From contig CAWCBA010000005.1 of NCBI GenBank assembly GCA_963793675.1, positions 344,645 through 408,644 of the forward strand: 64,000 bases of DNA. The letters run 5' to 3'. This document shows, one piece after another, positions 1 to 64,000 of this stretch. This DNA comes from an uncultured Gammaproteobacteria bacterium (lineage in GTDB: Bacteria > Pseudomonadota > Gammaproteobacteria > Steroidobacterales > Steroidobacteraceae). A program made the position numbers and the translations under genes. Below the pieces are notes generated by a model. It ran no database searches and was not told the origin of the DNA. It saw only the letters and a program-made list of their open reading frames with translations. The stretch's first letter is position 1. Each line of letters opens with the position of its first letter.

Positions 1-1173
1 CACGAGATGCATGAGCACGCCGAACTTGGCGTCGCGGCGCACTGGCAATACAAGGAGGGCCGCAAGGCCGAAGCGAGCTTCCAGCAGAAAATGGTCTGGC
101 TGCGGCAACTGCTGGAACCTTCGCAGCGCGAGGGCGCAGAACCTGACCTGCTGGCCGGGCTGCAGGCGGAAGTGTTCGAAGACCGGGTCTTCGCCCTCAG
201 CCCCAAGGGCGAGGTCGTCGACTTGCCAAAGGGCGCCACGCCCCTCGATTTCGCCTACCAGGTGCACACCAACCTGGGTCATCGCTGCCGCGGCGCCCGC
301 GTCAACGGCCGCATGGTGACGCTCGACTTCAAGTTATCGAACGGCGACACCGTCGAAATCATTCCATCGAAGCAGCCGCATCCGAGCCGTGACTGGCTGC
401 TGCCGCAGCTCGGCTTCCTGGCATCGCCGCGCAGCCGCGCCAAGGTCCGCGCCTGGTTCCGCAAGCAGGACGAGGACCAGAATCGCGAGCAGGGCCGGCA
501 GATGCTCGAGCGCGAGCTGGACCGGCTGGGCGTACGTGCCCCGCCGCTGCCGGAAATCCTGGGCGACCTGGGTCTCGCGAATGCCGATGCGCTCTACCAG
601 GGCCTTGGCGAAGGCGACATCACGCTGGCACAGGTGGCCGGTGCGGTGCATCGCCGGTTGCATGAACACCAGGAGGTGCAGCGCGGCCCGCGACTCGCCA
701 AGCCGGCTGCGAACGGCGCCTCTGCCGGCATGGTCATCGACGGGGTCGGCGACCTGCTGAGCACGATTGCACGTTGCTGCCGGCCCGTGCCACCCGAGGA
801 AATCCTCGGCTACATCACGATCGGCCGCGGCGTGAGCATCCATCGCGCAACCTGCTCGAACCTGCTGCGACTGCGCGAGGTCAACCCCGAGCGCGTGCTG
901 ACCGTGGACTGGGGCCGGCCGTCGGAGGAGCGAACCTTCCCGGTCGGCATCCTGATCGATGCGTACGACCGGCGCGGGCTCGTGCGCGATATCTCGGGGG
1001 TACTCGCGGACGAGCACATCAGCATCGAGGCGATGAATACCGTGACGGACGCCGCGGACAACACGGCATCGGTCGACGTGACCGTGAAAGTGCACGGGCT
1101 CGAGGAACTGAGCCGCCTGCTCGCGCGCTTTTCGTCATTGCCGAGCGTGATCCGGGCCCGCCGCCGGCATTGA
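1..1173 (+). CDS. relA: GTP pyrophosphokinase RelA, C-terminal part (5' end outside window)
   Basis: The frame of ORF 7..1173 is open back to base 1. It shows a TGS region (LSPKGEVVDLPKGATPLDFAYQVHTNLGHRCRGARVNG), the RAKVRAWFRKQD linker, the IARCCRPVPPEEILGYITIGRGVSIHR motif and a C-terminal ACT-like domain, collinear with E. coli RelA. Confidence 0.9.
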   Translation, partial: HEMHEHAELGVAAHWQYKEGRKAEASFQQKMVWLRQLLEPSQREGAEPDLLAGLQAEVFEDRVFALSPKGEVVDLPKGATPLDFAYQVHTNLGHRCRGARVNGRMVTLDFKLSNGDTVEIIPSKQPHPSRDWLLPQLGFLASPRSRAKVRAWFRKQDEDQNREQGRQMLERELDRLGVRAPPLPEILGDLGLANADALYQGLGEGDITLAQVAGAVHRRLHEHQEVQRGPRLAKPAANGASAGMVIDGVGDLLSTIARCCRPVPPEEILGYITIGRGVSIHRATCSNLLRLREVNPERVLTVDWGRPSEERTFPVGILIDAYDRRGLVRDISGVLADEHISIEAMNTVTDAADNTASVDVTVKVHGLEELSRLLARFSSLPSVIRARRRH

Positions 1174-1187
1174 GGGCCGGTCACCCG

Positions 1188-2615
1188 TCAGCGATTGGGG
1201 AAATCGATCGCGCGCTTGTCCGCTCCGAGCGCCGCCTCGTGCAGCGCTTCGCTCAGCGTCGGATGCGCGTGCATCGTGCGCTGCAAGTCCTCGGTGCTGG
1301 CCGAATACTCCATCGCGAGCACGGCTTCAGCGATCAGTTCGCCCGCCATCGGGCCGATGATGTGCACGCCGAGAATTTCGTCGTCGTCCTTTGCCGCGAT
1401 GACCTTGCAGAATCCGGCCGGCGCTTCCATCGCGCGGGCGCGGCCGCTCGCCATGAACGGGAACGAGCCGACCTTGTAGTCGCGGCCGCTCGCCTTGACC
1501 TGTTCTTCGGTCTGGCCGACCCAGGCGATTTCCGGCGCGGTGTAGATCACGGACGGCACCGCCTTGTAGTTCACCTCGGAGTGCAGTCCCGCGATGAGGT
1601 CGCCGACCATGACCCCCTCCTCCTTGCCTTTGTGCGCCAGCATCGGGCCGCGCACGACATCGCCCACCGCCCAGACGTTGCCCGCACCCGTGTGGCACTC
1701 CTCATCGACCTGGATGAAGCCACGCTCGTCGAGCTTTACCCCGGTGCCTTCACCGAGCAATCCGTCCGTGAACGGACGGCGGCCAATCGCGACTACGACC
1801 TTGTCGACCGTGACCGTCTGCTCGCCCCTGGCGTCGGTGTACTTCAGCGCCACACCTTCCTTCCTGAGGTCCGCACCGCTGACCTTCGCGCCGAGACGGA
1901 TATCGAGACCCTGCTTCTTGAAGTGCTTCTGCGCCTCCCTGGCGACGGCCTGGTCGGCCATGGCGAGGAACTGGTCCAGTGCCTCGAGCACGACAACCTC
2001 GGCGCCGAGACGGCGCCACACGCTGCCGAGTTCGAGACCGATGACGCCGGCGCCGATGACGCCCAGGCGTTTCGGCACCGATCCGAACTCGAGCGCGCCC
2101 CAGGAATCGACCACCTGCTTGCCGTCGAACGGCAGCGACTTGAGCGCCATCGGCTGCGAGCCCGAAGCCAGCACGACGTGCTTCGCGACCAGTTCCTGCT
2201 TGCTGCCGTCGGGCGCGGTGTATTCGACGCGGTTGCCGGACAGCAGCTTGCCGTGGCCCTGCAGCGCCGTGACGCCCGCGGCCTTGAACAGCCCGGTAAT
2301 GCCCTGCGTGGACGCCTTGACGATGCCCGCCTTGCGCTTCTGCATCGTCGCAACGTCGAACGCGAGACCCGTCGCGGAGATGCCGTGCGCCGAAAACTCC
2401 GAGTGCGCGCGGTGATACAGCTCGGATGATTCGAGCAGCGCCTTCGACGGAATGCAGCCGGCGTTCAGGCAGGTGCCGCCAAACGCGTAGCTGCCGTCGT
2501 AGTTCCGCCACTCGTCGATGCAGGCGACCTTGAGCTTGTTCTGCGCCGCGCGGATCGCGCAGGGATAGCCGGCCGGGCCGGCGCCGATCACAACCACATC
2601 GTATGAATCAGGCAT
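1188..2615 (-). CDS. lpdA: dihydrolipoyl dehydrogenase (E3)
   Basis: 475-aa ORF with FAD fold VVVIGAGPAGY, redox disulfide GGTCLNAGCIPSK and C-terminal HAHPTLSE. It lies directly downstream of sucA-sucB. Confidence 0.95.
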   Translation of the reverse strand: MPDSYDVVVIGAGPAGYPCAIRAAQNKLKVACIDEWRNYDGSYAFGGTCLNAGCIPSKALLESSELYHRAHSEFSAHGISATGLAFDVATMQKRKAGIVKASTQGITGLFKAAGVTALQGHGKLLSGNRVEYTAPDGSKQELVAKHVVLASGSQPMALKSLPFDGKQVVDSWGALEFGSVPKRLGVIGAGVIGLELGSVWRRLGAEVVVLEALDQFLAMADQAVAREAQKHFKKQGLDIRLGAKVSGADLRKEGVALKYTDARGEQTVTVDKVVVAIGRRPFTDGLLGEGTGVKLDERGFIQVDEECHTGAGNVWAVGDVVRGPMLAHKGKEEGVMVGDLIAGLHSEVNYKAVPSVIYTAPEIAWVGQTEEQVKASGRDYKVGSFPFMASGRARAMEAPAGFCKVIAAKDDDEILGVHIIGPMAGELIAEAVLAMEYSASTEDLQRTMHAHPTLSEALHEAALGADKRAIDFPNR

Positions 2616-2627
2616 GGACGCTCCCGA

Positions 2628-3827
2628 TCAGATCTGCAACATCAGGCGCGCTGGGTCTTCCAGCGATTCCTTCACCGACACCAGGAACTGCACAGCTTCC
2701 TTGCCGTCGACGAGGCGGTGATCGTAGGAGAGCGCGAGATACATCATGGGCCGCACGACGACCTGGCCGTCGACGACGACCGGTCGCTCCTGGATCTTGT
2801 GCATGCCGAGGATCGCACTCTGCGGCATGTTGAGGATCGGAGTCGAGAGCAACGAGCCGAACACACCGCCGTTGGTGATCGTGAACGTGCCGCCGGTGAG
2901 TTCTTCGAGCGTCAACTGGCCTTCGCGTGCGCGCGTCGCGTACCCGACAACCGCCTTCTCGATTTCACCGAAACCGAGCTGGTCCGCATTGCGCAGCACC
3001 GGCACGACGAGGCCGCGCTCCGTCGAAACGGCGACCCCAACGTCGTAGAACTCGTGATAGACGATGTCGTTGCCGTCGACCGACGCGTTGACGACCGGGA
3101 AGCGCTTCAGCGCCTCGACGCACGCCTTGACGAAGAACGACATGAAGCCGAGGCGCGCGCCGTGCTCCTTCTCGAACTTTTCCTTGTAACGCGCGCGCAG
3201 CTCGTTGACAGCCTTCAGGTCGACCTCGTTGAACGTCGTCAGCATCGCGGCCGTCGACTGCGCCTGGATCAGGCGTTCCGCGATGCGCGCACGCAACCGC
3301 GTCATGGGCACGCGTCGCTCGCCCCGCTCACCCGCGGGGAGCGAAGCTGCCGGGGCTGCTGCAGGCCTGGCGGCCGGCGCGACCGCGGGCATTGCAGCGG
3401 GTACCGTACCCTTGTCAGCGAGATGGGTCAGCACGTCGCCCTTCGTGATGCGGCCATCGCGACCCGAGCCTGCGATCTCGGCCGGCGCGAGCTTGTGCTC
3501 CTCGACCAGGCGTCGTACCGAGGGTGCGAGCTTGTCGGAGTCCTTCTTTACCTCGCCCGCCGCGGTGGGAGTCGCAGGGGCAACGGCGCCCTCTTCGATA
3601 ACGGCCAGGATCTGCCCGCCGGTGACGGTCGCACCGTTCTGCACCTTGATTTCCCGGAGCACGCCGCTCACCGGCGCCGGCACTTCCAGCACGACCTTGT
3701 CCGTCTCGAGGTCGACGAGGTTCTCGTCGCGGTTGACGGCATCGCCGGGCTGCTTGCGCCACGCGACGAGCGTGGCGTCGGCCACCGACTCGGGCAGCTG
3801 CGGGACGCGGACTTCGATCGTGCTCAT
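2628..3827 (-). CDS. sucB: dihydrolipoamide succinyltransferase (E2 of 2-oxoglutarate dehydrogenase)
   Basis: The true start is [14 protein letters not shown] (ATG at 3827, overlapping the sucA stop as ATGA). It has a lipoyl domain ([13 protein letters not shown]), a PSBD ([12 protein letters not shown]) and catalytic DHRLVDG. The tracked ORF 2628..6218 is an upstream read-through. Confidence 0.95.
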
Positions 3828-6733
3828 GACTTCTTCCTGGTACTGGCCGTGGCGCGCAGACGTGGGGTGGAGCGCGCAGACTGTTCCTGCGTGGACGCGT
3901 TGATCGCCGCGGCAACGAGGCCATGCTGCTCCGTTGCATGCAGCTGCGGGATACCGGTAGCGGGAGCCGCGGCCGGACGGCGGCCCGAGTACAGCAACTC
4001 CTGGTTGCCCTTGAGCGATTCCTGCAGCCGGTGGCGGATCTGGTACCACGCACCCTGGTTTTGTGGCTCTTCCTGGCACCAGACGATCTCGCGCGCGTTC
4101 GGGTAATGCGCCAGCGCCGCGGCGTAATCCTCGGACGGGAACGGATAGAGTTGCTCGATGCGCACGATCGCGACGTTGCGGGCCTCGTCGGCGCGGCGCG
4201 CCTCGAGCAGGTCGAAGTAGACCTTGCCCGAGCAGAACACGACGCGCGTGACGTCCTTCGGCTGAAGCTCGTCGATTTCGTTCACGACGCACCGGAACGT
4301 GCCCTTGGTGAGTTCGTCGAACGCCGAGACCGACAGCTTGTGCCGCAGCAGGCTCTTCGGCGTCATGACGATCAGCGGCTTGCGGAACGAGCGCAGCATC
4401 TGCCGGCGCAGCATGTGGAACATCTGCCCGGGCGTGGACGGCACGCACACCTGCATGTTGTTCTCGGCACACAACTGCAGGAAGCGCTCGAGCCGGGCCG
4501 ACGAGTGCTCGGGCCCCTGCCCCTCGTAGCCGTGCGGCAGGAACAGCGTGAGCCCGCAGTAGCGGCCCCACTTCGCTTCGCCCGACGAAATGAACTGGTC
4601 GATGATCACCTGCGCCCCGTTCGCGAAGTCGCCGAACTGGCCTTCCCAGATCACCAGGCAATTGGGATCGGTGATCGAGTAGCCGTATTCGAAACCGAGC
4701 ACGGCTTCCTCGGACAGCAGCGAATCCGTCACGCGGAAGCGCGGCTGCCCGGGCTTCAGGTGCTTGAGCGGGATGTACGTAGCACCGGTGCCCTGGTCGT
4801 GACCAACCGCGTGCCGATGGAAAAACGTGCCGCGGCCGCTGTCCTGGCCTGTCAGGCGGATCTCGTAGCCTTCCTCGAGCAGGCTCGCGTAGGCCAGCGT
4901 CTCGGCGAAGCCCCAGTCGACCAGCACCTGGCCGGCCGCCATCTTGCGGCGGTCTTCCATGATCTTCTGCACCTGCCGCTGCAGGACGAAGCCTTCGGGA
5001 AACGTAGTGACCCTGGCCGCCAGGTCCTTCAATAGCGCCGGCTTCACGCCGGAACGGATTTCCTCGAACCAGTCGACGTCGTGGTACCTGGTCCAGTCGA
5101 CGGTGTGCTTGTTGCCGATGAGGCCGAGCACGTCCTTCGTCTGCGGCTTGCCGTCGTCGAGGCCGCGGCGGTATGCCTCGACCATTGCCTCGGCTTCCGT
5201 CGCGGCAATGACGCCTTCGGCCACCAGCGTGCCGGCGTAAATCTGGCGCGTGGTCGGCTTCTTGCGGATCGTCGCGTACATTACCGGCTGCGTCGCCGCG
5301 GGCTCGTCCGCTTCGTTGTGGCCGAGCCGGCGGTAGCAGACGAGGTCGATCACGACGTCCTTGTGGAACTTCATGCGGTAGTCGACCGCAAAGCGAGCGG
5401 CGAACACGACCGCCTCCGGATCGTCGCCGTTCACGTGCAGGATCGGCGCCTCGATCATCTTGGCGACATCGCTGCAGTACAGCGTCGAGCGCGTGTCCCT
5501 CGGGTCGTGCGTCGTGAAGCCGACCTGGTTGTTGACGATCAGGTGAATCGTGCCGCCCGTGTAGAACGCACGGGCCTGCGACATCTGCAGGGTTTCCTGG
5601 ATGACGCCCTGCCCGGCGAACGCCGAGTCGCCGTGAATCAGCACCGGCATCACCTTGTCGCCACGCTGGTCGCCGCGCCGCTCCTGTCGGGCACGCACCG
5701 AGCCTTCGACGACCGGATTGACGACCTCGAGGTGCGACGGGTTGAAGGCGAGCGCGACGTGGACGTTGCCCGCGGGCGTGCGTACGTCGCACGAGAAGCC
5801 CTTGTGATACTTGACGTCGCCGGACCCCTTGAGCTGCTTCAGGTCGTACTTGCCTTCGAATTCGGAGAACAGTTCCCCGGGCGACTTGCCGAGCACGTTG
5901 ACGAGCACGTTGAGCCGGCCGCGGTGCGCCATGCCGAAGACAATGTCCTCGACGCCGTTCGAGCCGCCGGACTGGATCAAGTCCTCGAGCAGCGGAATCA
6001 GGCTGTCGCCGCCTTCCAGCGAAAAACGCTTCTGCGCCGGGTAGCGCGTCGCGAGGTAGCGCTCCAGGCCTTCGGCCATGGTCAGGTGCTGCAGGATCTC
6101 CTTGCGCTCCTGGACCGAGAAATGCTGCCGCGTGCGGCCGACCTGGAAGTGCTCCTGCAACCACAGGCGCTCGGTCTCGTCGGATACGTGCGCGAACTCG
6201 GCGCCGATGGTGCCGCAATAGATCTGCTTCAGTTGCGCAATGATCTCGCGGAGCCGCAGGCGCGACTTGATTGCCTCGTTGCGACTGCCGGTCAGGAATT
6301 CGGTATCGAGGTCGGCATCCGTGAGGCCGAGGTAATCGAGCCCGAGCACTTTCGGCACCGGGCGCACCGTGAGACCGAGCGGATCGATGTTCGCTATCAG
6401 GTGTCCGCGGTTGGCGTAAATCTGGATGAGTCGCGAAACGGCGCCCTGCTTGGCCGCAACCGAATCGCCCAGCGGGGGCGAGCCGGCCGGACCGGCCGCG
6501 ATGGACCCCGCCGGCGACGGGCGACGCCCGGCCCTGGCGCGGCGCGCCAACTCTTCGATCAGGGGGCCGTGGGCAACGTCCTGGACGGAAGGGCCCAGGC
6601 TGGCAAAGAAATCACGCCAGCGCGCGTCAACCGAGTCCGGCTGCGCGAGATAACGCTCGTACATCGCCTCGACGTAGGCATCGTTTCCGGCCGCCAGCGG
6701 GGTGGCCGTCAGCATCGGTTTGGGTTCGGTCAT
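3824..6733 (-). CDS. sucA: 2-oxoglutarate dehydrogenase E1 component
   Basis: 969-aa ORF, collinear with SucA ([28 protein letters not shown], transketolase-like C-terminal half). Confidence 0.95.
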
Positions 6734-6945
6734 CGCGTCCCGTTCGGATCCCGCCGGAGGTTGGATCCAGGCAATCGGTTCTGGAAAAAATGGCCGTGTA
6801 GTTTATCGAATTCGAGGGGCCTGGGCAGTAAACCGGCCCACCCGGCCAAGGTAAGCCATTCCGGGCCAGCTGACGGGTTACAGTCCGGTCGAGTTACCGC
6901 GCAGCAGCCGCCGTTCGCGGCTGCCCTACCCTGCATGGAGCATCG

Positions 6946-8013
6946 ATGTCGTTCTGGCACAAAGTCATCCCGATCGCCGCGGCGGGACTGCTGTTCGCCG
7001 CCTGGTGGCTGAACGGCGGGACACTGCTGACCGCTGCGAGCGCAGTCATGCTGCTGGCGGTCGTGGTCTCGGCGGTGCATCACGCCGAAGTCGTGGCACA
7101 TCGGGTCGGCGAGCCGTTCGGCACGCTGGTGCTGGCGCTCGCGATCACCGCGATCGAAGTGGCCCTGATCGTATCGCTGATGCTGGCCGCCGGCGAGGAA
7201 AAGGCCGCGCTTGCCCGTGACACGATCTATGCCACGGTCATGATCATCAGCAGCGGCGTGATCGGTATCTGCGTGCTGCTCGGCGGCCTGCGTCATCGCG
7301 AACAGTCGTTCCGGATCGAGGGCGCAGGCCCCGCACTCGCTGCACTGACGGCACTGGCGACGCTGGTATTGATTCTTCCCGTGTTCACGGTAAGCGCCCC
7401 CGGGGCCAGTTACACGACGACGCAACTCATTTTCGTGGCCTCGAGCTCGCTGCTGGTGTGGTGCGCATTCGTGTTCTTCCAGACGGTGCGGCATCGCGAC
7501 TACTTCCTGCCGGCGACCGATCCATCGAACGAGGCCGTGCATGCGGCGCCACCTTCGACGCCCGAGTCCTGGCTCAGCTTCGTGTTGCTGGTAATTGCAC
7601 TGGCCGCTGTCGTGGGTCTCGCCAAGCTGATCTCGCCCGCGATCACGGCTGCGGTCGTGGCTGCTGGAGCCCCGCGCGCGATCGTCGGCATCATCATCGC
7701 GATGGTGGTGCTGCTGCCAGAAAGCGTTTCCGCCATTCGCGCGGCGTTGAGCAACCGGCTGCAGACCAGCATGAATCTCGCTTTCGGCTCGGCGCTGGCC
7801 AGCATCGGCCTCACCATTCCGGTGGTCGTCATGGTCGCGATCCTGTTTGACCTGCCGCTCGTGCTGGGGCTCGAGCCCAAGGACATGATCCTGCTGGTGC
7901 TGAGCCTGATTGTCTGTTCGATCGGGCTCGGCAACGGCCGCACCAACATCATGCAGGGGGCCGTGCAGGTCGTGATCTTCGCCGCGTTCCTGTTCCTGTC
8001 GCTGGTTCCCTGA
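6946..8013 (+). CDS. chaA: calcium:proton antiporter (CaCA/ChaA family)
   Basis: 355-aa polytopic membrane ORF. HHAEVVAHRVGEPFGTLVLALAITAIEVALIVSLM closely parallels the E. coli ChaA alpha-repeat region. Confidence 0.85.
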   Translation: MSFWHKVIPIAAAGLLFAAWWLNGGTLLTAASAVMLLAVVVSAVHHAEVVAHRVGEPFGTLVLALAITAIEVALIVSLMLAAGEEKAALARDTIYATVMIISSGVIGICVLLGGLRHREQSFRIEGAGPALAALTALATLVLILPVFTVSAPGASYTTTQLIFVASSSLLVWCAFVFFQTVRHRDYFLPATDPSNEAVHAAPPSTPESWLSFVLLVIALAAVVGLAKLISPAITAAVVAAGAPRAIVGIIIAMVVLLPESVSAIRAALSNRLQTSMNLAFGSALASIGLTIPVVVMVAILFDLPLVLGLEPKDMILLVLSLIVCSIGLGNGRTNIMQGAVQVVIFAAFLFLSLVP

Positions 8014-8127
8014 GACAAAGGGGACCTCCATCAGCTCGACGTCACTCTCCGGGGTGTCTGCGACCCGCGCGGGCCACAGCCTTCCGCGCTAGACTCGGCG
8101 GACAGGCGGCAGGAGGAATCGAGCACG

Positions 8128-10114
8128 ATGTCGGAGGACGAGGGCATGCAGGGTGCAGGAACGCGCCCGACGGCATTCCTCAGTTATTCACACGCGGACC
8201 AGGACCGGGTCCGCCTGCTGGCCGACGCGCTCGAGCAGGCCGGCATCAGCGTCTGGTGGGACACGCTGATCGAGGGCGGGGCGGTCTTCGCGAAGTCCGT
8301 CGAGGTCGCCCTCGCCCGCTGCGACGCCGTGATCGTCGCCTGGTCGAAAGTCTCGGTGTCGTCCGACTGGGTGCTCGACGAGGCCGCGCAGGGACGCGAC
8401 ATGCGCAAACTGGTGCCGGTCTCGCTCGACGGCACGATGCCGCCCCTGGGATTCAGGCAGTACCTCTCGGTCGACCTGCTGGGCTGGCGCGGTGATGCCA
8501 ATGCATCGCAGATCGCGACCATCGTGCGTGGCGTCGAAGCTGTCGCGGGTCGGCTGAATGACGCTGCCGCACATCCGGGCAAGCTGCACGCACCGACCTC
8601 CCCGCCAGCTGCTCGCGCTGACGCGCCGCACGATGCTGCTGGCCACGGGCGGCACGGCGCTGGCCGGAGCGTTGGGAATCTTCGCGTGGCGCCGCGGTCG
8701 CCCCGATGGCGGCGCGACCACAGCGACGGGCAACAGCGTTGCGGTGCTGCCTTTCAAGAACATCAGCGGCGATACCAGCCAGGACTATTTCTCTGATGGA
8801 CTTTCCGAAGAACTGCGCTCGACCCTTGCCCGCAACCTGAAGCTGCAGGTAATGGCCCAGGCATCGTCCGCCATGTTCCGCGACCGCGCCGAGGATGCCG
8901 TGACGATCGCGTCGCGCCTCGGCGTGGCTTATCTGCTCGATGGTACGGTCCGGAAGTCGGGCGAAATCGCGCGCATCACCGCGGACCTGGTCGACGGACA
9001 CACCGGCTTCAGCCGGTGGTCGCAGAGCTTCGACCGTTCGCTGCACGACATCTTCGCCGTGCAGAGCGAAATTGCGCGTACCGTGGCCAGCGCGCTCGCG
9101 GCCGAGATGATACCCGACCCGAAGGTACCCGCAGGCAGCGCAGGCGCGCTCTCCGCCGAAGGCGGGACTCGCAGTGCCGAAGCCTATGACGCCTACCTGC
9201 GCGGCCGCGCACTCTACGACCTGAGCGTCGACGAAGCGTCGGAACGTGCCGCACTCGCACAATTCGACGAGGCCATCGCCACCGACCCAAACTATGCGCC
9301 GGCCCATGCGGCTCGCGCTCGCTCGCTGACGGCCATTGCCAACCAGTACGGCAAGGCCGGACAGTTGAAGGAACTGTACGAGTCCGCCATCGGATCGGCG
9401 CTGCGTGCGATCGACATCGCGCCCGGGCTCGCCGACGCCTACTCGACGCTCGGCTTCACCCTGTTCCAGGGACGACTGGATGCGCGCGGTGCGCGCCAAC
9501 CGTTCGAGCGCTCGAGGGAACTCGGCGCGGGCGAAGCCACCGTGCTGGCACGGTTCGCACAGTACTGTGCGCGCGTCGGCCGCAAGCAGGAAGCCGCGGA
9601 GTCGATCCGGCGCGCGCTGCTGCTCGACAAGTTGAATCCCCTGCTTTTTCGTGCCGCGAGCGCCATCGAGTACGCCGCGCGCAATTACGCCGCATCGATC
9701 CCACCGGCACGCCAGGCACTGAAGATGAACCCGCGCCTGTCGCGCGTGCATGCGGCGATCGGCGATGCGCTGGTCATGCTCGGTCGCGTCGACGAGGCCC
9801 GCAAGGAATACCTCGAGGAAACGGCCACCGATTTCGGGTTGACCGGCCTCGCCGTCGCAGAACACAGACTCGGCCACTCAAAGGCGTCGCACGAGGCCTT
9901 CGCGCGGGTCGAGCAGGAAGGCGACCGCTTGCTGTACCAGCAGGCCCAGGTCTTGTCGCAATGGGGCCAGCTCGACGTGGCGATCGGGCGCCTGCAACAG
10001 GCTCGCGCAATCGGCGACTCGGGACTCGTCTACGCGCGCAACGACCCGTTGCTCGATCCCCTGCGCAACGACCCCCGCTTCACGGAGTTGCTGAGGAGCA
10101 TCGGCTTCGAATAG
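8128..10114 (+). pseudogene. TIR domain / single TM / TolB-N-like / TPR receptor-like protein, split by an apparent +1 frameshift (as sequenced)
   Basis: ORF 8128..8796 (frame 1) carries a TIR_2-like domain (AFLSYSHADQDRVRLLADALEQAGISVWWD...SDWVLDEAAQG) and then degenerates. ORF 8558..10114 (frame 2) becomes protein-like at RQLLALTRRTMLLATGGTALAGALGIFAW (TM). It continues with NSVAVLPFKNISGD..YFSDGLSEEL and TPR repeats ending DPLRNDPRFTELLRSIGFE. One indel near the C4 run at 8600-8603 would fuse them. Confidence 0.75.
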
Positions 10115-10177
10115 GCTCGGCGCAGCCTCGCGACTGGGACGCCGGGCTTCATTCAACACAAATCGGGGGATAAGGTA

Positions 10178-10438
10178 ATGAAGGAAGCAATCAGGATCAG
10201 TGCTGTCGTCGCGGCTGCCCTGCTGCTGGCAGCCTGCGCGAAGAAAGAGGAAGCTGCGGCGCCGATGCCCGAGCCGGCAGCCAGCGCACCGGTCGAAGCG
10301 GCTCCGGCCGAGGCTGCACCAACCGAGGCCGCACCCATGGGCGAGGATTCGGCGACGGATGCTTCGCCTGCCATGGGCGAAGGTGAAGAAACTGAACGGG
10401 CCGGCGGCGACAAGGTCGCGCCCCAGGCCAGCCAGTGA
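10178..10438 (+). CDS. small Ala/Pro/Glu-rich lipoprotein
   Basis: 86-aa ORF with a signal peptide and lipobox (AALLLAAC) followed by a low-complexity acidic tail. A GGGGGA SD-like run lies upstream. Confidence 0.6.
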   Translation: MKEAIRISAVVAAALLLAACAKKEEAAAPMPEPAASAPVEAAPAEAAPTEAAPMGEDSATDASPAMGEGEETERAGGDKVAPQASQ

Positions 10439-10444
10439 CAGGTC

Positions 10445-10470
10445 GCAGGGCGGCAGCGATGCCGCCCTGC
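10445..10470. terminator. 11-bp perfect hairpin between convergent genes (no clear U-tract)
   Basis: gcagggcggca-gcga-tgccgccctgc, located between the lipoprotein stop (10438) and the GumN-like stop (10529). Confidence 0.4.
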
Positions 10471-10528
10471 GCTGGCGGTTGTCGTCACGACAAGCCGCGC
10501 AGGCCCCGAGCCTTTCCGGCTTCCTGGC

Positions 10529-11518
10529 TCAAGGGTCCGCAACGACGTATCCCCTCTTCTGCAGTTGGGCGACATAGCCGTTCGGCTTCAGGATCTCGTC
10601 CACGGACAACACGGCCACGGTGGACACATTGCCAGCGAGCGACTGCTCGGCCGCAGCGACCCATGCATTCCTGACGCGTTCCAGTACGTCGCCGTAACCC
10701 CGTTCCTGCACGAACGATGACTCCAGCATCACGCCGATGCATGCGCTCGCCCGTTCGATCGGCGCGAGTTGCTTCAAGCGCGCCACGTCGCCGACAGTCC
10801 ACGCATTTGCGCGCTCGCGCATCAGGTCGAGGTCGGACTCGAGTCGCTGCAGCGTGCGCGAGAAGCAGTCGACGTCGTCGAGCGGGGTCGACTTGAACTC
10901 CTTGATCGCGGACCGTGCCTTCTCCACCTTGATTTCGATTTCGGGTCTCGTGATCGGTACTCGCGCCTTGCGCGCGAGCTTCTCGACCGCGGGCCAGACC
11001 CCTTCGTAGGGCACCAGGTCGTTCTTCTTCAGCGCTGCGCGATACAGTTCCTGCGCGGCGAAGACTGGGCGCCAGTTCTCGACGCCGTCGTCATTCCCCA
11101 GGTAGCGCGCCTTGAGCGGCAGCCAGCGCGCATAGAGATCGGCAGGCACGACATCCTGCAGTCGCTTGCCGTCGGGATTGCTGCGCACACCGATCAACGA
11201 AGGCAGCAAGGTGACTCCACCCAGCGGCCCCGCGGAGGCACTGACCGACACGGGTGCGAGCACGGCCTGGGACGCCGCCAGCACGCCTGCCAGTTCGGTC
11301 GAGCGCCACTTCATTTTCTTTGGCAACGGGCTGTAATTGCCCAGGATCCACAGCACGTGTCCGTGCGGATCACCCGGGCGAGTCACCTTCCACAGTCCTG
11401 GCCCGGGTTGCTGGCCAGTGACCAGAACCTCCTCCAGCGCTTCGTCGGCGCCAACCGGCAGGGTGAGCAGGAAGGTGGCGCCCAGGACCAGCGCCAGCCA
11501 GCGGCAGCGAATGTTCAT
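10529..11518 (-). CDS. TraB/GumN family protein (secreted)
   Basis: ORF 10529..11563. The likely start is MNIRCRWLALVLGATFLL (ATG 11518, signal peptide). Family-like blocks include GPGLWKV..GHVLWILGNYSPLP and the C-terminal AVLSVDEILKPNGYVAQLQKRGY. Confidence 0.8.
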   Translation of the reverse strand: MNIRCRWLALVLGATFLLTLPVGADEALEEVLVTGQQPGPGLWKVTRPGDPHGHVLWILGNYSPLPKKMKWRSTELAGVLAASQAVLAPVSVSASAGPLGGVTLLPSLIGVRSNPDGKRLQDVVPADLYARWLPLKARYLGNDDGVENWRPVFAAQELYRAALKKNDLVPYEGVWPAVEKLARKARVPITRPEIEIKVEKARSAIKEFKSTPLDDVDCFSRTLQRLESDLDLMRERANAWTVGDVARLKQLAPIERASACIGVMLESSFVQERGYGDVLERVRNAWVAAAEQSLAGNVSTVAVLSVDEILKPNGYVAQLQKRGYVVADP

Positions 11519-11566
11519 GTCGCACCAGGGTAGCAGCCCGGGCTTCGTGCCCGGCATCGGCAATTG

Positions 11567-12205
11567 CTAGAGCACGACCTTACTGACTTCCCGCGAAAAG
11601 TCACTCTGCGTCCCGGCGTCCGTCACGGCCGTCACTGCGAAATACCACCGGGCCTGCGCCAGACTCTCGATCGTGGCCGACGTGATACTCGGACTGCCGA
11701 CGGACACTGAATAATCGTACTGGCCGGACACCAGGCCGTAGTGGATCTGGTACCCGACCAGGTTGCTGAGCTGGGTACCGTCGACATTCTGTGTCGGGCG
11801 CGTCCACGACAACGTCACCGGTGTTGTGGTCGACGCAGCCTGCACCACTTTGATCGAGAACGCCGGTAGCGATCTGGTTGCGATGCCATCGCTGACGCGG
11901 ATGACGATGTTCGAATACGTCCCTATCCTGGACGCGGATGGCGTACCCGTCAGCCTGCCGGTCGTGCTGCTGAACGTGGCCCAGGCAGGCTTGTTGCTGA
12001 CCTTGAATGTCAGCTTGTTGCCGTCTGGGTCCGACGCGGTCGGCTGGAAGGAGTAGATCTTGCCGACATAGGCAGTGGTGGCCGGATTTCCGGAGATGAG
12101 GGGCGCCCTGTTGGCCGCTGAGGCCACCGCCGGTTGGCAGAAATACAGTACCAGGCACAGAATGGAAACGACTGGAGACTTGCCTCCAGCAAACGGTAAT
12201 TGCAT
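11567..12205 (-). CDS. secreted protein with putative Ig (He_PIG/cadherin-like) and fibronectin type III domains
   Basis: The likely start is MQLPFAGG (ATG 12205) with a signal peptide ending VASA. The Ig-like block is PLISGNPATTAYVGKIYSFQPTASDPDGNKLTF..TGRLTGTP. The FN3-like block is VTLSWTRPTQNVDGTQLSNLVGYQIHYG. GC is lower than in neighbouring genes. Confidence 0.7.
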   Translation of the reverse strand: MQLPFAGGKSPVVSILCLVLYFCQPAVASAANRAPLISGNPATTAYVGKIYSFQPTASDPDGNKLTFKVSNKPAWATFSSTTGRLTGTPSASRIGTYSNIVIRVSDGIATRSLPAFSIKVVQAASTTTPVTLSWTRPTQNVDGTQLSNLVGYQIHYGLVSGQYDYSVSVGSPSITSATIESLAQARWYFAVTAVTDAGTQSDFSREVSKVVL

Positions 12206-12969
12206 CACTAATGCGGTCCCTCTCGCGCAATCGCACCCGGCGATTGCGCGCATCGGTCAGCCCCAATTTTTTCACTGCCCGCGCCTGCGGCGCGTCTAAT
12301 GGCTGACTCAGGGACGACGCAAACCGGCGCCTGCCGATTTGCGGCAGGACCAGAGAGGGATGCGCGGGTGGATATTCCAAAGGTCGCAATGACCGAGGGA
12401 ACTATCGACTGCCGGCAGCCCCGCTATCCTCGGAATGTTTCCGAGGACCGGAGGTTTTGCGACCCTGCCTTACGGCAGGTTTGCCTTTGTCAGCGTTCGG
12501 CCGAACGGCCGCGGCCTGCCCATGCGAGCTGGACCGACACCGTCAGGATGCTCTGCGCCGTTCCCCCTTCCCGGAGACGACGCAGGCCTGTACGGAGTGA
12601 GCGGAGTATCGACACGCACACGAAGGGAACAAGAGCGAATTTGTCGCACATCGCAGACATAACTCGTCGTGCGCGATTGTGTCCGGCAAGGAACTTGAAT
12701 CCTTTCAGTGATGTGCGGACGAAATCTCGCGGACACTTCTCCGACTTATGTCATGTACGACTCGCCAGCCGACTACGGATGCGCCGGTCCAGGCGGACAC
12801 ACGGGGTATCTGCACGGAGGAGATCAAGCGGTGATGGTTGCCCACGCTGTGAACATGCGCGCACGCACGGCGCAATCCGGCTCATAGCTCCGTATTCACC
12901 GGAGAAGATCGCTGCCCCCGGCACCCAGGCCGGGAGCATTGAGACGAGCGCTCTGGCGTGGATGGCAGT

Positions 12970-13003
12970 CAAAAAAAAGAGGCAGGATTACCCGCCCCTC
13001 TCG
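12970..13003 (-). terminator. possible rho-independent terminator (weak stem, T8 tract on minus strand)
   Basis: Minus strand reads gagaggggcgggtaatcctgcctc followed by TTTTTTTT. It lies ~140 nt downstream of the small ORF ending at 13143. Confidence 0.3.
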
Positions 13004-13142
13004 AAATGACCAATGAGGTCTACTTCGTCTTCTTCTTAGCGCGTGCCTTTTCGTTCAGCGAATCCTTAGGCCTCACGCACTATTACACTGGGTAAAACCG
13101 GTATTGGTGCAGATTGAACTTATTCCCTGGGCAAGCCAGCTG

Positions 13143-13505
13143 CTAGTGATCCGTTACTCTCCGCCCGGCGCTCGCGCGTCGCCCCCCGCCGTTCGCCAGC
13201 TGGGAACTCAGGGCCCATACATCCCGTTGGCGGCGATCAGATCCGTCGCGACGATCTTCGTGATGGACGTACCGGCATTCACACGCTCTGACGTTGCAGG
13301 TTGGTTGCGGCAGTGGCGGCGCTTCACCGGAGAGAAACCGCCGGCCACCAAACTTCTGCGCCGTCGAGTAACAACCCGGACCAGCCTTGATGCTGACGGC
13401 ATGATAGGGGTTGCTGACGTGGTGGAAGTGCATCGGGCGACCGGACAACCGCACCGTCGCCTGAATGCGCTTGCGTTCCCACCATGAGAATAGATTGAAT
13501 TCCAT
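13143..13505 (-). CDS. small Cys- and Arg-rich hypothetical protein
   Basis: MEFNLFSWWERKR...HAVSIKAGPGCYSTAQKFGGRRFLSGEAPPLPQPTCNVRACECRYVHHEDRRDGSDRRQRD. A strong SD (GAGGAG) lies 7 nt upstream of the ATG at 13505. Amino-acid composition is varied, unlike the GC-artefact ORFs. Confidence 0.55.
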   Translation of the reverse strand: MEFNLFSWWERKRIQATVRLSGRPMHFHHVSNPYHAVSIKAGPGCYSTAQKFGGRRFLSGEAPPLPQPTCNVRACECRYVHHEDRRDGSDRRQRDVWALSSQLANGGGRRASAGRRVTDH

Positions 13506-13571
13506 GGTCCAGCTCCTCGCTCGAGCGGCACCCACAATCTTTATGTGCTGATTCTAGCGTCCGCATCGCCC

Positions 13572-13602
13572 AGGGTCGAGGTTCGATTCCCCTGCCCTCG
13601 CG
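13572..13602 (+). other. degenerate tRNA 3'-half remnant (T-arm GGTTCGATTCC, no CCA, no cloverleaf)
   Basis: agggtcgaggttcgattcccctgccctcgcg resembles the variable/T-arm/acceptor part of the live tRNA-Ala at 14556-14631 (aggtcgagggttcgatccccttccgctcc). It is on the opposite strand and does not fold. Confidence 0.35.
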
Positions 13603-13909
13603 GTGCTGCGCCGTGAGTGCGACGACGTCGGGAGAATTTTCTGATCCGTCAATGGCTACCGCCGTCTAGTTCGAGCGATACCTAGCGCCACCCGCGTCGG
13701 GCCAGGTGGCACACGCGCCTCGATTGATGGGGTGCTACAGAGCTTGGGTGACGCTCACGCGTGCGATTCGCGCCAGTTCGTTGACCGTCATCATCAGGGG
13801 GAGTACGGTTCCGAGATGCCGTGCCGACAGGATTTCAGGAGTCGGTCCCGGTGAAATGCCAGTAACAGCCGTGGGCAGATTGACCCGCGTAACACGAGGG
13901 AGAGAATCG

Positions 13910-14359
13910 ATGCGAAAAATGACCATGCTTGCCGCTCTGGCCGTCTTCGGGCTTTCTGCGACGGCGCAGTCCGCGGAAATCTACAAGGACTACGTGCCGA
14001 GCAAGGCCGTCTGGAACGTCACGATGGTCAAAGTCGTCCCCAATCGCATCGACGACTACCTCGGCGGCCTCAAGCGGAGCTGGGTAGACGGCTGCGCCAT
14101 CAGCAAGAAGCAGGGCGTGATCGAGGATTGCAGTATCTTCGTCAGCGAAACCAGCGCCGGCGGGGACTTCAACGTCATGCTGGTGCAGAAATTCGTCAGC
14201 GGCGAAATGATGGAACCCAACGAAGCCCGCTATAACGCCTTCATGGCGGAGTTCCGCAAGGGACTGGAGAAGGCGAAGCAGGACGAACTCGTGAAGGGAT
14301 ACGAGGAGTTCCGCAGCTTCTTTGGTGAAATGAACTTCCGTCGCGTCGAATGGAAGTGA
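13910..14359 (+). CDS. secreted hypothetical protein
   Basis: The start is MRKMTMLAALAVFGLSATAQSAE (ATG 13910) with GAGGGAGAG SD-like sequence upstream and a signal peptide with AQSA cleavage. The mature part is balanced and Lys/Glu-containing. A strong terminator follows. Confidence 0.7.
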   Translation: MRKMTMLAALAVFGLSATAQSAEIYKDYVPSKAVWNVTMVKVVPNRIDDYLGGLKRSWVDGCAISKKQGVIEDCSIFVSETSAGGDFNVMLVQKFVSGEMMEPNEARYNAFMAEFRKGLEKAKQDELVKGYEEFRSFFGEMNFRRVEWK

Positions 14360-14383
14360 CTTCACGCTGACGCAAGCCAAAAC

Positions 14384-14410
14384 GGGGCAGCCGCGAGGCT
14401 GCCCTTTTTT
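14384..14410 (+). terminator. rho-independent terminator
   Basis: gggcagcc-gcga-ggctgccc followed by TTTTTT. Confidence 0.8.
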
Positions 14411-14436
14411 GTATTCAAGCCACGCAATCGCGATGA

Positions 14437-14512
14437 TGGTGCCCCGGGCAGGAGTTGAACCTGCGACCTACCGCTTAGGAGGCGGTCGCTCTATCCACTG
14501 AGCTACCGGGGC
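14437..14512 (-). tRNA. tRNA-Arg (anticodon CCT)
   Basis: The reverse complement GCCCCGGTAGCTCAGTGGATAGAGCGACCGCCTCCTAAGCGGTAGGTCGCAGGTTCAACTCCTGCCCGGGGCACCA folds as a 76-nt cloverleaf with anticodon loop CTCCTAA. Confidence 0.95.
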
Positions 14513-14555
14513 ATGCGGTCCGGAGTGTGGCGGCGGAGTAGCCTGACGGGAAAAA

Positions 14556-14631
<76 letters not shown>

Positions 14632-14645
14632 ACACGAGGGCGCGC

Positions 14646-14673
14646 ATTGTAGCATCGGGTTGCCGCACCGCAA
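14646..14673 (-). promoter_or_regulatory. candidate sigma70 promoter of the tRNA-Ala/tRNA-Arg unit
   Basis: Minus strand reads TTGCGG, a 16-nt spacer, TACAAT, then the GC-rich discriminator GCGCGCC just upstream of the tRNA-Ala 5' end. Confidence 0.5.
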
Positions 14674-14705
14674 CCGCAGTCTTCCAGGCCCGGTATGATT
14701 CACGC

Positions 14706-15194
14706 ATGAACCTGCGAATCCGTGACGCAAAGCCCTCTGACCAGGAATTCCTGGCACACGGCAACGAGGCCATGGCGCTCGAGACGGAGCACAAGCGACT
14801 CGATCCGGTGACGATCCGTCGCGGCGTCGCCGCCGCCCTCGAGAATCCGGCACACGGCCGTTATTTCGTGGCCGAGGACGATGCGGGCAATGCCGTCGGC
14901 CAGCTCATGATCACGTACGAGTGGAGCGACTGGCGCAACGGCCAGTTCTGGTGGATCCAGAGCGTTTACGTGACGCCACCAGCGCGGCGCGGCGGCGTAT
15001 TCCGCGCATTGTACGATCACGTCGACACGCTGGCCCGCAGCACACCGGGCGTCATCGGCTTGCGGCTCTACGTCGAACTGGACAACGAGGCCGCGCGCCG
15101 CACCTACGAGCGCTGCGGCATGCGCGACGGTGGCTACCGCGTCATGGAAGTGGACAACTCTGGCGCCATTAAGGGCGCCAACGAAGGAGACTGA
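14706..15194 (+). CDS. GNAT family N-acetyltransferase
   Basis: 162-aa ORF with a GNAT motif A-like region (WWIQSVYVTPPARRGGVFRALY). Confidence 0.85.
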   Translation: MNLRIRDAKPSDQEFLAHGNEAMALETEHKRLDPVTIRRGVAAALENPAHGRYFVAEDDAGNAVGQLMITYEWSDWRNGQFWWIQSVYVTPPARRGGVFRALYDHVDTLARSTPGVIGLRLYVELDNEAARRTYERCGMRDGGYRVMEVDNSGAIKGANEGD

Positions 15195-15196
15195 CC

Positions 15197-15652
15197 GTGC
15201 TCAAGAAGGGATCCCAAGCGCCGGAATTCGACCTCGAGGACCAGGACGGCAAGCGCCATACGCTGAAGTCGCTGCTCGCGAAGGGGCCGTTGATCCTCTA
15301 TTTCTATCCCGCCGACTTCACGCCGGGCTGCACCAAGGAAGCCTGCACCTTCCGCGACCTGCAGAACGATCTGGTGCGGGCCAAGCTGCGCGTGGTCGGG
15401 GTCAGTCCGCAGGATGCCGAGTCGCACAAGAAGTTCGCAGCCAGGCACAACCTCAATTTCCCGCTGCTCGCCGACCCGGACAAGAAAGCGGTCAAGGCCT
15501 ATGACGTGGACGGTCCGCTCGGATTCGGGGTGCGTCGTGGCACGTACCTGATCGGTGCGGACGGCAAGATCCAGGACTCGGTGCTGGCCGACCTGCGGAT
15601 CGGGGCGCACGAGGAATTCGTGCAGGCGGCTCTTGCGGCAGGCGCTGTCTGA
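15197..15652 (+). CDS. peroxiredoxin, Bcp-type (paralogue 1)
   Basis: 151-aa ORF (GTG start) with YFYPADFTPGCTKEAC (peroxidatic and resolving Cys, CxxxxC). Confidence 0.9.
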   Translation: MLKKGSQAPEFDLEDQDGKRHTLKSLLAKGPLILYFYPADFTPGCTKEACTFRDLQNDLVRAKLRVVGVSPQDAESHKKFAARHNLNFPLLADPDKKAVKAYDVDGPLGFGVRRGTYLIGADGKIQDSVLADLRIGAHEEFVQAALAAGAV

Positions 15653-15656
15653 GCAT

Positions 15657-15680
15657 GGGGCTAGGGGTTAGGGGTGGTGG
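15657..15680. repeat. G-run heptad repeat (GGGGCTA GGGGTTA GGGGTGG TGG), partial copy of the element inside dnaE2
   Basis: It lies in the 86-nt AT-richer spacer between convergent genes and shares GGGGCTAGGGG-TAGGGGT with 46726-46745. Confidence 0.6.
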
Positions 15681-15738
15681 TTAAGCGAGTTTGATCCGTT
15701 GACTAGTTAACAATCTTAAAATCATACTGTTACGAGCA

Positions 15739-16332
15739 CTATCTCGACATTGATGCAGGTTTTTCCGGTGGCGTCGGCTGTCCATAGCGCAGCCGCAGCA
15801 CGCGGGTTTCACCCGGGCTCGGTATTACCACGACATAGATGGCATCGAATTCATCGTCGCGCATGGCGTAGTCACTGCCGCTCAGCTGACTGATCACACC
15901 CGGCAGAGTCGTCGCGTAGCCCACTACGGCCACCGTCTTGCCCCGATGCTCCCGCTTGATGCGAGCGGCAAGACCGGACCAGTCGCTGCTCGCGATGACA
16001 TTGATCGGCAACTTGAACTCGTTGGCGATGGGCGCCGCGGTCTGCTGGGCCCGCCGCGTATCGGCGGCATAGAGATAGTCGACCTTGCGGTCGGCCAGCG
16101 CGTCGTCGATCAAGGCACCCAGCGCCGCCACGCGCTTCTCACCGGCCGGACTCAGGTCCGGATCGCCCGAGGTGCTTTCACCTGCTTCGGCATGCCGAAC
16201 CAGCACCACGACGGTCGTCCGGGCCCAGGTGCCGAGCCAATAGACGCCAGCCGCCGCCATCAGGATTCCGAGCAACGGAATCAGCAGCGGCGCCATGAAG
16301 GGGCGACGGCGGAACTTGGTCAGCGGGTCCAT
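15739..16332 (-). CDS. membrane-anchored histidine phosphatase family protein (SixA/PGAM-like)
   Basis: N-terminal TM (PLLIPLLGILMAAAGVYWL) followed by VVLVRHAE (RHG-type motif) and a VVGYATTLP region. Confidence 0.8.
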   Translation of the reverse strand: MDPLTKFRRRPFMAPLLIPLLGILMAAAGVYWLGTWARTTVVVLVRHAEAGESTSGDPDLSPAGEKRVAALGALIDDALADRKVDYLYAADTRRAQQTAAPIANEFKLPINVIASSDWSGLAARIKREHRGKTVAVVGYATTLPGVISQLSGSDYAMRDDEFDAIYVVVIPSPGETRVLRLRYGQPTPPEKPASMSR

Positions 16333-16362
16333 CGCAGCATGATAACGAATCGGGCCACCGCC

Positions 16363-17447
16363 CTACTCCCGCCATTCCTTGAATGCGGGGGATTCCACGA
16401 GTCGCCACTCGCCCGGCTTCGCGGTGCGTTCCACGAACAGGGCGGGAACCCGCAGTGCCTGCGTCCAGGCGAGCCCGGCCTCGGTGCCCATGACCATCAG
16501 GGCCGTCGCATAGGCATCGGCCTGCATCGCATTCGCGTCGATCACGGTGACCGCAGTCAGCGCGCCCGCAACCGTGCGCCCGGTGCGGGGATCAATGGTG
16601 TGGAAATACACGTGGCCTTCTGAGTCGACGCGTGCGTCTCGGTAATCGCCCGACGTGGACACGGCGGCATCACGCAATCGCAGGCCGACCAGGGGTTCAC
16701 GCTCGGTCGCGAGCGGCGCTTCGATCGCGATCCGCCACGGACCGCCCTCCGGCCGTTGCCCTGCGGCACGAACTTCGCCCCCGATCTCGACGATGAAGTC
16801 ACGATGCCCGAGCGCCCGCACCTCGGTCGCGATGCGGTCCACCGCGTAGCCGGGCGCAATGCCGTCCACGGTCAGCCGCATGCCGCTCGCTCGCTTGCGG
16901 ACCGACGTACGCGGCGCATTGCCAAGCTCGAGTTTGGCGTACCCAACGCTCGTCGCGGGCCTGTCGGAGCTGATCGAACGTGGGCGGCGTGAAGGTCGTT
17001 CGCGCGGCGACTTCGACGCTCCCGGGCTCGTAGCCCCACAGTTCCAGCAACGGCGCCACGGTGACGTCAAACGCTCCTCCCGTCAGCTCGCTCACGTCGT
17101 GCGCTTCCTGCAACACGACGAAACAGGGTCGGCGAGACCTCCTGCCACGAGCCGCTCTCGTCCCGGTTGAGCATCGAGATCTCGCTCGTTCGTTGTATGT
17201 CGACAGGTGCTGTTCGGTCTCGAGCGAGCACGCGATCGATTGCAGACTGCACGGCGCGGCGCTTCTGCAACGAGTCCGCACCCGACACGGTGACGTGGTA
17301 AGTCGTTCCCATCGTCGGCCCGGCGAACTGCGCGGGCTCCGGCGGACGCGCGCACGCACTGACGAGGACGACGCCGCGCAGATGACCAGCCAGCACTGAA
17401 CTGCCGACCCTGACTGCGCGAACGAGCCGGGCGTGGACGGGCGCCAT
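16363..17447 (-). pseudogene. apbE: FAD:protein FMN transferase ApbE, interrupted by about 4 indels (as sequenced)
   Basis: ApbE blocks are spread over three frames. They are lipobox LVSAC + GPTMGTTYHVTV, then LETEQHLSTYNER, then SEISMLNRDESGSWQEVSPTLF, then VVLQEAHDVSELTGGAFDVTVAPLLELWGY, then VGYAKLELG..LTVDGIAPGYAVDRIA..HTIDPRTG. Frame changes fall near 17221-17225, 17187-17192, 17117-17121 and 16945-16950. Confidence 0.8.
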
Positions 17448-19019
17448 CACTGTTTCGCGATCGCTGCCTTGCCGCCTCGCAATACGAACTTCTGGATCTT
17501 GCCGGTGGCCGTCTTGGGCAGTTCCTGCACGAACGTGAAGGCGGAAGGCACCTTGAAATGGGCCAGCACGCTGCGGGCGAATTCGCGCATTTCCTCGGCC
17601 GTCGCCGCCTGACCAGGCCGCAGCACGACGAACGCATGTGGCGATTCACCCCAACGCTCGTGCGGCATGCCGACGACCGCGACCTCGAGAACCGCCGGAT
17701 GCCGCAGCAGCGCGCCTTCGACTTCGATGGACGAGATGTTCTCGCCGCCGCTGATGATCACGTCCTTGTAGCGGTCGCGGATCTCGACGTAACCGTCAGG
17801 ATGCACGACGGCCGCGTCACCGGTGTGAAAATAGCCGCCGCGGAACGCCTTCTCGGTCGCTTCCGGGTCGTTGTAGTACCCCTTCATCACGACGTTGCCA
17901 CGCGCCACGATCTCGCCGAGCGTGGCGCCGTCCCAGGGAACGTCGTGCATCGCTTCGTCGACGACCCGCAGGTCACCGGACGTCATGAGTTCGACGCCCT
18001 GCCTCGCCTTGATCCGCGCGCGCTCGCCGGGTTCGAGCGCGTCGTGCTCGGGCAACGGCGCACAGATCGAGATGAACGGCGCCGTCTCGGTGAGGCCGTA
18101 GGCCTGAGTGATGGTCCAGCCGAGTTCACCTTCCATGCGTTCGATCGTGGCAGCTGCTGGCGGAGCGCCGGCCGTCGCGACACGGATCCCGCGCCGCAAT
18201 GACTTGCGCCCTTCCTCCGGCCCGTTGGCGATGGCGATGAGTACCGTCGGCGCGGCGCAGAGCATCGTGATGCGCTCCTGGTTCACGAATCGATAGATCG
18301 TCGCCGCCTCGACCTGGCGCAGGCACACGTGCAGCGCGGCCGCCGCTGTCACCATCCACGTGTAGGTCCAGCCGTTGGCGTGGAACATCGGCAGCGTCCA
18401 CAGGTAGCGGTCGGCCGGCGTCATCGGCAGGTGTGCGAGCGTGCCGATCGCATTCACCCAGGCGTTACGGTGCGTGATCATCACGCCTTTCGGGCGCGAG
18501 GTGGTGCCGCTGGTGTAGTTGATCGAAAGCAGGTCGCCCTCGTCGATGGCAGGGCCCTTGAACACGCCGTCGCTCGCGGCAAGCAGTTGTTCGTATTCGA
18601 GCCAGCCCGGCTTGCTGCCCTCCAGCGCCACGAAATGCTCGACCGTCGTCATCTGGCTGCGCACGCTGTCGACCGTATCGAGATAGTCCGCATGCACGCA
18701 CAGGACCTTGGTGCCACTGTGGTTCGCCAGGTAGACGAAGTCGTCCGCGACCAGTCGATAGTTCATCGGCACGATGACCGCGCCCAACTGCGGCACCGCG
18801 TAATACTGCTCGAGGTGCTGATGCGTGTTGGGTGCCAAGCGTCGCCACGCGGTCGCCCTGCCGCACGCCCAGTTTCGCCAGTGCAGTCGACCATCGATCG
18901 CAACGCTGGCCAAACTCCTCGTAAGTAAGGCGCAAGTCGCCGTCGACGACGGCCTCGCGCGAGCCATGGATCTTGCGCGCCCGGCGCAGGAAATCGAGCG
19001 GGGTGAGGGGGGTTTCCAT
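17447..19019 (-). pseudogene. acyl-CoA synthetase / AMP-dependent ligase, one frameshift near 18835-18839 (as sequenced)
   Basis: The N-terminus METPLTPLDFLRRARKIHG..GDRVATL is in the frame of ORF 18465..19025. The rest (LAPNTHQHLEQYYAVPQLGAVIVPMNY...YTSGTTSRPKGV...GYYNDPEAT..TGDAA..PKTATGKIQK) is in the frame of ORF 17447..19711. Confidence 0.85.
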
Positions 19020-19525
19020 GTGCAATGACTTGGTGAGGAGGGACAGTGATTCTGCCCCCGCGCACCGGCTTCCGCACGCTCGAATGGGCTACCTGCAGGT
19101 GACCCTGCCGGCATGCCCCCGCGTCCAGAATACAGGGCGTATTCATCGAGTCCGGTGGCGCCACCCAACGCGTCGCGGCGGTTCCGGGGCCAGACGTTGA
19201 TGCCGGCCGCGCCAAGCGTTGGCGTCCCAGGCAGCGGCGGGACCTGTGGCGGCGAATGTGTGCTGCGCCACCCGCATCGTGACGCCTGCCGAACACTGGG
19301 CTTCACGGCTGCCACACCCCGTCGAGGACGAACAGATCGTCGTGGCCTGGGATCCTCGGGGCCGTCGATCACCTTGAGACGTGCTTGAGTAAAATCTCGT
19401 AGATGTTTGATTTTACGAAACTTACATCTCAACACTGACGCCGGATGGCCTGCCAGTTGGCGCGCGCATGGCGCCCCCGAAAAGGCTCCAAACCTGGCTC
19501 GGCCTCGCTCGAACCTGGGAGAGGT

Positions 19526-19552
19526 AAACGAAAAACGCCCCTTGCGGGGCGC
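19526..19552 (-). terminator. rho-independent terminator downstream of tRNA-Ser
   Basis: Minus strand reads cgcccc-gcaa-ggggcg followed by TTTTTCGTTT. Confidence 0.6.
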
Positions 19553-19567
19553 TTTGTTGCCTGTATG

Positions 19568-19659
19568 TGGCGGAGAGGGTGGGATTCGAACCCACGTACA
19601 CCCGTTAAGATGTAACTGGAATTCCAGTCCAGCGCCTTCGACCGCTCGGCCACCTCTCC
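19568..19659 (-). tRNA. tRNA-Ser (anticodon GGA)
   Basis: The reverse complement is GGAGAGGTGGCCGAGCGGTCGAAGGCGCTGGACTGGAATTCCAG...GGGTTCGAATCCCACCCTCTCCGCCA. It has a long variable arm and anticodon loop CTGGAAT. Confidence 0.95.
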
Positions 19660-19733
19660 GTAGGGGGCGGAAGGGTACACGCCCCTTGCCTACCCGGCTA
19701 GTAGCCTCCATCGATCCCCGGGCACGGTCGAAA

Positions 19734-20615
19734 TCAGGCGATCCCCACGCCTGCAGCCTTCATGGCGGCCAGCAACTCGGCCTCGAGGTGCTCGGATAAC
19801 CAGGTCAGCGGCAGCCGAATGCCCCGCTCCATCAAGCCCATCCGGGCCACGGCCCACTTGACGGGGATCGGGTTCGGCTCGACGAACATCGCCAGGTGCA
19901 GCGGCATCAGCTTCTCGTTGAGCGCCGCAGCCTCCGCATACCGGCCTTCGAGCGCCGCCACGCACATGTCGTGCATCGCACGCGGTGCGACGTTGGCTGT
20001 CACCGAAATCACGCCACAGGCACCCCGCTTCATCAGTTCGGCAGCCGTCGGATCGTCGCCGCTCAGCAGCAGGAAGCCTGGTCTGACCGCGCCCAGGATC
20101 GATTCGGCTCGCGACATGTCGCCCGTCGCCTCCTTGATGCCCACGATCCGCGGATGCTCGGCCAACCGCACGACAGTCTCGGGCAGCATGTCGCACACGG
20201 TGCGACCGGGCACGTTGTAGAGAATGACCGGTACGTTGACCGAATCAGCGATGGCGCTGAAATGACGGTACAAGCCTTCCTGCGTGGGCCGGTTGTAGTA
20301 GGGCACGACGGTGAGCAGTCCATCGGCGCCGGCGGCGGCCAGCTCGCGCGACAGTTCGATGCTCTTCGCCGTGGAGTTCGTGCCGCTGCCGGCGATGACC
20401 GGCATGCGACCGGCGACGCGCGCCTTGGCGCGCCGGACCAGTTCCGCGACCTCAGCCGGCTCGAGGGTCGGGGATTCCCCGGTCGTGCCGGCAACGACGA
20501 CGGCGTCGGTGCCTTCAGCGACGTGAAAATCCAGCAGGCGCTCCCAGGCCTGGAAATCGACCGCCCCGTCGGCGCGCATGGGCGTCACGAGCGCAGGGAT
20601 GCTGCCTTTGAACAT
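19734..20615 (-). CDS. dapA: 4-hydroxy-tetrahydrodipicolinate synthase
   Basis: 293-aa ORF with VVAGTTGESPTL and IVGIKEATGD (Schiff-base Lys region). Confidence 0.95.
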   Translation of the reverse strand: MFKGSIPALVTPMRADGAVDFQAWERLLDFHVAEGTDAVVVAGTTGESPTLEPAEVAELVRRAKARVAGRMPVIAGSGTNSTAKSIELSRELAAAGADGLLTVVPYYNRPTQEGLYRHFSAIADSVNVPVILYNVPGRTVCDMLPETVVRLAEHPRIVGIKEATGDMSRAESILGAVRPGFLLLSGDDPTAAELMKRGACGVISVTANVAPRAMHDMCVAALEGRYAEAAALNEKLMPLHLAMFVEPNPIPVKWAVARMGLMERGIRLPLTWLSEHLEAELLAAMKAAGVGIA

Positions 20616-20731
20616 TCGTCGGGCGCCTCGGTGGGACGACTGCTCATGCTACGCAAGCGGAAAGCAGCGAAGCAAGGCAAAATCACGGTACACGTGCCCG
20701 TGCGGCGCCGATACACTGAGTCCAAGCATCC

Positions 20732-21262
20732 ATGAAGCAACTGATCGCGATCTGCGCCATTGGCAACGACCGGACCGGGCTGGTCTACGACCTGACCCGT
20801 GTGGTCGCCGAATGTGGCGGCAACGTCCTCGAAAGCCGCATGACGGCGCTCGGCAACGAGTTCGCCATGCTGCTGCTCGTCGCTGGCAACTGGCACACGC
20901 TGGCCAAGCTCGAAGGCGAACTCGCCAAGCTCGGCGAAGCCTCCGGCCTCACGATCACGGTGCATCGTACCGAGCAGCGCCCTCCCCGCGTCGACATGGT
21001 CAGCTACACGGTCGATGTCGTGTGCCTCGACCAGCCGGGCGTATTGCACACGCTGTCCGGCTTCTTCTCGTCGCGCGGCATCGACGTGGGCGACATCAGC
21101 ACTCGCACCTACAACGCCGCGCACACGGGCGCCCCGATGTTCTCTGTTTACATGGTCATCCACGTGCCGACGCGGATCCACATCGCCGCGCTGCGCGAAG
21201 AGTTCATGGATCTCTGCGATCACATGAACCTGGACGCCATCCTCGAACCGCTGAAGTCCTGA
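20732..21262 (+). CDS. gcvR: glycine cleavage system transcriptional repressor (two ACT domains)
   Basis: 176-aa ORF with tandem ACT-like halves (GNDRTGLVYDLTRVV.. / LDQPGVLHTLSGFF..). The dapA / gcvR-bcp arrangement matches E. coli. Confidence 0.85.
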   Translation: MKQLIAICAIGNDRTGLVYDLTRVVAECGGNVLESRMTALGNEFAMLLLVAGNWHTLAKLEGELAKLGEASGLTITVHRTEQRPPRVDMVSYTVDVVCLDQPGVLHTLSGFFSSRGIDVGDISTRTYNAAHTGAPMFSVYMVIHVPTRIHIAALREEFMDLCDHMNLDAILEPLKS

Positions 21263-21274
21263 GCCACTCAACCC

Positions 21275-21748
21275 ATGCCTGAAAAGACCGTAACGCTCGA
21301 CCGCAAGGTGCCTGCCTTCTCCGCTGCCGCCAGCGGTGGCAGGAAATGGCGGCTGGCCGATGCCGCCGGCAAGAACCTCGTCGTCTATTTCTATCCGAAG
21401 GACAACACGTCGGGCTGCACCAGGGAAGGCGAGGCTTTCCGCGACCTGCACGCGAAGTTCAAGAAGGCCGGTACGGTGGTCGTAGGCGTTTCGCCGGACA
21501 GCGTCGCATCGCACGACAAGTTCATCGCCAGGTACGGTTTCACGTTTCCGCTGCTCGCCGACGAGGACAAGGCCGTGTGCCAGCTGTTCGACGTGTGGAA
21601 GGAAAAGAGCATGTACGGCAGGAAGTACATGGGCGTCGAACGCAGCACCTTCCTGATTGACGCCAAGGGGGTGCTGCGCAGGGAATGGCGCAAGGTGAAA
21701 GTGCCCGGCCACGCGGAAGAAGTGCTCGCCGCTGCTGCGGCGCTCTGA
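21275..21748 (+). CDS. bcp: thiol peroxidase Bcp (paralogue 2)
   Basis: 157-aa ORF with VVYFYPKDNTSGCTREGEAF. Confidence 0.9.
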   Translation: MPEKTVTLDRKVPAFSAAASGGRKWRLADAAGKNLVVYFYPKDNTSGCTREGEAFRDLHAKFKKAGTVVVGVSPDSVASHDKFIARYGFTFPLLADEDKAVCQLFDVWKEKSMYGRKYMGVERSTFLIDAKGVLRREWRKVKVPGHAEEVLAAAAAL

Positions 21749-21802
21749 CGCGGCGGATCGTCGCTGCCCCTTCCCGTCACCACCACATCAGCGGAGCCCG
21801 AC

Positions 21803-23227
21803 TTGGCAAAGACCCGGAAGCAGATCGAACCCCGCAGGATCTACGTTCTCGACACCAACGTCATGATGCACGACCCCTCGGCCATATTCCGGTTCGAGGA
21901 GCACGACATCTTCATTCCCATGACCGTGCTCGAAGAACTCGACGCCGGCAAGAAAGGGCTTTCGGAATCGGCCCGCAACGTTCGACAGGTCAGCCGTTTT
22001 CTCGACGAGCTGATGGCGAACTCGGACAAGCTGCAGATCGATCACGGCATCGAATTGCCCTCGGCGAAGTTCACGCCGGGCGGCAAGAAGCCGCCGAGCG
22101 GCCGCCTCTATTTCCAGACCAGGCAGCTCAACGGCAACCTGCCTGCCACCCTCCCCGGCCACGGTGCCGACAATGCAATCCTCGCTCAGACGCTCGCGCT
22201 GCAGCAGGAGCACCGCGACGCACGCGTCACGCTGGTGTCCAAGGACATCAACCTGCGCATCAAGGCGGCAATCCTGGGGGTGCGCGCCGAGGACTATTAC
22301 AGCGACAAGACGATCGAGGACGCCGACCTCCTCTATACCGGCATCGAAAAGCTGCCAGGCAATTTCTGGGACAAAGCGGGCCGCAAGCTCGAATCCTGGC
22401 ACGAGGCCGGCGGCCGCTCGTTCTACCGCGTGCGCAACAAGCTGGCTGCCAACTGGGCGCCCAATCAATTCGTCTACCAGGCCGACGACCACGGCCTCGA
22501 AGGCATCGTGCGTTCGGTCGAAGGCGAGTCTGCCGTCATAGAAGTGGCGCGCGACTACCGCAGCGAGCGCCACGGCGTCTGGGGCATCAGCGCGCGCAAT
22601 CGCGAGCAGAACTTCGCGCTCAACCTGCTGCTCGATCCAGACATCGACTTCGTCACCATCCTCGGTCCAGCGGGCACGGGCAAGACGCTGCTGACGCTGG
22701 CCGCGGGACTGTCGCAGGCCCTCGAGACGAACCGCTACACCGAGATCATCATGACGCGAGTGACGATCCCGCTGGGCGAGGACATCGGCTTCCTGCCAGG
22801 CACGGAAGAGGAAAAGATGGAGCCATGGATGGGCGCGCTGATGGACAACCTCGAGGTCCTGACACAAAGCCAGGAAGGCGGCAGCTGGGGTCGTGCCGCC
22901 ACCAACGACCTGCTGCGCAACCGCATCAAGATCCGCTCGCTCAATTTCATGCGCGGCCGCACTTTCCTTAACCGCTACCTGATCCTGGACGAGGCGCAGA
23001 ACCTGACTCCCAAGCAGATGAAGGCGCTGGTGACGCGGGCTGGCCCGGGGACCAAGCTGGTCTGTCTCGGCAACATCGCCCAGATCGATTCGCCGTACCT
23101 CTCCGAGACCACCTGCGGCCTCACCTACGTCGTGAACCGGTTCCGCGGCTGGCAGCACTACGGCCACATTACCCTGACCCGCGGCGAACGCTCACGCCTC
23201 GCGGATTTCGCCTCCGAGACGCTGTAG
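21803..23227 (+). CDS. PIN domain + PhoH-like ATPase (PhoH2/YlaK family)
   Basis: N-terminal PIN (IYVLDTNVMMHDP) and C-terminal PhoH with Walker A GPAGTGKT and LILDEAQNLT. Confidence 0.9.
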   Translation: MAKTRKQIEPRRIYVLDTNVMMHDPSAIFRFEEHDIFIPMTVLEELDAGKKGLSESARNVRQVSRFLDELMANSDKLQIDHGIELPSAKFTPGGKKPPSGRLYFQTRQLNGNLPATLPGHGADNAILAQTLALQQEHRDARVTLVSKDINLRIKAAILGVRAEDYYSDKTIEDADLLYTGIEKLPGNFWDKAGRKLESWHEAGGRSFYRVRNKLAANWAPNQFVYQADDHGLEGIVRSVEGESAVIEVARDYRSERHGVWGISARNREQNFALNLLLDPDIDFVTILGPAGTGKTLLTLAAGLSQALETNRYTEIIMTRVTIPLGEDIGFLPGTEEEKMEPWMGALMDNLEVLTQSQEGGSWGRAATNDLLRNRIKIRSLNFMRGRTFLNRYLILDEAQNLTPKQMKALVTRAGPGTKLVCLGNIAQIDSPYLSETTCGLTYVVNRFRGWQHYGHITLTRGERSRLADFASETL

Positions 23228-23273
23228 GTCGTCCCGAGGAACCCTCGGCAGGGTCCGCTGTCAGAGGGAACAC

Positions 23274-24818
23274 ATGAATCTCACCACCATCCTGCGCCGT
23301 TCCCGCCTGGCAGCGCTCGCCCTCGTGCTGGCCACTGCGCCGGCGTTGGCACAGTCCCAGAGGTCGTCGCAGGACCAGCTTCCCGAGATGGGGACGGCGG
23401 CCCAGGCTGCGCTCAGCCTCGAGGACGAGAGCCAGATCGGTCGCATGGTCATGCGGAACCTGCGCGAGTCCGGCATGGTCCTCGAGGACCCGGAGGTGCA
23501 CGAATACATCCAGTCGCTGGGGCTGCGGCTGTCGAGCCTTGCCCAGGATGGCAACCGCAACTTCAATTTCTTCGTCGTGCGCGATCCGGCCATCAACGCG
23601 TTCGCCCTGCCAGGCGGGTACGTCGGCATTCACTCGGGCCTCATGCTCGAGACGCGCAATGAGAGCGAGCTCGCCGGCGTGCTGGCGCACGAGGTGGCGC
23701 ACGTCACGCAGCGGCACATTGCGCGCGGACTCGAAGCACAGTCACGCGCAAACCTGATGTCCACGGCCGCAATGCTCGCGGCGATCCTGGTGGGCGCGGT
23801 CGGAGGCGGCAGTTCGGACGTGACGATGGGCGCGATCAGCGCGGCCCAGAGCATGGCCGCGCAGGCAGGCATCAACTTTACCCGCGACAACGAATACGAG
23901 GCTGATCGCATCGGCATCGGCGTGCTCGCCTCTGCAGGGTTCGATCCAAACGCGATGCCGGCGTTCTTCGACACGATGTTCCGCCGCACCCAGCTCGGCC
24001 CGGACCGCGTGCCCGAGTTGCTGCGCACGCATCCGGTCACCAGCAACCGCATCGCGGAATCCAAGGACCGTGCCTTGCAGTACCCGCAGGTCAACGCGAA
24101 GGACAGCCTCAGCTACGCGCTGATGAAGGAACGCATCCGCGTGCTGCTTGTCTCGCGCAGCGGCGACCCCCGCGACTACTACAACGCGCTCGGCGACAAC
24201 GAAGCCGACCTGACGCTCGCCCAGACTTACGGCCGCGGCCTGTCACAACTTTATGGCAACGAAGCCGAAAAAGCGGTGGTCACGTTCACGCGGTTGCGCC
24301 AGCAGCACCCGGAAGTGATGGCATTCCACACCGCGCTCGGCCAGGCGCAGCTCGCCACGGGCAGGACACAGGCGGCGCTGGAGACGCTGGAACGCGCGCT
24401 CGTGCTGGCCCCCCGCAACGTGCCGGTCACCGTCCGTTATGGCGAGGCACTGATGCAGGCGGGTCGCGCCAAGCGCGCCCACGAAGTGCTGCTCGACCTC
24501 TTCAACAATGTGCCGCCGACGCAGGAGCAGATCCGGCTGACGGCAATGGCCGCCAACGCGGCAGGGGACGTGGCTGACGCCTACTCTTACATGGCGGAAT
24601 ACCACCTGATGGGCGGTGACCTCATGCTCGCCATCAACCAGCTCGAACTTGCGCTGTCGGTACCGAGCATCACGGAACAGCAGCGCGCCAAATTCGTGGC
24701 GCGGCTCAAGGAAGTGCGTGAATGGCTGCCAAAGGAACGCAACCGGTCGAAGCAGCCGTCGGACGAGCAGACGCCGGATGGAGAGCGTTCACCGGACCGG
24801 CAGCGCTCGCCGGGCTAA
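23274..24818 (+). CDS. bepA: M48 family metalloprotease with TPR domain (BepA/YfgC-like)
   Basis: Signal peptide, HEVAH zinc motif and a C-terminal TPR region. Confidence 0.85.
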   Translation: MNLTTILRRSRLAALALVLATAPALAQSQRSSQDQLPEMGTAAQAALSLEDESQIGRMVMRNLRESGMVLEDPEVHEYIQSLGLRLSSLAQDGNRNFNFFVVRDPAINAFALPGGYVGIHSGLMLETRNESELAGVLAHEVAHVTQRHIARGLEAQSRANLMSTAAMLAAILVGAVGGGSSDVTMGAISAAQSMAAQAGINFTRDNEYEADRIGIGVLASAGFDPNAMPAFFDTMFRRTQLGPDRVPELLRTHPVTSNRIAESKDRALQYPQVNAKDSLSYALMKERIRVLLVSRSGDPRDYYNALGDNEADLTLAQTYGRGLSQLYGNEAEKAVVTFTRLRQQHPEVMAFHTALGQAQLATGRTQAALETLERALVLAPRNVPVTVRYGEALMQAGRAKRAHEVLLDLFNNVPPTQEQIRLTAMAANAAGDVADAYSYMAEYHLMGGDLMLAINQLELALSVPSITEQQRAKFVARLKEVREWLPKERNRSKQPSDEQTPDGERSPDRQRSPG

Positions 24819-24821
24819 GGC

Positions 24822-24881
24822 AACGACGACGCCACGCGAATCGGTAGAATGCCGCGCCTGGAGAACGACAGCGTCGTCGTT
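24822..24881. repeat. 11-bp perfect inverted repeat (aacgacgacgc ... gcgtcgtcgtt) with a 38-nt spacer containing TAGAAT
   Basis: The arms are at 24822-24832 and 24871-24881, in the bepA-mlaA spacer. Confidence 0.6.
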
Positions 24882-24905
24882 CCGTCGCCACGGCTGAAGG
24901 GTCCT

Positions 24906-25778
24906 ATGTTGCTCCGCACTTCTCGCAGCGCACCCCGGTCGCTGATCTCCTCCCTGGCGGTTGTCCTCAACCTGCTGGTCGCGGCGGCGTTGCTGGGTGG
25001 CTGCACAACGACGCAGGCCGACGGCAAACCGCGCGAGAAGAACCGTGACCCGGTCGAGAAGTTCAATCGCGGAGTCTACAAGTTCAACGACACCCTCGAC
25101 CGTTACGCGCTGAAGCCCGCGGCCACCGTCTATCACGATTACACGCCGCAACTCGTGCAGACCGGTGTCGGCAACTTCTTCGAGAACCTGGGTTATCCGA
25201 CCACGATCGTGAACCAGTTCCTGCAGGGCAAGTTCAAGGAGGGCGCGCAGGACACCGGGCGCTTCCTGCTGAACACGACACTCGGCTGGGGCGGGTTGAT
25301 CGACGTGGCCTCCGGTGGCACTCGCTTGCCGAGACACGACGAGGACTCGGGCCAGACGCTCGGCCGGTGGGGCGTGCCGCCTGGACCGTACCTCGTGCTG
25401 CCGTTCCTCGGGCCGGCCACGTTGCGGGACACACCGGCACGCATCGCCGACGATTTCACGCAGCCATTCCGCTGGTACAACTCGGGCTCGGAGCGCTGGT
25501 TTTCGCTCGGGCTCAGCTTCATCGACAAACGCGCGCAGTTCCTGCCGCTCGACAACACGCTGGCGCAGACATACGACCCCTACGCATTCGTGCGCAACGC
25601 GTACCTGCAGCGTCGGCAGTACGCGGTGTACGACGGCAATCCGCCGGAAGACAAGCTGTCCGGGGAAGACGAGGACTGGGCCGAGGAAGCGCTGAGGGAA
25701 AGCGAGGAGCCGGCCGCAGACGAAGGCGACGCGGTGGAACCGCCGGCTGATGAAACCGGTGCACCCAGGCGGCAGTGA
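24906..25778 (+). CDS. mlaA: outer-membrane lipoprotein MlaA/VacJ
   Basis: The likely start is MLLRTSRS (ATG 24906) with lipobox LLGGC. VacJ blocks include DPVEKFNRGVYKFND and GPYLVLPFLGP. Confidence 0.9.
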   Translation: MLLRTSRSAPRSLISSLAVVLNLLVAAALLGGCTTTQADGKPREKNRDPVEKFNRGVYKFNDTLDRYALKPAATVYHDYTPQLVQTGVGNFFENLGYPTTIVNQFLQGKFKEGAQDTGRFLLNTTLGWGGLIDVASGGTRLPRHDEDSGQTLGRWGVPPGPYLVLPFLGPATLRDTPARIADDFTQPFRWYNSGSERWFSLGLSFIDKRAQFLPLDNTLAQTYDPYAFVRNAYLQRRQYAVYDGNPPEDKLSGEDEDWAEEALRESEEPAADEGDAVEPPADETGAPRRQ

Positions 25779-25856
25779 GGCTCACGCGCGAATGCGCGGC
25801 TGACGCAGGTGCCGGGCGGCTCGTTCGCGCGCTGTCGCGACCGATATGCGGAGAAC

Positions 25857-26228
25857 TCAGTGCCCGTCGGTGAGCAGGCTTTCGAGGTCCGAGATCCGCG
25901 CGACAGCAAGGATCTGCGCCGGAATGCCTTCGTATTGAATTACCGAGCCTCGCGACTTCGCTGTCGCCAGCCATTCGACCAGTACAGCGAGACCAGCGCT
26001 GTCGGCCTCGGCGACGCGCGACAGGTCGATCGTGCACGTCGCGTCCCTGGGGATCAAGGCGAGACCCGCGGGCAACGCGCGGCCTGCAGTCGCATAGCCG
26101 AGCACCCCGCTCGCCTCGAGCCGGCCCTCGGCCACGCGTTGAATGCTGAATTGATCCACTTCCAGACCGGTGCCTGCTGCCGTCGTCTCAACGACCGGCT
26201 TTGGCCGCCGGGCCCGTGCCGGGCGCAT
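25857..26228 (-). CDS. mlaB: STAS-domain protein MlaB (start uncertain)
   Basis: STAS-like block IDLSRVAEADSAGLAVLVEWL. The ATG at 26228 would overlap mlaC by 41 nt. An internal in-frame GTG (VDQFSIQ..., just downstream of the mlaC stop) would give a product of roughly 100 aa. Confidence 0.7.
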   Translation of the reverse strand: MRPARARRPKPVVETTAAGTGLEVDQFSIQRVAEGRLEASGVLGYATAGRALPAGLALIPRDATCTIDLSRVAEADSAGLAVLVEWLATAKSRGSVIQYEGIPAQILAVARISDLESLLTDGH

Positions 26229-26901
26229 CCGGCTTACCCGCCGCGTTCTGCGCCTCGAGCCGCTGGATCACGGCATCGATGCCCTTCTGGTCGATCTCGG
26301 CGCCGAAGTCCGTGCGGTAGTTCTTGACGTACGAGATCCCTTCAATCGTGACGTCCCAGGCCTTCCAGCCCTGCGGCGTAGCACGCATCGTGTAGTTGAC
26401 CGGTACCGGCGTGCCGTTGCTGCGCTTCACTTCAGTGCGCACGGTCGCGGCGCCCGACGCGAGATCGCCCTTGAAGGGCAGGATCGTCAGGCGGTCGGCG
26501 GTGAATTCGGCGATCGCATCGCCATAGTTGCGCATCAGCGACTGGTAGAAGGCGTCGATGAAGCGCTTCTTCTGGGAGTCGGACGCCGTGCGCCAGTGCT
26601 TGCCCAGCACCAGGCGCGCCGCGTAGTCGACGTCGAAATTCGGCAGCAGGTACTTGTCGGCCAGCGCGCGCAGCCCCGACGGATCCTTGGCGATCGCTGC
26701 CCGGTTCGCGTCGAGCTCGCGCAGCAGGTCCTGCGAGACTTTCTGCATCAGCTCCTGCGGACCGGGTCCTGGCACCGCAACCGCCGACTTGGCGGCGGGC
26801 GCCGTCTGCGCCGGCAGCGGCAGCGGCGCCAGTCCGACCAGCGCAATGACGCACATCGACCAGGCACCGAAGCTGCACTTTGCTGGCATTGCTGGAATCA
26901 C
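26188..26901 (-). CDS. mlaC: phospholipid-binding periplasmic protein MlaC (Ttg2D)
   Basis: 237-aa ORF with a signal peptide, placed inside the mlaFEDCB order. Confidence 0.85.
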   Translation of the reverse strand: MIPAMPAKCSFGAWSMCVIALVGLAPLPLPAQTAPAAKSAVAVPGPGPQELMQKVSQDLLRELDANRAAIAKDPSGLRALADKYLLPNFDVDYAARLVLGKHWRTASDSQKKRFIDAFYQSLMRNYGDAIAEFTADRLTILPFKGDLASGAATVRTEVKRSNGTPVPVNYTMRATPQGWKAWDVTIEGISYVKNYRTDFGAEIDQKGIDAVIQRLEAQNAAGKPDAPGTGPAAKAGR

Positions 26902-27395
26902 TCCTGTGCCGCGGGCGCCGCTGTCGCATTCGACTTCGTGGCGGCCGAATTGAAGAGGTACTTGCTGATCAGGTTTTCGAGCACGATGGCGTCGTTCGCC
27001 ATCACGACCTGTTCACCGTCCTTGTAGGGCTCGTCCGAGCCGCCCGGCGTCAAGCCGATGTACTGGCCGCCGAGCAATCCGGCGGTGTAGATGCTGGCGT
27101 CGCTGTCGTTCGGGATCGCGCGATAGTTGTCGCTGATCCGCATCGTCACGATCGCCTTGTACCGCTTCATGTCGTACTGGATGTCCTCGACCCGGCCGAT
27201 CGTAACGCCGGCCATCGAGACCGGCGCGCCGGGCTTCAGGCCGCCAACGTTCTCGAACGCTGCCAGGAGGCGGTACGAGTCGCTCTTCAACGAGAACCCA
27301 CGGTTCGTGATCTGCGTGACCATGAACAGGATCGCGGCGAAGCCGAGCAACACGAACAGCCCGGTGGAAATGTCGACAGTACGCGTTGAACGCAT
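26898..27395 (-). CDS. mlaD: MCE-domain protein MlaD
   Basis: N-terminal TM followed by an MCE block (GGLKPGAPVSMAGVTIGRVEDI). Confidence 0.9.
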   Translation of the reverse strand: MRSTRTVDISTGLFVLLGFAAILFMVTQITNRGFSLKSDSYRLLAAFENVGGLKPGAPVSMAGVTIGRVEDIQYDMKRYKAIVTMRISDNYRAIPNDSDASIYTAGLLGGQYIGLTPGGSDEPYKDGEQVVMANDAIVLENLISKYLFNSAATKSNATAAPAAQE

Positions 27396-27403
27396 GGTTC
27401 GTC

Positions 27404-28174
27404 CTACAGCATTAAGGCAGTGAGTATGTAATCGAGGATGAGCGTGACGACGGCAGAGATGACCACCGTCCGCGTCGTCGCACGCCCGACGCCCTCGGCC
27501 GTGGGCACTGCATTGTAACCTTCGAAGACAGCGATCAGGCTGCAGGCCACTCCAAACACCAGGCCCTTGATCAGACCTTCGCGAATATCGCTGAGTTCCA
27601 CGGCGCCGCGCATCTGCGACCAGTAGCTGCCGGAGTCGACTCCGAAGAACTCCACGCCGACGAGCTGCGCGCCGAACAGGCCGACCATGATGAAGATCGA
27701 GACCAGCAGCGGCATCGCGATGACGCCCCCGACGAAGCGCGGCAGGACCACGCGTCGCATCGGGTCGACGGCCATGATCTCCATCGCGGCGATCTGGTCA
27801 GTGGCACGCATCAGGCCCAGTTCGGCCGCGAGCGCGGTGCCGGCACGACCAGCGAACAGGAGAGCCGTGACGACGGGACCGAGTTCCCGCAGCAGGCTGA
27901 TCGCGGTCGCGGTGCCGAGGTATTCCTCGGACCCGAAGCGCGTCAGCAGGTCGTAGCCCTGCAGTCCGAGGACCATGCCGACGAAGAGGCCACAGGTCAT
28001 GATGATGACCAGCGACATCGCACCCGTGTTGTACACCTGCTCGACGATCGGCCGGGCGCGCAGCAGGCCGGACGGCAGGATCGCGAACAGCCGCAGTCCG
28101 AAACGCACCAGCAGCCCGACGCGTTCGAGGAACGTCAGGAAGCTCTGCACGAACTCGCGCACGATCGTGATCAT
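27404..28174 (-). CDS. mlaE: ABC permease MlaE
   Basis: 256-aa polytopic ORF, collinear with MlaE/Ttg2B. Confidence 0.9.
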   Translation of the reverse strand: MITIVREFVQSFLTFLERVGLLVRFGLRLFAILPSGLLRARPIVEQVYNTGAMSLVIIMTCGLFVGMVLGLQGYDLLTRFGSEEYLGTATAISLLRELGPVVTALLFAGRAGTALAAELGLMRATDQIAAMEIMAVDPMRRVVLPRFVGGVIAMPLLVSIFIMVGLFGAQLVGVEFFGVDSGSYWSQMRGAVELSDIREGLIKGLVFGVACSLIAVFEGYNAVPTAEGVGRATTRTVVISAVVTLILDYILTALML

Positions 28175-29115
28175 GCGAACACCTTGCCGCCCAGCAGTTG
28201 CTGGTGGTAATCGGGGGCCGGATAATGGAACGGAACCGGACCGTCCGCGAGTCCATCGACAAACTGGTGCACGATCGGCGACGGGTGGTCGCGCAGTTCC
28301 GCCGTCGTGCCGCTTGCCACGACCTTGCCTTCCGAAATAATGAAGCTCGAGTCGGCGATCTGCGAGATTTCACGCACGTCGTGCGTCACCACGATGCTGG
28401 TGATGCCGAGCGCGTCGTTGAGCGAGCGGATGAGTCGCAGCACCACGCCCATTGAAATGGGATCGAGGCCGGCAAAGGGCTCGTCGTAGATGAGGATCTC
28501 GGGATCCATGACGATGGCACGCGCGAGTGCAACGCGTCGTCCCATGCCGCCGGAGAGCTGTTGCGGGTACAGGTCGGCGGCGCCACGCAGGCCGACAGCG
28601 TGCAGTTTCGTCAGCACGATGGTGCGGATCAGGCGCTCCGGCAGCCGGGTATGTTCACGCAGCGGAAACGCGACGTTCTCGAACACGTCGAGGTCCGTGA
28701 GCAGCGCCCCGTTCTGGAACAGCATGCCCATGCGCCGGCGCAGGGCGTACATCTGCTTGCGATTCAGCTTGGCCACGTCGAGGCCATCCACGACCACCTG
28801 GCCGCGGTCCGCACAGACCTGCCCGGTGATGAGCTTCAGCAGGGTGGTCTTGCCCGTGCCGCTCGGTCCCATGATGGCCGTGACCGCGCCGCGGCGGATC
28901 TCGATGTCGAGCCCACTGAAGACGCTCTTGCCCGAGTCCACGGCAAAATGGACACCGCGCAGCACGGCGATCGACGGCGATTGGGCCGCCGGAGCGGAGG
29001 CTGCGGCAGGTCCGGGTTGGTTATTCACGAGTTCGTTGTTTGGTTGCTTAATGGCAACAGACCGCCACGGCCCGTTCGAGTTCCCCGATCTCGAACCACC
29101 GGTGACTGGCGGCAC
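28171..29115 (-). CDS. mlaF: ABC ATPase MlaF (N-terminal ~40 aa of the ORF doubtful)
   Basis: Walker A GPSGTGKTT, signature LSGGMGRRVALARA and Walker B ILIYDEPFAGLD. No convincing SD for any start. Confidence 0.85.
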   Translation of the reverse strand: MPPVTGGSRSGNSNGPWRSVAIKQPNNELVNNQPGPAAASAPAAQSPSIAVLRGVHFAVDSGKSVFSGLDIEIRRGAVTAIMGPSGTGKTTLLKLITGQVCADRGQVVVDGLDVAKLNRKQMYALRRRMGMLFQNGALLTDLDVFENVAFPLREHTRLPERLIRTIVLTKLHAVGLRGAADLYPQQLSGGMGRRVALARAIVMDPEILIYDEPFAGLDPISMGVVLRLIRSLNDALGITSIVVTHDVREISQIADSSFIISEGKVVASGTTAELRDHPSPIVHQFVDGLADGPVPFHYPAPDYHQQLLGGKVFA

Positions 29116-29201
29116 GGCCCACGAGAGCGCGCGATTCTAGCAGATTGGCGGACTTTCCCGTCCCGCATACGCTGCGGTGGGGTTGGCGCGGTGCCCGTAT
29201 A

Positions 29202-29216
29202 GGACTAAAATCGTCC
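29202..29216. promoter_or_regulatory. candidate Rrf2/IscR-type operator (GGAC-N7-GTCC)
   Basis: ggactaaaatcgtcc lies 18 nt upstream of the Rrf2 regulator ATG and next to TATAGG. Confidence 0.3.
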
Positions 29217-29233
29217 CAATTGGAAAACGCGCC

Positions 29234-29713
29234 ATGCTACGCATCAGCAAACTCACCGATTACGGCACGGTCATCCTGGCCTGCCTCGCCACCGCCCCGG
29301 ACCGCCGACTGACGGCGACCGAGGTGGCCGAGCGCACTCGGCTCGGCCTGCCCACGGTCAGCAAGCTCCTGAAGAGCTTCCATCGGGCCGGTCTGCTCAC
29401 CTCCACGCGCGGGTCGCGGGGCGGCTATCAACTTGCCCGTCCGGCTGCGGCGATCAGCGCAGCCGCCATCATCGACGCGATCGAGGGCCCTGTCGCGATC
29501 ACGGAGTGCAGCGGGAACCACAGCGCCTGCGACCTCGAACTGTCGTGCAGCACCGGCAACGCGTGGCAGCGCATCAACGGCGCCATCCGTCGTTCGCTCG
29601 ATGAAATCTCGCTCGCGCAATTGTCGGGACAGGAAGCCGTCGCCGTCTGGCGCCCGGCCCTGTCCGCCGCGGTCCGCGCATCCACCGCGACGCGCGGTCC
29701 CGGCCGGCTCTGA
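29234..29713 (+). CDS. Rrf2 family regulator heading the suf operon (IscR/SufR-like)
   Basis: [11 protein letters not shown] and an HTH ([26 protein letters not shown]), plus a Cys cluster C-x6-C-x5-C ([15 protein letters not shown]). Confidence 0.9.
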
Positions 29714-29724
29714 GGAATTCAAAG

Positions 29725-31173
<1,449 letters not shown>

Positions 31174-31186
31174 TCCACGTCCCAAG

Positions 31187-31950
<764 letters not shown>

Positions 31951-31954
<4 letters not shown>

Positions 31955-33229
31955 GCGCCATTGCCCCTTCCCCGGCCACCGTGCACTACCGCGAAGCGTT
32001 CGAGCGGCTGCAGCCCGTGCTGGGCGGGGCTGCCACGCGTCGCGCTGCAGCGATGGCGCGCTTTGCGGAACTGGGATTCCCCGGCGCGCGGGAAGAGGCC
32101 TGGAAGTACACGAGCCTGCGCCGTCTCGAATCGCGCCGGTTCGCACCGGCCACTCCGACGACGACGCCAGTCGATGTGCCGGCTGCGTTCGTCACGCAGC
32201 GGCTGGTACTTGCAAACGGCTCGCCGGTGGACGGCATCCCGGCGTCACTCGGTGGGTTCACGCTCGGCACGCTGACGGTCTCGTCGGAGGAACAGTTGCT
32301 GCGCCCGCTGCCCGGCGGTGGCACTGAACGCTTTGCAGCGCTGAATGCCGCATTGACCATCGGCCCGCTGCTGCTGTCCACGACGGCCGGCCAGCAGAGC
32401 GACGACATCCTGCAACTCACGTTGCTTACGACGGGCGCGGAGCCGACGCTCGCGAGCCCCCGCGTCGCCGTGCGCATGGCGGCTGGCAGCCGCGCACGCC
32501 TGCTGATCGACCACGTCGACGATGGCGCGCACGAACATTTCACCAACGCCGTGCTCGACATCGAGCTCGGCGCGGGAGCGCACCTCACTCTGTATCGACT
32601 GCAGCGGCAGGGTGAGCGTGCTTTCCACATCGAACGGATCGAAACCCGCGTCGGCGACAGACGCCACGTTCGTGATGCGAGACTCGCAGCTCGGCGCCGC
32701 GCTGGCGCGTCTCGACACGAACGTCAGCCTGGATGGCCGCGCGGCGGCCACCGAAATCACGGGCGTGTTCCTCGCGGACGGCTCGCGTCACCTCGATTCG
32801 CACATCCACGTCGGACATCATGCTGTCGGAACCACGAGTCTCCAGGATTACCGCGGCATTGCCGCAAACAAGGGTCGCGGCGTGTTCAACGGCAAGGCGA
32901 TCGTGCACGAGGGCGCGCAGAAATCCAATGCGCGCCAGGTCAACCGCAACCTGCTGCTGACGCCGGGCGCCGAGATCGACACCAAGCCCGACCTCGAGAT
33001 CTACGCCGACGACGTGCAGTGCAGCCACGGCACGACCACGGGCCAGCTGGATCCGAACGCCCTCTTCTACCTGCGCTCGCGTGGGCTCAGCGAACCCGAA
33101 GCGCGCAGTGCCCTGACGCGGGCGTTTGCCGGCGCGGTGCTGGCGCGCGTCGACGAGCCCGCCCTGGCGAGCCACGTGCATGACGAGCTCGATCGGCGCC
33201 TCGTGCGCCTGCTGGAGGTGGCCGCGTGA
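31951..33229 (+). pseudogene. sufD: Fe-S cluster assembly protein SufD, one frameshift near 32655-32662 (as sequenced)
   Basis: The N-terminal part up to ..AFHIERIETRVG is in ORF 31951..33183. The conserved C-terminal part (DATFVMRDSQLG...DTKPDLEIYADDVQCSHGTTTGQLD) is in ORF 32522..33229. Confidence 0.85.
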
Positions 33230-34479
33230 ACGCCGTTCATGCCGCGGCCGATGCTCCGGCCGCGCTCGACATCGCGGCCATCCGCAGTGATTTCCCGGTG
33301 CTCGCGCGCACGATCCGCGGCCTGCCGCTCTCGTACCTCGACAACGCCGCCTCGAGCCAGCGCCCGCGCGCCGTCATCGATGCCATCTCGCATTACTACG
33401 AGAACTCCCACGCCAACGTGCACCGTGGCGTGCACACGCTGAGCCAGGAGGCGACCGACCTGTTCGAGGGCGCGCGCGCCAAGGTGCGGCGCTTCATCAA
33501 CGCGAAGTCGACGCAGGAAGTGATATTCGTGCGCGGCACCACCGAGGCGATCAACCTCGTCGCGCAATCGTATGGCCGGCCGCGGTTCGGTCCGGGCGAC
33601 GAGATCCTGGTGTCGTGGCTCGAGCACCACGCGAACATCGTGCCCTGGCAGATGCTCTGCCAGCAGACGGGCGCCACGCTCAAGGTCGCGCCGATCACGC
33701 AGTCGGGCGAAGTGGACTTCGATGCATTCGCTGCCCTGCTGTCCCCGCGCACGAAGCTGGTTGCGCTGGCCCACGTCTCGAATGCACTCGGTACGGTCGT
33801 CCCGGTGCACCGATTCATCGCAGCGGCCAGGGAGCGTGGCGTGCCCGTGCTGCTCGACGGCGCGCAGGCCGTTCCGCACATGAGCGTGGACGTGCAGGCG
33901 CTCGATTGCGATTTCTATGCCTTCTCCGGCCACAAGATGTGCGGTCCGACCGGGATCGGCGTGCTCTATGGACGCGAATCGCTGCTGAACGCGATGCCAC
34001 CCTGGCAGGGCGGCGGCGACATGATCCTGGCGGTGTCTTTCGAAAAGACCGTCTACAACGGCCTGCCCTACAAGTTCGAGGCCGGCACTCCGGACATCGC
34101 CGGCGCGATCGGTCTCGGCGCAGCGATCGATTACCTCGAGTCGCTCGGCATGGAACGCATTGCAGCCGCCGAGCATGCATTGCTCGTCTACGCGAACGAA
34201 CGGCTCGCAACCGTTCCCGGCCTGCGCTTCGTCGGCACGGCGCCGGAGAAGGCGGCCGTCGTATCGTTCACCATCGACAGGATGCATCCGCACGACCTGG
34301 GCACGATCCTCGACCACGAAGGCGTCGCGATCCGCACCGGCCACCACTGCGCCATGCCGGTCATGGAGTTCTACGGGCTGCCGGCGACGGCGCGCGCCTC
34401 GTTTGCTTTCTACAACACGCGTGCCGAGATCGACCGGCTGGTCGAGGCCCTGCACACCGCGCGGGAGATGCTCGGCTGA
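33226..34479 (+). CDS. sufS: cysteine desulfurase SufS
   Basis: PLP-Lys region FSGHKMCGPTG and catalytic Cys RTGHHCAMP. Confidence 0.95.
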   Translation: MNAVHAAADAPAALDIAAIRSDFPVLARTIRGLPLSYLDNAASSQRPRAVIDAISHYYENSHANVHRGVHTLSQEATDLFEGARAKVRRFINAKSTQEVIFVRGTTEAINLVAQSYGRPRFGPGDEILVSWLEHHANIVPWQMLCQQTGATLKVAPITQSGEVDFDAFAALLSPRTKLVALAHVSNALGTVVPVHRFIAAARERGVPVLLDGAQAVPHMSVDVQALDCDFYAFSGHKMCGPTGIGVLYGRESLLNAMPPWQGGGDMILAVSFEKTVYNGLPYKFEAGTPDIAGAIGLGAAIDYLESLGMERIAAAEHALLVYANERLATVPGLRFVGTAPEKAAVVSFTIDRMHPHDLGTILDHEGVAIRTGHHCAMPVMEFYGLPATARASFAFYNTRAEIDRLVEALHTAREMLG

Positions 34480-34922
34480 TGGACCTCAAGGACCTGTACC
34501 GCGACGTCATCGTCGACCACAACCGGAACCCGCGCAATTTCCGCGAGATTCCGGACGCGGATCGCCGCGCCGACGGCTTCAATCCGCTCTGTGGCGACAA
34601 GCTGACGGTGTTCGTGAAGCTCGACGGCGACCGCATCAGCGACGTGTCCTTCAACGGCAGCGGCTGCGCGATCTCGGTCGCTTCGGCCTCGCTGCTGACC
34701 GAGAGCGTCAAGGGCAAGACCATTCAGCAGGCCGAGGAGCTGTTCGCGCAGATGCATCTGCTGCTGACACGCGACGACATCGACATGGACGTGGCCCGCC
34801 TCGGCAAGCTCGGCGCGCTGTCCGGCGTCCGTGAATTCCCGGCCCGCGTGAAGTGCGCGAGCCTCTGCTGGCACACGCTCGACGCGGCGCTGCACCAGCA
34901 GGAACAGGTCTCGACCGAATAA
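34479..34922 (+). CDS. sufU: SufU/IscU-like (NifU N-terminal family) sulfur acceptor
   Basis: MDLKDLYRDVIVDHNRNPRN with three conserved Cys (NPLCGD, GSGCAIS, KCASLCW). The ATG overlaps the sufS stop (TGATG). Confidence 0.85.
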   Translation: MDLKDLYRDVIVDHNRNPRNFREIPDADRRADGFNPLCGDKLTVFVKLDGDRISDVSFNGSGCAISVASASLLTESVKGKTIQQAEELFAQMHLLLTRDDIDMDVARLGKLGALSGVREFPARVKCASLCWHTLDAALHQQEQVSTE

Positions 34923-34945
34923 TCGTCGATCGACAGGAGCGCGCC

Positions 34946-35494
34946 TTGTACCGAGCCGACAACGAGCCCGTGAACTTCACCCGCGACGTGGACGCGGTGA
35001 TCGTTCCTGCGGGCGTCAACGTGAAGCTGCGCCAGGGCCAGCAGGGCTACATCACGCAGGCCCTCGGTGGCAGCTTCACCGTCTACGTCGAGGGCAACCT
35101 CTTCCGCATCGCGGGCAAGGACGCGGATGCGCTCGGCAAGGAGCCGGCAGAGACACCCGCGTTGCCGCCGAATGCGAGTGACGACGACGTGAAGCAGGTG
35201 GCCTGGCAGCAGATGAAGGGCTGCTACGACCCGGAGATCCCGATCAACATCGTGGATCTCGGCCTGGTCTATGAATGCGAAGTCGTTCCCGACGGCGATG
35301 GCCGCGTGCTGTCGATCAAGATGACGCTGACTGCACCCGGCTGCGGCATGGGTGACGTGCTGGTCGCCGACGTGAAGGAAAAAGTCGAGATCATCCCGAC
35401 AGTGAAGCACGCAGACGTCGAACTCGTGTTCGATCCACCGTGGGACCAGTCGATGATGTCCGAGGCGGCGCGGCTGCAGACGGGGATGATGTGA
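34946..35494 (+). CDS. sufT: SufT-like DUF59 Fe-S assembly protein
   Basis: TTG start 6 nt after AGGAG. It has a DUF59 block CYDPEIPINIVDLGLVY and TLTAPGCGMG. Confidence 0.8.
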   Translation: MYRADNEPVNFTRDVDAVIVPAGVNVKLRQGQQGYITQALGGSFTVYVEGNLFRIAGKDADALGKEPAETPALPPNASDDDVKQVAWQQMKGCYDPEIPINIVDLGLVYECEVVPDGDGRVLSIKMTLTAPGCGMGDVLVADVKEKVEIIPTVKHADVELVFDPPWDQSMMSEAARLQTGMM

Positions 35495-35678
35495 GTCGAC
35501 GTCGCATCGGCCACATGACGGCCAGGACAGTCGGGCCAGAACTGATTCGCCGGGCTGTGCGAGGCATGGACGCCGAGCCCGGAGCGCCCAAGGATGGGTT
35601 TACGGCGTCCCGGCGAATCATGTTGTGGCCCGGATGTCCGCCTGCCATCAGGGCCGATGCAGAACGCGGGCTCTGTCG

Positions 35679-35990
35679 ATGAGTACGTGGATCCGCGTTG
35701 CACCCGCCACGGACATCGAGCCCGGTGACTACGCGTCAGCCGAGGTCGGCGACGCCTTCGTCGCCGTCTACAACATCGACGGCGAGTTCTTCGCGATCGA
35801 CGACGTCTGCACGCACGACGGCGGCGGCCTCTCCGGCGGTGCAGTCGAGGACCACCAGGTCATCTGCCCGCGCCACGGCGCCCGCTTCTGCCTGCGCACC
35901 GGCAAGGCGCTGACACCTCCCGCGTACGAGCCGGTGAAGAGCTACGCGACGCGCGTAGTGGACGGCTACGTCGAGGTCGCCGGCGAATGA
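35679..35990 (+). CDS. Rieske [2Fe-2S] ferredoxin
   Basis: CTHDGG ... CPRHGARF (CxH / CxxH ligands), 103 aa. Confidence 0.85.
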   Translation: MSTWIRVAPATDIEPGDYASAEVGDAFVAVYNIDGEFFAIDDVCTHDGGGLSGGAVEDHQVICPRHGARFCLRTGKALTPPAYEPVKSYATRVVDGYVEVAGE

Positions 35991-36553
35991 GCACCGGGAA
36001 ACAGAACAGGCACAAGGAGCACGAGCTCGAAGCGAGCGGTCAGGACACCGCCGCGATGCGACGACTGACGCTGGTCCGGCATGCGAAGGCGGACACGCCG
36101 CTGCCGGGGCAGCAGGACTGGGACCGGGTGCTCGACCGTCGCGGCCAGCACGACGCACCGGAAATGGCGCGCCGCCTCCGCTCGCGCAAGCTGAAACCCG
36201 ACCTGATACTGTCCAGCCCCGCCGTGCGGGCGCTATCGACGGCCAGCATCATGGCGCGCGAACTGAAAGTGCCCGCCGACCGGATCGCGCAGGATGAGCG
36301 TCTGTACCTCGCCGACCCGAAACGTATCCTCGAGGTCGTCCATGAACTCGGCGGCGATGCGAAACACGTGATGGTGTTTGCCCACAATCCGGGCATCACG
36401 GACTGCGCCAACAGGCTTTCGGCCGGCGATCACATCGACACGCTGCCGACATGCGGAGTCTTCACCGCGTGCTTCGCGCTGGACGACTGGTCGCAGCTCG
36501 CCTGGGAAAGCGGCATCGAGGCCGAATTCGACTACCCGCGCAACCGCGTGTAG
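35987..36553 (+). CDS. SixA-like histidine phosphatase
   Basis: LTLVRHAKA motif and VFAHNPG. The start may be the internal MRRLTL (36056). Confidence 0.8.
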   Translation: MSTGKQNRHKEHELEASGQDTAAMRRLTLVRHAKADTPLPGQQDWDRVLDRRGQHDAPEMARRLRSRKLKPDLILSSPAVRALSTASIMARELKVPADRIAQDERLYLADPKRILEVVHELGGDAKHVMVFAHNPGITDCANRLSAGDHIDTLPTCGVFTACFALDDWSQLAWESGIEAEFDYPRNRV

Positions 36554-36565
36554 CGGGCTGCGGCG

Positions 36566-37270
36566 TCAGCCGCGCCCGGACACGGGAATGGCGGCACCAG
36601 TCACCGACGCTGCCTCCGCAGACGCCAGGAACAGGATCACCTGCGCGATCGCATCGGGACTGACCCACCGCGTGAAGTCGGCCTTGGGCATGTCGAGCCG
36701 GTTGCGCGGCGTGTCGATGATGCCGGGCAGGATCGCATTCACCGTGATGTTGCGATCCTTCATTTCCTCCGCCAGCGCCTCGGTGAAGCGCTGCACGCCG
36801 GCCTTGGACGCCGCATAGGCTCCCATGCCGAGTCCCGCCCTGGCCGCGGCACCGGCGCCGATGTTGACGATGCGGCCGCCACCGCGCTCGAGCATGGCCG
36901 GGAGTGCGCTCTTCGACGCGACGACGGCCGAGCGCAGGTTCGTCGAGTAGAGCGAATCCCAGGTCGCGACGTCGCCGTCCTCGATTTTTTCCCAGCGAAA
37001 CCCGCCGGCCACGTTGACCAGCACGTCGATGCCGCCGAAGCGCATCGCGATCGCAGCCATCGCCTTCCGCGTCCCATCGACGTCGGCGAGATCCGCGCCG
37101 CCGAGCAGCAGGTGCCCTGCCCCGCCGAACTCCCGCTGCAGTTCGGCGGAAGGCTGCAACATGTCGATCAAGGCGAGCTTGGCGCCGGCCTGGCCAAAGG
37201 CCCGCGCGGTCGCGGAACCCAACGTGCCGAACGCGCCCGTAATGACGACCACCGAATCGATTGACGGCAT
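36566..37270 (-). CDS. SDR family oxidoreductase
   Basis: TGAFGTLG (TGxxxGxG) and YAASK (YxxxK). Confidence 0.9.
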   Translation of the reverse strand: MPSIDSVVVITGAFGTLGSATARAFGQAGAKLALIDMLQPSAELQREFGGAGHLLLGGADLADVDGTRKAMAAIAMRFGGIDVLVNVAGGFRWEKIEDGDVATWDSLYSTNLRSAVVASKSALPAMLERGGGRIVNIGAGAAARAGLGMGAYAASKAGVQRFTEALAEEMKDRNITVNAILPGIIDTPRNRLDMPKADFTRWVSPDAIAQVILFLASAEAASVTGAAIPVSGRG

Positions 37271-37294
37271 CGTGCCTCCGCGGGACCGTTCGAC

Positions 37295-38669
37295 TCAGCA
37301 TTCCGGGACGTTGACTGCCAGGCCGCCCTGGCTGGTTTCCTTGTAGATCGTCGACATGTCCTGACCGGTCTGGCGCATGGTGTTGATCACCTGGTCGAGC
37401 GACACCTTGTGAGTCCCGTCGCCGCGCATCGACAGCCGGGCCGCGTTGATCGCCTTCACCGCGCCCATCGCGTTGCGCTCGATGCAGGGAATCTGCACCA
37501 GGCCGGCTATCGGATCGCAGGTCAGCCCCAGGTTGTGCTCCATGCCGATTTCGGCAGCGTTCTCCACCTGCTCGTTGGTGCCATTGAGCGCCGCGACCAG
37601 TCCCGCAGCGGCCATCGAACACGCAACGCCGACCTCGCCCTGACAGCCCATCTCGGCACCCGAGATCGAGGCGTTGCGCTTGTAGAGCATGCCGATGGCC
37701 CCGGCCACCAGCAGGAAGCGCACGATGCCGTTCTCGCTCGCACCAAGCTCGAACTTGCGGTAGTACGCGAGCACCGCCGGCACGATGCCCGCCGCACCAT
37801 TCGTGGGAGCCGTGACGACACGACCGCCGGCTGCGTTCTCCTCGTTGACCGACAGCGCGAACGCATTGACCCACTCGATGGCATCGAGCGGGCGATGCTG
37901 TGCGGACTGCTCCCGCAGCACGCGCTGCATGCGCGACGCACGACGCCGCACCTTCAGCACTCCCGGCAGCAGACCGTTCGGCTTCGAACCCGCGCTGGAT
38001 GCAGCCATCCATTATCGACCAGAGGTTGAGCAGCGCGACGCGCGTCTCCGCGTCGGGCCGGAAGGCCCGCTCGTTCTCGAGCATCAGCTCGTGCAGCTCG
38101 AGCCCGCGATTGCGCGCCAGCTCGAGCAGGTCGTGACCCGAGGTGAATGGATGAGGCACGTCGACCTGCGGTCCGCCTTCGTACGTCTTGCCGAAATCGC
38201 GCGCGCGGACGATGAACCCGCCGCCGGTGGAGAAGAATTCCTCCCGATGCAGCACCTCACCGGCCGGGTCGAGCGCCGTGAAACGCATGCCGTTGGGATG
38301 TTGCGGCAGGGTCTGGTCACGGTGAAACAGCAGGTCGAGCGGTTCGTCGAAGGCGATCTCGCGCTTGCCGGCGATCAGGATGCGGCCGGTGTTGCGGATG
38401 CGTTCGAGCGACGGTTCCATCGCGGCCGGATCGATCGTGGCTGGCTGGTTGCCCTCGAGGCCGAGCAGGATCGCGCGGTCGGTGCAGTGCCCGAGACCGG
38501 TCAGTGCCAGCGAGCCATAGACCTGCGCGACGACCTTGTCGACGCGCCCGAGCAGCGACATCGAGTCGAGGTCGTGCACGAACGCGCAGGCAGCGTTCAT
38601 CGGCCCCATCGTGTGGGAGCTCGACGGGCCGACGCCGATCTTGAAGATGTCGAGGACGCTGAGGTTCAT
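37295..38669 (-). pseudogene. sdaA: L-serine ammonia-lyase (Fe-S type), one frameshift near 37975-37982 (as sequenced)
   Basis: The N-terminal part (MNLSVLDIFKIGVGPSSSHTMGP ... [15 protein letters not shown]) is in the ORF ending at 38669. The rest ([14 protein letters not shown]...[14 protein letters not shown]...) is in ORF 37295..38008. Confidence 0.9.
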
Positions 38670-38693
38670 GAACTCCTTGCGCGGCGGGCCCGC

Positions 38694-41600
38694 TTACTCC
38701 ATTGCCAGCAGCGAGGCGTTGCCACCCACCGCCGAGGTATTGACCGTCATCGTGCGCTCGTGCGCGTAGCGGTGAAGGTAGAACGGCCCGCCCGCTTTCG
38801 GTCCGGTGCCGGACAGGCCCGAGCCACCAAACGGTTGCGTACCCACGACGGCGCCGATGATGTTGCGGTTGACGTAGACGTTGCCGGCGGCAACGCGGCT
38901 CGCAACGCGACGCACGGTGCCGTCGATGCGGCTGTGAATGCCGAACGTGAGGCCGAAGCCCGTCGCGTTGATCGCATCCACGAGCGCTTCGAGGTCGCGT
39001 GCCTTGTAGGTCACGATGTGCATGATCGGGCCGAACCACTCGCGCTCGAGCACCGACAACGACGAGATCTCCACGGCGAGCGGCGCGACGAACGTGCCGG
39101 CCCGCGTGGCGTCCGGCAGCCTGATGCGGTGATGCCACGCAGCCTTCTGCATGACTTCGTGCGCGTGTCCGTCGAGCATGGCACGCGCCGCTTCGTCGAT
39201 GACGGGGCCGACGTCGGTTTCGAGGTAGGCGGGATCGCCGACCACCAGCTCTTCCATGTAGCCGGCCAGCAGTCGCTTGACCTTCGGAGCGATGTCCTCC
39301 TGCACGCACAGCACTCGCAGCGCGGAACAGCGCTGTCCCGCGCTGTTGAACGCCGACTGGACTGCATCGATCACGACCTGTTCCGGCAGCGCCGAGCTGT
39401 CGACGATCATCGCGTTCTGGCCGCCGGTCTCGGCGATCAACGCTCCGATCGGTCCGTTACGGCTGGCGAGGGTGCGATTGATGATCCGTGCAGTGTCGGT
39501 GGAGCCCGTGAAGGCGACCCCAGCGATGCGCGGATCGGCCACCGCAGCAGCTCCCACGCTGGCGCCATCGCCCGGCAGGAAATGCAGCACGTCGGCCGGG
39601 ACGCCCGCCTGCAGCATGAGACGCACCGCGTGCGCCGCCACGAGCGGCGTCTGCTCGGCCGGCTTGGCCAGCACGGCATTGCCCGCTGCCAATGCAGCGG
39701 CAACCTGCCCCGCGAAGATCGCGAGCGGGAAGTTCCAGGGGCTGATGCAGGTGAACACACCGCGTCCGTGCAGGCTGAGCTCGTTGCTCTCACCGGTCGG
39801 CCCCGGCAGACGCTGCGGGCCCGCGAACTCGTGCCGGGCACGGGCCGCGTAGTAACGCAGGAAGTCGACGGCCTCGCGCACTTCGGCGATGCCGTCCGGC
39901 ACCGACTTGCCCGCCTCCCGCACACACATCGCGACCAGTTCTGCCGTACTCTGTTCGAAGAGGTCGGCAGCCTTGTCGAGCGCGTCGCCGCGCACGTCTG
40001 CGGGCGTGGCGTCCCAGGCAGGCTGCGCCTGCACGGCGATGTCGATCGCCGTGCGCACGTGCGCCGTCGTCGCATTCGACACGCTGCCGACGACGTCGGC
40101 GTGGTTGGCTGGATTGCGGATGGTGTCGGCAGCCCCGCTCTGCTCCTCACCGCCAAGCAGGGGCGCTGCCACCCAGTTGCGACGCGACACGCGCTCCATG
40201 CGGTCCGCCATCGCCTTGCACACCGCGCCGTTCGCGAGGTGCACGCCCAGCGAATTCCTGCGTTCCGGCTGGTAGATGTCGAGCGGCTGCGGGATGCGCG
40301 GGTGCGCAACCTGGTCAAAACCGTCGACCGTGCGCACCGGGTCCGCGATGATCGAGTCTATCGGTTCGTTCTCATTGACGATGCGGTTGACGAAGGACGT
40401 GTTCGAACCGTTCTCGAGCAGGCGGCGCACCAGGTACGGCAGCAGGTCCTCGTGCTCGCCGACCGGCGCGTACACGCGACATGGCGTGCCGAGGCCGCTG
40501 CGGTCGGTGACGTGCGTGTAGAGCTCTTCACCCATGCCGTGCAGGCGCTGGAACTCGAACTCGACCCCGGCTTTCCTGGCCATGCTGGCAACGGCCGCGA
40601 CGGTGTGCGCGTTGTGCGTGGCGAACTGCGGGTACAGCACGTCCTTGCCCTGTTCGAACACGTAACGCGCGCACGCGAGATACGACACGTCGGTATTGGG
40701 CTTGCGCGTGTACAGCGGGTAACCCGGCAGGCCGCGCTCCTGGCCGCGCTTGATCTCGGCGTCCCAGTACGCGCCCTTCACCAGGCGCACGTGCAGGATG
40801 CGACGCGTCTCCTTCGCCAGGCCGACGATGTACTTCAGCATCGGCAGCGCGCGCTTCTGATAGGTCTGCACGGCGATGCCGAAGCCGTTCCAGGCGGCGA
40901 GCGACGGATCGCGGCAGACGGCCGCCAGCAATTCCATCGTCAGTTCGAGCCGCTCGGACTCTTCCGTATCGAGCGTCAGCGCGATGCCCGCATCGCGGGC
41001 CAGTCGGCACAGTTCCACCAGCCGCGGCGTGAGTTCGCGATGAACGCGTTGCCGGTGCGAACGCTCGAAGCGCGGGTGCATCGCGGAGAGCTTCACCGAG
41101 ATGCTCGGGCGCGCTTCGAAATCAGGGTATTCGTCGACGCGGGCCGCCAGCGCGCCGATCGCCGTGCGGTAGGCATCGAAATACCGGGTGGCATCGGCCG
41201 TGGTCAGCGCCGCCTCGCCCAGCATGTCGAACGTGTAGCGGTACCGCCGGTTGGCGCCGCTCAGCGAGTTGTCGAGCGCCTCCTTCATCGTGCGGCCCAT
41301 CACGAACTGGTGACCCATGATGCGCATGGCCTGGCGCATCGCCGTGCGCACCACGGGTTCGCCCATGCGGCCGACGACGCGGCTCATCACGCCTTCCGGC
41401 GCGGCAACGTCGTTCGGATCGAGCCGCACGATGCGGCCCGTCAGCATCAGGCCCCAGGTCGAGGCATTGACGAACAGGGACTGGCTGTCGCCCAGGTGGC
41501 TGGCCCAGTCGCCTGCGCGCAGTTTGTCGGCGATCAGGCGATCCGCCGTCTCGTCGTCGGGAATGCGGAGCAGCGCCTCGGCGAGGCACATGAGAATGAC

Positions 41601-41879
41601 GCCTTCCTGCGACGACAGGTCGTACTGCCGGAGAAACGCGTCGAGACCGGTCTTGGCGGCGGGCGCCCTGCGCACCGCCTCGACGAGCTTGCGTGCCGTG
41701 GCCTGCACTTCATCGTGCTGCGCCGGATCGAGGCGAGCCATGTCCGCCAGCGAGCGGACCAGGACTTCCTCGTCACCCAGGAAATCGTCGTTGATCGCCA
41801 GACCGACCGGGGTCAGAAAGTCCTGGGCATCGGGAAACAGGAAACGCGACGAGGGCGCTTCGCGACTCGAACCAGACAT
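38694..41879 (-). CDS. putA: bifunctional proline dehydrogenase / P5C dehydrogenase PutA
   Basis: 1061-aa ORF with an N-terminal PRODH barrel and a C-terminal ALDH domain with active-site FNSAGQRCSALR. Confidence 0.95.
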   Translation of the reverse strand: MSGSSREAPSSRFLFPDAQDFLTPVGLAINDDFLGDEEVLVRSLADMARLDPAQHDEVQATARKLVEAVRRAPAAKTGLDAFLRQYDLSSQEGVILMCLAEALLRIPDDETADRLIADKLRAGDWASHLGDSQSLFVNASTWGLMLTGRIVRLDPNDVAAPEGVMSRVVGRMGEPVVRTAMRQAMRIMGHQFVMGRTMKEALDNSLSGANRRYRYTFDMLGEAALTTADATRYFDAYRTAIGALAARVDEYPDFEARPSISVKLSAMHPRFERSHRQRVHRELTPRLVELCRLARDAGIALTLDTEESERLELTMELLAAVCRDPSLAAWNGFGIAVQTYQKRALPMLKYIVGLAKETRRILHVRLVKGAYWDAEIKRGQERGLPGYPLYTRKPNTDVSYLACARYVFEQGKDVLYPQFATHNAHTVAAVASMARKAGVEFEFQRLHGMGEELYTHVTDRSGLGTPCRVYAPVGEHEDLLPYLVRRLLENGSNTSFVNRIVNENEPIDSIIADPVRTVDGFDQVAHPRIPQPLDIYQPERRNSLGVHLANGAVCKAMADRMERVSRRNWVAAPLLGGEEQSGAADTIRNPANHADVVGSVSNATTAHVRTAIDIAVQAQPAWDATPADVRGDALDKAADLFEQSTAELVAMCVREAGKSVPDGIAEVREAVDFLRYYAARARHEFAGPQRLPGPTGESNELSLHGRGVFTCISPWNFPLAIFAGQVAAALAAGNAVLAKPAEQTPLVAAHAVRLMLQAGVPADVLHFLPGDGASVGAAAVADPRIAGVAFTGSTDTARIINRTLASRNGPIGALIAETGGQNAMIVDSSALPEQVVIDAVQSAFNSAGQRCSALRVLCVQEDIAPKVKRLLAGYMEELVVGDPAYLETDVGPVIDEAARAMLDGHAHEVMQKAAWHHRIRLPDATRAGTFVAPLAVEISSLSVLEREWFGPIMHIVTYKARDLEALVDAINATGFGLTFGIHSRIDGTVRRVASRVAAGNVYVNRNIIGAVVGTQPFGGSGLSGTGPKAGGPFYLHRYAHERTMTVNTSAVGGNASLLAME

Positions 41880-41914
41880 GGGGGATTCGCCTGCAGGAAA
41901 GGTCCCCGATTCTA

Positions 41915-41958
41915 TCCAAAAACGCAGTCGTCCCGCGGAGGTTCGCCTGCCGCGGGAC
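41915..41958 (-). terminator. possible terminator after the DUF481 gene
   Basis: 9-bp stem gtcccgcgg/ccgcgggac with an 11-nt loop, then TTTTT 8 nt downstream on the minus strand. Confidence 0.4.
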
Positions 41959-41982
41959 GTGTTGCACCGCGTTACGCGGCCG

Positions 41983-42696
41983 CTACTTCGTCTCGTAGAG
42001 CAGGCCGACCGTGGTCAGGGTATCCGTCTTGTCGACGCCGGGCTGGACGTCGGTGTTGTGACGGACCTGGTAACCCACGCGCAGGCCGAGCGCGCCCGTG
42101 ATGGTGACCTCGAGGCCGAGGTCGTTCTGCATATAGGTGTTGTCCGAACCCGTTTCCACCAGGAAGCGGTCGACGAACTTGGTGGTGTTGGTCAGCTGGT
42201 GCTCGAAACCGAGGTCGCCGCGGAAGATGACGCCGTCCTCGGACTCGCCGGTGTCCCGGACCTGGGCATAGCGGTAGCCGGGACCGCCCTGCACCCAGAA
42301 CTTGGTGCGTTCGGTGTCTATGATCTTGTAGCCGAGACCACCGGCAAGCGAGGCCTGGTAGTCGTACTGGCTGAAACGGTCGTCTTCATAGCGGCCCGCG
42401 CCGAAAGCGTATGCGCGCTCGGTAAAGTCGTACTGTGTCTGCCCGCGCAGTTCCCAGCGCTGGGCGGTGGTGCCGCCGCCGTCGCTGCCGTAATTTCCGG
42501 CAAAACCGAACGTGTGCTGCCACCGGTCGACCTTGTTCTTCAGTTCGAGGTTGGCGCTCGCAGCCTGGTTCTCGCTGTTGCCGGTCGCAAATGACGCGCC
42601 GATGTCGCCTTTGCCGGTCCAGTCGGCCAGGGCGGGCATGGTGGCGGCACAGAGTGCGAGGGCAATGCAAAGCTGGGGGACACGGATCGTGGACAT
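41983..42696 (-). CDS. DUF481 (YdiY-like) outer-membrane beta-barrel protein
   Basis: Signal peptide ending ALA-DW, alternating beta-strand pattern and C-terminal ..VGLLYETK. Confidence 0.8.
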   Translation of the reverse strand: MSTIRVPQLCIALALCAATMPALADWTGKGDIGASFATGNSENQAASANLELKNKVDRWQHTFGFAGNYGSDGGGTTAQRWELRGQTQYDFTERAYAFGAGRYEDDRFSQYDYQASLAGGLGYKIIDTERTKFWVQGGPGYRYAQVRDTGESEDGVIFRGDLGFEHQLTNTTKFVDRFLVETGSDNTYMQNDLGLEVTITGALGLRVGYQVRHNTDVQPGVDKTDTLTTVGLLYETK

Positions 42697-42843
42697 CGAA
42701 AGCTCCTTGCCGGGCTCTTGGCGGGGAAAAAAGGGCGCGAGTATAGCCGCCCGACCTGCGCAGGCCTACGCAAGGCGGATCGAGCGGAAATCTGCTTGCA
42801 TCGACCCCGCGGCGCGCGAAAACTCCCGGTTCAACGAATCTGG

Positions 42844-43651
42844 ATGAACCCGATGCCTGAAACCGCGCAGAAGATCGTCGCCACCACCGAAAACTTCATG
42901 ACCGACGTCGTGGAGGCTTCCAGCTCGAGACCCGTCCTCGTGGATTTCTGGGCCCCCTGGTGCGGCCCCTGCCGCACGCTCATGCCGTTGCTCGACCGGA
43001 TCGCGGACGATTACGCGGGCCGCTTCATCCTTGCCAAGGTCAATACCGAAGAACAGCCACAACTGGCATCTCATTTCCAGATCCGGAGCATCCCGACGGT
43101 CGTGCTCATTCACCAGGGCGAGGTGGTCGAGCAGTTCGTCGGGCTGCAGCCCGAGCCGGCCATCAGGGCCTTGCTCGACCGGTACGTGACCCCAGCGGGC
43201 ACAGTCGTCGAGTCGGACCCCGCGGCCGCGATCGTCCGACCGGCCCGAGGACCTCGTTGCACGACTGCTGGAGCAGAGGGAGGCCGAGGGCGCGGCGGAG
43301 GCGATCGAGGCACTGGCGGCCACCCAGGCCGACCACCCGCAGCTGGGAGCACTCCGGGCGCGGCTCGCGTTCGTCCGGACAGCCAATGCCCGACCGGACG
43401 TCATGTCGCTGCGTGCAGCCCTGGAAGCAGACCCGACCGACGCGGCGGCACGGCACGCACTGGCGGCGCACCATGCGCTGGCGGGCGATTATGGGACCGC
43501 CCTGGCCGAGTGGCTGGAATTGATGCGACGCGACAGGAAGTTCGGTGACGACGCCGGGCGCCGGGCGCTGCTGCAGGCGTTCGAGGTGCTGGGTGAGCAG
43601 GATCCGCTCGTCATCCAGTACCGGCGCCGCATGGCGAGTTTATTGCATTGA
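42844..43651 (+). pseudogene. thioredoxin-domain + TPR chaperedoxin (YbbN/CnoX-like), one frameshift near 43243-43247 (as sequenced)
   Basis: The Trx domain with WAPWCGPC is in ORF 42718..43548. The TPR part (PEDLVARLLEQREAEGAAEAIEAL...RKFGDDAGRRALLQAFEVLGEQDPLVIQYRRRMASLLH) is in the frame of ORF 43403..43651. Confidence 0.85.
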
Positions 43652-43682
43652 CGCATTCGGCTGCCGATCGTGGAATATCGCC

Positions 43683-43712
43683 TTGCGCGACTCGCCGCGA
43701 CCGAAGTATAAA
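43683..43712 (+). promoter_or_regulatory. candidate sigma70 promoter (TTGCGC, 18-nt spacer, TATAAA)
   Basis: It lies 30 nt upstream of the small acidic ORF. Sequence match only. Confidence 0.3.
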
Positions 43713-43741
43713 TTCGCGCCCCTTGCCCACTGGGTTTTTCG

Positions 43742-43996
43742 ATGCACGAGAAGCCGGAATCAGCGGACGAGTTCGAGGACGAAGACGCCGAGGAAGCCGT
43801 CGGGGGCGATGAAGCCCTCGATGTCGATCGCCTCATCCAGGACCTCGATAAGCGCAAGCGCGGCGCGCCCAAAGGCGCGGAACCCGCCTGGCGCAAACTC
43901 GAACGCATGATGGAACAGAAGCGCACGTCGGAGTTGCTGAGCGACTTCGACGATTACGACGTGGGCGACCGCCCGCGGTCGCGCAAGGGTCAGTGA
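43742..43996 (+). CDS. small acidic hypothetical protein
   Basis: 84 aa with an Asp/Glu-rich N-terminus, then [37 protein letters not shown]. Composition is not GC-artefact-like. Confidence 0.55.
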
Positions 43997-46900
43997 AAGT
44001 CGCGCGACGCCGAGCGTAACCGGCCGAGCCAGCGGCTCAGGTCGACCAGCCGATGCGCGATCACGTGCATCACCTCCCCTTCCGTCTGCAGCTTGCCGGC
44101 CACGCCCATCAGGCGTGAACCGATCAACGCCTGGCGTTGCCGCTCGGCCACGGCGCGCCAGACGATCAGGTTGATCGAGCCATGCTCGTCTTCGAGCGTC
44201 ACGAACGTGACGCCCTCGGCGCTGCCCGGTCGCTGCCGCGTGATGACGAGGCCCGCGGTGCGCACGTTCGAGCCGTTCGTCAACGAGCGCAGCTGCGCAG
44301 AATCGAGGAAACCGCGGGCACCGAGTTGATCGCGCAGCACCGCGACCGGGTGACGCCGCAAGGTAAGCCCCGTGTGCGCGTAGTCGGCCACGATGTCCTC
44401 GCCTTCGCGTGGCGCACGCAACAGCGGAATACCTTCGGCGATGCGCACCTCGGGCAGGATGGGCAGCGAGCCCTCGAGTCCGGCAACCTGCCAGGCCGCG
44501 CGGTAACGATGCCCGCCGAGACCCGCCAGTGCGCCCGCCGCCGCGAGACAGCCCATCGAACGACGATCGAGGCCGGCCTGTTCCGCCAGTTGCTGTGCGC
44601 TCTCGAACGCGTGGGCCTGCGCGCGCGCGCGGGCATCGACCAGTCGCTGTGCCGCCTCCTGCGCCAGCCCCCTCACCAGCCGCAGGCCGAGCCGCAACGC
44701 GGGAGCGGGCGAATCGTCGGCGCGGTGCTCCAGGGTGCAGTCCCAGTCGCTCGTGCGCACGTCGATCGGGCGCACCTCGACGCCGTGACGCTGTGCGTCC
44801 TGCACGATCTGCGAGGGCGCATAAAAACCCATGGGCTGGCTGTTGATGAGTGCGGCCGCGAAAGCCGCGGGCTCGTGCCGCTTCAGCCACGCCGAGACGT
44901 ACACGAGCAGGGCGAAGCTGGCCGCGTGCGATTCGGGGAAACCGTATTCGCCAAAACCGAGGATCTGCTGGAAGATGCGTCGCGCGAACTCCTCGGAGTA
45001 ACCGCGATCGCGCATGCCGTGGATCAGCCGCTCCTCGAAGTGGCCCAGCCCACCCTTGCGCTTCCATGCCGCCATCGCGCGCCGCAACTGGTCCGCCTCG
45101 CCCGGCGTGAATCCCGCCGCGACGATCGCAAGCTGCATCACCTGCTCCTGGAAGATCGGCACGCCGAGCGTGCGTCTCAGCACCCCTTCCACCTCTGCGC
45201 TGGGATACGTGACCGCCTCCTCGCCCGCGCGCCGGCGCAGGTACGGATGCACCATGTCGCCCTGGATCGGGCCGGGCCGGATGATCGCGACTTCGATGAC
45301 GAGGTCGTAATACGAACGCGGCCGCAGTCGCGGCAGCATCGCCATCTGCGCGCGCGACTCGATCTGGAACACGCCCACGGTGTCGGCGTGCCCGATCATG
45401 TCGTAGACCGCCGGGTCTTCCGCCGGCACCGTCGCGAGTGTCCAGCGCTGGCCGCGACAGCCGTGCACGAGGTCGAATGCGCGGCGGATAGCGGCCAGCA
45501 TGCCGAGCCCGAGCACGTCGACCTTGAGCAGGCCGAGCGCGTCGAGGTCGTCCTTGTCCCACTGGATCACGGTGCGACCGGGCATCGAGGCATTCTCGAC
45601 CGGAACGAGTTCTTCGAGCAGGTCGCGCGCGATGACGAACCCACCGACGTGCTGCGAGAGGTGGCGCGGAAAACCGAGCAGCGTGCGTGCGAGCGACAGT
45701 ATCCTTCGACAGCACAGGACTGTCGGGATCCATGCCCGCTTCACGAACCCGTGTCGCGTCGATGCTTCGACCCATCCCACCACTGCATCGAACGTGCCAG
45801 CGCCGCCACCTGCAGCGGATCGAGCCCCATCGCCTTCGCCACGTCGCGCAGCGCGCTGCGCGGACGATAGCTGATGACCGTCGCCGTCAGCGCAGCCCGC
45901 TCGCGGCCGTACTTCGCGTAGATGTACTGGATGACTTCTTCGCGGCGCTCGTGCTCGAAGTCGACGTCGATGTCGGGTGGTTCGTTGCGTTCCCTGGAGA
46001 TGAAGCGTTCGAACAGCAGCGACATGCGCGCCGGATCGACTTCGGTGATGCCGAGACAGAAACACACCGCCGAGTTGGCTGCCGAGCCGCGGCCCTGGCA
46101 GAGAATGCGCCGCGAGCGCGCAAACCGCACGATATCGTGCACGGTGAGGAAGTACGGCTCGTACCCGAGTTCGGCGATCAGCGTGAGCTCGTGCTCGATC
46201 GCCTGACGCGCCGGGGCAGGCGCGCCGCCCGGCCAGCGGTGACTGGCGCCCTCCTCCGTGAGGCGTCGCAACCACGCGGCCGGCGTGTACCCCTCCGGCA
46301 CGATCTCGCGCGGGTATTCGTAACGCAGCTCGTCGAGCGTGAACGTGCAGCGCGAGGCGATCTCCACCGCAGCGGCGAGCAGCTCGGGCGGGTGCAGCTG
46401 CGCGATGCGCTGGATCGGGCGCAGGTGGCGTTCGCCATTGGAAAACAGTGCGAATCCCGCCTGTTCGACGGTAGTACCGATCCGCGTCGCGGCGAGGACG
46501 TCCTGCAACGCCCGACGCCCGCGCGCGTGCATGTGCACGTCCCCGGTCGCGACGAGTGGCAGTTCGAGTTCGCGACCGAGGTCCTGCAACTGCTCGAGTC
46601 GCCTGCGATCGCGACCCGTCGTCAGCAGTTCGACCGCGATCCAGAGCTGGCCGGGGAAGAGCGTGGCGAGCCAGCGGGCTTCGTCAGCGTCCGGTTGCGT
46701 TGCGGGCAGCCACAGGCACAGGAGAGGGGCTAGGGGATAGGGGTTAGGGGTTAGTGAAGAAGCTGGCGTTGCCAGCGATTTCCGACTATCCCCCGACTCC
46801 CATCCCCTATCCCCTGCGACGATTTCATTGAAATCGTCGCGGCACAGCAGGTATTCCCCTTTCGCGGCGGAGCGCCGGCCGCGGGTGATCAACCGGCAAA

Positions 46901-47159
46901 GACCACCGTACCCTGCGCGGTTCCGCGCGAGCAGCACGCAGCGCAGTCCGTCCTCGAGGCGAAACTCCGAACCGACGATGAGCTTGAGACCGTGCTCGCG
47001 TGCAGCGACGTGCGCGCGCACGACACCGGACACCGAGCACTCGTCGGTGATCGCGAGCGCGGCATACCCAAGCCTCGCAGCGCGTTCGACCAGTTCTTCC
47101 GGGCGCGAAGCGCCGCGCAGGAAACTGAAGTTGGAGAGGCAATGCAGCTCGGCGTACAC
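43990..47159 (-). pseudogene. dnaE2: error-prone DNA polymerase DnaE2 (ImuC); two frameshifts at about 45708-45714 and 45765-45775 plus a ~39-codon in-frame insertion
   Basis: The PHP N-terminus is [18 protein letters not shown]. The sequence ..[11 protein letters not shown] / [20 protein letters not shown] / [26 protein letters not shown] is read in three successive frames. The remainder is collinear with DnaE2. Confidence 0.9.
46724..46840. repeat. composite palindromic G-run element inside dnaE2
   Basis: GGGGCTA GGGGATA GGGGTTA GGGGTTA occupies 46726-46753. A 6-bp hairpin gctggc-gtt-gccagc sits at 46762-46776. The C-rich inverse arm ctatcccccgactcccatcccctatcccc is at 46787-46814. A perfect 11-bp hairpin gcgacgatttc-att-gaaatcgtcgc is at 46816-46840. 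Confidence 0.75.
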
Positions 47160-47215
47160 GGCAACCGCGTCGAGCCCGGCTCAGTGCGGCGCGCAGCAGA
47201 TGGCGGACCGGTGAG

Positions 47216-48871
47216 TCACGCGAACCAGCCATGCAGGAACCAGCGCGCGCCCTCGACCGTCTCGCGGCGCGTGCGGAACACCCACAACCGGGCGCCCTGC
47301 GCATTGCGCGCGATGTAGTAATCACGCGCGATGTCGTGACCGTCCCACCAGCCGGATTCGATGCACTCGGGGCCTTCTTCGAGAACGAGCCGGTCGACGT
47401 CGCATGGCTCCGGCCGGTCGAGCAGCCAGAGAGGCCGACCTTCGCCCGGCCTTGCGACCGACCTCTCCCATCGCAATGGAAGAGGCACGGAGGGCGAACT
47501 CGCGTTCGGTGAAGCACTGCGCGACGACGCTTTCTGCCGCGCCCTGGGCTTCGTCGCTGCCGGCTCGACGGCGCGCCACGCCGCCTCTGGTCGATGCTCG
47601 GACACGCAGGCGAGTCCGTACACGGCATCGTTGCCGAGCCGCGCGCGCAGCCGCTCGACGAGCTGCGGCAGGTTCTTGCCGGATCCGCGCCGGTCATGCG
47701 CAAACAGCTCGATCGCGCCGGCCTGCAGGTCGATGAGCGGGCCGCTCAGCAGGCGCACGTTGCGCACGGGCTGTGGCAGCACGAGCGGCGCAAGACGCCC
47801 GCGCAGCAACTCCGCCATGTGCCGCGGCTGCGCACCGACCGGTTGCACGAAACGCAGTCGCACGCGCGTGACCGGTGCATCACGATGACGCAGCTGCACT
47901 TCGATCGCCTGCACGCCACGATCGCGCTCGCGCAGGAACTGACACAGCTCTTCGAACAGGGGGGCGAGCGCCTGGCCGAGCCGCGCGGTATCGGCAATTT
48001 CGGGTTCGAGGTCGCGCCGCGTGGCAAAGCGTTCGCGCGCGGCATACGCTGCACGCGGCTCCTGCACACGGCCCGTGGCGCGGTCGAGCGTGGCAAGCAG
48101 CTCCTGGCCGAAGCGGCGCGCGAAGCCAGCGCGCGGCAGGCGCAGGCAGTCACCCACGGTGCGCACGCCCATGGTGCCGAGCGTTTCGATGCCGCGTTCG
48201 GGCCAGCGGGTGCACCCGAGCGGCAGCAGCGCAAGCCGCGCAGCCAGCTCGTCGCGGTTGCGCACGAACACGGGGCGCGCGCCGGGCGGACACGCACGCG
48301 CGAACCACAGCGATGCCAGCGGCGACGGCGTGATCGCAAAGCGAACCGTTGCGCCCATGGCGTCGGTTAGTTCCTGCTGCAAGCGCACGCACAGTTGCCT
48401 GGCGCCGCCAAACAACCGCAGGCTGCCACGCACTTCGAGCAGCACGCCGTCGGGCTGCTCGATGCTGACCCTCGGCGTGAACCGCACTCCGCGCTGTGCC
48501 ACCGCTTCGAGCAACTGGCGTTCGCGCCGCGCATCACGTGCCAGCGCATGCAGGCCCGGTACGAGTGCGAGCGCCGCGTTGATCGACATTCCCTCGCGCA
48601 CACCTGCGGCGTGCACGGCTTCCTCGCAGGCACGCACGACCTTGCCGTTGCGCCCGAGGTCGACGATGGCGACAGGCGGACGACCCGGCAGGGCAAGCGC
48701 CACATCACGCAACGAATCGAGCATCAATGACGGCAGGTGGATGGCGAGCCAGAGTTCACGCGAGCGCGATTGTGCGAGCGGTGTGCGGCCCGGAACGGAA
48801 AGCGAGGACGGACGGAATGCCGGCGTGACCCGCACATGGTGGGGAGACGGGGGCCTGGCGAGCGGGGCCAT
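47216..48871 (-). CDS. imuB: Y-family polymerase-like protein ImuB
   Basis: 551-aa ORF with an N-terminal Y-family palm region (LWLAIHLPSLMLD..). It sits between imuA and dnaE2. Confidence 0.85.
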   Translation of the reverse strand: MAPLARPPSPHHVRVTPAFRPSSLSVPGRTPLAQSRSRELWLAIHLPSLMLDSLRDVALALPGRPPVAIVDLGRNGKVVRACEEAVHAAGVREGMSINAALALVPGLHALARDARRERQLLEAVAQRGVRFTPRVSIEQPDGVLLEVRGSLRLFGGARQLCVRLQQELTDAMGATVRFAITPSPLASLWFARACPPGARPVFVRNRDELAARLALLPLGCTRWPERGIETLGTMGVRTVGDCLRLPRAGFARRFGQELLATLDRATGRVQEPRAAYAARERFATRRDLEPEIADTARLGQALAPLFEELCQFLRERDRGVQAIEVQLRHRDAPVTRVRLRFVQPVGAQPRHMAELLRGRLAPLVLPQPVRNVRLLSGPLIDLQAGAIELFAHDRRGSGKNLPQLVERLRARLGNDAVYGLACVSEHRPEAAWRAVEPAATKPRARQKASSRSASPNASSPSVPLPLRWERSVARPGEGRPLWLLDRPEPCDVDRLVLEEGPECIESGWWDGHDIARDYYIARNAQGARLWVFRTRRETVEGARWFLHGWFA

Positions 48872-48872
48872 C

Positions 48873-49547
48873 TCAGTACCCCAGGTTCACCGTGGCAGGA
48901 CGGCCTCCGCGGCTTTTGACGATGCGCACCTGCAGGCCTTCGGTGCCGCCCCCGAGCAGCGCAAGCCGCAACACCGCTGGCGAAGGCGTGAGCCCCGCCT
49001 GCAGCGGGCGATACAGCACTGCAAGGCTGCGCGACGCCTCTGCCGCCAGCTGCAACCGTCGCAAGGCGTGCGGATCACGGGGATTGGCCCAACCGAGCAC
49101 GGCACTGCAAGACTCCGAGCGCAGCGCCTGGTCCATCACCCACTCGGTGGCGCCCGCGCCGTTGACGACGAGCATGCGCCCGACATCGATGCCCCACGCT
49201 GCGAGCGATGGCGCATATGGACGATACGGCGGCGAGACCCAGGCGATCCAGCCCGCGCTGTCCCGGTCATGCGGTGACGGATAAACCTCGTCGGCCGCGC
49301 CTTCGTCCCTGCAAAGCACAGCGAGCGCGGGTAGCAGCAACCGGAGTTCACCGATGCCCCGCTGATCGGAAAGGATTTCGATGAGACCCTGCCGGGGCCA
49401 GCCCGCGCCCGGAAGGCAACGGTCGAGCGCGGCGTAGCCCGTGGGCAGTCCCGCCGGCACGGCCGCGGTCGCGCTACTGCCCGTTTCCCTTGCACGCCAG
49501 AGACGCGCGGAATTCTGTTGCAGCAGTTGTTCGACGGAAATGCTCAT
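48873..49547 (-). CDS. imuA: translesion-synthesis protein ImuA (SulA/RecA-like)
   Basis: 224-aa ORF with LPTGYAALDRCLPGAGWPRQGLIEILS..GIGELRLLLPAL. It is the first gene after lexA. Confidence 0.85.
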   Translation of the reverse strand: MSISVEQLLQQNSARLWRARETGSSATAAVPAGLPTGYAALDRCLPGAGWPRQGLIEILSDQRGIGELRLLLPALAVLCRDEGAADEVYPSPHDRDSAGWIAWVSPPYRPYAPSLAAWGIDVGRMLVVNGAGATEWVMDQALRSESCSAVLGWANPRDPHALRRLQLAAEASRSLAVLYRPLQAGLTPSPAVLRLALLGGGTEGLQVRIVKSRGGRPATVNLGY

Positions 49548-49608
49548 GACTCTGGTGGGATTGCCGGGCAGCCAGAATGCTCAGGGAAAATGTCCAGGTC
49601 GGGAAACG

Positions 49609-50229
49609 TCAGGACAACCGCTGCGTGTCCTGCCGCACCACGCCGACGACGAGGCCTTCGATGGTTAGCGACTGCTCGCGCAGGTCGATACGCAGGGGTT
49701 CGAAGTCTTCGTTCTCGGGCAACAGCCAGGCGATCGAACCGTCCTGCCGGTAACGCTTCACGGTAACTTCGTTCTCGAGGCGCGCGACGACGATCTGGCG
49801 GTTGCGGACTTCGGGCGTGCGGTGGACCGCAACGAGATCGCCGTCGAGGATGCCGACGTTGCGCATGCTCATGCCTTTGACCTTGAGCAGGTAATGCGGC
49901 CGCGGCTGGAAGAGCGCCGGGTCGATCTGGTAGCGCGCTTCGATGTTCTCTTCGGCCAGGATGGGCCGGCCGGCGGCGACCCGGCCGATCAACGGCAGGC
50001 CGATCTGGTCACGCAGGGAATCCTTGAGCTGAATGCCGCGGGAGGCCCCGGGACGCAACTCGATGACGCCTTTGCGCTGCAGGGCACGCAGATGTTCTTC
50101 GGCCGCGTTCGCGGACTTGAAGCCCAGGGCTTCGGCGATTTCGGCCCGCGTGGGGGGCAGGCCCTGCTCGGCCAGGCTGTCCTGGATGAATACGAGCACC
50201 TGGCGTTGGCGCGGCGTTAGGTCTTCCAT
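49609..50229 (-). CDS. lexA: SOS repressor LexA
   Basis: N-terminal wHTH ([14 protein letters not shown]), cleavage site VAAG, and S24 Ser/Lys (KGMSM ... VTVKR). Confidence 0.95.
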
Positions 50230-50242
50230 CGGTCGTCCCTCC

Positions 50243-50258
50243 CTGTATACCCATACAG
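50243..50258. promoter_or_regulatory. SOS box 1 (CTGT-N8-ACAG)
   Basis: ctgtatacccatacag, 14 nt upstream of the lexA start. Confidence 0.85.
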
Positions 50259-50261
50259 TTA

Positions 50262-50277
50262 CTGTTTATATATACAG
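50262..50277. promoter_or_regulatory. SOS box 2 (CTGT-N8-ACAG)
   Basis: ctgtttatatatacag, 3 nt from box 1. The tandem arrangement matches E. coli lexA. Confidence 0.85.
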
Positions 50278-50638
50278 CCCTGCCTGCCTGTTGGCAAGCG
50301 GAAGGAAACAGCTCGTCGGGCAAAGAAAAGCCGGCGCTCAAGGCGAGGCGGTCATACCACGCTGCTGCGCGGGTTCCGGCGACCCGCGAATTGCAGCGAA
50401 TACCGCGAAATCCGCTGCCAACCGCAACGCTTGTGGGTGGGCGGGCGCGGCCGGTGGCTGCTCGCCCTGTCGTCGAATGCGAACCCTTCGCATGCGACGC
50501 ACGGCACAGTAATCTTTATCGTTGTTTTCGAATGAGTTAGTCTCTCGCTGTTCGGCTGCGCTGCGCACATGGAAACGTGTTGACGGGCTGCGGCCGTCAC
50601 ATTGGCTTGCCTGATTCAAAACCGAGGAAGATCAACAA

Positions 50639-50962
50639 ATGAAGACCGCTATCACCAAGATCCTGACCGCCGCCGCCGCCGCTGTTGTGCTCACCGCAGC
50701 CACGGGCTGCGTGAGCCAGACGAAGTTTGACGAGCATGTGGCCAGCGCCGATGCGGCCGTCAAGGCTGCCGCTGCAGACGCCGCCGCCGCCAAGGCTGCT
50801 GCCGACGCCGCTGCCGCCTCGGCTTCGAGCGCCGCCAGCGCCTCGAGCGCCGCGCAGAGCACGGCCAACCAGGCCCTCCAGGCTGCGCAGGCTTCGCAGT
50901 CCTGCTGCGACGCGACCAACGAGAAGATCGATCGCGCGTTCAAGAAGTCGATGGGCAAGTAA
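50639..50962 (+). CDS. Lpp-like alanine-zipper lipoprotein with C-terminal Lys
   Basis: GAGGAAG SD, lipobox LTAATGC, an Ala-rich helical core and the C-terminus ..KKSMGK. A strong terminator follows. Confidence 0.8.
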   Translation: MKTAITKILTAAAAAVVLTAATGCVSQTKFDEHVASADAAVKAAAADAAAAKAAADAAAASASSAASASSAAQSTANQALQAAQASQSCCDATNEKIDRAFKKSMGK

Positions 50963-50994
50963 TCGACTGACTCCATCGCTCTAGCGATACGAAG

Positions 50995-51023
50995 ACGCCG
51001 CGGACCTCCGCGGCGTTTTCTTT
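50995..51023 (+). terminator. rho-independent terminator
   Basis: acgccgcgg-acct-ccgcggcgt followed by TTTCTTT. Confidence 0.8.
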
Positions 51024-51197
51024 GGAGCCGTCGCTGCCCCGACGACACCGGGCACAACCGTGCGCACCCCGCTCTGCAATCGACATGCGTAGTGGTTCGC
51101 CGAGGCGCTGCAACGTGTGCGCAACCAGTTCATCGAACAGATCTGCGCGGAATACGACGCAATCGGCGGTGTAATCCGGCGGAGTAGAATCGGAGGC

Positions 51198-53786
51198 GTG
51201 GTGCGGCCTTCATCCCTGCGACGCTACCTGCCGGCGCTGGTTCCGATCGTCATGTTCGGACTGGCCATCGTCGCACTGCACCGGCTGGGCGGTGAATTTC
51301 AACTGCGCGGGATCCTGGCGGAGTTTTCCGCCATCGAGCCGTGGCAGTTGCTGACGGCGATCGCGCTCGCGGCCGGAAGCTATGCGGCACTGGTCGGATA
51401 CGAAAGGCTCGCGCTCTCCTACGTCGCCCGCGAGTTGCCACTGGGCACGGCCGCACTGTCGTCATTCATTGCCAACGCCGTCGGCCACAACGTCGGCGTC
51501 GCAACGCTTTCCGGCGGCGCGATCCGCTATCGGATGTATTCGCCGCTGGGCCTGGGTGCGGCGGAAATTGCACGCATCGTCGCCTTCTGCACCGCGACGT
51601 TCGGGTTGGGCGCATGCACCCTGGCGGGCCTGTCGCTGATCGTGGACGCAGGCGAGGCGTCGTCCCTGCTGCACGCATCGGAAGGCGTCTCACGTCTGCT
51701 GGGCATCGTCGCGCTGGCGGCGGTCGGCGGCTACCTGGCAGCCTGCTCGCTGCGACGCACCCCGCTCGAGTGGCGCGGTTACTCGATCACGCTGCCGTCG
51801 GCAGGCATCGCCACCGGCCAGGTCGCTCTCGCCGTCGTGGACCTCACGCTCGCTTGCGGCACCTTGTACGTGCTGCTGCCGGAGTCGGCCGGCGTTTCCT
51901 TCGTGGCATTCCTCGGCCTGTACATGGTCGCGCTCGCCGTGAGCGTGCTGAGCCTGGTGCCGGGAGGCCTCGGCGTCTTCGAGTCCATCCTCGTCCTGCT
52001 GTTGCCCCGCGTTCCACCTACCCAGATGCTGGGTGCATTGCTCGCGTACCGGCTCGTCTACTACGCGCTGCCTTTTGTCATCGCAGTCGCACTGATGTCG
52101 CTGCGCGAGGTGCGACAGCAACGCCATCGCCTGTCGGGCGCGTGGAGCTGGACCCAGCGCTCGCTCGACTTCGTCGTGCCACAGGCGATCGCCCTGCTGG
52201 TGTTCGGCGCCGGATTCGTGCTGCTGCTGTCGGGTGCGACGCCCGCTGCGGCCACGAGACTGGCGGCCCTTTACCGGTTCATGCCGCTGGCAGTGCTGGA
52301 AGCGTCGCATCTCGCGGGCTCGGCAGTGGGCGTGCTGTTGTTGATCCTGGCACACGGACTCGCGCGACGCCTCGACGGCGCCTGGCAAGTGACCATGGCG
52401 CTGCTGGGCGCAGGCGCCCTCGCATCGCTGCTGAAGGGGCTTGACTACGAAGAGGCGCTGCTGCTCGGCCTGGTCGCATCGGCGCTGTACCTGACGCGGG
52501 CGCAGTTCTACCGCACCTCCTCGCTCGTGGTGGAATCCCTGTCGCCGGCATGGCTCGCAAGTGCAGCCATCGCCATCGGCGCGTCGATCTGGATTGGCTT
52601 GCTCGCCTATCGTCATGTGCCCTACGCGAGCGAATTGTGGTGGCAGTTCGCTCTCGACGGTCACGCTCCCCGCATGCTGCGCGCCAGCATGCTTGCCGTG
52701 CTGCTTTTCGGCAGCATCGCGACTTTGCGCCTGCTGGCGCCGGCGCGTGCCTCACCGGCTCTGCCGACCGACGCGGAACTCGGGCGTGCGGTGCCGATCA
52801 TCCGCAACTCGACCAACACTTCGGCCAACCTGGCGCTGCTCGGCGACAAGTCGCTGCTTTTCAGCGCCAGCGGCAAGTCATTCGTGATGTACGGCATCGC
52901 CCGCCGCAGCTGGGTCGCCATGGGCGACCCGGTCGGGCCCGTGGCGGAACAAGCCGAGATGGTCTGGCACTTCCGCGATCGCGCCGATCGCGCCGGCGCG
53001 TACAGCGTGTTCTACGAAGTCGCCGCGGAAAACCTGCCGCTCTATGTCGATGCCGGGCTCGCCCTGAGCAAGCTCGGCGAGGAGGCCCGCGTCAGGCTCG
53101 GCGATTTCTCACTCGACGGCAGTGCCAGGGCGGCGCTGCGGCAGTCGAACCGCAAGGCACGGCGCGAAGGACTCAGCTTCCGGATCGTCCGGCCAGGCGA
53201 CGTTGCCGACCTGATGCCGCGCCTGCGCCAGATCTCCGACGACTGGAAGCGGAGTAAATCGGTCGCCGAAAAAGGCTTCTCGCTCGGCCGGTTCTCGGAA
53301 CCCTACCTGCGCTGGTTTCCCCTGGCACTGGTCGAACACGCGGGCGAGCCCATCGCCTTTGCCAACCTGTGGGACAGTGATTCGCGCGCGGAACTGTCGG
53401 TCGACCTGATGCGGCACAACACCGCGGCACCGAAGGGCGTGATGGATTTTCTCTTCACCGAACTGATGCTGTGGGGCCGCAACGAGGGCTATGACTGGTT
53501 CAACCTGGGCATGGCGCCACTGGCGGGCCTGGAGGCTCATCGGCTGGCGCCGGCGTGGCACAAGGTGGGCCGCCTGATCTATCGCTATGGTGAGGACTTC
53601 TACAACTTCGAGGGACTGCGCCAGTACAAGGAAAAATTCCAGCCCGAGTGGCGACCTCGATATCTCGCCGCACCCGGCGGCCTGGCGCAGACGCGAGTGC
53701 TGTTGGACGTGACGACGCTGATCTCAGGCAAGCTGCTGGACGCCGTACGCCGGGACTCGCACGCCGAAATCCCGGTGGCGCGTTAG
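51198..53786 (+). CDS. mprF: bifunctional lysyl-phosphatidylglycerol flippase/synthase MprF
   Basis: ORF 51117..53786. The likely GTG start is at 51198/51201, after GGAGG. It has about 14 TM segments and a C-terminal aminoacyl-PG synthase domain (..MDFLFTELMLWGRNEGYDWFNLGMAPL..). Confidence 0.9.
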   Translation: MVRPSSLRRYLPALVPIVMFGLAIVALHRLGGEFQLRGILAEFSAIEPWQLLTAIALAAGSYAALVGYERLALSYVARELPLGTAALSSFIANAVGHNVGVATLSGGAIRYRMYSPLGLGAAEIARIVAFCTATFGLGACTLAGLSLIVDAGEASSLLHASEGVSRLLGIVALAAVGGYLAACSLRRTPLEWRGYSITLPSAGIATGQVALAVVDLTLACGTLYVLLPESAGVSFVAFLGLYMVALAVSVLSLVPGGLGVFESILVLLLPRVPPTQMLGALLAYRLVYYALPFVIAVALMSLREVRQQRHRLSGAWSWTQRSLDFVVPQAIALLVFGAGFVLLLSGATPAAATRLAALYRFMPLAVLEASHLAGSAVGVLLLILAHGLARRLDGAWQVTMALLGAGALASLLKGLDYEEALLLGLVASALYLTRAQFYRTSSLVVESLSPAWLASAAIAIGASIWIGLLAYRHVPYASELWWQFALDGHAPRMLRASMLAVLLFGSIATLRLLAPARASPALPTDAELGRAVPIIRNSTNTSANLALLGDKSLLFSASGKSFVMYGIARRSWVAMGDPVGPVAEQAEMVWHFRDRADRAGAYSVFYEVAAENLPLYVDAGLALSKLGEEARVRLGDFSLDGSARAALRQSNRKARREGLSFRIVRPGDVADLMPRLRQISDDWKRSKSVAEKGFSLGRFSEPYLRWFPLALVEHAGEPIAFANLWDSDSRAELSVDLMRHNTAAPKGVMDFLFTELMLWGRNEGYDWFNLGMAPLAGLEAHRLAPAWHKVGRLIYRYGEDFYNFEGLRQYKEKFQPEWRPRYLAAPGGLAQTRVLLDVTTLISGKLLDAVRRDSHAEIPVAR

Positions 53787-53802
53787 CAACCGGGAGCTGC
53801 CG

Positions 53803-54579
53803 TTGCCACGACATCGCGCCTGGTTCCCAACCCTGCTCGTCGTCGTTTACTGCTGCACATCCTGTGTGGCTTGCACACAGGCGGCCGCGCCCACCGGACC
53901 GGCAAGTACGACGACGTTTCCGGTTGCATCGAACAGCGTCGACGACCTGCCCCTGCTCGAGCTTCCGGTCGCGCCTGACGCCGGCGATACCTGCGCGATC
54001 CTGCTCTCGGGCGACGGCGGATGGTCAGCCCTCGACAAGGCGGTGGCGAGTGAGCTCAACGCGCACGGCATTGCCGTGGTGGGCTGGGATTCTTTGCACT
54101 ACTTCTGGGACGCGCGTACGCCAGCAGGTGCCGCCCGCGATCTCGACCGCGTCATGCGCCACTACACGCATGCGTGGCGCAAATCGAGTGTGCTGCTGCT
54201 CGGGTACTCGCAGGGTGCCGACACATTGCCGTTCATGATCAACCGGCTCTCGGCCGACACTGCCCGACTGGTCAAGGCCACCGTCCTGATCGGCATGGGT
54301 TCAGAGGCATTTTTCGAATTTCACCTGAGCCACTGGATCGGCACGCCGAAGGGCGGGCTGCCGACCCGGCCGGAAGTCATGAGCGGAAGGCTTGGCTCCG
54401 TGCTCTGCATTTACGGCCAGGACGACGACGATTCCGCGTGCCGGGGACTGCGTGGCCCAGGGGTGCGCGAAGTCGCGTTGGCAGGTGGGCATCATTTCGA
54501 CGGGGATTACACGTCGCTGACGGCTGCCATCGTCAGTGCCCTGATTCCCGCAGCACGGCGCCAGCGGGTGACTCCGTGA
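53803..54579 (+). CDS. AcvB/VirJ family virulence-factor hydrolase
   Basis: 258-aa ORF with a signal/lipoprotein-like N-terminus and VirJ blocks (ILLSGDGGWS, LLLGYSQGAD). It is the typical partner of mprF. Confidence 0.8.
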   Translation: MPRHRAWFPTLLVVVYCCTSCVACTQAAAPTGPASTTTFPVASNSVDDLPLLELPVAPDAGDTCAILLSGDGGWSALDKAVASELNAHGIAVVGWDSLHYFWDARTPAGAARDLDRVMRHYTHAWRKSSVLLLGYSQGADTLPFMINRLSADTARLVKATVLIGMGSEAFFEFHLSHWIGTPKGGLPTRPEVMSGRLGSVLCIYGQDDDDSACRGLRGPGVREVALAGGHHFDGDYTSLTAAIVSALIPAARRQRVTP

Positions 54580-55582
54580 GGGAATCCCGTGCGACGGTAC
54601 CGGCATCGGACGGTGCGGCGGCAGGGACACGCGAGAAATTTCGCTCACCCACACGCACCGGCACACCCGACGCCTGCTGGAACGCCAGCCGTGCCGTGTC
54701 CCAGTCGATCGTCACATCGACGCCCGCCGTGGCGGCCTGCACCACCCGATCGAGTTCTGCCGGGTCCATGTGCGAGGGGTTGTCCGTGCCTTCGAGCGGC
54801 GCCTGTCGCTCGATGAACAGCGTGCCGCGCGACCAACCGACCTTCGTCGTCTGGTCGATCAGGTTCACCTTCGTGTTCACCGGGATCATCGTGTAGAACT
54901 CTGCGATGTCCTCCGGGAACATGCGGATACAGCCGTGCGTGACCTGCATGCCGACCCCAGCAGGACGGTTGGTGCCGTGGATCAGGTACGAACCGCCGGG
55001 GATGCCGAGCCGCAACGCGTACTCGCCCAGCGGGTTGTCGGGACCCGGCGGGATGAACGGCGGCAGCGGGTCACCCTTCGCCTCGTGCTCGAGCCGGACC
55101 GACTTCGGCGGGTACCAGTTGGGTCGTTCCTGCTTCGAGGCGACCCGGGTGGTGCCGAGCGGCGTTTTCCAGTCCATCTTGCCGGTGCTGATCGGGTACG
55201 TGCGAACGACGCGCGGCTGGCCCGGCTGGGCGGGCGGATAGTAGTAAAGACGGTGCTCGGGCAGGTTGACCACGATCCCCTCGCGCGGCGCATCCGGCAG
55301 CAGGAATCGGCCAGGAATCACCACTTCGGTGCCCTCCCCGGGCAGCCAGGGGTCGATTCCGGGGTTCGCGGCGATTATTTCCTCGTACCCGACGCCGTAG
55401 CGCCGGCCGATGTCGAGCAGCGTGTCCTCGTGCTCTGCCACGGCGATGCTGACCGCGCCGATCACGTTGTCGCCATTGAGCGGCAGCAGGAATTCGCCTG
55501 CCCGGACGTCATTGGCGACGAACGGTGCGAACGCTGCGACCAGCGCAGCGGCGAACCACTGGCCGACACGGTTAACTTGCAT
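54533..55582 (-). CDS. L,D-transpeptidase with LysM and YkuD domains
   Basis: Signal peptide, LysM (DTLLDIGRRYGVGYEEIIAANPG) and YkuD catalytic LIHGTN..THGCIRM. Confidence 0.9.
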   Translation of the reverse strand: MQVNRVGQWFAAALVAAFAPFVANDVRAGEFLLPLNGDNVIGAVSIAVAEHEDTLLDIGRRYGVGYEEIIAANPGIDPWLPGEGTEVVIPGRFLLPDAPREGIVVNLPEHRLYYYPPAQPGQPRVVRTYPISTGKMDWKTPLGTTRVASKQERPNWYPPKSVRLEHEAKGDPLPPFIPPGPDNPLGEYALRLGIPGGSYLIHGTNRPAGVGMQVTHGCIRMFPEDIAEFYTMIPVNTKVNLIDQTTKVGWSRGTLFIERQAPLEGTDNPSHMDPAELDRVVQAATAGVDVTIDWDTARLAFQQASGVPVRVGERNFSRVPAAAPSDAGTVARDSLTESPAGAVLRESGH

Positions 55583-55701
55583 GCAACATTCCCTCCATTG
55601 CCCGCATCTATTCTAGCGACATGGCGACGATCCACGCGCTGCTAGCACGCATTGACCCGGACACGGCACCGCCCGTAGCCTTGCGGCCGCGAGGGAGACC
55701 C

Positions 55702-56229
55702 ATGCCATACAAGCTGACGATCGAGCTTTCCGATCGCGATTTGCGCCATTTTCGCCGGGAATTGAAGAAGGCGCGCGATTCGGTCCAGATTGCAGACGAC
55801 GAGGAAATCCTCGGCGCGGCGGCTGACCTGGTCAAAACCATGAAAGGCGCGGATCTGCCCGACTTCGTGACCGAGCGGCTCGAGCAACTCGACACCTTGA
55901 TCGCCATGGTCACCGACGACGACTGGCCGCTGGCAGACGACGAACGGAATCCGGTGCTTTCGGGGCTCGCCTACCTGTGCGACCCGGAGGACCTGATTCC
56001 CGACGACATCCCCGGCATCGGCTTGCTCGACGACGCCGTAATGATCGAACTCGTGTTCCGTGAACTCCGGCACGAACTCGAGGCTTACGAAGATTTTCGT
56101 GCATACCGCGAATCGCTGATGAAGCGCTCGGTGCTGCGCAGGGCACCGGCCGACGTCGCGGAGAAGATCGCGAGGCGGCGCGTACAACTGATGGCGCGCA
56201 TGCGGCGCCGGCACAAGAGCGAACAGTGA
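55702..56229 (+). CDS. DUF1232 (YkvA-like) domain protein
   Basis: ATG at 55702 after GAGGGAG. The DUF1232 signature is LIPDDIPGIGLLDDAVMIELV. Confidence 0.65.
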   Translation: MPYKLTIELSDRDLRHFRRELKKARDSVQIADDEEILGAAADLVKTMKGADLPDFVTERLEQLDTLIAMVTDDDWPLADDERNPVLSGLAYLCDPEDLIPDDIPGIGLLDDAVMIELVFRELRHELEAYEDFRAYRESLMKRSVLRRAPADVAEKIARRRVQLMARMRRRHKSEQ

Positions 56230-56264
56230 GCAGCGACCGCAAGCGGGTCGCGCTCCTGTTCCGA

Positions 56265-57290
56265 TCAATCATCAGCCACTGGTCCGGCTGACACTCTCGC
56301 CAGCAAGTCCACGATCTGGTCCGGCACGCCGTTGCGGGCTTCCGTGACCGCGACACGCACAGCGTTGGCAAACGACACGTGGTCGGCCCCGCCGTGGCTC
56401 TTGATGACCACGCCCTTCAATCCCACCATGCTCGCGCCATTGTAGGCGCGCGGGTCGAGTCGCGCCTTCAATGCCTTGAGCGTCGGCGCCGCCGCAAGCG
56501 CGCCGAGCTTGCGCACCGTGTTGCGCGTGAACTCTTCCTTCATCGCCCCGCTGATGAAGCGTGCCAGGCCTTCCATCGTCTTCAGCGATACGTTGCCAGT
56601 GAAACCGTCGGTGACCACGACATCGATGTCGCCCGAGAAGATCTTGTCGCCTTCGACGAAGCCACAGTAATTGAGGGCAGAGCCGGCGAGGCGCTTGTGC
56701 GCCGCCTTGATCGCTTCGGTGCCCTTGATGTCTTCCTCGCCGACGTTGAGCAGGCCGACGCGGGGACGCGCGATGCCGTGCAGGTCGGACGCGATCACCG
56801 AACCCATGACCGCGAACTGCACCAGGTGATCGTCGTTGCAGTCGGGGTTGGCGCCCAGGTCGAGCATCACGGTGTAGCCGCCCGCCGAGGGCACGGCCGA
56901 GACGATCGCGGGGCGGTCGATGCCCGGCACCATGCCGAGCACGAAACGCGCGGTCGCGAGCAGCGCGCCGGTGTTGCCTGCAGAAACGCACGCCGACGCC
57001 TCGCCCTGCTCGACGAGGTTGATCGCGACGCGCATCGACGAGTTCTTCTTGCGGCGGAGCGCGTCCTGCGGACGCTCATCCATGGTGACGACTTCGGTCG
57101 CTTCGACGAAACGACAGCGGTCGTGGTCGAGGACGGCGCCCAGCAAAGGCAGCACGACGTCGCGGCGACCGACGATGATCAGTCGCAGGTCGGGCGTGGA
57201 CGCGAGGACATCGAGTGCCGCGGGAACGGCGACTGCGGCGCCGTGGTCGCCGCTCATCGCGTCCACGGCCACGGTCAGGCCGGCGTTCAT
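56265..57290 (-). CDS. plsX: phosphate acyltransferase PlsX
   Basis: 341-aa ORF, collinear with PlsX, in the conserved yceD-rpmF-plsX order. Confidence 0.95.
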   Translation of the reverse strand: MNAGLTVAVDAMSGDHGAAVAVPAALDVLASTPDLRLIIVGRRDVVLPLLGAVLDHDRCRFVEATEVVTMDERPQDALRRKKNSSMRVAINLVEQGEASACVSAGNTGALLATARFVLGMVPGIDRPAIVSAVPSAGGYTVMLDLGANPDCNDDHLVQFAVMGSVIASDLHGIARPRVGLLNVGEEDIKGTEAIKAAHKRLAGSALNYCGFVEGDKIFSGDIDVVVTDGFTGNVSLKTMEGLARFISGAMKEEFTRNTVRKLGALAAAPTLKALKARLDPRAYNGASMVGLKGVVIKSHGGADHVSFANAVRVAVTEARNGVPDQIVDLLARVSAGPVADD

Positions 57291-57312
57291 GCGCGGGCCC
57301 GTCGGAACAGGA

Positions 57313-57507
57313 TTACTCCTGGCCTTCGTCGGCAGCCGGCTTCTCGATCACCTTCTTGCCGCGGTAGAAACCGTCGGCGGTGATGCGGTGACGCAGGTGC
57401 GTCTCGCCGCTGGTACGGTCGACCGACAGCGCGGGGCTGCCGAGGTGATCGTGCGAACGGTGCATGCCGCGCTTGGACGGGGTCTTGCGGCTTTTCTGGA
57501 CTGCCAT
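57313..57507 (-). CDS. rpmF: 50S ribosomal protein L32
   Basis: [20 protein letters not shown]. Confidence 0.95.
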
Positions 57508-57510
57508 GGT

Positions 57511-58083
57511 CTACTCTCCTGAAGCGGGTCCGCGCTCGTTGTCTTTCTCGAGCAGCTCCCGCAGATTCGCAAAGGGCGTCTGTTTCTCTTCCACCGCCGC
57601 CTCAACGGCAGCGGGCTCGACCACGGAAGCCGGCATCAATGCCACCACTTCCGCCTCGGACGACAGGCACTCCGGGCTGCCTGCTTCGTGCGCGGGCACG
57701 AGCGGCAACGCGAGCAGCACCTGCTCTTCGATCAGCGCCGCGAGCGACACGCACTCCGGCTCTCCCACGAACGGCTCGTAGCCGCCCGGCACGTCATCGG
57801 TCTCGGCGCGGACGATGGCGACCAGCGCCGATTCGTCCACCACGATCTCGCAAGGCCGCAGGCAGCGCTGGCACTCCAGCACTACCGTACCCTCGACGCG
57901 AACGTCGACCGTCGACCGGCCTTCGAAGGCGCCGAACAGCAATCGCGCATCGATGCGGGTGCCGGGAAGGCCGCCCGCCTGCACGACGCGTTCGAGCTGT
58001 GGCAGATCCAGATGCCGTTCGATGACGGCGGCTCGTGCCGACAGTTCCTTGGCGTTGACCTGATCGGCAGGGCCGGGCGACAT
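57511..58083 (-). CDS. yceD: YceD (DUF177) 23S rRNA accumulation protein
   Basis: 190-aa ORF with LECQRCLRPC and LLALPLVPAH blocks, upstream of rpmF. Confidence 0.9.
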   Translation of the reverse strand: MSPGPADQVNAKELSARAAVIERHLDLPQLERVVQAGGLPGTRIDARLLFGAFEGRSTVDVRVEGTVVLECQRCLRPCEIVVDESALVAIVRAETDDVPGGYEPFVGEPECVSLAALIEEQVLLALPLVPAHEAGSPECLSSEAEVVALMPASVVEPAAVEAAVEEKQTPFANLRELLEKDNERGPASGE

Positions 58084-58142
58084 GGGGCGCGTATAATAGT
58101 GACGCGACCCCGCCCTGTCAAAGAAAAAACGAGCCTAAATCT

Positions 58143-58727
58143 TTGTTTTCCAAGGGCCTGATTCTCGCCTCGACGTCCCGTTACCGTCGCGCCCTGCTGC
58201 AGCGGCTCGGGCTGCCATTCGAGTGCGTCGCACCCGCTGTGGACGAGGTCCGCCTGCCCGACGAACCGGCCGCCGAGATGGCCATGCGACTCGCCCGGAT
58301 CAAGGCCGAAGCAGTCGCCGCCAGGCACCCGGAAGCGATCGTCATCGGCTCGGACCAGGTGGCATTACGTGGCATGGACGTGCTCGGCAAACCCGGTAGC
58401 GTCGAGCGCTGCCGCGAGCAACTGCGGGCGTCGTCCGGTCAGGAGGTCGTCTTCCTGACCGCGGTCCACGTCATCGATGGCTCCGCCGGCCGCAGCGAAT
58501 CGCACGTCGACCGCACGATCGTGAAATTCCGGGACCTGTCGGACGACGAAATCGACCGCTACATCGAGCGCGACCAGCCGCTCGACTGCGCCGGAGGTTT
58601 CAAGGCCGAATCCCTGGGCATCGCCCTCTTCGACCGGATCGAATCGACCGACCCGACAGGCCTCACCGGCCTCCCGTTGTCCTGGCTCTGCGGCGCCCTT
58701 CGCCGCGCACGGGTCCAGATCCCTTAG
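58143..58727 (+). CDS. yceF: Maf-like nucleoside triphosphate pyrophosphatase (YceF type)
   Basis: TTG start, ILASTSRYRRALL, and C-terminal DCAGGFKAESLG. It is divergent from yceD as in E. coli. Confidence 0.9.
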   Translation: MFSKGLILASTSRYRRALLQRLGLPFECVAPAVDEVRLPDEPAAEMAMRLARIKAEAVAARHPEAIVIGSDQVALRGMDVLGKPGSVERCREQLRASSGQEVVFLTAVHVIDGSAGRSESHVDRTIVKFRDLSDDEIDRYIERDQPLDCAGGFKAESLGIALFDRIESTDPTGLTGLPLSWLCGALRRARVQIP

Positions 58728-59883
58728 CCGCGCCACGCTTTTCCGTCCGGGGATTGCCCATCCTCGGCTTGCCCGTCTGCACCACCGGTGTCGGTCGCTG
58801 CACGCGCGGTGCGACGGCCGGTCCACGCGCGCCCTCGGGCTTCAAGGTCTTGCCGCGCTCGTCCTGCGGCGCGCGGGCCTTGCCGCGCGTAAGCGTGTCC
58901 AGCACCGCGCTGAGCTCGGGCGGCAGCGGCGCGCTTGCCAGCATGGGTTCGCGGGTGCCGGGTCGCGTGAATCCCAGTGACGACGAATGCAGGAACATCC
59001 GCTTCAGGCCGTAGTCCTTGAATATTTCGTTGAAGCTCCGGTTGCCGTACTTGTCGTCACCCGCCACAGGATGACCGGCATGTGCGGCGTGCACGCGGAT
59101 CTGGTGGGTCTTGCCGGTGTCGATCTCGACTTCCATCAGCGACGCGAGGTTGCCGAAGAACTGCACGGGCTTGAACGTGCTGACCGACTTCTTGCCGTGC
59201 TGGCGCACGGCCACATGCCGCTCGCCGCTGCGGCGCTCGTCGGTGTCGAGCGCCAGTTCGATGCGCTTGGTTCCCAGGTTCCACTTGCCGCATACCAGTG
59301 CCAGATAGTGCTTTTCGGTCTGGCCCTCGCGCAGCTGCCGATGCAGGTCGCGCAGCGCAGCGCGCCGCTTGGCCACCAACAGGCAGCCGCTGGTGTCGCG
59401 GTCGAGCCGATGCACGAGTTCGAGGTCGGGCTGCCCGGGGCGGGCGCCGCGGAGCGCTTCGATCAGGCCGAAGTCGGTCGCGCTGCCGCCGTGAACGGCA
59501 AGGCCCGGCGGCTTGTTGAGGACGATGAGATCGCTGTCCTCATAGGTGATCGAGTCGAGCACCAGTTGTTGCAGCGATTCGCTGGCCGTCCGGGGCGTTG
59601 CCGGTGGCGGCACGTCTTCGGCCTTGCGCACTGGCGGAATACGGACGATGTCGCCGAGCGCCACCCGCTGATCGGGCTTGGCGCGCTTCTTGTTGACGCG
59701 CACCTCCCCCTTTCGCAGCAGGCGGAACACGTGCGTGCGCGGCACGTCCCGCAGCTGCCGGACCACAAAATTGTCGAGCCGCGTACCGGCGTCGTCCTCG
59801 GTCACCTCTACGTGCGTAACCCCGCGTCCCGGCTCGGGCTCGGTCTGCTTCTCGTCGGTTTCCGGATTGTTTTCGTAAGCCAT
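58663..59883 (-). CDS. rluC: 23S rRNA pseudouridine synthase RluC with a long basic C-terminal tail
   Basis: S4 domain (RLDNFVVRQL), catalytic HRLDRDTSG and HQIRVH. It is divergent from rne. Confidence 0.9.
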   Translation of the reverse strand: MAYENNPETDEKQTEPEPGRGVTHVEVTEDDAGTRLDNFVVRQLRDVPRTHVFRLLRKGEVRVNKKRAKPDQRVALGDIVRIPPVRKAEDVPPPATPRTASESLQQLVLDSITYEDSDLIVLNKPPGLAVHGGSATDFGLIEALRGARPGQPDLELVHRLDRDTSGCLLVAKRRAALRDLHRQLREGQTEKHYLALVCGKWNLGTKRIELALDTDERRSGERHVAVRQHGKKSVSTFKPVQFFGNLASLMEVEIDTGKTHQIRVHAAHAGHPVAGDDKYGNRSFNEIFKDYGLKRMFLHSSSLGFTRPGTREPMLASAPLPPELSAVLDTLTRGKARAPQDERGKTLKPEGARGPAVAPRVQRPTPVVQTGKPRMGNPRTEKRGAAKGSGPVRGEGRRRARTTGGR

Positions 59884-60280
59884 TGATTTTCGGGCCTTCG
59901 CTTGTTACATTCCGGCGCTAGGCAAAGCGCTGGTGCGTCCAAGCAACATCAGGCTGCGCCGAATGAGCGACGCGCGGTTGCACGCCCTTCGGGTAGTGCG
60001 GGGCGCCCGCAATCTTAGTTGGTTCTGAAGTTTCAGACCATCGATCTGCCGCGGACACGCGCAGGTGCCGCAGCCCCGGCGGGCAGCGGACCAGCAGCGA
60101 CCTCGGCGGGTACGATGCCCGACAGCATCAGGATTCGGTCACGCACCGTGCGCCCTGCGCCGGTGCCGAAGAACAGCAAATGAGCGCTCGCACAGACGCT
60201 GCCCGACCTCTTCCCCACGCCACGGCACCATTACCCGTCCGAACCGTACGCGGCCCCAACCTCCAATAACGAGAGGGCCG
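59884..60280 (+). promoter_or_regulatory. rne promoter and long 5' leader (inferred)
   Basis: 397-nt rluC/rne spacer with no ORF support. Enterobacterial rne has a ~360-nt autoregulatory leader in the same context. Confidence 0.4.
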
Positions 60281-63156
60281 ATGAAAAGAATGCTGGTCAA
60301 CGCAACTCAGGAAGAAGAGTTGCGCGTAGCGCTGGTGGACGGCCAGCGGATCTACGACCTCGACATCGAAATCCCGTCGCGCGAAACCAAGAAAGCCAAC
60401 GTCTACAAGGGTCGCATCACCCGCGTCGAACCGAGCCTCGAGGCCGCGTTCATCGACTACGGCGCCGAGCGCCACGGCTTCCTGCCGCTGAAGGAAGTCT
60501 CCAAGGCGTTCTTCAAGGACAAGCAACCCGGTCAGGAAGGCGGCAGCCGCGGCATCCGCGACCTGATCGAGGAAGGCCAGGAAATCATCGTCCAGGTCGA
60601 GAAGGAGGAACGCGGCAACAAAGGCGCCGCGCTCACCACCTTCATCAGCCTGGCGGGCCGTTTCCTGGTCCTGATGCCGAACAACCCCCGCGCCGGCGGC
60701 GTATCACGCCGCGTCGAGGGTGAGGACCGCGACGCCCTGCGCGAAGCCATGGACTCGCTGCAGATCCCGGACGGCATGGGCGCCATCGTGCGCACCGCCG
60801 GCGTGGGTCGCAGCCCGGAAGAACTGCAGTGGGACCTGAACAACCTGGTCGACATCTGGAACGCGATCCAGCAGGCGTCCGACAGCCGGCCCTCGCCGTT
60901 CCTGATCTACCGCGAGAGCACGGCGATCCTGCGGGCGCTCCGTGACTACCTCAGCGATGACATCGGCGAAATCCTGATCGACAAGCAGGACGTCTACGAG
61001 GAAGCGCGCGAGTACATGCAGCGCTTCATGCCGAACAACCTGCGCAAGCTCAAGATCTACGACGACCATGTGCCGCTGTTCACGCGGTACCAGATCGAGA
61101 GCCAGATCGAGTCGGCATATTCGCACAAGGTGACGCTGCCCTCGGGCGGCAGCATCGTGATCGATCACACTGAAGCACTGGTCTCGATCGACATCAACTC
61201 GGCACGCAGCACCCGTGGCACCGACATCGAGACGACCGCCTGCAACACCAACCTCGAGGCCGCGGACGAAATCGCGCGCCAGATGCGCTTGCGTGACGTC
61301 GGCGGCCTGATCGTCATCGACTTCATCGACATGGAGTCGACCAAGAACCAGCGCGCTGTCGAGGATCGCCTGCGCGACGCGGTCAAGCAGGATCGAGCCC
61401 GCATCCAGCTCGGCAAGATTTCCCGCTTCGGCCTGCTCGAGCTCTCGCGGCAGCGCCTGCGTCCGTCGATCAGCGAATCGACCAACATCGTCTGCCCGCG
61501 CTGCACCGGCATGGGCGTGATCCGCAGCGTCGAATCGCTGGCGCTCGCGGTGCTGCGACTGATCGGCGAAGAGGCCCGCAAGGACCGCACCGCCAAGGTC
61601 ATCGCGCAGTTGCCGGTCGACGTCGCGACCTACCTCATGAACGAGAAGCGCGACTGGCTGCACGACATCGAAGCGCGCAGCCACGTCGACATCGTGCTGG
61701 TGCCGAACAAGTACCTCGAGACGCCGTCCTACGAATTGCGCCGAGTGCGCGATGACGAGACCGACCTGCCCGAGAACTCGGTCATCAGCCATCACATGGC
61801 TGTCGAGCCGAAGATCGACCTCGATGCGATCGCCTCGGCCGAGGAAGAAAAGGCCCCGACGCCACAGCAGCCCGCGGTGACGACTATCATCCCGAGCACC
61901 CCTGCCCCGCCCGCGGCCCCCGAGGTCGTGGCCGCGCCGGTCGCGCTCGCCGCGGCTCCGGTGGCCGTGGCCGCACCGGTCTACGGACCGCGCGACAACG
62001 TGCTGGTGCGGATGTGGCGCTGGTTCGCAGGCGACAAGCGTGCGCCCGAACCGCAGCCGGCTCCGTCCGCGAACATCGGCCGCGGCGGCAAGGAAGGCGA
62101 GCGTGACCGTCCGCGTCACGATCGTGATCGCAGCGAACGCGGCCGTGGCCGTGATGGTCGTCGCGACGGGCGCGACAACCGTGACGGGCGCGGACGCAGC
62201 GAGGGCCGCGGCGAGCGTGGCTCGCGTGACGAAGCGCGTCGCGAAAACCGTGCGAAGGTGCATCGGGCCAGCCGGCCCGCGGCAACGAACCGCGACGTGA
62301 CGAGCCGGCTCGTGCGCAGCCACAACAGCCGCGTCGTGACGAAGCCCGCGTGGCGGACGTCGTGACGGTGGCCAGGGCGGCGAAGGCGGCCCACGCGAGG
62401 TCCAGCCGCGTCGTGAAGGCGGCCAGCAAGGCCAGCGCCAGCCACAGCAACCGCGTCCGCCGCGTGAACCGCGTCCGCCGCGCGAACCGCGGCCGCCGCG
62501 CGAATACCGCGAGCCGCAGGAACCGCGTGAGCAGGTTGCCGCGCCAACCGCAGTCGTCGCGGCCGTTGCGAACGACATGAGCACTGCCGACGCAGCAGTC
62601 GCACCGCCGATGGGCGACGGCCAGCAGCAGCGTCCCGAAGGAGATCGCAGCGAGCGCACCGGACGCAGGTCGCGTCGCGGTGGCCGTCGCCGCCGCGGCC
62701 GCAGTGATGGCGGTGGCGAAGGTTATGGCGCCGGCCGCTGCGGCGCAGGCGCTGCCGGCGAAGGCAACTTCGACGATGGCCGGGTGCGGTAGGGTGGAGA
62801 CGATGCGGGTGGCAACGACAGAAGCGGCTCGCGCGCCGGCTCAGCAGTCGTTCGATGCTGCAGCGCCCCGCCAGACGTTCGACGCACCGCGCGAGGTCGC
62901 GCCTGCGCGCGAGCCTGACGCGCCCGGCGAGTCGCAAGCACCCGCACGAAGCTTCGATGCGCCCTGGCCGCCGGAGCCGCGTTCGTTCGACTTCGACCGT
63001 CCCGCAGCGCCACCTCCTCCGCCGGCCCCGCCCGGCGAACAGGCACCTGCGCCCGTCGTGGTGCATGAGCCGACCCCCGTCGCGACGGCCTCCGAGCCAC
63101 GCGAGTGGACGCCCACTCCACCAACGGACGTGACGACGCCGCGCAACGAGCCGTAG
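60281..63156 (+). CDS. rne: ribonuclease E; catalytic half intact (ORF ends 62365), Arg/Pro-rich C-terminal scaffold continues through about 3 frame changes
   Basis: [30 protein letters not shown], an S1 domain and the Zn-link CPRCTGMG. Downstream RNase E-like low-complexity sequence appears in frame 1 ([26 protein letters not shown]), then frame 0 ([36 protein letters not shown]), then frame 1 (..[30 protein letters not shown], stop 63156). A strong terminator follows immediately. Confidence 0.85.
62451..62504 (+). repeat. tandem 18-nt coding repeat x3 (PRPPRE)3 in the rne C-terminal region
   Basis: ccgcgtccgccgcgtgaa / ccgcgtccgccgcgcgaa / ccgcggccgccgcgcgaa. Confidence 0.8.
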
Positions 63157-63178
63157 GCGACTCGTTCAGCCGAAAAAA

Positions 63179-63208
63179 GCCCGCTGCGCTACGCAGCGGG
63201 CTTTCTTC
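63179..63208 (+). terminator. rho-independent terminator of rne
   Basis: gcccgctgcg-cta-cgcagcgggc followed by TTTCTTC. Confidence 0.85.
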
Positions 63209-63327
63209 GTGCCAAGGTGTGAGCGAGTTCGCTACCGCACGGGCCGTGCCACCGAATGCCGTAGCGTCACGGCGACCATATATGATGGTACGGAAACTGG
63301 CACGCGACGGACGTGAATGGGGTGAAC

Positions 63328-63549
63328 ATGAACGCAACCAAGATTGCCGCAATTGTGCTGATCGTGGCCGGTGTCCTCGGGCTCACCTACGGGAGTGTCA
63401 GTTACACGAAGCGGACTCACGACATCAACGTGGGACCGATCGAAATGTCCGTGAAGGAAAAGCAGACGGTCAACGTTCCGGTCTGGGTTGGTGTCGGCGC
63501 AATCGCAATTGGCGCCGCCCTGCTCCTGCTTGGCGGCAGGAAGCTTTAG
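63328..63549 (+). CDS. small two-TM membrane protein
   Basis: MNATKIAAIVLIVAGVLGLTYG ... VPVWVGVGAIAIGAALLLLGGRKL. An alternative GTG start is at 63313. Confidence 0.6.
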   Translation: MNATKIAAIVLIVAGVLGLTYGSVSYTKRTHDINVGPIEMSVKEKQTVNVPVWVGVGAIAIGAALLLLGGRKL

Positions 63550-63639
63550 CCGGTTTTCTCCATCACTGCCGGACCGTCGCGCCGGCTCGCTGATTATTGC
63601 GACGGTTGGAAGTGCCGGCGACACCTGGCTATTGGAACC

Positions 63640-64000
63640 TCAGAGCGGCGACGCCCGGAAATACGGAAACAGCTGGTCGTCGCTCGCCAGCTGCTCGAAC
63701 AGGACGTCGGAGCGGCTGCGCAACGCGAAATGGACATTCGACGTCACCAGGGTCTCGTTGCCGCGAGCCGTGTCCTCGCCGAGCTTTGACGCGCGGTTCA
63801 TTTCGTCGCCCATCGCCAGGTTGGGACCGATCGCGTACACGTCACCATAGCCGATGCCGATGCAGGCGAGTGCCGGCTGTTCCGACGCGTGCTCCGAGTG
63901 ATTGAACGCGGTCAGACGGCGGTGAATTTCGAATGCCGCGTCAAGCGCCGGGCCGGGCGCGTCGAAGAGACCGACGAGATCGTCGGCAAACGCGCGCACC
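63640..64000 (-). CDS. class III adenylate/guanylate cyclase domain protein, C-terminal part (5' end outside window)
   Basis: The frame of ORF 63640..63999 is open to the window edge. Cyclase-like blocks include ALDAAFEIHRRL, IGIGYGDVYAIG and AMGDEMNRASKLGEDTARGNETLVT. Confidence 0.65.
   Translation of the reverse strand, partial: VRAFADDLVGLFDAPGPALDAAFEIHRRLTAFNHSEHASEQPALACIGIGYGDVYAIGPNLAMGDEMNRASKLGEDTARGNETLVTSNVHFALRSRSDVLFEQLASDDQLFPYFRASPL

Follow-up and report, generated by a model that had tools for sequence, protein, structure and literature searches.

A hairpin-forming repeat of GGGGNTA heptads carried in frame within the dnaE2 gene of an uncultured gammaproteobacterial clade

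The window analyzed here, a 64-kb stretch of DNA, contains an SOS mutagenesis cassette in which lexA, imuA and imuB (47216-50229, minus strand) lie upstream of dnaE2, and the relatives show this gene order too, their Pfam domains being LexA, IMS and PHP/DNA_pol3_alpha. Within dnaE2 lies, in frame, a 91-base hairpin-forming repeat of GGGGNTA units. The genes of the cassette, the parts of the repeat and a further heptad array of the window are as follows.

43990-47159, minus strand: dnaE2 (error-prone DNA polymerase), with the element in its PHP domain; from ORFs
47216-48871, minus strand: imuB; ORF with an IMS domain
48873-49547, minus strand: imuA; ORF
49609-50229, minus strand: lexA; ORF
46726-46753, plus strand: four tandem GGGGNTA heptads, GGGGCTA GGGGATA GGGGTTA GGGGTTA, from the sequence; the 25-mer of the quadruplex motif is GGGGCTAGGGGATAGGGGTTAGGGG
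46754-46786, strand not applicable: centre of the element, from the sequence, comprising the inner boundary motifs (GTGAAGAA on the plus strand, GTCGGAA on the minus strand) and the 6-bp hairpin
46762-46776, plus strand: central 6-bp hairpin GCTGGC-GTT-GCCAGC, from the sequence
46785-46815, plus strand: imperfect complementary arm, C-rich on this strand; inverted-repeat search
46786-46814, plus strand: sequence of this C-rich arm, CTATCCCCCGACTCCCATCCCCTATCCCC
46816-46840, plus strand: perfect 11-bp palindrome with a 3-nt loop, GCGACGATTTC-ATT-GAAATCGTCGC, 100% complementary; repeat search
15657-15675, plus strand: second, solo heptad array GGGGCTAGGGGTTAGGGGT; repeat search

The heptads, the 6-bp hairpin, the C-rich inverse arm and the 11-bp palindrome described in the initial annotation of this DNA were all located where it had placed them, and the block is indeed open in the dnaE2 frame, the minus-strand ORF 45741-47159 reading through the element region without a stop. 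On the template (non-coding) strand of dnaE2 the heptads (period 7, 4.9 copies in TRF) make up a canonical G4-N3-G4-N3-G4-N3-G4 motif. Read in the mRNA sense, they constitute the C-rich arm CTAACCCCTAACCCCTATCCCCTAGCCCC, which encodes 10 residues, and the partner arm is G-rich (GGGGATA GGGGATG GGAGTCG GGGGATAG), with imperfections that remove an in-frame TAG. The two arms form a 31-nt inverted repeat that is 81% complementary (46725-46755 and 46785-46815; repeat search). This is the sole G4N1-7 x4 motif in the 64-kb window, and a G4Hunter run over the 64 kb gives it the highest score (2.52); GGGGNTAGGGGNTAGGGG occurs five times in the window and never in 100 shuffles; and the 136-nt segment folds with -72.6 kcal/mol as RNA (z = -7.5) and -38.6 kcal/mol as DNA (z = -7.1). 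Taken together, the GGGGNTAGGGGNTAGGGG count, the lone quadruplex motif and the fold energies exceed chance.

The neighbouring palindrome, which had been counted as part of the inserted repeat, is flanking gene sequence outside the heptads. On the coding strand it reads CGC GAC GAT TTC AAT GAA ATC GTC GCA (R D D F N E I V A), its left arm consisting of the native R-D-D-F codons, and it falls in modelled helix 107-114, a helix also encoded by orthologues without the insert. It carries one mismatch in L164, L170 and L173 (contigs 98-99.4% identical), is perfect in L001 with three compensating changes, and measures 6-8 bp in other relatives. Across eight related sequences, 84% of the cells in this hairpin are paired and three pairs have changed on both sides, a degree of pairing equalled by only 5-7 of 500 shuffles.

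In the window, two extra single bases, one near 45767 and one near 45702, break dnaE2 into two frames, a downstream feature overlooked by the initial annotation. An intact 1055-aa dnaE2 ORF carrying the element is present in L170 and L173 (98.6 and 99.4% identical to the window, respectively). The suggestion that the element is tolerated in frame is supported. The two frameshifts look like an artefact of a mixed-strain consensus, because each extra base is a hybrid of the indel states of two co-occurring haplotypes, L173-type and L170-type. At window positions 45690-45780 such haplotypes would pair TCGAAG-ATC with GTC-AAGGATA in one case and TCGC-GCATC with GTCGAAGG-TG in the other. A dnaE2 pseudogene was rejected as the main reading in view of these hybrid bases, of the intact gene in the 98.6-99.4% identical contigs and of the other long genes of the window, which are intact.

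About 30 DnaE2 orthologues present only a short 'R.DL..GL.DCL.LWLP' stretch at the insert site, and extra residues occur in this panel only in the closest relatives, the DNA of which harbors, at this position, heptad arms or what remains of them. The insert is thus extra sequence relative to most orthologues, as had been proposed. The site aligns with approximately residues 118-130 of E. coli Pol III alpha, in the PHP domain. In an AlphaFold model of DnaE2 (mean pLDDT 80.5), residues ~115-145, which separate helix 107-114 from strand 146-150, appear as coil, pLDDT falling below 50 at residues 120-133, and the insert peptide is modelled as a disordered surface loop to which no role can evidently be ascribed. 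From one relative to another, the peptides at this site are very different. An intein or other protein-level mobile element was discarded on account of the size (27-34 residues) and of a conservation that resides at the level of the DNA repeat.

The initial annotation also envisaged a recent insertion, a view at odds with the finding that modified forms of the insert are common to lineages whose DnaE2 proteins are only 73-84% identical. The dnaE2 copy is common to a clade with 73-99% identical DnaE2, and can be followed to lineages with as little as 81% nucleotide identity and, altered, to lineages at 73-77% protein identity. In a neighbor-joining tree, the insert-bearing lineages and two insert-free ones form a single clade (99/100 bootstraps) in which the insert-free lineages are nested among those with short inserts (100/100), a topology that is consistent with a single gain followed by decay. 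In nine contigs, the D-F codons and the downstream anchor are separated by 43, 97, 100 or 121 nt, in all cases 1 mod 3, and the insert has expanded, been trimmed or been lost always in multiples of three bases; in-frame heptad triplets are all TGG, TAT or CAG, and out-of-frame ones TAG or TAA. L001 has exactly three heptads more than the window (+21 nt), five relatives carry the C-rich arm alone, with partner arm and centre absent, and in P0003 and P0006 the whole insert is nearly gone. The arm-only state could reflect one deletion, two deletions or a condition from which the window lineage later derived its full hairpin, the flank tree being compatible with each. In L040 the heptads are GCGGATA instead of GGGGNTA, which needs either that both arms changed in concert or that a separate event took place.

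All clade relatives conserve the C-rich arm, which has its four C4/G4 tracts intact in the nine examined and diverges by 0-17%, versus 24-58% at four-fold sites and 10-24% overall in the flanks. Conservation above that of flank four-fold sites is not predicted for a purely neutral passenger, and this observation, like the arm-only state and the L040 heptads, goes against the reading preferred below. So does the outcome of the search for an empty site, as the dnaE2 relatives yielded no pair of empty and filled sites delimited by clean boundaries or a target duplication. When sites with and without the insert were compared, both in dnaE2 and in the lexA-imuA interval, no clear target-site duplication was seen at the arm ends; since the insertion is old, such a duplication could have decayed.

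The initial annotation's expectation that this structure-prone repeat has other copies is substantiated by the array at 15657, which lies 5 nt past the stop codon of ORF 15197-15652 and between convergent ORFs, and by many copies in related genomes. GGGGNTA arrays were identified in 37 viral contigs. In species-representative genomes, at least 119 stretches contain them and many phyla are represented, a scan that shows taxonomic breadth and not copy numbers. Related MAG loci, which were chosen for containing a match, have up to 3-4 arrays per 8 kb among the matches listed, and the L057 copy lies 6 nt past the dcd stop codon. The convergent inverted pair recurs in 11 full copies of related loci, 8 of which are closed in all six frames. 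Copies in gammaproteobacterial MAGs follow the scheme (GGGGNTA)n-GTCGGA(A/G)-centre-(T/C)TCCGAC-(TANCCCC)n, and those of uncultured soil Gammaproteobacteria present the same inner boundary, TAGTCGGAA...TTCCGACTA, around unrelated centres. Other gammaproteobacterial MAGs likewise have copies bounded on the inside by the motif TAGTCGGA(A/G), and TAGTGAAGA is found again at a second copy, in L042/L043. When 12 centres were compared all against all, matches were obtained only for the orthologous window/L001 pair and for L057/L150, from a single MAG, the remaining centres being mutually unrelated. Searching the window for the inner motif GGGNTAGTCGGA with 2 mismatches allowed gave 19 hits against 14.6 expected, which is uninformative beyond the element itself. 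A distant search of the plasmid collection with the 136-nt segment returned only two 35-nt matches at chance level; no Rfam family matched the whole window at gathering thresholds, and a permissive E-value yielded for 46600-46950 only sub-threshold, generic hairpin matches to microRNA precursor models. A literature search on the exact heptad strings retrieved only papers on telomeres and quadruplex biophysics.

On the basis of its anatomy, family resemblance, age, frame maintenance and loop location, we consider it probable that the dnaE2 element is an old, tolerated insertion from a dispersed class of structure-prone heptads, kept readable by selection and encoding a floppy loop. This class would comprise short tandem arrays of G-rich heptads (here GGGGNTA), of about four units and normally just outside genes, often with two convergent arrays that would yield a long hairpin around an arbitrary centre. 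One copy would have entered the loop between helix and beta-strand in the DnaE2 PHP domain, in the ancestor shared by a clade of uncultured gammaproteobacteria, to which Steroidobacteraceae MAGs are the nearest named relatives, and would have been tolerated because the loop lies on the protein surface. Selection on DnaE2 would since have kept the insert translatable, admitting only non-stop variants in frame and length changes in threes, through later changes that may have included the gain of three heptads (21 nt), the loss of one arm and the centre, and near-complete loss. The original event was presumably the insertion of a pre-existing repeat, the arrays probably change through replication slippage, and the symmetry of the arms, like that of the neighbouring palindrome, may be renewed by template switching within the hairpin. 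More conjecturally, the template-strand quadruplex and the mRNA hairpin might dampen dnaE2 expression.

Other explanations can be envisaged for the same data. The heptads might have arisen in place, from a G-rich motif in a variable loop that was expanded by slippage and mirrored by template switching, with no pre-existing repeat being inserted. The relatives with one arm only, the difference of exactly three heptads in L001 and the unrelated centres of the family copies, as though each were local sequence, all agree with such an origin, and local copying could also account for GAAATCGC, which stands on either side of the mRNA-sense G-rich arm. We nonetheless regard it as rather unlikely, given that the inner motifs TAGTCGGA(A/G)/TCCGACTA and TAGTGAAGA are common to intergenic copies of other genomes and L042/L043, that the identical heptad consensus reappears at 15657 and that the extra segment is abrupt in one clade, the ~30 other orthologues having a short loop. 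It is again improbable, and somewhat more so, that the element is a selected cis-regulatory device in which the template-strand quadruplex motif and/or mRNA hairpins would throttle transcription or translation of the error-prone polymerase. The intact C4/G4 tracts in nine lineages, in an arm diverging less than its flanks, would be expected of such a device, as would the very stable folding and the adjacent hairpin that keeps pairing via double changes. However, the hairpin seems dispensable, because relatives lack partner arm and centre (five cases) or nearly the whole insert (P0003/P0006); the 24-nt conservation could reflect a strong third-position G+C preference, peptide constraint or repeat homogenisation; and the covariation derives from eight related sequences. 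Moreover, in the Xanthomonas study (PMC4692102) no gene-regulatory role could be identified for the repeats described there. A bolder proposal, to which we likewise give little credence, is that the dnaE2 quadruplex array is under DNA-level constraint as a built-in brake or sensor of the SOS mutasome and, more broadly, that inverted GGGGNTA arrays with the TAGTCGGAA/TTCCGACTA boundary represent an undescribed site-forming or mobile element in soil Gammaproteobacteria, beyond simple products of slippage.

A recent insertion of a MITE or REP that inactivated dnaE2 is very improbable. The small size, the terminal inverted arms and the two frames of dnaE2 in the window could be invoked in its favor, but the NJ tree, the relatives' sequences and the intact 1055-aa genes already contradict it: the element is found in lineages down to 81% nucleotide identity and altered at 73-77% protein identity, strains 98.6-99.4% identical carry it in an intact gene, and the extra bases lie ~1 kb away from it, each merging the indel states of two haplotypes. 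Nor was a target duplication seen, or any centre common to the copies.

The element alone reveals no new mechanism. It does offer a clean natural experiment, in which a structure-prone repeat laden with stop codons sits inside a reading frame of essential length and its variants have been filtered, only non-stop units being kept in frame and length changing by threes. The conserved quadruplex motif on the template strand of an SOS polymerase gene is a candidate for effects on expression. Furthermore, a little-studied class of quadruplex-forming heptads is extended beyond Xanthomonas and the cyanobacteria, the GGGGA(C/T)T repeats of Nostoc being the heptanucleotide STRR repeats of the latter.

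Among known systems, MITE and REP/REPIN elements resemble the present repeat in being short, with inverted arms and a hairpin, in having multiple copies and in preferring intergenic positions near gene ends, and small size with terminal inverted repeats, as in MITEs, is found here too (a 91-nt unit with 31-nt imperfect arms). The MITE label of the initial annotation is not supported, however, because nothing but the heptad arms and a short inner motif recurs from copy to copy, the centres bear no relation to one another and a target duplication is not apparent. Unlike both kinds of element, the repeat has no conserved internal sequence and no GTAG-type REP head, its arms are tandem arrays that change in length, and neither a target-site duplication nor, in 64 kb of host genome, a partner transposase was found; REP/REPIN membership, which would call for an imperfect palindrome of 20-40 nt with a GTAG-type head and for a RAYT transposase gene, was rejected at the sequence level on the grounds of the heptad arms and the absent GTAG head. 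The Rickettsia palindromic elements (RPE; Ogata et al. 2000; summary in PMC10969869) are likewise palindromic repeats lying in frame in housekeeping-type genes, translated, compatible with the fold and long retained. In contrast to the dnaE2 element, according to the same text, they measure ~100-150 bp, have a family-specific conserved sequence and encoded peptide, strike many genes of one genome and have no heptad arrays, whereas GGGGNTA arrays provide one certain in-frame case (dnaE2) and one possible N-terminal overlap with imuA in L042/L043. Membership was discarded since the peptides at the site vary widely among relatives and other copies are closed in all frames, the similarity being one of behaviour only.

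G-rich heptameric repeats known from Xanthomonas and Nostoc are a described counterpart of the family that the initial annotation did not recognise, and by its sequence the dnaE2 element is a repeat of this known kind. Rehm et al. (2015; PMC4692102) describe quadruplex-forming heptameric repeats (GGGAATC in Xanthomonas, GGGGA(C/T)T in Nostoc) that prefer four units, form 70-75 convergent pairs per genome, lie usually just past stop codons and are intragenic in 7-11% of cases, the authors identifying no gene-regulatory role for those of Xanthomonas. At least two tandem G-run units, about four units in all and convergent inverted pairs are found in the dnaE2 element as well. As in that account, the unit is of 7 nt with a G-tract, convergent inverted pairs can form a stem-loop, copies appear to be dispersed mostly within tens of bases of ORF ends, with an intragenic minority, and close relatives differ in the length of their arrays; also shared is a predicted potential for a quadruplex on one strand and for an i-motif on the opposite one. 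What sets the present repeats apart from those of PMC4692102 is the GGGGNTA unit, the conserved inner boundary TAGTCGGAA / TTCCGACTA of the gammaproteobacterial copies, for which no equivalent was found in the sections consulted of that article, and the position of the dnaE2 copy, which is intragenic, in frame and persistent across a whole clade.

Direct reading of the window resolves the element inside dnaE2, the error-prone DNA polymerase gene on the minus strand, into a series of short parts.

Parts of the element and of the adjoining palindrome
46726-46753, plus strand: four heptads, GGGGCTA, GGGGATA, GGGGTTA and GGGGTTA
46754-46761, plus strand: GTGAAGAA, directly after the heptads
46762-46776, plus strand: 6-bp hairpin GCTGGC-GTT-GCCAGC
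ending at 46815, plus strand: GATTTCCGAC, then a C-rich stretch, an imperfect complement of the heptads
46816-46840: perfect 11-bp palindrome with a 3-nt loop

This bears out the sequence description in the initial annotation (heptads, hairpin, C-rich arm and palindrome), as well as its open frame: the minus-strand dnaE2 ORF (45741-47159) is open throughout the block. An inverted-repeat search assigns the element arms of 31 nt that are 81% complementary. Three-heptad patterns occur five times in the window and in none of 100 shuffles, and the element is the window's sole four-tract G4 motif; the G4 prediction that the annotation had proposed as a check gives it a G4Hunter score of 2.52, the window maximum, with a weaker motif on the other strand at 46790-46814. 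A 136-nt segment is predicted to fold into two adjoining hairpins as mRNA-sense RNA (-72.6 kcal/mol, z = -7.5), and its plus strand is also predicted to fold as DNA (-38.6 kcal/mol, z = -7.1). Taken together, the shuffle counts, the uniqueness of the G4 motif and the folding z-scores argue that the heptad pattern in the window is not due to chance.

The element is most instructive for its avoidance of stops and for length changes that come in multiples of three. A heptad array moves the frame by one base per unit, and hence a perfect sense-strand GGGGNTA array has TAG in all three frames; CCCCTAA/CCCCTAG units likewise bring stops into all three frames of the opposite strand. In the window and in two related contigs, L001 and L002, the TAN triplet lying in the dnaE2 frame is always a non-stop variant (TGG, TAT or CAG) and out-of-frame units are, with one exception, TAG or TAA, so that the second arm is imperfect exactly where a stop has been removed. 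Nine contigs show distances of 43, 97, 100 or 121 nt from the D-F codons to a conserved 22-nt anchor just downstream of the element, values that agree modulo 3. At other loci, eight of the 11 complete copies of the repeat family are closed in all six frames, and a seemingly open copy, in contig L057, is intergenic, 6 nt past the dcd stop codon. An exact-sequence look-up with the window LexA matched 19 contigs. Contigs L170 and L173 share 98.6% and 99.4% identity with the window across 3.4 kb, and in both the element lies within an unbroken dnaE2 ORF of 1055 codons. These sequence patterns argue that the dnaE2 reading frame through the element is defended.

A protein search with the N-terminal 472 residues as query returned DnaE2 proteins, those with a named source coming mostly from uncultured Gammaproteobacteria or Steroidobacteraceae MAGs. 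About 30 of the best 40 aligned have a short 'R.DL..GL.DCL.LWLP' stretch at the site, relative to which the window segment is extra, in keeping with the insertion originally proposed; among the same 40, only the closest relatives carry extra residues at exactly this site, and these vary in length and sequence. The relatives' DNA presents heptad arms or remnants there.

State of the site in dnaE2 of related contigs
L001, 91% nucleotide identity: element plus 21 nt, that is, three more heptads
L002, 81% nucleotide identity: C-rich arm CTAACCCCTAGCCCCCAGCCCCTAGCCCCT retained, second arm unrecognisable
L040: both arms present, with GCGGATA/GCGGGTA units
L041: two GGGGGCA units and an other-arm remnant adjoining TTCTTCAC
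L042: 13 extra residues only
L043: no extra residues

In a neighbour-joining protein tree with the insert masked, all of these relatives fall in a single clade (99/100 bootstraps), and the insert-free proteins P0003 and P0006 are nested within the short-insert P0005 and P0021 (100/100 bootstraps). This is most simply read as one gain long ago, after which the insert decayed or was lost; with arms or remnants across the clade, the recent insertion initially suggested gives way to an ancient one. A metagenome scan with the 22-nt anchor yielded seven further contigs, five of which harbor the C-rich arm alone, with CTCCGAC before it. The full-hairpin sequences (the window, L001 and the contig L164) cluster in a tree of the flanks, the internal branches of which are short; the single-arm state may have one origin or two, or may be the precursor of the full hairpin in this sub-clade.

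The element region aligns to approximately residues 118-130 of E. coli Pol III alpha, in the PHP domain. When the first 286 residues are modelled with AlphaFold (35 homologues; mean pLDDT 80.5, pTM 0.80), the insert comes out as a coil at about 115-145, in which pLDDT falls below 50 at 120-133, and lies between a helix at 107-114 (RDDFNEIV) and a strand at 146-150 (LLCLW). As modelled, the insert is a floppy surface loop, which explains the tolerance of the site for widely different peptides, or for none.

Between lineages, the C-rich arm (24 nt) diverges by 0-17%, as against 24-58% at four-fold sites of the flanks, the overall flank divergence being 10-24% (L001, with an indel in its flank, was left out of this comparison). 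Changes in the arm are confined to the 3-nt spacers, and nine lineages keep all four C4/G4 tracts whole, which hints at constraint at the DNA level. This low divergence is also the main ground for proposing that the predicted quadruplex has a regulatory role for dnaE2, and quadruplex control of the mutasome would, if true, raise the importance of the element. The conserved arm could stem from selection on the quadruplex, from peptide constraint, from the strong leaning of the genome towards G+C at third codon positions, or from homogenisation between this and other copies. We regard a regulatory role as improbable.

The palindrome, initially annotated as part of the element, is gene sequence outside the repeat: its left arm is made up of native codons for R-D-D-F, and the palindrome in full encodes the helix. 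It is perfect in the window, has one mismatch in L164, L170 and L173, and is again perfect in L001 through three compensating changes (GAC...GTC to CGT...ACG); in other relatives 6-8 bp remain, and in L002 none. Over eight sequences, 84% of cells are paired and three pairs have changed on both sides, a pairing equalled by 5-7 of 500 shuffles and with slid controls far lower, which suggests covariation beyond chance among these few, related sequences. Either selection for the hairpin or repeated template switching in a quasi-palindrome, a known mutational route, could have generated this pattern.

The window dnaE2 itself carries two extra single bases with respect to all relatives, near 45767 and 45702 (about 65 nt apart), which split it into ORFs 45741-47159 and 43990-46275. 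Other long genes of the window are intact (PutA, 1106 aa; a SufB/D-family ORF, 522 aa; a PIN/PhoH-domain ORF, 492 aa). Within the population the frameshift segment varies: L173 has TCGAAG-ATC ... GTC-AAGGATA, L170 and L164 have TCGC-GCATC ... GTCGAAGG-TG, and the window has TCGAAGCATC ... GTCGAAGGATA, which at both places unites the two indel states. Since each extra base is a hybrid of two co-occurring haplotypes, the frameshifts are probably an artefact of mixed-strain consensus, a real pseudogene of this strain being less likely. Compared with L173 and the window, L164 and L170, near-identical to the window round the element, have an L002-like stretch further downstream (around window 45650-45800), pointing to a population recombination mosaic or a chimeric assembly. 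L001 (ENA ERZ25039462 contig_44692) shows several single-base indels, with dnaE2 in three calls and PutA in two; it resembles a long-read assembly prone to errors, and its frameshifts are therefore not to be taken as biology.

The window heptad array belongs to a dispersed family with copies elsewhere, in agreement with the tolerated, structure-prone repeat first envisaged. GGGGNTA arrays are frequent: a pattern of three and a half units matched 37 viral contigs, and a three-unit pattern at least 119 stretches in species-representative genomes; among the matches listed are Cyanobacteria, Planctomycetota, Acidobacteriota, Gemmatimonadota, Gammaproteobacteria and others, many with a complementary array within about 100 nt. 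Several uncultured gammaproteobacterial MAGs contain copies of the form (GGGGNTA)3-7-GTCGGA(A/G)-centre-(T/C)TCCGAC-(TANCCCC)3-7, with centres of 29-102 nt that are mutually unrelated except in orthologues and one within-MAG pair. Of the inner motifs of the window copy, the coding strand has GGGGGATAGTCGGAA and the opposite strand GGGGTTAGTGAAGAA; GGGGTTAGTGAAGAA recurs at a second copy between lexA and imuA in L042 and L043. This hairpin (L042 591-700, L043 ~593-690; GGGGATA/GGGGATG/GGGGACA units, inner TAGTGAAGAGG) is missing from the window, L001, L040 and L041. The called imuA start falls within its centre and its C-rich arm lacks stops in the imuA frame (units TAT, CAT, TGT); judging from the sequence, it may be translated as an N-terminal extension of imuA. 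GCGGATA/GCGATAG units stand beside or replace GGGGATA at L057 ~6740-6790 and L040 3340-3450, and within a given locus or genome the consensus of the heptads seems to drift concertedly. A second window array (15657-15675, GGGGCTAGGGGTTAGGGGT) is solo and lies 5 nt past the stop of ORF 15197-15652, where two convergent ORFs are separated by an 86-nt spacer richer in A+T; CACTATC near 15750 is a possible decayed partner.

Other features of the window
8014-10114, plus strand: TIR_2-domain ORF, then an overlapping TPR-repeat ORF, which may form one signalling or defence-type gene pair
12410-12494, minus strand: Rfam c-di-GMP-I-GGC riboswitch aptamer (65.3 bits; gathering score 59)
14440-14631 (two adjoining) and 19571-19659 (one, ~5 kb off), minus strand: three tRNA genes
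62449-62532: 18-nt tandem repeat AACCGCGTCCGCCGCGCG, ~3-4.7 copies, the window's top-scoring tandem array

No Rfam family matched the element, and it fails at least one defining test for each of MITE, REP and RPE membership; it is hence not the classical MITE that had been suggested. As an in-frame passenger, it resembles the Rickettsia palindromic elements (PMC10969869). The GGGGNTA arrays match the heptad repeats of Rehm et al., the unit of which is GGGAATC in the case of Xanthomonas, with 183-186 arrays per genome, and GGGGA(C/T)T in that of Nostoc (PMC4692102). According to the same study, which assigns them no function, these repeats favour four units and include 70-75 convergent inverted pairs per genome; 89-93% are intergenic, at a mean distance of 28 nt from the ORF upstream, 7-11% lie within genes, and both quadruplex and i-motif form in vitro (PMC4692102). 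The element is thus a further copy of an already described kind of repeat, in an unusual and well-documented position.
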